From positions 1 through 4,349 of the IMG/VR virus record IMGVR_UViG_2713896773_000007: 4,349 nucleotides of DNA. The stretch is one strand, 5' to 3'. The translations under genes were made by a program, and so were the position numbers. This document shows positions 1 to 4,349 of this stretch, one piece after another (position 1 is the first letter of the stretch; every line of letters begins with the position of its first letter). This DNA is from a virus. Taxonomy: Duplodnaviria; Heunggongvirae; Uroviricota; Caudoviricetes. The notes below the pieces were generated by a model, which worked only from the letters and a program-made list of their open reading frames with translations, was not told the DNA's origin and did no database searches.

Positions 1-26
1 AGCCTCGCATACGCGGGGCTTTTTTA
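1..26 (+). terminator. Putative rho-independent terminator (possibly truncated at the window edge)
   Basis: Stem 1-8 (agcctcgc) pairs with 13-20 (gcggggct), 8 bp with one G-U wobble, loop atac; followed by T-run 20-25. Probably ends the upstream gene (not in window). Confidence 0.45.
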
Positions 27-55
27 TATCTGTAGCCGAGAGGCAGGAGAACGTT

Positions 56-313
56 ATGGAAATGACTGTAGGATTCCCTGAAATGGGTTCGCGATTTGAA
101 TCTGTAAGCTTCGATCCAGATTTAGAAATTAAAATGATAAAGACTGTCAGAACCAAAATTACAGTTTGCAAGCTTGAGCAAATCAATGCGCCTCATGAAC
201 TGGTGTTTATCTATCAGGAGGATTTCAATCCAGGCAGCTCTTTTGCCGAAGTCGAAGCACGCGCCAAAGAATATGCCAGTAAGGCAATTGCCGGATTGAA
301 AACCCCGGCTTAA
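56..313 (+). CDS. Hypothetical small protein, 85 aa, no recognisable family; cargo (moron-like)
   Basis: ORF with strong RBS AGGAGA at 45-50, 5 nt before ATG 56. Clearly more AT-rich than the tail genes (runs such as gatttagaaattaaaatgataaag). No hydrophobic segment long enough for a transmembrane helix. Overlapping minus-strand ORF 122-388 has no comparable RBS. Confidence 0.6.
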   Translation: MEMTVGFPEMGSRFESVSFDPDLEIKMIKTVRTKITVCKLEQINAPHELVFIYQEDFNPGSSFAEVEARAKEYASKAIAGLKTPA

Positions 314-319
314 CCGGGG
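303..319 (-). terminator. Putative terminator for the minus-strand small gene
   Basis: Hairpin ccccgg (303-308) / ccgggg (314-319), loop cttaa. Read on the minus strand it is followed by TTTTC; on the plus strand it is followed by caaagc, so it is polar toward the minus strand. It overlaps the last codons of the + ORF 56-313. Confidence 0.4.
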
Positions 320-326
320 CAAAGCA

Positions 327-557
327 TTATTTGATGCGATGGTAGATGTTATCAGCCCTGGCGTACAATTTGGATACCGCCTCGGCACGACCTTGCTCTT
401 GCATCGTCATTTTTGATGTATCTCCACCGTAGGCCTTCGTCATATACTCAGTAACGCGCTTGCGAAAAGCTCCAGCATCACCTGATTCGACAGTGGCAAC
501 AGCTAATAAAAACGCTAAGGCTTCATCCTGCTGGTCTTCTTTGTTAAAGCTCATCAT
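327..557 (-). CDS. Hypothetical small acidic protein, 76 aa (75 aa if the second ATG is used), unknown function
   Basis: Minus-strand ORF. Reverse complement of 552-564 reads GGAG-TTT-ATG-ATG; the second ATG (554-552) has ideal 6-nt spacing from GGAG. No + strand ORF covers this interval. Translation looks like a compact helical protein. No family recognised. Confidence 0.6.
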   Translation of the reverse strand: MMSFNKEDQQDEALAFLLAVATVESGDAGAFRKRVTEYMTKAYGGDTSKMTMQEQGRAEAVSKLYARADNIYHRIK

Positions 558-685
558 AAACTCCTGTTATACCGAGGCCATCAGCCGCACCGTCGGCAAT
601 TAATGCGCCAGTGCCCACCACTGGCGGGCTGAATCCACAACATAACCAGGTATTTTGATTTGTAACATCCTGATATTCAGACAGT

Positions 686-710
686 AGCCACCTTCGGGTG
701 GCTTTTTTTA
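686..710 (+). terminator. Rho-independent terminator immediately upstream of gene M
   Basis: Stem agccacc (686-692) / ggtggct (697-703) with loop ttcg (UUCG tetraloop), then T7 (703-709) and A. Followed by GGAG 712-715 and ATG 721. Confidence 0.6.
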
Positions 711-720
711 TGGAGCAAAT

Positions 721-1071
721 ATGGCAGTTGAAACATACAGCTGGCGCTCGCAGCTCGGTGCTGGGGCGATTGAATATAGTCAAACGGTGCGCGCTGCGCA
801 GTTCGGTGATGGCTATGAGCAGGTTGCTGATAATGGCATTAACTCTACTGCTATTCAGGTGCCAATGAAGCATACCGGCACCGAAGCGGAGGTGAACAGT
901 ATTCGTGATTTCCTCCTAGCTCATACCGTTAAAGCTTTTATCATCACGCCGCCCGGCGAAGCGAAGGGGCTTTATCGGGTAGTCGCCGATTCCGTTCGTA
1001 AAACGCAGATCAGCAGCAAAGTTGCTGAGTTGACGTTCACCATCAAACGGGCTTACGGAGTGTACGCATAA
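721..1071 (+). CDS. M: Minor tail protein M (lambda gpM-like tail-tip assembly protein)
   Basis: 116-aa ORF. RBS GGAG 5 nt upstream. Contains FGDGYEQ, matching the FGDGY segment I recall in lambda gpM; size similar to lambda gpM (109 aa). Stop TAA overlaps the L start (ATAATG), the same tight coupling as lambda M-L. Confidence 0.8.
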   Translation: MAVETYSWRSQLGAGAIEYSQTVRAAQFGDGYEQVADNGINSTAIQVPMKHTGTEAEVNSIRDFLLAHTVKAFIITPPGEAKGLYRVVADSVRKTQISSKVAELTFTIKRAYGVYA

Positions 1072-1841
1072 TGGCATTAGTCGATCAGGCGGCGATGCTG
1101 GCACCGGGTGGCAGGGTACGCCTGGTTGAAGTTGACGCCTCAGAGTTCAGTGGCGGAATCCACCGATTCCACTACGCACCTTTCCCCCATACGCCGGAAG
1201 AAATTGATGCTGCCAATGGAGATGAAGAAAAGCTTGGACCCAAGCCAATTGTCTTCGGTGGCAATATCTACGATTTTTGGCCGTTTCAGGTTTCAGGCCT
1301 GGAGCTATCAACAGACCAGGCGGCAGAGCCGTCTCTTAGCGTTTCCAACCTCGACGGTCATATCACTGCGCTGTGCCTGCAATTTAAGGACATGGTTAAC
1401 GCAAAAGTGAGCATTATCGACACCTATTCGGTTTACCTCGATGCCGTGAATTACCCTGGTGGGGTGAACCCGACCGCCGACCCGTCGATGTTCACGCTTC
1501 AGACTTTCTGGCTTGACACGAAAACCTCCGAAGACGACGAAGTGGTTTCATGGTCACTCAGTAGCCCCGCTGACTTGCAGGGGCTTGTTATCCCAACCAG
1601 ACAAATCACCTCGCTCTGCGAATGGGCGCTACGCGGGCAGTACCGGAGCGGCGATGGATGCACCTATAACGGTACGGCATATTTCGACGCGAAGGGTAAC
1701 GCGGTGGCTGATCCGCCGCTGGATGCGTGTGGGGGCTGCCTCAGTGATTGCCGTAAACGGTTCGGCGCTGGCCTAGCGGAGCCGAACGCGGCCATCCTCG
1801 ACTACGGTGGATTTCCTGCTACCACTTTACTGAGCAGGTAA
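1071..1841 (+). CDS. L: Minor tail protein L (lambda gpL-like, Fe-S cluster-binding tail-tip protein)
   Basis: 256-aa ORF. Segments LSVSNLDGHITA, YSVYLDAVN and C-terminal C-x22-C-x2-C-x3-C (Cys197, 220, 223, 227; CGGCLSDC) parallel lambda gpL (TLTVSNLYG, YARFLDAVN, CSKCLSGC) as I recall it. GC-rich codon usage typical of the tail module. Confidence 0.88.
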   Translation: MALVDQAAMLAPGGRVRLVEVDASEFSGGIHRFHYAPFPHTPEEIDAANGDEEKLGPKPIVFGGNIYDFWPFQVSGLELSTDQAAEPSLSVSNLDGHITALCLQFKDMVNAKVSIIDTYSVYLDAVNYPGGVNPTADPSMFTLQTFWLDTKTSEDDEVVSWSLSSPADLQGLVIPTRQITSLCEWALRGQYRSGDGCTYNGTAYFDAKGNAVADPPLDACGGCLSDCRKRFGAGLAEPNAAILDYGGFPATTLLSR

Positions 1842-1842
1842 T

Positions 1843-1848
1843 TATAAT
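1843..1848 (+). promoter_or_regulatory. Candidate sigma70 -10 hexamer (perfect TATAAT) for the L-K cargo gene
   Basis: TATAAT at 1843-1848, directly after the L stop and about 93 nt upstream of ATG 1941. No good -35 (best 17-nt-spaced hexamer is taccac) and no TG extension, so strength is uncertain. Confidence 0.3.
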
Positions 1849-1863
1849 CTGTCAGCGCGGCTA

Positions 1864-1875
1864 GACTGGCCAGTC
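1864..1875. repeat. 12-bp perfect palindrome gactggccagtc in the cargo-gene leader, flanked by inverted repeat gcgcggc (1855-1861) / gccgcgc (1901-1907)
   Basis: Read directly from the sequence. Sits between the candidate -10 and the RBS of the 1941-2690 gene. Confidence 0.5.
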
Positions 1876-1940
1876 GAAGAGAGTGAACGTAGACACTCCT
1901 GCCGCGCACCATCATCTACGCAACCTGCTACGAGGTTTAT

Positions 1941-2690
1941 ATGTCACGCATTACTATTTTTCCGGGTGAAAAGTACGGCTATCTTACAATTATTAAAGAA
2001 ACCAAAGCCCCTAGCCATATAAAAACAAAAGGTCTCAGATACTTTTTGTGCTCTTGTGAATGTGGTGTTGTTAAGAGCATTTCCATGGGGTCACTCCGTA
2101 GTGGCGCTGTTGTTTCTTGCGGCTGTTATCATAAGAAAAAAATAACAAAACTGCATAATGGCAAGCCAATCACAGCTTATTCAGGATATTCGTCTTGGAC
2201 ATCTATGCTTGATCGCTGTCGAAATCCTGCTTGCAAGGACTTTCCCCACTATGGCGGGCGGGGTATAACAGTCTGCGATGAATGGAGCAACCCCGTGAAT
2301 TTTGCTCATGACATGGGTGAGAAGCCTAAAGGGTTCTCAATTGAACGCATAGATAACAATAAAGGCTATTCTCCAGACAATTGTCGATGGGCAAATGCTA
2401 CAGAGCAAGGTCGCAACAAGCGCAATAATCATAAAGTTGTCGTGAGCGGAGAGTCGGTAACTATGAGCGCAGCATGGCAAACAAATGGCATGAAAGAGTC
2501 AACTTTTTACAACAGACTAAACGCCGGTATGAATGCCGAAGATGCGTTAGCGAAACCTGTACGAAACCGAATCCCTTACGTAATTTTGAATGGCGAAAAA
2601 ATGCAACTTAAAGAGGCCGCGTTACGGACTGGCATTAGCAAATACATTCTCAGGAAAAAGGTTAGGCCCGACCTCTCCATAACCATCTAG
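1941..2690 (+). CDS. Cargo gene between L and K: Cys-rich HNH/AP2-like putative DNA-binding or homing-endonuclease-related protein, 249 aa
   Basis: RBS GAGG 1932-1935, 5 nt before ATG. Markedly AT-richer than flanking tail genes. N-terminal Cys cluster CSCECG...SCGC (C37, C39, C41, C60, C62). Central W-x3-M-x2-RC...YGGRGI-x-VCDEW and SIERIDNNKGYSPDNCRWA-x-ATEQ resemble a phage protein family usually annotated HNH endonuclease or AP2-domain (recalled, not searched); the canonical HNH His-His is replaced by E-R. C-terminus KEAALRTGISKYILRKK looks like a helix-turn-helix. Own terminator downstream. Confidence 0.75.
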   Translation: MSRITIFPGEKYGYLTIIKETKAPSHIKTKGLRYFLCSCECGVVKSISMGSLRSGAVVSCGCYHKKKITKLHNGKPITAYSGYSSWTSMLDRCRNPACKDFPHYGGRGITVCDEWSNPVNFAHDMGEKPKGFSIERIDNNKGYSPDNCRWANATEQGRNKRNNHKVVVSGESVTMSAAWQTNGMKESTFYNRLNAGMNAEDALAKPVRNRIPYVILNGEKMQLKEAALRTGISKYILRKKVRPDLSITI

Positions 2691-2696
2691 ATAACC

Positions 2697-2721
2697 AAAC
2701 CCGCTTCGGCGGGTTTTTTTA
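2697..2721 (+). terminator. Rho-independent terminator after the cargo gene, upstream of K
   Basis: Stem aaacccgc (2697-2704) / gcgggttt (2709-2716), loop ttcg (UUCG), T7 at 2714-2720, then A. K ATG follows 12 nt after the T-run. Confidence 0.65.
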
Positions 2722-2732
2722 CGGACGTACCA

Positions 2733-3464
2733 ATGAATAAAACCATAATGGCAGCTATCCGGGCGCATGCACTGGAGGAATCCCCGCGTGAGTGCTGTGG
2801 CTTCGTTATTCAGTCTGGCCGTCGCCAGCGCTACATTCCCGTGCCGAATACGCACGAAAATCCGACAGAACATTTTCGCATCGACGGCGAGCACTGGGCT
2901 AACGCCGAAGATATCGGGACGATTATTCGCGTCATCCACTCCCACCCGGGCGACGGTGCCCGGCCTATTCCGTCAGATCTGGACCGCCAGCAGTGCAACA
3001 ACTCCGGCTTGGTATGGGGTATTTACGCTCCGGACAGCGATGAATACGCCGAGATAATGCCGGAGGCGGTGCCGCTTATTGGGCGTCCGTTTATCCTGGG
3101 CTCGAATGACTGCTGGGGGCTGATTATGGACTGGCACGCCATTCAGGGCGTCACGCTGAACGATTTTCGCGTCGATTACCCGTGGTGGGAAAGCCAGTAC
3201 CCGGACAACCTCTATTTTGATAACTGGGAACGGGAAGGATTCGTCGAGTGCGATCCGGCACCAGGCTGCATGGTCATCATGCAGGTTGATTCGGATAAGT
3301 GGAACCATGCGGGCATCATCACTGAAGAAGGCGAACTGCTGCACCATCTTTACGGCCAGCCCTCGTGTGTCACGCCTTATGCCCGTGGCTATTTCAAAGA
3401 CCGCACGATGATCTGCGTTCGTCACAAATACCTGCCGCAGGAGATAAAGCCATGGCGCGTTTAA
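2733..3464 (+). CDS. K: Tail assembly protein K (lambda gpK-like; N-terminal JAMM/MPN domain plus C-terminal NlpC/P60 domain)
   Basis: 243-aa ORF. JAMM-like motif HSHPGDGARPIPSDLD (H69, H71, S81, D82) with upstream Glu residues. NlpC/P60-like Cys127 in GSNDCWGL and His192 in WNHAGII, with H204/H205 as possible third residue. This two-domain architecture is established for lambda gpK. 3-prime end overlaps I by 13 nt. Confidence 0.88.
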   Translation: MNKTIMAAIRAHALEESPRECCGFVIQSGRRQRYIPVPNTHENPTEHFRIDGEHWANAEDIGTIIRVIHSHPGDGARPIPSDLDRQQCNNSGLVWGIYAPDSDEYAEIMPEAVPLIGRPFILGSNDCWGLIMDWHAIQGVTLNDFRVDYPWWESQYPDNLYFDNWEREGFVECDPAPGCMVIMQVDSDKWNHAGIITEEGELLHHLYGQPSCVTPYARGYFKDRTMICVRHKYLPQEIKPWRV

Positions 3465-4045
3465 CCACCATTCGTCTGTATGGCGCACTGGGCGCCCGCT
3501 TCGGGCGTGTGCATAAACTGGCAGTGCAGACATCTGCCGAAGCGGTCAAAGCCCTGTGTATCAACTTCGACGGGCTGGAAGATTATCTGATGAATGCCAA
3601 AAAAAATGGCATGATCTTCGCGGTGTTTCGCGGAAAAAGGAATATCGGCACTCAGGACTTCCAGGAGCTGGCAGGAGACAGTGATATCCGCATTGCGCCG
3701 ATTATGGAAGGTTCGAAAAAAGCCGGAGTATTTCAGACCATCCTGGGCGCTGTGATGGTGGTGGCTGGTATCGCAATTTCTTACTTTAGCTCCGGTACTT
3801 TGGCTACGTTTGGCACAGGCCTTGCGATGTCGGGCGCGTCAATGATGGCAGGCGGCATTTACCAGATGCTATCACCTCAGCCCAAAGGGTTACAGGGGCG
3901 AGACGACCCTGACAATAAACCCTCTTATGCCTTTGGTGGCTCGGTGAATACCCTTGCGATGGGAAGCCCGGTCGCGCTTCTCTATGGCGTCCGTGAGATT
4001 GGCGGCGCCATCATCAGTGCAGGCATAGTCGCTGAAGACATCTGA
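3452..4045 (+). CDS. I: Tail assembly protein I (lambda gpI-like)
   Basis: In-frame ORF opens at 3365, but the real start is taken as ATG 3452 (MARLTTIRLYGALGARFGR...), which has RBS AGGAGA (3439-3444) 7 nt upstream and matches the lambda gpI N-terminus as I recall it (...ICLYGDLQRFGR...). Gly/Ala-rich hydrophobic stretch near the C-terminus, as in gpI. 197 aa. Confidence 0.82.
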   Translation: MARLTTIRLYGALGARFGRVHKLAVQTSAEAVKALCINFDGLEDYLMNAKKNGMIFAVFRGKRNIGTQDFQELAGDSDIRIAPIMEGSKKAGVFQTILGAVMVVAGIAISYFSSGTLATFGTGLAMSGASMMAGGIYQMLSPQPKGLQGRDDPDNKPSYAFGGSVNTLAMGSPVALLYGVREIGGAIISAGIVAEDI

Positions 4046-4065
4046 AAACTCCTTTCTGAATATCA

Positions 4066-4090
4066 AGCACCCAATTGGGTGCTTTTTTTA
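4066..4090 (+). terminator. Hairpin/T7 terminator-like element between I and J
   Basis: Stem agcaccc (4066-4072) / gggtgct (4077-4083), loop aatt, T7 at 4083-4089, then A. Followed by tggatgtaatATG; almost identical in layout and sequence to the element upstream of M. Confidence 0.55.
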
Positions 4091-4100
4091 TGGATGTAAT

Positions 4101-4349
4101 ATGGAAGCGATCACTGGTGCAAAGGGTGGCAGCCAGAAGCAGCACACACCTGTAGAACAGCCCGATTCGGCGCAGTCAATGGCGCGCTGCCGCATGCTGC
4201 TGGCGCTCGGGGAGGGGGAGTTTGCTGGTGGCCTGGATGCGACCCGGATATTCCTGGACGGTACGCCGTTGGGAAACCCCGACGGAACGATGAATTTTGA
4301 AAATGTGTCATGGGATTTCCGGCCTGGCACACAGACCCAGACACCAATA
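4101..4349 (+). CDS. J: Tail tip / host-specificity protein J (lambda gpJ-like), 5-prime fragment; continues beyond the window
   Basis: Open frame from ATG 4101 to the window end (83 codons, no stop). N-terminus MEAITGAKGGSQKQHTP...FRPGTQTQTP parallels lambda gpJ (MGKGSSKGHTPRE...FRAGEQEQTP) as I recall it. The ATG at 4090 is in another frame and hits a stop after about 21 codons. Confidence 0.85.
   Translation, partial: MEAITGAKGGSQKQHTPVEQPDSAQSMARCRMLLALGEGEFAGGLDATRIFLDGTPLGNPDGTMNFENVSWDFRPGTQTQTPI

Follow-up and report, generated by a model that had tools for sequence, protein, structure and literature searches.

A mobile moron cassette related to HK97 genes 22 and 23, upstream of the tail gene M, and the conserved element before its reverse gene

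Introduction

What are two small convergent genes doing immediately upstream of the tail gene M of a lambda-like phage? The stretch of viral DNA that we analyzed (IMGVR_UViG_2713896773_000007:1-4349; 4,349 nucleotides, hereafter the window) carries a lambda-like tail-tip module, as judged by a Pfam search: M (721-1071; PF05939), L (1071-1841; PF05100), K (2733-3464; JAB and NlpC/P60 domains), the tail gene I (3452-4045), and then J, of which the window holds only the start. The two small genes lie before M. We will refer to the forward gene as ORF-A and to the reverse gene as ORF-B. An earlier reading of this DNA, made from the sequence alone, described them as an island of two unrecognised genes, perhaps morons, that is bracketed by terminators.

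We identify this island as a mobile moron cassette that consists of two genes and is of the same type as HK97 genes 22 and 23. It is inserted into the tail module, with the tape-measure side before it and M after it. Such an island is nothing unusual in a lambdoid phage; the element was already known, and what is new is its site. Here we describe the cassette and its relatives, a promoter-like region and leader that ORF-B appears to share with many other small genes, and what these features suggest about how the pair is expressed.

Results

An island of two convergent genes

A terminator scan found 14 terminator-like sites in the window, as compared to 4.2 by chance, and the three best sites are at 1-26, 686-710, and 4065-4090. 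Two convergent small genes, each with a good ribosome-binding site, lie between the first two of these sites. The proposed island is thus borne out by both the terminator scan and the ORF calls. It is also AT-richer than the tail genes, as had been claimed: the GC content is 46% for the island (42% for ORF-A and 46.5% for ORF-B) versus 52-56% for M, L, K, and I.

ORF-A (56-313, plus strand) encodes 85 amino acids and runs in the same direction as the late operon. Its strong Shine-Dalgarno sequence, which the sequence-only reading had noted, is AGGAG at 45-49, with 6 nt between it and the ATG at 56. That reading placed ORF-B at 327-557 on the minus strand. The gene does exist and does have a Shine-Dalgarno sequence, but the start is the second ATG, at 554, so ORF-B spans 327-554 and encodes 75 amino acids. 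We chose this start because HK97 and all of the other relatives carry only the second ATG, and because the Shine-Dalgarno sequence (AGGAG on the minus strand, the complement of 561-565) is 6 nt before the second ATG and just 3 nt before the first.

The two terminators that bracket the island are both real, but only the right one is conserved. The left one (1-26, plus strand; a stem of 8 pairs at 1-20 and then a T-run) is an intrinsic terminator and marks the end of the insertion before the island. Just one relative (L006) shares it in its genomic context, and it is absent from HK97 and from two other relatives (L005 and L007). In the E. coli sequence NZ_LR536430.1, it lies after the gene for a zinc-ribbon protein. 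We regard it as a variable left border and not as a constant part of the cassette. The right terminator (686-710, plus strand; a stem of 7 pairs at 686-703 and then a T-run) lies immediately before M and forms the right border. It is found in most cassettes, with compensatory changes in the stem (GCCACC/GGTGGC to GCCGCC/GGCGGC), and the equivalent site is annotated as a terminator in both HK97 and ES18.

Another hairpin (CCCCGG/CCGGGG at 303-319, followed by TTTT) sits between the two stop codons. We assign this signal (295-319, minus strand), which overlaps the end of ORF-A, as the terminator of ORF-B. Its equivalent in HK97 is annotated as the terminator of gene 23, and in the relative L015 the stem is kept by a compensatory change, to CCCCGC/GCGGGG.

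The match to HK97 and the settings of the cassette

Positions 33-714 of the window are 90.2% identical to positions 14452-15134 of phage HK97 (682 nt). In the GenBank record for HK97 (AF069529), this region contains gene 22 ("moron product"), gene 23 ("reverse moron product"), and two putative terminators. So, the island was not new: its HK97 counterparts were already annotated as a moron and a reverse moron. At the protein level, ORF-A is 92.9% identical to HK97 gp22 and ORF-B is 93.4% identical to HK97 gp23. The annotated HK97 proteins are longer (120 and 86 amino acids) because, at the 3' ends, a stop codon is changed and there is a 2-bp indel. In the window and in most of the relatives, the lengths are those of the conserved cores, 85 and 75 amino acids. 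The naming of HK97 genes 22 and 23 as moron and reverse moron reportedly goes back to Juhala et al. 2000. In the literature that we searched, we found nothing on the function of HK97 gp22 or gp23 or on the "srb" label of HK022 gp23, and no transcript, start-site, or protein data for the cassette or for HK97 genes 22 and 23.

In the sense of Juhala and Hendrix, a moron is extra DNA relative to related phages, with a different base composition, with its own promoter and terminator, and with expression from the repressed prophage. At the H-M junction, the pair is extra as compared to HK97, HK022, and L005, in which M directly follows H. Together with the difference in GC content (46% versus 52-56%), this agrees with the accessory insertion of the moron type that had been suggested. 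As to the signals, the cassette has the terminators at 295-319 (minus strand) and 686-710 (plus strand), and the site upstream of ORF-B is promoter-like. In contrast, there is no room for a promoter before ORF-A: the ATG is only 29 nt from the left terminator, and the homology to HK97 begins at base 33, or 23 nt upstream of the ATG. Because of this, ORF-A has no promoter of its own within the cassette. ORF-A is probably a gene of the late operon, and not an independent moron gene.

The HK97 cassette lies in the gap between I and J, and the window's cassette lies in the H/M gap, upstream of M. (On an E. coli chromosome with an identical copy, the cassette is preceded by the tape-measure gene and two further inserted genes. 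The whole cassette is found in only 3 of 5,426 complete E. coli genomes.) The convergent pair is also in the I/J gap in L005 and L007. In L006 it adjoins an ant/arc region of the P22 type, and in L015, L016, and L017, whose B protein is only 48% identical, it is flanked by the lysis and terminase genes. The position is therefore not a fixed property of the HK97-type cassette.

Among the matches listed, each of the 15 cassettes with a reverse gene of the gp23 family also carries an A-like partner. A and B have been inherited together through at least four genome contexts. Internally, the cassette is a mosaic. Between the window and L006, the B proteins differ at a single residue, yet the A proteins are only about 60% identical.

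The two proteins

Pairwise dN/dS ratios are 0.13-0.21 for ORF-A and 0.02-0.05 for ORF-B. These low ratios indicate that both are real genes under purifying selection rather than chance ORFs. Both are also conserved and intact in relatives, as the sequence-only reading would require. In searches of large databases, the relatives of ORF-A formed 12 clusters and those of ORF-B formed 3 clusters; an exhaustive HMMER search found only about 7 small relatives of ORF-B, at 43-50% identity, and enlarged the set by just six.

Neither protein matches any family in Pfam, NCBIfam, or PADLOC. ORF-B does not match any PHROG either, and the sole PHROG match for ORF-A (phrog_11851, of unknown function) is weak (E = 4.6e-4). 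The earlier statement that neither protein belongs to a recognised family therefore holds for Pfam, NCBIfam, and PADLOC, but not if the kinship to HK97 gp22 and gp23 is counted. For neither protein did our searches detect a relationship to a known family or fold.

Structure prediction, which had been suggested as a check, was helpful for one of the two proteins. The AlphaFold model of ORF-B is confident (pLDDT of 87.6), with helices at residues 5-23, 27-42, and 51-74, and ORF-B is predicted to be a soluble three-helix bundle. A fold search with this model gave generic helical matches and no specific one. The model of ORF-A is too poor to use (pLDDT of 44), with just a C-terminal helix at residues 63-82. 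The highest hydropathy over 19 residues is 0.6 for ORF-A and 1.4 for ORF-B, so neither protein seems to be embedded in the membrane, as had been noted.

We also considered more specific relationships. Neither protein appears to be a tail chaperone or a fragment of the tape-measure protein, in agreement with the sequence-only reading: there is no homology of this kind in Pfam, PHROG, or NCBIfam, and the cassette is not restricted to tail modules. By eye, HK022 gp23, ES18 gp25, and ORF-B might be distant homologs of YecF (DUF2594), but neither Pfam nor hhalign bore this out. We also rejected ORF-A as a member of DUF1327 (the family of YdfR). It does not match PF07041, and when the A-like family is aligned to DUF1327 with hhalign, the probability is 0.7% (E = 0.078). 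Finally, hhalign found no relationship between the B family and the 11 largest of the other clusters of cargo genes, which are described below.

A promoter-like region and a leader upstream of ORF-B

The 165 bases between the start of ORF-B and M are conserved in blocks, and we interpret bases 555-685 as a conserved promoter-like region and a structured leader of about 80 nt. All of the elements in this section are on the minus strand. The promoter-like region (639-676) contains a -10-like hexamer, TATGTT (644-639); an invariant CCTGG (650-646); a -35-like GTTACA (666-661); and the conserved block TATCAGGATGT (675-665). We compared 83 unique upstream regions from among the matches listed. In these, a hexamer of the form TAnnnT is at a fixed distance from the TCAGCC at the beginning of the leader, and its last T is present in 83 of 83 regions, even though this position is outside of the search pattern. 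The block TATCAGGnTGT is at least 95% conserved in the same set. Of the 12 positions of the sigma-70 consensus, the window's promoter-like site matches only 8, which is below the threshold of the scan. (A candidate LexA box upstream of this site, TACTGT...CAGG, was rejected. LexA boxes have a spacing of 10 nt, and the spacing here is 9 nt.)

The putative leader of the ORF-B mRNA (555-633) contains, in order, TCAGCC; the hairpin P1 (606-613 paired with 619-626); the hairpin P2 (572-577 paired with 590-596, with GGCUGAU at 580-586 within its loop); and the Shine-Dalgarno sequence. We built a covariance model (R1, which is a product of this analysis and not a curated family) from the leaders of other cargo genes only. 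This model matches 555-633 with a score of 50.4 bits (E ~ 9e-13), and the match is full-length (model positions 1-80 of 80). When 62 leaders are aligned, P1 proves to be 98.8% paired and to have compensatory changes in 4 of its 7 pairs. (One of these pairs is C-G in 17 leaders, U.G in 30, and U-A in 14.) P2 is 80% paired, also with compensatory changes at 4 pairs. The covariation score was not reached by any of 500 shuffles, and in a control in which one partner was slid by 1-3 columns, only 24-48% of positions were paired. Furthermore, TCAGCC and the start codon are 78-83 nt apart regardless of which cargo gene is present. The match to the model, the covarying P1 and P2, and the fixed distance all point to a cis-acting 5' leader.

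Folding a single sequence is less informative. The leader is no more stable than shuffled sequences (z = -0.64), and its minimum-energy fold differs from the fold that covariation supports. The TCAGCC at the 5' end is complementary to GGCUGA in the loop of P2; as both are invariant, covariation says nothing about whether they pair.

We also considered whether the block at 555-685 could instead be a signal on the plus (late) strand, such as a part of the terminator or a site for processing the late transcript, and not the promoter and leader of ORF-B. The block is always just upstream of a plus-strand terminator and the next late gene, as this idea would predict. However, the fixed distance of 78-83 nt is to the start codon of the reverse gene, whatever the cargo is, and the copies in O157-type prophages retain the element and lack the terminator. 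Also, P1 is 98.8% paired on the strand of ORF-B, as compared to 88.7% on the opposite strand, and the wobble intermediates (U.G in 30 of 62 leaders) pair only on the strand of ORF-B. Because of the wobble pairs and the difference in pairing, we conclude that P1 works in the transcript of ORF-B. A plus-strand signal seems very improbable.

Other genes with the same element

Blocks from the region between ORF-B and M also precede reverse genes that are unlike ORF-B in HK022, ES18, Oslo, HK633, mEp213, mEp506, and O157/Stx-like prophages. The core of the control region is present in 301 of 5,426 complete E. coli genomes, and a 26-base pattern from it is found in at least 120 stretches in IMG/VR. 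(A 15-base pattern was too loose: in a scan of 596 Gb of genome contigs, nearly all of the hits were chance matches in unrelated phyla, and the one true match was from Citrobacter.) The element is found in phages of Escherichia, Salmonella, Enterobacter, and Citrobacter.

From the matches listed and the loci that we had fetched earlier, we assembled 138 instances with 90 unique leaders. Among the matches listed, only 2 of the 90 (L023 and L117) clearly do not have the conserved leader. The cargo genes behind the leader form at least 20 clusters that are distinct by BLAST, and most of them encode proteins of 65-100 amino acids. When we compared positions 1-720 to Rfam 15 (cmscan, E up to 1), there was no match. 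(The only significant Rfam match in the window is int-alpA, at 1854-1921.) Overall, the promoter-like region and leader appear to form a widespread and covarying element that does not have an entry in Rfam.

The forward neighbors of the cargo genes recur as well. In 127 cassettes from among the matches listed, we found A-like proteins in 36, DUF1327/YdfR proteins in 17, and "MTLEERVEALEK" coiled-coil proteins in 31. One of these three types of partner adjoins the cargo gene in 78 cassettes. Two types are present in 6 cassettes, and in 4 of those, the coiled-coil type is fused to an A-like domain. The other 49 cassettes have no recognised partner. A-like proteins are not limited to the gp23 family: they also adjoin at least 6 other families of cargo.

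These patterns suggest another way in which the partners might act. At induction, a late-made partner of any of the three types might bind the leader RNA that the cassettes share and so turn off any cargo behind it, for instance by recruiting RNase E. At least 20 clusters of cargo are found behind one constant leader; A-like partners are found with at least 7 clusters of cargo; and the partner types recur and are sometimes fused. In E. coli, RNA co-purifies with YdfR (a DUF1327 protein), which binds to RNase E via the catalytic half of the enzyme (PMC13232886). Also, if the partner acts on the leader and not on the cargo protein, then A need not track B, which fits with the many cargos that A-like proteins accompany and with the divergence of A while B remained nearly identical. 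On the other hand, 49 of the 127 cassettes lack a recognised partner, and the A-like and DUF1327 families cannot be linked by hhalign. In K-12, the covariance model found no copy of the leader in the ydfR region of the Qin prophage. And we did not see an RNA-binding motif in ORF-A, for which the structural model is poor. We consider this mechanism to be quite unlikely. In its general form, the promoter-like block and the 80-nt leader would be an uncatalogued, portable platform of enterobacterial lambdoid phages that keeps its cargo on in lysogeny and off in lysis ("lysogeny-on, lysis-off"), with the late-made partners (A-like, DUF1327/YdfR, or "MTLEER" coiled-coil) silencing the cargo upon induction via the leader RNA, such as by delivering this RNA to RNase E. 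This is a speculative proposal that we would not expect to hold.

A simpler idea is that A and B are unrelated neighbors. B might be a gene for lysogen fitness or exclusion and A an independent late accessory gene, with both kept in place by recombination between conserved flanks. Cargo families have been swapped behind one leader, many cassettes do not have an A-like gene, and the cassette is a mosaic even on the inside (B is nearly identical and A is about 60% identical between the window and L006), all of which suits this explanation. But it does not account well for the linkage of the gp23 family to A-like genes (15 of 15 among the matches listed). This linkage persists when B is only 48% identical and across four contexts, which is more than we would expect in a mosaic region. 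We think that this explanation is doubtful, if less so than silencing via the leader RNA.

Expression and possible roles of the pair

ORF-B has its own conserved promoter-like region, leader, and terminator, so the natural reading is that ORF-B is expressed independently and that late read-through is antisense to it. The sequence-only reading had anticipated this. More broadly, our main reading (with a probability of roughly 0.6) is that B is expressed from the prophage and is silenced by converging late transcription, and that A is expressed late.

Under this reading, ORF-B would be transcribed alone from the repressed prophage, and ORF-A would be transcribed only within the late transcript that is antiterminated by Q. 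There is no terminator on the plus strand between ORF-A and 686-710, so any transcript that includes ORF-A runs antisense through ORF-B, its leader, and its promoter-like region. In lytic growth, this could turn ORF-B off, by collision and by antisense pairing. In the lysogen, the terminator at 686-710 would keep transcription that is not antiterminated out of the tail genes.

There are precedents in other phages for a reverse gene of this kind. In phi80, experiments have demonstrated such a "noncontiguous operon": the defense gene tai runs against the Q-dependent late operon in which it lies and is on in the lysogen, and the adjacent counter-defense gene ati is forward and is on only after induction (PMC11364771). 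In prophage ST64B, a gene that is antisense to lytic genes has its own promoter and is transcribed in lysogeny (PMC7067206).

By analogy to tai and ati, B may be a small cytoplasmic protein-binding factor of the lysogen, for anti-phage defense or for modulating the host, and A may be a late partner that relieves or redirects the effect of B on the phage's own development. We offer this tentatively, and we rate it below even odds. The two proteins have not diverged in step (a single residue of B is changed between the window and L006, and A is only about 60% identical), which counts against a model of partners. Also, a specific antidote that binds B fits poorly, because A-like proteins adjoin at least 6 other families of cargo.

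A related idea is that A and B are a toxin-antitoxin or addiction module. They are two small and tightly linked genes on a mobile element, and the transcript of the partner runs antisense across the whole reverse gene, an arrangement reminiscent of modules that are controlled by antisense RNA. But the genes are convergent and are not co-transcribed, so they do not form a type II operon. ORF-B is predicted to be soluble and helical, unlike the membrane peptides of type I systems, and neither PADLOC nor Pfam identified a toxin or an antitoxin. The same leader also precedes at least 20 different cargos. It would be very surprising if this idea were correct.

Discussion

The HK97 22/23 pair is among the elements for which the term moron was coined, 25 years ago. 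What we add is that the pair moves as a unit among phage genomes, in which it occupies at least four different sites; that both genes are under strong purifying selection; and that the control region of the reverse gene is common to at least 20 unrelated small genes. [quoted passage not shown]

HK97 genes 22 and 23 are the closest known system, with 90% nucleotide identity and about 93% protein identity to the window's cassette. In both phages, the genes are convergent, with a hairpin between them, the block with the promoter-like region and leader, and the right-hand terminator. They differ in that the HK97 cassette is at the I/J site instead of upstream of M, and in that the left terminator of the window has no counterpart in HK97.

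The layout of tai and ati in phi80 is similar, with a reverse gene in the midst of the late operon and a forward gene next to it. The two are always inherited together (PMC11364771). However, tai and ati are divergent, unlike the convergent A and B, and Tai is much longer than B (204 versus 75 amino acids). Comparing A and B to Tai, Ati, and orf65 of phi80 gave E > 0.2 with BLASTP and probabilities under 1% with hhalign, and phi80 does not have the conserved leader.

Other small accessory genes in late or tail regions of lambdoid phages, such as HK97 gp15 (for superinfection exclusion) and lambda bor and lom, are expressed from the prophage (PMC3594210). HK97 gp15 is an inner-membrane protein whose gene is forward and has its own promoter. 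In contrast, A and B are predicted to be soluble, and only ORF-B looks autonomous.

The cassettes that share the element with ours but not the B protein can be viewed as sister cassettes. They include HK022 gp22/gp23, ES18 gp24/gp25, HK633_067, mEp213_071/072, and the reverse gene of mEp506, and, in O157/Stx-like prophages, a reverse gene between the holin and lysozyme genes. These have the same promoter-like block and leader (covariance scores of 47-95 bits) and are reversed inside late operons, usually with the same plus-strand terminator and with a small forward partner. Their reverse proteins cannot be related to ORF-B (hhalign probability under 1%), and their forward partners are sometimes DUF1327/YdfR or coiled-coil proteins instead of A-like proteins. 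YdfR of the Qin prophage belongs to the family that takes the position of the forward partner in ES18-type and O157-type cassettes, and it resembles ORF-A in its size and in having a predicted C-terminal helix.

The chromosomal copy and an insertion between L and K

An identical copy of window positions 1-720 lies in an E. coli chromosome (L004; NZ_LR536430.1). Between the tape-measure gene and M, this locus has four additional genes, which encode a 74-amino-acid hypothetical protein, a 171-amino-acid zinc-ribbon protein, ORF-A, and ORF-B. L004 also has an ISSen4 element (IS3 family) in the gap between I and J. (The genes between the tape-measure gene and M and the ISSen4 element were observed at L004 coordinates 11169-12554 and 16152-17272.) The window does not contain ISSen4, so it comes from a different copy of L004's prophage.

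Another insertion in the window separates L from K (1854-2720; 43.5% GC). It contains a match to the int-alpA RNA motif (RF02996; 1854-1921), which scored 39.4 bits in Rfam against a gathering score of 35.8 (E = 8.6e-6). Downstream of the motif is a 249-amino-acid ORF (1941-2690) that matched HNH-endonuclease PHROGs (phrog_374, E = 3e-59) and no family in Pfam, followed by a terminator-like hairpin (around 2697-2720).

The control region and partners of the reverse genes

In O157 and STEC prophages (L013 and L014, around 2130-2580), the conserved 5' leader that also precedes ORF-B drives a reverse gene whose product is about 104-118 amino acids long. This gene has holin and YdfR genes on one side and a lysozyme gene on the other, and the start codon of the lysozyme gene directly abuts the conserved upstream block. 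The leader copies in these Stx-like prophages lack the late-strand terminator.

Just upstream of the -10-like hexamer in the window, as at the equivalent sites elsewhere, is an invariant CCTGG (646-650, minus strand), which is a Dcm methylation site (CCWGG). CCTGG was part of our search pattern, so its invariance across the IMG/VR matches is by construction; it is also retained in all of the phages that were found by BLAST.

Short forward ORFs with the N-terminus MTLE(E/Q)RVE.LE, which are coiled-coil-like, form a recurrent family. They are convergent with reverse genes at loci L011, L100-L105, L113, L127, and L131. In some phages (such as those of L100 and L103), the MTLE-type ORF is joined to an A-like domain, which suggests that these two types of forward partners work together.

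Terminators within the tail genes

The I/J gap of the window contains a strong intrinsic terminator (4065-4090), directly 5' of the start of J (4101). In lambda, the corresponding genes form one late operon. Including this terminator, the window has three terminators within the stretch that is equivalent to lambda's single operon.

Follow-up and report, generated by a model that had tools for sequence, protein, structure and literature searches.

The hairpin-T7-A elements that precede the tail genes M, K and J in the window (the whole 4,349-nt stretch of DNA analysed, positions 1 to 4,349 of IMG/VR record IMGVR_UViG_2713896773_000007) are very probably, judging from their sequence, terminators, each closing, on its 3′ side, an accessory cassette or cassette slot between late genes. 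The cassette before M is a gp22/gp23 moron pair and that before K a free-standing HNH gene, and the slot before J is empty. The anatomy of the elements and their conservation among relatives were observed, as were the boundaries of the insertions and the association of hairpin with cargo.

By gene content and alignment, the window was assigned to an E. coli phage or prophage of the lambdoid, HK639-like kind, in which it spans the M-L-K-I-J part of the tail-tip genes. Positions 688-4349 were 89% identical to Escherichia phage HK639 and positions 33-725 were 90% identical to HK97 (megablast). ORF listing and family scans placed tail-tip genes of lambda type on the + strand in the order M-L-K-I-J, M and L overlapping by one base, and left three non-tail stretches (26-710, 1842-2721 and the 55-nt I-J spacer). 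The cassettes had the distinct base composition of morons (44.5-46% GC versus 54.6-59% for the tail genes), and such a low GC would be expected of DNA brought in from elsewhere. The window had a match of any extent in just 14 of 5426 complete E. coli genomes; NZ_LR536430.1 (134849-140427, hit H5) was the sole E. coli chromosome to span the whole of it, at 93.7% identity, and its matching region contained an IS3-like ISSen4 transposase. Features of the window were as follows.

1-25, + strand: fourth element, AGCCTCGC-ATAC-GCGGGGCT followed by T6, hairpin family (a), -13.7 kcal/mol
26-710, + strand: gp22/gp23-type moron cassette, 90% identical to HK97 14452-15145, 46% GC versus 55% in M/L
56-313, + strand: gp22-type ORF, 85 aa
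299-320, - strand: putative gp23 terminator, CCCCGG/CCGGGG stem followed by UUUU; the homologous HK97 site is annotated as a putative terminator
327-557, - strand: gp23-type ORF, 76 aa
686-710, + strand: pre-M hairpin, stem AGCCACC/GGTGGCT at 686-703, loop TTCG, family (c)
711-723, + strand: M RBS and start, GGAG at 712-715, 5-nt spacer, ATG at 721
721-1071, + strand: M (PF05939)
1071-1841, + strand: L (PF05100)
1842-2721, + strand: HNH endonuclease cassette, 880 nt, replacing 1 nt of the native 12-nt L-K spacer, 44.5% GC
1843-1848, + strand: TATAAT, a perfect -10 hexamer
1854-1921, + strand: int-alpA RNA motif (RF02996)
1941-2690, + strand: HNH ORF, 249 aa (phrog_374, HNH endonuclease, E = 2.8e-59)
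2697-2721, + strand: pre-K hairpin, stem AAACCCGC/GCGGGTTT at 2697-2716, loop TTCG, family (b)
2722-2735, + strand: K RBS and start, CGGACGTACCA-ATG, the same as in the insert-free L-K spacer of HK639 and other relatives
2733-3464, + strand: K (JAB and NlpC/P60)
3452-4045, + strand: I (PF06805)
4065-4090, + strand: pre-J hairpin, stem AAGCACCC/GGGTGCTT at 4065-4084, loop AATT
4091-4103, + strand: J RBS and start, TGGATGTAAT-ATG
from 4101, + strand: J, start only

The initial annotation had described three elements with GC-rich stems and tetraloops followed by T7-A-YGGA and an ATG 11-12 nt further on, and their coordinates and sequences were confirmed. Before M, the T-run occupied 703-709, its first T paired with A686, and was followed by A710 and TGGAG (711-715), with the ATG at 721 lying 11 nt past the T-run. 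Before K, the T-run (2714-2720) was followed by A2721 and CGGA (2722-2725), with the ATG at 2733, 12 nt past the T-run; before J, the T-run (4083-4089) was followed by A4090 and TGGA (4091-4094), with the ATG at 4101, 11 nt past it. The regular expression T7-A-Y-GGA-N6-7-ATG matched the window exactly three times, at these three sites, and every one of the three T7 runs in the window belonged to one of them. The fourth element, at 1-25, had been overlooked.

The likeness to intrinsic terminators proposed at the outset held up in stems, U-tracts and orientation. Stems were 7-8 bp with 5-6 G-C pairs and closed by 4-nt loops, the T7 (T6 at 1-25) began within the stem or right where its 3′ arm ends, and all four elements lay on the + strand between ORFs. 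By sequence, the elements are canonical Rho-independent terminators, at which transcription is predicted to stop. Folding of the three regions, a check suggested with the first description, gave stem-only energies of -12.2 to -13.6 kcal/mol and z-scores of -1.9 to -2.5 in 50-nt context. Scanning for a stem of ≥7 pairs, a loop of 3-6 nt and ≥6 T recovered the four elements, every one of them on the + strand; the - strand gave 0, and the chance expectation was 0.0065 per window (mean of 2000 dinucleotide shuffles, both strands together). The pre-K element was skipped by a simpler scanner, in which its stem had run on into the T-run. No Rfam family matched the three hairpins at gathering score; the best overlaps were sub-threshold (Phe_leader, 23.8 of 55 bits; rsmX, 22 of 56; Leu_leader, 19.9 of 50). 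Membership of a known RNA family was rejected, as these leader-type matches reflect terminator-like shape only.

The pre-K junction gave the most direct view of where a cassette ends. In HK639 and 77/81 relatives, L and K are 12 nt apart, separated by the spacer TAA-C-CGGACGTACCA-ATG, and the window cassette is thus extra DNA. At the four occupied loci, the junction reads ...GGGTTTTTTTA-CGGACGTACCA-ATG. Since the insert-free spacer already carries the CGGA and its spacing, these belong to the RBS of K itself, and T7-A is the last part of the insert. The hairpin was present only in the 4/81 loci that also have the 249-aa HNH ORF, and it therefore has no part in tail-gene regulation; on these alignments, the pre-K hairpin is taken as the right end of the HNH cassette. 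The reading of the elements as attenuators setting tail-protein stoichiometry fails at this junction. A search for the motif at the same junctions in relatives had been proposed with the first description; the hairpin was present in 77/78 at M, in 75/76 at J and in 4/81 at K.

From its sequence features, the L-K insert is a complete cassette in itself, similar to a free-standing homing endonuclease gene, with predicted nuclease activity. Its ORF matched a second PHROG family (phrog_3377, E = 2.6e-52) in addition to phrog_374, both placing it among HNH-family nucleases, and had no Pfam or NCBIfam match. The promoter candidate combines the perfect TATAAT at 1843-1848 with a poor -35 (3/6). The int-alpA motif, which starts ~7 nt after the TATAAT and forms the leader of the HNH gene, scored 39.4 bits against a gathering score of 35.8 in E-value mode, over the full-length model with three helices kept; an Rfam gathering-mode run on 1830-1950 gave no match, which was attributed to speed filters. 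The cassette was sporadic (4/81 syntenic loci), with the flanking L sequence altered.

The last ~40 nt of L (window ~1800-1841) were recoded in all HNH carriers (CGACTACGGTGGATTTCCTGCTACCACTTTACTGAGCAGGTAA, against CGATTTTGGTGGCTTCCCGGCAACCGTTCTCTTTATCCGATAA in insert-free loci), and in one locus (L016) the L sequence became carrier-type only in the immediate neighbourhood of the insert. The recoded L 3′ end resembles a tract of co-conversion by homing or of target immunity. An int-alpA-like leader with compensatory stem changes was also seen in L013 (~5334-5400) and L047 (~5328-5395), where it precedes a different, 265-aa HNH-motif ORF at the I-J junction, and the motif seems, on this pattern, tied to free-standing HNH cassettes in these phages. 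Acquisition via an RNA intermediate, in which the right boundary would correspond to the transcript end, was considered and, for the HNH cassette, rejected: any transcript would start downstream of the -10 hexamer, yet the insert carries this hexamer too.

At the M junction, the cassette could be followed between phages. The region homologous to 26-710 lies between I and J in HK97 (14452-15145), where the record labels gp22 a "moron product" and gp23 a "reverse moron product" and annotates a minus-strand terminator and a "putative terminator" ending 11 nt before J. The same cassette with the same AGCCACC-TTCG-GGTGGCT hairpin is thus found before J in HK97 and before M in the window, with the same right junction; the pre-M hairpin is the right end of the gp22/gp23 cassette and the counterpart of the HK97 putative terminator before J. 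In relatives that lack the cassette, hairpin (a) directly adjoins the M RBS. Empty sites read hairpin(a)-T7-AT-GGAGTAAAT-ATG(M) and the occupied site reads hairpin(a)-T6-A[C/T]-[ATCT...gp22...gp23...hairpin(c)-T7-AT]-GGAGCAAAT-ATG(M). Comparison of the two shows that 1-25 is an older terminator (a), the 3′ end of upstream cargo, and that the cassette was inserted between its tail and the M Shine-Dalgarno. The cassette is flanked by a ~10-nt direct repeat, GGC-T6/7-A, made of the two terminator tails, and the M RBS was constant among 78 relatives regardless of the hairpin upstream.

A moron is defined as an inserted unit that brings a promoter and a terminator of its own and is usually expressed independently (PMC3594210, PMC2629481). 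At H-M, the cargo is extra DNA relative to HK97, in which these genes are 2 nt apart. As for a terminator of its own, a hairpin with T-run was found at the M junction in 77/78 relatives, ending exactly 11 nt from the ATG in 74; hairpins were counted per sequence, as the MAFFT alignment was out of structural register across families. Six stem cores were seen (CTCGC/GCGGG, CCCGC/GCGGG, CCACC/GGTGG, CTCGC/GCGAG, CCAGC/GCTGG and CCGCC/GGCGG), and from this comparison the architecture of the junction is judged to be kept while its sequence is replaced. When relatives were clustered by the 300 nt upstream, each of the 32 cargo clusters had exactly one of the six hairpin families ((a) in 9, (b) in 12 and (c) in 4), so that family followed cargo in 32/32 clusters, and clusters of M alleles mixed families; the hairpin therefore belongs to, and travels with, the cargo. 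For a promoter, consensus and relaxed scans gave no candidate for gp22 and a weak one for gp23 (best score 8/12), so the strict promoter-gene-terminator definition applies only in part to this cassette.

The H-M interval as a whole is a hypervariable accessory slot. The gap ranged from 51 to 2237 nt and held at least 32 unrelated cargo clusters (loci L001-L082; window 1-720 is its right end), including a lipoprotein and a YafO-family toxin in HK639. Four loci (L067, L069, L071 and L079) had no cargo and an H-M distance of 51-80 nt, with a hairpin still flush against M. The M-L junction is able to take insertions too, as L049 (M 1532-1876, L from 3218) and L052 (M 2412-2759, L from 3368) have ~0.6-1.3 kb extra between M and L.

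Two existing annotations were touched by the alignments. The HK639 RefSeq M CDS (HK639_19, L001 2977-3384, record 16608-17015) starts at 16608 and contains the annotated terminator at 16631-16655. When it is aligned with the window and 78 relatives, the start falls instead at 16665, downstream of both the terminator and the GGAG, and the annotated start is probably wrong. In HK97, gp22 is annotated as 363 nt (L002 5024-5386), overlapping the reverse gene gp23, and the homologue in the window (85 aa) ends at 313, short of the minus-strand terminator. In both phages, the shorter version of gp22 may be the right one.

The pre-J element sits in a 55-nt I-J spacer that has no cargo gene in the window and is gene-free in most relatives. 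Its stem, loop, T-run and RBS are the same as those of the terminator annotated at 19137-19160 in HK639, and the element was conserved in 75/76 relatives. Variability was 0 bits in the 3′ arm, T-run and ATGGA, 0.25 in the 5′ arm, 0.70 in the loop and 0.95 in the upstream spacer. Within the J family, 90.9% of cells were paired, with no two-sided changes and a covariation score no better than shuffles; covariation was dropped as proof of this hairpin, and with no compensatory double substitutions the structural case within the J family rests on conservation and a few C-to-U wobble changes. The slot can be occupied: L013 and L047 have the second, 265-aa HNH-type cassette just upstream of the resident hairpin, and in L040 and L064 it is filled by other cargo with other hairpins. 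A pure "end of cassette" role does not fully explain the conserved cargo-free terminators before J and, in four loci, before M.

The initial annotation took the common layout as evidence for one reused unit with conserved sequence and spacing. A single 38-nt unit was rejected: what the K copy has in common with the M and J copies is confined to generic features of terminators, and its CGGA...ATG belongs to K itself. The layout is instead a composite, a by-product of a generic T-run-A-T tail, the downstream gene's own Shine-Dalgarno and start, and cassettes that lie flush against them. The tail is not particular to these junctions. The exact 23-mer of hairpin (b) plus T7 occurred in >120 viral contigs, where 115 distinct contexts lay upstream of it and 108 downstream; among 104 non-redundant contexts, the bases after the T-run were A in 80%, T in 75% and G in 70%. 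For 87 other strong terminators at the same loci, +1 was A in 64% and +2 was T in 72%, whereas 783 T-runs without a hairpin were followed by flat composition. In HK639, AT follows the T-run in 8/11 late-path terminators, even with the next start codon 80-110 nt away. As the A-T bias is seen at terminators and not at hairpin-less T-runs, T7-A(T) is a property of terminators, not of junctions.

The GGA(G) 5-7 nt from each ATG is the Shine-Dalgarno of the downstream gene, as shown directly for K. Regular spacing would arise if the only cassettes to persist are those that fit exactly between the stop codon of one gene and the RBS of the next; the 12-nt L-K spacer offers essentially one insertion position that spares both. 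Terminator stems in these phages are also heavily skewed to a few CCCGC/GCGGG-type sequences. The near-identity of the M and J versions noted earlier was upheld (19/22 positions identical, or 21/24 with the preceding GC included), and this extra similarity may reflect a shared RBS constraint or be a trace of cassette transfer between J- and M-type junctions. The idea that the elements are scars of repeated module exchange came close: each is the 3′ end of an inserted cassette or cassette slot. Among the viral contigs with AACCCGCTTCGGCGGGTTTTTTT (L083-L202), an ATG followed the hairpin (b) T-run in 56/104 contexts. Strong terminators here were also followed by a non-random A-T-G/T and then a C/G-rich stretch, with CC(Y)G after a G at +3.

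Terminators inside a late operon had been called unexpected if the operon is one antiterminated transcript, and the reverse holds. Lambda Q makes RNA polymerase terminator-resistant by blocking hairpin formation (PMC9388147), and such processive antitermination lets terminators be tolerated. HK639, the nearest characterised relative, carries a gene for a Q-like antiterminator, and its depositors marked 11 terminators along the stretch that leads from Q past the lysis, head and tail genes; such sites within the operon are thus to be expected. A search of the available literature found no paper describing the HK639 terminators. We infer that polymerase lacking the late-antiterminator modification, coming from cassette promoters or from stray promoters in the lysogen, would stop at the hairpins and be kept out of the tail gene that follows. 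Polymerase modified by Q would read through in the lytic phase, and the late operon would stay a single transcript despite the insertions.

Other readings of the elements were weighed against this one. Chance resemblance among unrelated hairpins has the small size of the elements in its favour and nothing else; with four elements, all on the coding strand, set against the 0.0065 expected per shuffled window, and with conservation at the same junctions in 75-77 relatives, it was rejected as practically impossible. Highly unlikely, too, is partial attenuation during lytic growth to set tail-protein amounts (e.g., less J or M than upstream genes). The pre-J and pre-M terminators are fixed in the clade even without cargo, with invariant stems and T-runs and variable loop and spacer, and HK639 terminators flank the major tail protein gene on both sides. 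Yet the pre-K element comes only with the HNH cassette, the M hairpin segregates with cargo and not with M allele, and processive Q-type antitermination would suppress hairpin formation (PMC9388147). In HK97, moreover, H-M is contiguous (2 nt) and M/L/K overlap or are 1 nt apart, with no terminators there, so the tail-tip genes do not require such control. A post-transcriptional role, in which the hairpin would be a 3′ stability barrier after processing and the U7-A 5′ of the Shine-Dalgarno an S1-binding translation enhancer that makes up for lost translational coupling with the upstream gene, is about as improbable as attenuation. U-rich tracts 5′ of the Shine-Dalgarno enhance translation via S1, and the U-run ends 1-2 nt before the Shine-Dalgarno in 74/77 M and 74/75 J junctions, the T-run and ATGGA being invariant in the I-J element. 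The Shine-Dalgarno is unpaired in the centroid structures at all three junctions (the MFE structures at M and J pair 1-2 of its bases weakly with the upstream flank). However, the same T-run-A-T tail is found on terminators 80-110 nt from any start codon, and insert-free K genes are translated without such a tract; the evidence from K argues against both attenuation and a U-tract enhancer as a general explanation.

Compatible with termination, and possible although we consider it rather unlikely, is a role as recombination linkers or landing pads, with GGC-T6-7-AT-GGA microhomology serving cassette gain, loss and movement; the conserved cargo-free H-M and I-J terminators may then be standing landing pads that define the hypervariable slots. 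The gp22/gp23 cassette with hairpin (c) at two junctions (J in HK97, M here) with a shared right junction, and the direct repeat that brackets it, are consistent with this, as are the spread of six hairpin families over 32 unrelated cargo clusters and the occurrence of hairpin (b) at three junctions (H-M, L-K and I-J) and, in HK639, downstream of the YafO gene. The second HNH cassette type also landed just upstream of the resident I-J hairpin, and hairpins are conserved at cargo-free junctions. No such homology, however, was found at the left junctions of the cassettes, and with the hairpin (b) 23-mer in >120 contigs and stems so skewed, sharing could reflect convergence on a few strong terminator sequences, which is an adequate alternative to a linker role.

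As terminators at cassette ends, the elements are a textbook feature of lambdoid phage genomes, and no new biology is needed for them. Elements of this kind are already known, the pre-M and pre-J elements being annotated as terminators in the HK97/HK639 records. The use of the analysis lies mainly in annotation, as the native RBS is told apart from the cassette end and exact cassette boundaries are given. If the landing-pad role were true, it would offer a sequence-level mechanism for the shuffling of morons and defence-type cargo among prophages, and would help to predict accessory-gene hotspots.

Several known systems can be set beside the window. Free-standing homing endonuclease gene cassettes include the seg and mob genes of T-even phages. 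Like these, the L-K insert, known here from sequence, is HNH-family, sporadic (4/81) and intergenic between conserved genes, is linked to a ~40-nt recoded stretch of L and has its own -10 element and terminator. It differs in its leader, an int-alpA RNA motif, which to our knowledge has not been described for homing endonuclease genes. The terminators of morons, by the accounts in PMC3594210 and PMC4104026, are a concept that goes back to the paper on the HK97 and HK022 genomes (Juhala et al., 2000, J Mol Biol 299:27). As in the window, HK97/HK022 morons are lower-GC extra DNA between late genes that are adjacent in relatives, with a factor-independent terminator directly before the next gene, and in HK97 both I and J show the layout T6-7-A-TGG(A/G)-N-ATG, with 11 nt between T-run and start. 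The gp22/gp23 cassette is at I-J in HK97 and at H-M here, and in contrast to the moron definition it has no convincing promoter for gp22 and a weak one for gp23. HK639 (NC_016158.1 / HM208537.1) shares the identical pre-J terminator, a terminator flush against M and a Q-like antiterminator; its pre-M stem (CCCGCC-TTAT-GGCGGG) and its cargo (lipoprotein and YafO toxin) are different, and it has no L-K insert and hence no pre-K terminator. The "ant moron" slot of P22-like late operons (PMC2629481) is alike in that one junction takes many gene sets, as H-M does here with at least 32 cargo clusters, but it belongs to another phage type and another junction, and in the window three junctions are used, not one.

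Follow-up and report, generated by a model that had tools for sequence, protein, structure and literature searches.

A candidate homing-endonuclease cassette with a PacI-type core and an int-alpA-class RNA leader between tail genes L and K of a lambdoid phage

The window, that is, the whole stretch of 4,349 nucleotides of tailed-phage DNA analysed here (IMG/VR record IMGVR_UViG_2713896773_000007), covers part of a lambdoid tail operon in which Pfam and PHROG matches identify the genes M (721-1071), L (1071-1841), K (2733-3464), I (3452-4045) and the start of J (from 4101). Between L and K lies an insert of 880 bp (1842-2721), whose edges were set by comparison with phage HK639 and with empty-site E. 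coli prophages; the native L-K spacer common to these (CGGACGTACCA, 2722-2732, plus strand) marks the right edge. The cassette is missing from HK639 and from 10 of the 12 matching E. coli genomes, where the 12 nt spacer between L and K is bare, a presence/absence polymorphism at a constant intergenic position that close relatives leave unoccupied. The insert holds, in this order, a TATAAT box, a structured leader, a GAGG ribosome-binding site, an ORF of 249 amino acids and a hairpin with a UUCG loop. An earlier note on this DNA had described a self-contained AT-rich cassette, and this description holds, with a GC content of 0.435 for the cassette ORF against 0.558 for L and 0.561 for K. A role of the ORF in tail assembly was considered and rejected, the gene being absent from most relatives and having no similarity to tail proteins.

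The TATAAT hexamer (1843-1848, plus strand) adjoins the stop codon of L. When it was first pointed out as a perfect -10 box, its presence was correctly noted, and it is kept in the homologous cassettes L007 and L008; however, it has neither a usable -35 element nor a TG, and a promoter scan did not call it. A -10 hexamer with at least five of six matches, mostly ending 4-6 nt before the RNA or its P1 stem, precedes 86 of 133 related leaders compared with 4 of 133 in the control. The TATAAT is probably the promoter of the cassette, from which transcription would start at or near the first RNA base. The ribosome-binding site, also rightly recognized before, is GAGG at 1932-1935, 5 nt before the ATG of the ORF (1941-2690, plus strand). 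Downstream of the gene, a predicted intrinsic terminator (2697-2720, plus strand) is made up of a stem (2697-2704/2709-2716), a UUCG loop and a T run (2714-2720). The UUCG-loop terminator of the earlier note is upheld by a fold of -13 kcal/mol (z = -2.1) and by its conservation in L007 and L008, and transcription would be expected to end there. The hairpin was absent from the output list of a terminator scan, possibly because the maximal stem consumes part of the T run. Terminators are annotated inside the late operons of HK639 and HK97 too. With a conserved -10 box and terminator but no -35 element, the cassette would constitute a moron-like, self-contained expression unit.

The morons of HK97 and HK022 likewise combine a promoter, a gene and a terminator, have a deviant GC content and lie between conserved late genes, and the cassette, with its lower GC, could be one of them: a gene expressed from the prophage that protects the lysogen or the phage through superinfection exclusion or competition, using nuclease activity or DNA binding for defence. 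In favour of this, the protein is under purifying selection across a deep lineage (dN/dS of 0.18 against L007; pN of 0.15-0.30 in deeper pairs, in which synonymous sites are saturated), and exclusion of competing phages is known for some homing endonucleases. However, no PADLOC defence model matched (0 families at E <= 0.01), and most close relatives lack the cassette, which would not be expected of a strongly beneficial gene. The cassette also departs from the HK97/HK022 morons in its cargo, a nuclease of a mobile-element family, and in its site-specific spread. We regard such a defensive function as unlikely to be the main explanation, although it overlaps with the homing model presented below and both could be true together.

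The leader upstream of the ORF was identified by cmscan as an int-alpA-class RNA (Rfam RF02996), a three-way junction spanning 1854-1921 on the plus strand, with a score of 39.4 bits against a gathering score of 35.8 and an alignment over model positions 1-71 of 71. Its stems are P1 (1855-1861/1901-1907), P2 (1864-1875) and P3 (1881-1885/1894-1898), the last closed by the loop AACGUAGA (1886-1893, plus strand). Elsewhere, L008 scores 41.6 and two L016 copies 40.8 and 44.6, while some related leaders, at 32.7-34.4, fall below the cutoff. Compensatory changes are found in P1 and P3 relative to L007 and L008, and in 63 diverse copies P1 is paired in 95.6% of cases, six of its seven pairs having changed on both sides; the covariation score of 0.445, compared with 0.154 in shuffled alignments, was reached by none of 500 shuffles. 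Minimum-free-energy folding alone does not single out the leader (z = -0.83), so that the case for a real structure comes from the full-length Rfam match above the gathering score and from covariation, not from thermodynamics. The structured leader described in the earlier note is therefore confirmed, but what that note had missed is that it belongs to a catalogued family which serves as a portable module of many nuclease genes.

Two sites further downstream are complements of the P3 loop. The first, UCUACG (1915-1920, plus strand), matches the loop bases CGUAGA (1888-1893) and is a candidate pseudoknot partner; the second, CUACG (1928-1932), overlaps the Shine-Dalgarno sequence GAGG (together 1928-1935, plus strand). 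The same arrangement, with the second site abutting the Shine-Dalgarno sequence, was found in 133 unique copies; in related leaders the median distance from the end of site 2 to the start codon is 8 nt, and AGGT or GGTT follows the site. Because the MAFFT alignment of the 63 leaders is in register for P1 only, we used a register-free permutation test, which showed covariation of loop and site over 66 loop classes; in L016 a changed loop is accompanied by matching changes in both sites. The pseudoknot pair counts taken from the alignment (42-56% paired) are weak, since P3 and the tails are misregistered in it. Most matches to our initial RNA pattern, which had 16 specified bases, were chance matches, with about 10 of 120 loci being real. 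More than half of the leader copies lie upstream of nuclease genes of at least six families; those behind the same module elsewhere include HNH_3/AP2, T5orf172, HNH_5, Endonuclease_7 and GIY-YIG types. The ORFs downstream of canonical int-alpA RNAs in P4-like islands, which gave no Pfam or PHROG match, were examined as possible kin of the 249-aa protein and rejected as unrelated.

Rfam lists int-alpA as an sRNA of unknown function. The leader shares with it the junction bases CUAG, CGAA and CUG and the covarying stems, but here and in more than 130 further copies the RNA lies directly upstream of an ORF and behind a -10 box, and it has two loop-complementary sites, whereas the consensus structure line in the cmscan output shows no pseudoknot. 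Its position before an ORF, the -10 box and the loop complements, one of which includes the Shine-Dalgarno sequence, point to a cis-acting leader rather than a trans-acting sRNA. Expression of some T4 endonuclease genes is controlled by RNA structure around the ribosome-binding site. We tentatively suggest, with somewhat less than even confidence, that int-alpA-class RNAs are portable promoter-plus-riboregulator modules by which the translation of selfish nucleases and further accessory genes is gated in phages and satellites of enterobacteria. In such a module the P3 loop would switch between pairing with a decoy 7 nt past the junction and pairing with the Shine-Dalgarno copy, two pseudoknots that exclude each other. 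Each RNA copy would have its own private loop/site 'address', and the present cassette would exemplify a general means by which the dose or timing of toxic homing endonucleases is kept safe in temperate phages. The newly recognized part would be this portable riboregulatory leader, the endonuclease cassette itself being of a known kind. If this is true, it offers a function-level hypothesis for an orphan Rfam motif and opens the control of free-standing homing endonucleases in temperate phages to direct tests.

The 249-aa protein comprises a Cys-cluster region (residues ~1-70), a nuclease core (~75-165) and C-terminal modules (~165-245). Its family is very large, with about 220,000 clusters at 50% identity, and is not covered by any Pfam model; scans of the ORF with Pfam (at E <= 1) and NCBIfam gave no match. 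The cluster C37-x-C39-x-C41 with C60-x-C62 and the ERID motif, both of which had been noticed from the sequence, are present and conserved across the family. Eight cysteines are conserved (37, 39, 41, 60, 62, 93, 112 and 148) and could form two zinc sites. Residues ~165-245 are two beta-hairpin/helix-turn-helix-like modules, and relatives carry the HTH-type modules Sigma70_r4, HTH_psq, I-TevI_DNA-bd and NUMOD1 at their C-termini, in agreement with the HTH-like tail proposed earlier. The suggestion of a central HNH/AP2-type motif stands as regards the HNH/His-Me-finger superfamily; however, the protein is neither an AP2 nor an HNH_3 protein, and the Pfam matches that had been expected, to HNH_3 (PF13392) and AP2 (PF00847), were found neither for the ORF nor for any of 120 relatives. 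AP2 was seen only in unrelated nucleases that have the same leader.

The core of the protein (residues ~75-165) has a PacI-type, histidine-less beta-beta-alpha-metal fold of the HNH/His-Me-finger superfamily. Every position of the PacI-type motif D/E-R-x-D...G-Y-S-P-x-N-x-R-x-A...Q/N is retained: E135, R136, D138, Y143, N147, R149 and Q156 align with D92, R93, D95, Y100, N104, R106 and N113 of PacI, and N159 is kept as well. The pairing of Q156 with N113 follows from the register and is backed by the alignment with I-HmuI, in which hhalign places E135, R136 and Q156 on D74, H75 and N96, so that an Arg occupies the position of the catalytic His. The PacI-aligned residues are invariant or nearly so in 121 homologues, R136 being invariant in 121 of 121 sequences, and this is also the case in the PacI family. 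The PacI and I-HmuI sequences used are exact matches to 3ldy_A and 1u3e_M, and the roles of the PacI residues were taken from reviews. Pairwise BLASTP with PacI gave an E-value of 4e-4 and hhalign one of 7e-4, yet with a probability of 27%; when PDB sequences were searched with HMMER, using the protein, the family profile or the core segment as query, only noise was returned, and Foldseek found no significant match in the PDB. In PacI, a Tyr replaces the His as general base while Asp and Asn bind the metal (PMC4081073; PMC5714182).

The earlier note was thus right that the catalytic His is missing, but its conclusion that the protein may be non-catalytic was weak: all PacI-type catalytic positions are retained, with a Tyr for the His, which makes 'non-catalytic' not the best reading. 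A DNA-binding protein that has been domesticated and is catalytically dead, perhaps a regulator using the nuclease fold as a binding scaffold, would account for the loss of the canonical His, the invariant R136 and the HTH modules of relatives, and inactive His-Me fingers do exist, in Smad MH1 and Enpp (PMC5714182). His75, which aligns beside the invariant G41-H42 of the PacI family, is present in 105 of 121 relatives but is replaced by Lys, Asn or Arg in the subclade of the window, and activity may be altered there as a consequence. Against a dead protein, the His-less motif corresponds residue for residue, at its metal-binding, Tyr, Arg and Asn positions, to that of an active enzyme, the core residues are invariant across a huge family as catalysis predicts, and the sporadic, site-specific distribution fits a mobile element, not a regulator. 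We therefore consider such domestication quite improbable and favour a nuclease core.

PacI itself (PDB 3ldy/3m7k; His-Me finger group 20) is a homodimeric restriction enzyme of 142 amino acids, compared with 249 for the ORF, which adds the HTH-like modules, has a Gln for the metal-binding Asn113 and behaves as a mobile element. The zinc ligands C109 and C112 of PacI correspond to N152 and E155 here; the non-conservation of this second zinc site counts against the homing-endonuclease explanation given below. The PacI family is small (9 relatives in our searches; a group of 88 members according to PMC5714182), in contrast to the ~220,000 clusters of the ORF family. If our assignment is true, the PacI-type histidine-less HNH fold is the core of this very large family and not the curiosity of a single enzyme, and since neither Pfam nor NCBIfam models the family, many phage genes have been left as "hypothetical". 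I-HmuI and the HNH_3 (PF13392) proteins, with or without AP2, are of the same superfamily and share the plan of a core with NUMOD/HTH-type DNA-binding modules, and HNH_3-family genes elsewhere in phages sit behind the same int-alpA-type leader, but the ORF has no Pfam HNH_3 or AP2 match and the catalytic His is changed to an invariant Arg.

The ORF family was found in 1,189 phage records from many host genera, and its scattered, often multi-copy distribution is typical of homing-endonuclease genes (HEGs). Relatives with 78, 70, 58 and ~65% identity are all situated in the L-K interval, with spacers that differ; the L-K junction in lambdoid tail modules of the HK97/HK639 type is the specific site of this lineage. 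A block covering 1717-2815 is 100% identical in three cassette-bearing prophages whose flanks are only 72-95% identical, and an identical cassette in diverged flanks indicates recent lateral transfer. On the left, the block takes in the last ~125 bp of L (1717-1841, plus strand), a cassette-linked allele: the 3′ end of L in cassette-bearing prophages differs from all empty alleles, and further upstream L drops to 72-95%. Compared with the nearest empty-site prophage (L004), the K/I side is 97-100% identical, but the terminal ~125 bp of L differ at ~25% of positions; ~35 mismatches lie in 1700-1825, and of the codons that differ about three quarters are synonymous. This portion of L is a candidate co-conversion tract or protected target region. 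On the right, the block includes the start of K (2733-2815, plus strand), which is near-invariant in empty-site prophages too; the first K mismatch is at 2816 against the cassette-bearing ABWA45 and VREC0761 and at 2786 against the empty-site L004. Two relatives with an apparent length of 161 aa (P0005 and P0006) were considered as decayed copies and rejected, L016 encoding an intact 249-aa gene; the shortening is a gene-calling artefact and gives no evidence of decay.

An identical block in diverged flanks would be compatible with homing and co-conversion, though not exclusive to them. Homologous recombination between the flanks could move the cassette without any nuclease, a point that counts against homing. 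The cassette could even be a passive passenger that was inserted once, long ago, between L and K and has since been inherited vertically and exchanged by ordinary recombination among mosaic lambdoid phages, with a function unrelated to mobility. Lambdoid tail modules are indeed highly mosaic, with regional identity swinging from 59% to 100%, and flanking homology would suffice for transfer. However, a 100% block centred exactly on the cassette in three backgrounds, a nuclease family with an HEG-like distribution and independent cassette versions with different spacers at the same site are poorly explained in this way, and we find a mere passenger very improbable.

The 880-bp insert is thus probably a free-standing HEG cassette, a reading in which the nuclease activity is deduced from fold and motif. 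Of the possibilities raised in the earlier note, the free-standing homing endonuclease fits best with the presence/absence pattern, the identical cassette in diverged flanks and the site-fixed lineage. In the mechanism that we infer, along with the nuclease activity, its target, the use of the promoter and regulation by the RNA, the metal ion would be held by Glu135 and Gln156, as the alignment to PacI suggests. The role of general base, usually that of a His, would fall to Tyr143, with support from Arg136, Asp138, Asn147 and Arg149, while the Cys-cluster domain and the two helix-turn-helix-like modules would supply sequence recognition. When cassette-bearing and cassette-free relatives share a cell, the enzyme would cut the empty allele near the L-K junction, and repair from the occupied allele would copy the cassette together with adjacent L sequence. 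Expression would be self-contained, from the -10 promoter through the int-alpA-class leader to the intrinsic terminator, and the leader would probably set translation, its P3 loop pairing either with the post-junction site or with the site overlapping the Shine-Dalgarno sequence. If this is true, homing could be tested in the phage tail module that is understood best, and mosaic boundaries in lambdoid tail genes would become easier to explain, given a site-specific nuclease lineage bound to the L-K junction.

A similar situation has been described in lactococcal Skunavirus phages, whose 'PacI-like' HNH endonucleases are phage-encoded and free-standing, were assigned to PacI by profile comparison, and occur with variable presence at one fixed insertion site in the morphogenesis module (PMC12724721). 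Host and site are different, and no RNA leader was described (PMC12724721). Phage exclusion was not reported for the one 'PacI-like' phage enzyme tested (PMC12724721), which counts against the HEG reading. The seg and mob HEGs of T-even phages also lie between conserved genes, show presence/absence polymorphism and co-convert flanking markers (for homing and co-conversion, see PMC2330249, PMC2790892 and PMC12724721). However, these are GIY-YIG or canonical HNH enzymes of lytic phages, whereas the protein described here is of the PacI type, in the tail operon of a temperate lambdoid phage, and its cassette is equipped with a putative promoter, a three-way-junction leader and a predicted terminator.

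The 880-bp cassette is probably a PacI-type free-standing homing-endonuclease gene that is specific to the L-K junction of lambdoid phages, encodes a putative nuclease and has a promoter, riboregulatory leader and terminator of its own. Free-standing homing-endonuclease cassettes are an already known kind of element. The L-K site, the scale of a family lacking the catalytic His and the cis-regulatory reading of the int-alpA RNA appear to be new; no description of any of the three was found in the literature searched.

Pfam and PHROG profiles identified the tail genes M (721-1071), L (1071-1841), K (2733-3464), I (3452-4045) and the start of J (from 4101). In HK639, the closest sequenced phage, whose flanks are 89% identical to those of the window, a 12-nt spacer (CCGGACGTACCA) separates L from K, whereas the window carries 880 bp (1842-2721) between the L stop codon and CGGACGTACCA. 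The inserted AT-rich gene described in the earlier note is real: its 249-aa ORF (1941-2690) has a GC content of 0.435, against 0.558 in L and 0.561 in K. The expression signals it listed are also present, namely a TATAAT -10 box (1843-1848) two bases past the L stop codon, a GAGG Shine-Dalgarno (1932-1935) five bases upstream of the ATG, and a terminator stem-loop (2697-2720; -13 kcal/mol, z = -2.1) with UUCG in its loop and seven consecutive T. For lack of a -35 box, the TATAAT was not called by the promoter scan of the window, and the 2697-2720 terminator was not among the terminator-scan calls for the window, possibly owing to a maximal stem that consumes part of the T run.

The cassette is an insertion and was recently mobile. 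The tail module was found in 12 of 5,426 complete E. coli genomes, and the comparison of L-K junctions that had been proposed revealed both states, two occupied and ten empty, HK639 being empty as well. The two cassette-bearing prophages (ABWA45 and VREC0761) match the window at 100% identity over 1717-2815 and at 72-95% outside this block. When the nearest empty-site prophage, that of E. coli 21AR0133, was compared with the window, M was 100% identical and K to I showed just 11 differences in 1,300 bp, in contrast to about 35 differences in the last ~125 bp of L, where 23 of the 31 differing codons (about three quarters) are synonymous. Thus the cassette travels with a distinct allele of the L 3′ end. 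This is compatible with the trace expected of homing with co-conversion, but the same pattern could also be produced by ordinary recombination among mosaic phages. The first ~85 nt of K (2733-2815) are almost invariant, synonymous sites included, in all seven prophages compared, with or without the cassette, while the remainder of K is 80-98% identical; this near-invariant start could be a nuclease recognition region or a translational-coupling signal.

Relatives of the ORF at 78%, 70%, 58% and about 65% identity, from metagenomic contigs and a Kluyvera genome, all lie between L and K. Two of these loci (L007 and L008) share the leader, TATAAT and terminator of the window, a third (L009) has spacers of 46 and 12 nt with a TGGTATACT box, and a fourth (L010) has spacers of 15 and 12 nt around a 184-aa protein without the N-terminal Cys domain. 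This 184-aa version, found twice at L-K (L010:4001-4555 and L012:3548-4102), lacks the Cys-cluster domain, the leader and the terminator, indicating that these parts are dispensable for persistence there. The dN/dS ratio between the ORF and its L007 relative is 0.18, and deeper pairs gave pN values of 0.15-0.30 with saturated synonymous sites; the lineage is tied to the L-K site and kept by selection. No decayed copy was found among the relatives examined, since P0005, which had looked truncated, proved to be an intact gene called short. A tblastn search of phage-collection records found no close relative, the best match being 41% identical. The ORF and L007:4001-4750 proteins are near-identical from about residue 124 to the end and diverged in the N-terminal half, and the Kluyvera prophage (L016) joins a window-type leader to an L007-like N-terminus, showing that recombination occurs inside the cassette.

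The ORF had no match in Pfam, NCBIfam or PADLOC, and matched PHROG families 374 and 3377 (‘HNH endonuclease’) at E = 3e-59 and 3e-52. Its family is large, with 219,893 representatives of 50%-identity clusters (profile search, E ≤ 0.001), many having 2-11 tandem matched stretches per protein, and tblastn found it in 1,189 phage records (hosts including Staphylococcus, Salmonella, Vibrio, Pseudomonas and Bacillus), frequently as multiple copies in one genome. The catalytic core falls outside the Pfam and NCBIfam models (the ORF was scanned with both, 120 relatives with Pfam). The HNH_3 and AP2 matches anticipated in the earlier note did not materialize for the ORF, and HNH_3, HNH and AP2 were absent from the Pfam census of 120 relatives, which contained only HTH-type C-terminal domains (Sigma70_r4, HTH_psq, I-TevI_DNA-bd and NUMOD1), in agreement with the HTH-like tail it had noticed. 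In the structure model, the ORF is predicted to end in two beta-hairpin-plus-helices modules (165-204 and 214-240), the modular plan of phage homing endonucleases.

Among 121 sequences, the conserved residues are C37, C39, C41, C60 and C62, then W86, M89, R92 and C93, then Y104-G-G-R-G-I109, C112, W115 and F121, and finally (D/E)135-R136-I-D138-N, Y143, P145, N147-C148-R149-W150, Q156 and N159. Arg136 is invariant (121/121), and the ‘missing His’ is therefore a family property rather than a lesion in the window copy. PacI is the textbook His-Me finger without the His, in which a loop Tyr is placed as general base and the metal is bound by one Asp and one Asn (PMC4081073, PMC5714182). Using PacI and I-HmuI sequences that exactly match 3ldy_A and 1u3e_M, we found similarity between the ORF and PacI by BLASTP (E = 4e-4), and between the family and PacI (E = 0.002) or a 10-member PacI-family profile (E = 7e-4, 90 columns) by hhalign. 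PacI VDRSDSFEGYSPQNARLA lies opposite the family consensus LDRIDNNKGYSPDNCRWA, the S-C-G-C knuckle is aligned with PacI C24-K-G-C27, and Glu135, Arg136 and Gln156 stand opposite Asp74, His75 and Asn96 of I-HmuI. In the family, His75 is present in 105 of 121 relatives and aligns beside the invariant G41-H42 of the PacI family, the window's subclade having Lys, Asn or Arg there. The lack of His75 in that subclade is a caveat, as are the modest statistics of this apparent PacI link and the PacI zinc ligands C109 and C112, which are not conserved. The non-catalytic protein suggested earlier is not the best reading, because the PacI-type positions (E135, R136, D138, Y143, N147, R149 and Q156) are all kept. 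The name ‘PacI-like’ has been given once to free-standing HNH genes of phages, in lactococcal Skunavirus (2 of 268 genes), and phage exclusion was not reported for the one enzyme tested (PMC12724721).

The ‘structured leader’ of the earlier note corresponds to a catalogued RNA: positions 1854-1921 match the whole Rfam int-alpA model (RF02996) at 39.4 bits, above the gathering score of 35.8. Rfam lists it as an sRNA of unknown function. It forms a three-way junction of P1 (1855-1861/1901-1907), P2 (1864-1875) and P3 (1881-1885/1894-1898); L007 and L008 differ from the window by compensatory changes in P1 and P3, with the P3 loop AACGUAGA unchanged. This loop is complementary to UCUACG (site 1, 1915-1920) and CUACG (site 2, 1928-1932), the latter running into the GAGG. 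The Kluyvera prophage has a second int-alpA-led cassette (L016:4853-5737) between I and J, whose 265-aa ORF gave matches to phrog_2340 ‘endonuclease’ and to Endo VII families; here the loop reads CACAGA, with the two sites altered correspondingly (UCUGUG and CUGUG-AGG). Canonical int-alpA in P4-like islands follows the same rule with other letters (GCCUUA/UAAGGC, ACCUUA/UAAGGU). Three such RNAs (L013:2993-3058, L014:2996-3061 and L015:2996-3062) lie just past the integrase gene, about 20 nt upstream of 293-317-aa ORFs that are unlike the window ORF and gave no match in Pfam or PHROG; L013 also has two C4 antisense RNAs and isrK.

Leaders were collected from viral contigs with two junction sequences that leave the loop free (at least 120 loci each), and register-free parsing gave at least 133 unique leaders with 66 different loops, a sample biased by the two seeds and by covering the matches listed. 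Among these, 77% had two complementary sites, each 5 nt or longer, in their own 55-nt tail, against 1.9% for loops with other leaders' tails, and 97% had at least one (18.6% with swapped tails). Two sites occurred in 39 of the 66 loop classes among the matches listed (1,000 permutations: mean 1.9, maximum 8). The spacing is constant: site 1 begins 7 nt past P1, a 7-nt gap separates it from site 2, and from the end of site 2, which AGG follows, there are 8 nt to the start codon. In 28 of 37 classes the pairing with site 1 is slightly stronger than that with site 2 (-8.6 versus -8.0 kcal/mol). A -10 hexamer, ending mostly 4-6 nt before P1, precedes 86 of the 133 leaders listed (control 4/133), with an upstream TG in 42 of the 86. 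By pair counting on the alignment, P1 is 95.6% paired with six of seven pairs changed on both sides, and its covariation score is 0.445 versus 0.154 in shuffles (reached by 0 of 500); the MAFFT alignment blurs P3 and the tails.

Nuclease-type genes follow 74 of the 131 unique leaders with an ORF among the matches listed: HNH_3 (often with AP2) or phrog_2340 endonuclease (37), T5orf172 (12), PacI-like (6), HNH_5 (6), Endonuclease_7 (4) and other single-member clusters (GIY-YIG with or without NUMOD3 or AP2, HNH, HNH_3; 9). Among the genes behind the other leaders are those for an HTH_36 protein, DUF1376 and a RecD-like helicase, along with many small ORFs. This makes the leader a portable promoter-plus-5′-UTR module for accessory genes, with homing-endonuclease-like genes strongly favoured in this biased sample. 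The P3 loop may alternate between the two sites, leaving the ribosome-binding site free when on site 1 and blocking it when on site 2, which would set low or conditional translation of a potentially toxic nuclease.

Three terminators lie within the late tail operon, at 686-703, 2697-2720 and 4065-4084, the last a terminator-like hairpin with a T run between I and J, where HK639 also has an annotated terminator; they imply that late transcription is antiterminated. Upstream of M, the 33-725 block has terminator-like hairpins as its boundaries (1-20 and 686-703). Its two small ORFs (56-313 on the plus strand, 327-557 on the minus strand) and the 686-703 terminator share 90% identity with the gp22/gp23 region of HK97, which adjoins J in that phage. 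The block looks like a second moron-type module at different junctions in different phages. In the VREC0761 prophage (L003:5082-6202), an IS3-family ISSen4 element lies between I and J, and this prophage is probably defective.

Follow-up and report, generated by a model that had tools for sequence, protein, structure and literature searches.

Phage HK639 (HM208537 / NC_016158) carries, between its I-like tail gene and the counterpart of J, which is annotated as host specificity protein, an element annotated as 'terminator' at nt 19137–19160; this annotation is a prediction. Five further terminators are annotated in HK639 between the terminase genes and J, some of them directly behind core genes, such as those following gene 11 and the major tail gene, so that a cargo-free hairpin following a core late gene is nothing unusual in this group. 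In HK97 (AF069529), putative terminators are annotated before I and before J, where they close moron units. In the account of Juhala et al. (2000) that is summarised in PMC3594210, morons are units closed by hairpins of this type. In lambda (NC_001416), the I-J spacer is 60 nt long and free of cargo, and contains, at about nt 15466–15485 and ~20 nt past the I stop codon, a hairpin with a G+C-rich stem of 8 bp and a loop of 4 nt (AAACCGCC-TGCG-GGCGGTTTT), followed by a T-rich tail and then TTTATGGAG; the spacer reads ...GTGAAACCGCCTGCGGGCGGTTTTGTCATTTATGGAGCGTGAGGAATG, and the record attaches no terminator annotation to the hairpin. In the literature searched on HK639, on HK97 morons and terminators, on late-operon terminators, and on ribosome profiling of lambda, no experimental study of the I-J site was found. 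The I-J hairpin is already known, in kind and through the HK639 annotation; the present survey adds that lambda-like tail modules carry the I-J terminator as a conserved, resident element, and that it forms the downstream edge of a cargo hot spot.

Organization of the window and of the I-J spacer

The window, that is, the whole stretch of 4,349 nt analysed here, covers a portion of a lambda-like prophage's tail-tip gene cluster. The genes and cargo-closing hairpins recognized in it were as follows.

56–313, + strand: small open reading frame similar to HK97 moron gene 22 (~90% DNA identity to HK97)
327–557, − strand: small open reading frame similar to HK97 moron gene 23 (~90% DNA identity to HK97)
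686–710, + strand: hairpin before M, AGCCACC/GGTGGCT plus T7 (stem 686–703), closing the cassette of HK97 gp22/gp23 type
721–1071, + strand: M (Pfam Phage_min_tail)
1071–1841, + strand: L (Pfam Phage_tail_L)
1941–2690, + strand: open reading frame of the island inserted between L and K, HNH endonuclease (PHROGs)
2698–2721, + strand: hairpin before K, AACCCGC/GCGGGTT plus T7 (stem 2698–2715), closing the HNH-endonuclease island
2733–3464, + strand: K (JAB and NlpC/P60 domains)
3452–4045, + strand: tail assembly gene I, 197 aa (Pfam Lambda_tail_I PF06805, E 1e-06; stop codon TGA at 4043–4045)
4101–4349, + strand: 5′ end of J, central tail fibre/tip protein, exceeding the window (tblastn to lambda and HK97 J)

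The protein predicted for gene I shared 87% identity with the tail assembly protein of HK639, and the N-terminus of J (MEAITGAKGGSQKQHTP...) had the layout found in the J N-termini of lambda and HK97. HK639 was the nearest sequenced phage, with 89% identity from M to J and 97% at the I-J junction; the phage of the window differed from HK639, however, in the cargo upstream of M and in an additional HNH island that separates L from K. In HK639, a Q antitermination protein is annotated upstream of the same late operon, while the window carries tail genes only. A prophage of E. coli 21AR0133 shared 99.8% identity over nt 3700–4349, its upstream sequence being different and without the L-K island. 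A PADLOC search of the cargo proteins of the window gave no defence-system match.

The I-J spacer comprised 55 nt (nt 4046–4100), extending from the TGA of I to the ATG of J at 4101, and the following parts were distinguished in it and at its downstream end.

4046–4064, + strand: variable, G-poor linker of ~20 nt from the I stop codon to the hairpin (column entropy and G content)
4065–4084, + strand: I-J hairpin, with arms 4065–4072 (AAGCACCC) and 4077–4084 (GGGTGCTT) and loop AATT at 4073–4076
4083–4089, + strand: T7 (U7) tract after the stem (sequence and conservation)
4089–4095, + strand: Shine-Dalgarno-like TATGGAT, core GGA at 4092–4094, 6 nt before the J start
4090–4155, + strand: out-of-frame ATG with an open reading frame of 21 codons (TAG at 4153–4155), probably not functional

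The hairpin, which began 20 nt past the I stop codon and was oriented like M, L, K, I, and J, had a stem of 8 pairs, 5 of them G-C (−12.7 kcal/mol when folded alone), and the first two T residues of the T7 tract paired with the AA at the stem base. Downstream of the tract came ATGGATGTAAT and the ATG of J, the T7 tract ending 11 nt before the J start. On the minus strand, the hairpin was followed by GAUAUUCAG, without a U-run, so that the terminator shape was one-directional. The reference for an intrinsic terminator was a stem of ~5–14 bp, a loop of 3–8 nt, and a U-tract of ~4–8 or more U residues; in the I-J element, a G+C-rich stem, a short loop, an adjacent U-tract, co-orientation, and a non-coding position were all found. 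A strict scan (7 perfect Watson-Crick pairs, at least 4 of them G-C, a loop of 3–6, and a T5 run) returned three matches in the window, all on the + strand and each just 5′ of M, K, or J, against 0.002 matches per sequence in 2000 first-order Markov random sequences, and a laxer scan returned 14 sites compared with 4.2 ± 2.3 in shuffles, with the I-J hairpin ranked second. The terminator-like hairpin that a sequence-only reading of this DNA had placed at 4066–4090 is real, and its coordinates were right to within 1 nt. The junction of T-run and A(T/C)GGA recurred before M (704–715) and K (2715–2725), and the pre-M and pre-J junctions had in common a 27-nt repeat with 85% identity.

Nothing of substance distinguished the element from that of HK639: it occupied the same position between the I-like and host specificity genes, the sequence annotated as terminator in HK639 (AGCACCCAATTGGGTGCTTTTTTT) was exactly that of nt 4066–4089, the hairpin, T7, and ATGGATGTAAT-ATG were identical, and 1 base differed in the 55-nt spacer. 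The arrangement hairpin-T6/7-ATGG(A/G)-N6/7-ATG directly 5′ of a tail gene was shared with HK97, whose pre-J hairpin (AGCCACC/GGTGGCT) recurs in the window upstream of M. However, the HK97 pre-J hairpin follows morons 22 and 23, whereas the I-J hairpin of the window follows no cargo, and the stems differ (AGCACCC in the window versus GCCACC in HK97). The lambda hairpin resembled that of the window in its geometry and its cargo-free spacer, but its U-tract is interrupted (TTTTGTCATTT) and would therefore make a weaker terminator, J is served by a Shine-Dalgarno sequence of its own (GAGGA), and 27 nt separate the hairpin from the start codon. With morons, the site shares a hairpin of the moron-closing type and a junction that serves as moron insertion site in relatives. 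The spacer, however, had neither extra DNA with an open reading frame nor a promoter of its own (a search for open reading frames in the spacer and, at the threshold used, a scan for sigma-70-like promoters in or near nt 3452–4100 gave none), and the I-J element is thus itself no moron.

At a permissive Rfam threshold, the sole overlap with the spacer was Phe_leader (23.8 bits versus a gathering threshold of 55, E 0.96), which was set aside as a generic terminator look-alike. Also rejected was a long-range fold of nt 4040–4110 that paired an anti-Shine-Dalgarno-like CUCCUUU (4050–4056) with the J start (z −2.26), the linker sequence being unconserved in relatives (entropy ~0.75 bit versus ~0.06 in the stem among 54 distinct relatives). 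The linker was constant in length (~20 nt) and pyrimidine-rich, with G contents of 5% in the HK639 clade and 10% in the HK97 clade. A perfect 11-nt inverted repeat (TGATATTCAGA / TCTGAATATCA) was noticed at 671–681/4055–4065, each copy immediately 5′ of a terminator hairpin; it was not retained as a feature, as ~2 chance matches are estimated per window and the 11-mers are broken in HK97 and HK639.

Conservation of the hairpin in lambda-like tail modules

To gather I-J junctions, IMG/VR was searched with three I proteins (window, lambda, and HK97) that are mutually 30–49% identical, and spacers longer than 100 nt were counted as cargo.

HK639 clade: 81 loci, hairpin plus T-run in 80, cargo in 8, 31 distinct spacers
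HK97 clade: 79 loci, hairpin plus T-run in 78, cargo in 11, 49 distinct spacers
lambda clade: 81 loci, hairpin plus T-run in 81, cargo in 0, 21 distinct spacers

A hairpin with a T-run just 5′ of J was present at 239 of the 241 junctions, and cargo (146–941 nt) stood between I and J at only 19. An empty spacer of about 50–60 nt with a hairpin was found at 73 of the 81 HK639-clade loci, 68 of the 79 HK97-clade loci (46–56 nt), and all 81 lambda-clade loci, and the 55 nt of the window is the modal length of the HK639 clade (54–56 nt in 73/81). The distance from stop codon to stem was uniformly ~20 nt although the empty spacers were unrelated in sequence. When one genome per species was scanned, a terminator-like hairpin was present at 45 of 62 distinct junctions, among them those of Enterobacter, Kluyvera, Leclercia, Klebsiella, Citrobacter, Serratia, Pseudomonas, Stutzerimonas, and Achromobacter prophages; in the same scan it was absent from Morganella (spacers of 23–24 nt), Bordetella, Thermomonas, Sphaerotilus, and Azoarcus. 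As some relatives do without it, the hairpin is dispensable for tail assembly, and is better described as widespread than as indispensable.

Among 54 distinct HK639-clade junctions, the stem arms, T-run, and ATGGA were near-invariant (~0.05 bit), and positions 4084–4089 of the U-tract were unchanged in all 54, whereas the 4-nt loop and the linker (~0.75 bit) were as variable as third codon positions. In each of two clades, 9–10 loop sequences were carried on one stem. Stem variants were counted clade by clade against the clade consensus. Ten of the 11 single-transition variants gave G.U or U.G pairs on the + strand (binomial p ~0.006); the same 10 would be A.C mismatches on the − strand, and the reverse held for 1 of 11. 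Other than pairing in the sense transcript, little would readily account for this strand-asymmetric wobble. The further stem variants consisted of one compensatory change from G-C to A-U and four singleton transversions, each of which broke a pair.

Pairing was also assessed in an alignment of 34 sequences comprising HK97-type, lambda-type, and cargo-type hairpins and three more distant ones; a single alignment of all hairpin classes was left out of the pair counts because the HK639-type stems fell one column out of register in it. Standard pairs filled 96.6% of the cells versus 85.3% in shuffles, none of 500 shuffles reaching the observed value, and two-sided changes were present at 4 of 7 pairs. 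The covariation score was 0.439; shuffles gave 0.212, and slid partners no more than 0.15. In all of these comparisons, the loci are phylogenetically non-independent and the structure was read off the same sequences, and differences in stem between clades may reflect replacement by unrelated terminators rather than stepwise covariation.

As read from these substitution patterns, a sense-strand RNA hairpin and its U-tract are shown to be under purifying selection, in a position conserved across lambda-like tail modules, and the I-J element is very probably a selected hairpin of the sense RNA of terminator type. The earlier assignment to the terminator type was borne out both by this conservation and by the 'terminator' label on the same element in HK639. 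The U-tract adjoined the stem even where the Shine-Dalgarno sequence of J lay 8–20 nt beyond, as in lambda (GAGGA) and Pseudomonas (AAGGAA); a U-tract kept apart from the ribosome binding site fits a terminator better than a pure exonuclease barrier or an enhancer of the ribosome binding site.

Cargo at tail-gene junctions

Where cargo was present, it always lay between the I stop codon and a hairpin. Since the empty junction with a hairpin is the normal state and cargo lies upstream of the hairpin, the hairpin appears to be the resident and the cargo the addition. In the junctions compared, the I-J hairpin is shown to mark the point upstream of which foreign cassettes occur inserted. A cassette consisting of an int-alpA motif and an open reading frame of 265 aa (locus L032) used the resident AGCACCC hairpin as its 3′ end, and other cargo, such as that of L038 and L067, closed with AACCCGC-TTCG-GCGGGTT, which is the pre-K hairpin of the window. 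In the HK97 clade, the hairpin of occupied sites (AGCCACC) was one base away from the commonest hairpin of empty sites (GGCCACC), which places the breakpoints at the foot of the stem.

Several cargo open reading frames (L038, L060, L067/L071/L072, and L192/L203) encoded N-termini of lipoprotein or signal-peptide type, such as MKNLLVVLALIGLSGC and MIVKKILIPLIGAVLLSGC; their products are candidate surface or superinfection-exclusion proteins encoded adjacent to the receptor-binding gene. Two loci from Leminorella grimontii (L035 and L248) had a spacer of 146 nt that contained two terminator-like hairpins, CCCCGCCC...GGACGGGG and AAGCCGC...GCGGCTT, but lacked any open reading frame of at least 35 aa; this spacer may represent either a genuine remnant of cargo or a gene for a small RNA.

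The gp22/gp23 pair, with its terminator and ATGGA ribosome binding site, is situated between I and J in HK97 and between the tape-measure side and M in the window (nt 33–725). The 90% match to HK97 nt 14452–15145 extended through the annotated pre-J terminator of HK97, and, to judge from this match, the cassette has moved between tail-gene junctions along with its own hairpin. Upstream of the gp22-like open reading frame, and outside the HK97 match, which starts at nt 33, a fourth terminator-like hairpin, AGCCTCGC-ATAC-GCGGGGCT plus T6, was located at nt 1–25; it probably closes some upstream gene. The non-coding stretch from the start of the reverse-oriented moron gene at 557 to M, approximately nt 604–713, was conserved at 81–97% at the 3′ end of I-J cassettes and accompanied different open reading frames in the HK97-clade loci L170, L177, L188, L198, and L220. 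This shared cassette end includes the hairpin 686–703, had a fold z-score of only −1.96, and could contain a promoter or a small RNA.

Directly 5′ of the open reading frame of the L-K island, a match to the Rfam int-alpA motif (RF02996, 39.4 bits versus a threshold of 35.8) was detected at nt 1854–1921. The open reading frame itself matched the HNH endonuclease family phrog_374 (E 3e-59) and had no Pfam match. In L032, the motif (87% identical) precedes a different, Cys-rich open reading frame, the one of 265 aa in the I-J spacer. The int-alpA motif and the endonuclease may form a mobile (homing) unit that targets tail-gene junctions.

Probable function of the I-J element

The I-J element is best explained, with reasonable though far from complete confidence, as a resident Rho-independent terminator in the late operon, presumably Q-antiterminated, of a lambdoid prophage resembling HK639, in which it would insulate J. 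The physiology of insulation and read-through, drawn by analogy with lambdoid biology and from the Q gene of HK639, is proposed with moderate confidence. During lytic growth, Q-modified polymerase would read through the I-J terminator, and a single long late transcript would serve J together with the other tail genes. Polymerase without Q modification, coming from promoters of morons or homing endonucleases upstream or from stray initiation in the lysogen, would stop there, so that in the prophage J and the genes downstream of it would stay silent. Cargo that brought a promoter and landed between the I stop codon and the hairpin would be terminated automatically, which would make the junction a safe insertion site. 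The G-poor linker of ~20 nt would be long enough for the hairpin to form even with a ribosome on the I stop codon, and the U-tract would run directly into the ribosome binding site of J (UAUGGAU, 6 nt, AUG), so that J would be translated from its own start. Against insulation it must be said that both upstream cargo islands of the window have hairpins of their own (686–703 and 2698–2715), so that this role looks partly redundant here. A throttling of J expression relative to the upstream tail genes, as proposed in the sequence-only reading, is a possible further effect of the hairpin.

An element of mRNA stability or processing, acting as a barrier to 3′-to-5′ exonucleases for the upstream tail message or stabilising processed J mRNA at its 5′ end, is an unlikely alternative to the terminator, although the two roles are not exclusive. 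It would account for a stable hairpin acting on the sense RNA, for its location next to J, a gene longer than 3.4 kb, and for the hairpins behind other core genes of HK639; an exonuclease barrier, however, needs no U-tract, and the U6–8 tract is invariant and is kept outside the ribosome binding site in Pseudomonas and lambda.

The U-tract of an mRNA can act as an enhancer of translation by binding ribosomal protein S1, and the element might be read as an initiation module for J, in which the hairpin locks the upstream RNA, a weak ribosome binding site stays open, and the U-tract binds S1. Throughout the HK639 and HK97 clades, as well as before M and K in the window, the order hairpin-U7-AUGG(A/G)-N6-AUG does not vary, and the Shine-Dalgarno core of J is merely GGA beside an invariant U7 and ATGGA. 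This reading is nevertheless improbable as the main function, since hairpin and U-tract are kept in lambda and Pseudomonas, where J has a stronger Shine-Dalgarno sequence farther downstream. A secondary role of the U-tract in J translation is possible in the HK639 and HK97 clades, where the tract abuts the ribosome binding site.

It is very unlikely that the conserved block is a linker for recombination at the DNA level, in which ~30 bp of stem, T-run, and ATGG would serve as a patch of homology for the exchange of J modules or cassettes. The placement of the gp22/gp23 cassette, with hairpin, T-run, and ATGGA, before J in HK97 and before M here, the 27-nt repeat shared by these junctions, and cargo breakpoints within 1–2 nt of the stem would suit such a patch; a double-stranded DNA patch, however, does not predict a transition asymmetry of 10 versus 1 that is specific to pairing in the sense RNA, and the loop varies freely inside it. 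Recombination of this kind can coexist with a terminator, as a by-product.

The sequence-only reading had also suggested that the hairpin is the remnant of a lost cargo gene, that is, of a moron deleted from between I and J with only its terminator left, which now seems highly improbable. The junction is indeed a cargo hot spot, with 19 of 241 relatives occupied and morons 22 and 23 there in HK97, and the 146-nt spacer of L035/L248, with two hairpins and no open reading frame, resembles a remnant. However, three divergent clades typically have an empty junction with a hairpin, which is the sole state in the 81 lambda-clade loci, the uniform stop-to-stem geometry of ~20 nt is unlike that of deletion scars, cargo lies upstream of the hairpin, the empty-site hairpin AGCACCC differs from the usual cargo-closing AACCCGC, and selection on the stem is ongoing. 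That no cargo precedes the I-J hairpin, in contrast to those before M and K, was correctly noted but is not unusual, for terminators of HK639 follow core genes as well.

The ATG at 4090 exists and is out of frame, as had been pointed out, 11 nt before the ATG of J; the accompanying idea of a decoy start, whose dead-end peptide across the J start lowers J translation, is the least probable of all. The triplet follows a U-rich tract and is kept, in an unvarying frame (2 mod 3 relative to J), wherever the motif was found at junctions of the HK639 and HK97 clades, but it has no Shine-Dalgarno sequence of its own and overlaps the core GGA of that of J (4092–4094), the open reading frame ranges from 4 to 75 codons among relatives, and the triplet is replaced by CTG or ACG in 7 of the 81 lambda-clade loci, by ACG before K in the window, and by GTG in L286 (Trabulsiella), and is absent from the Pseudomonas versions. 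Its conservation is attributed to an extended Shine-Dalgarno sequence, UAUGG(A/G), of which it can be explained as a portion.

Beyond the terminator of the late operon, a broader and rather doubtful proposal is that selection maintains the joint of hairpin, U-tract, and ribosome binding site, from Enterobacteria to Pseudomonas, as a docking terminator, a safe harbour for promoter-bearing cargo, the joint being at the same time a portable 3′ end of cassettes. If this were true, the cargo harboured would be lipoprotein and signal-peptide morons and int-alpA/HNH homing units beside the receptor-binding gene, and hairpin-U7-AUGGR would carry cassettes between junctions, for example from I-J in HK97 to H-M here. 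Still more speculatively, transcripts ending at I-J might give an Hfq-binding small RNA composed of the U/C-rich, G-poor linker, the hairpin, and the U-tail.

The value of the finding is comparative and modest, and no new kind of mechanism is involved. In annotation, the element would be labelled as a predicted intrinsic terminator within the late operon, neither an anomaly nor the scar of a gene. It offers a well-defined site at which read-through of internal terminators by Q-modified polymerase may be tested, and, as accessory genes always lay just upstream of the I-J hairpin, it provides a simple rule for locating lysogenic-conversion or homing cargo near the receptor-binding gene.
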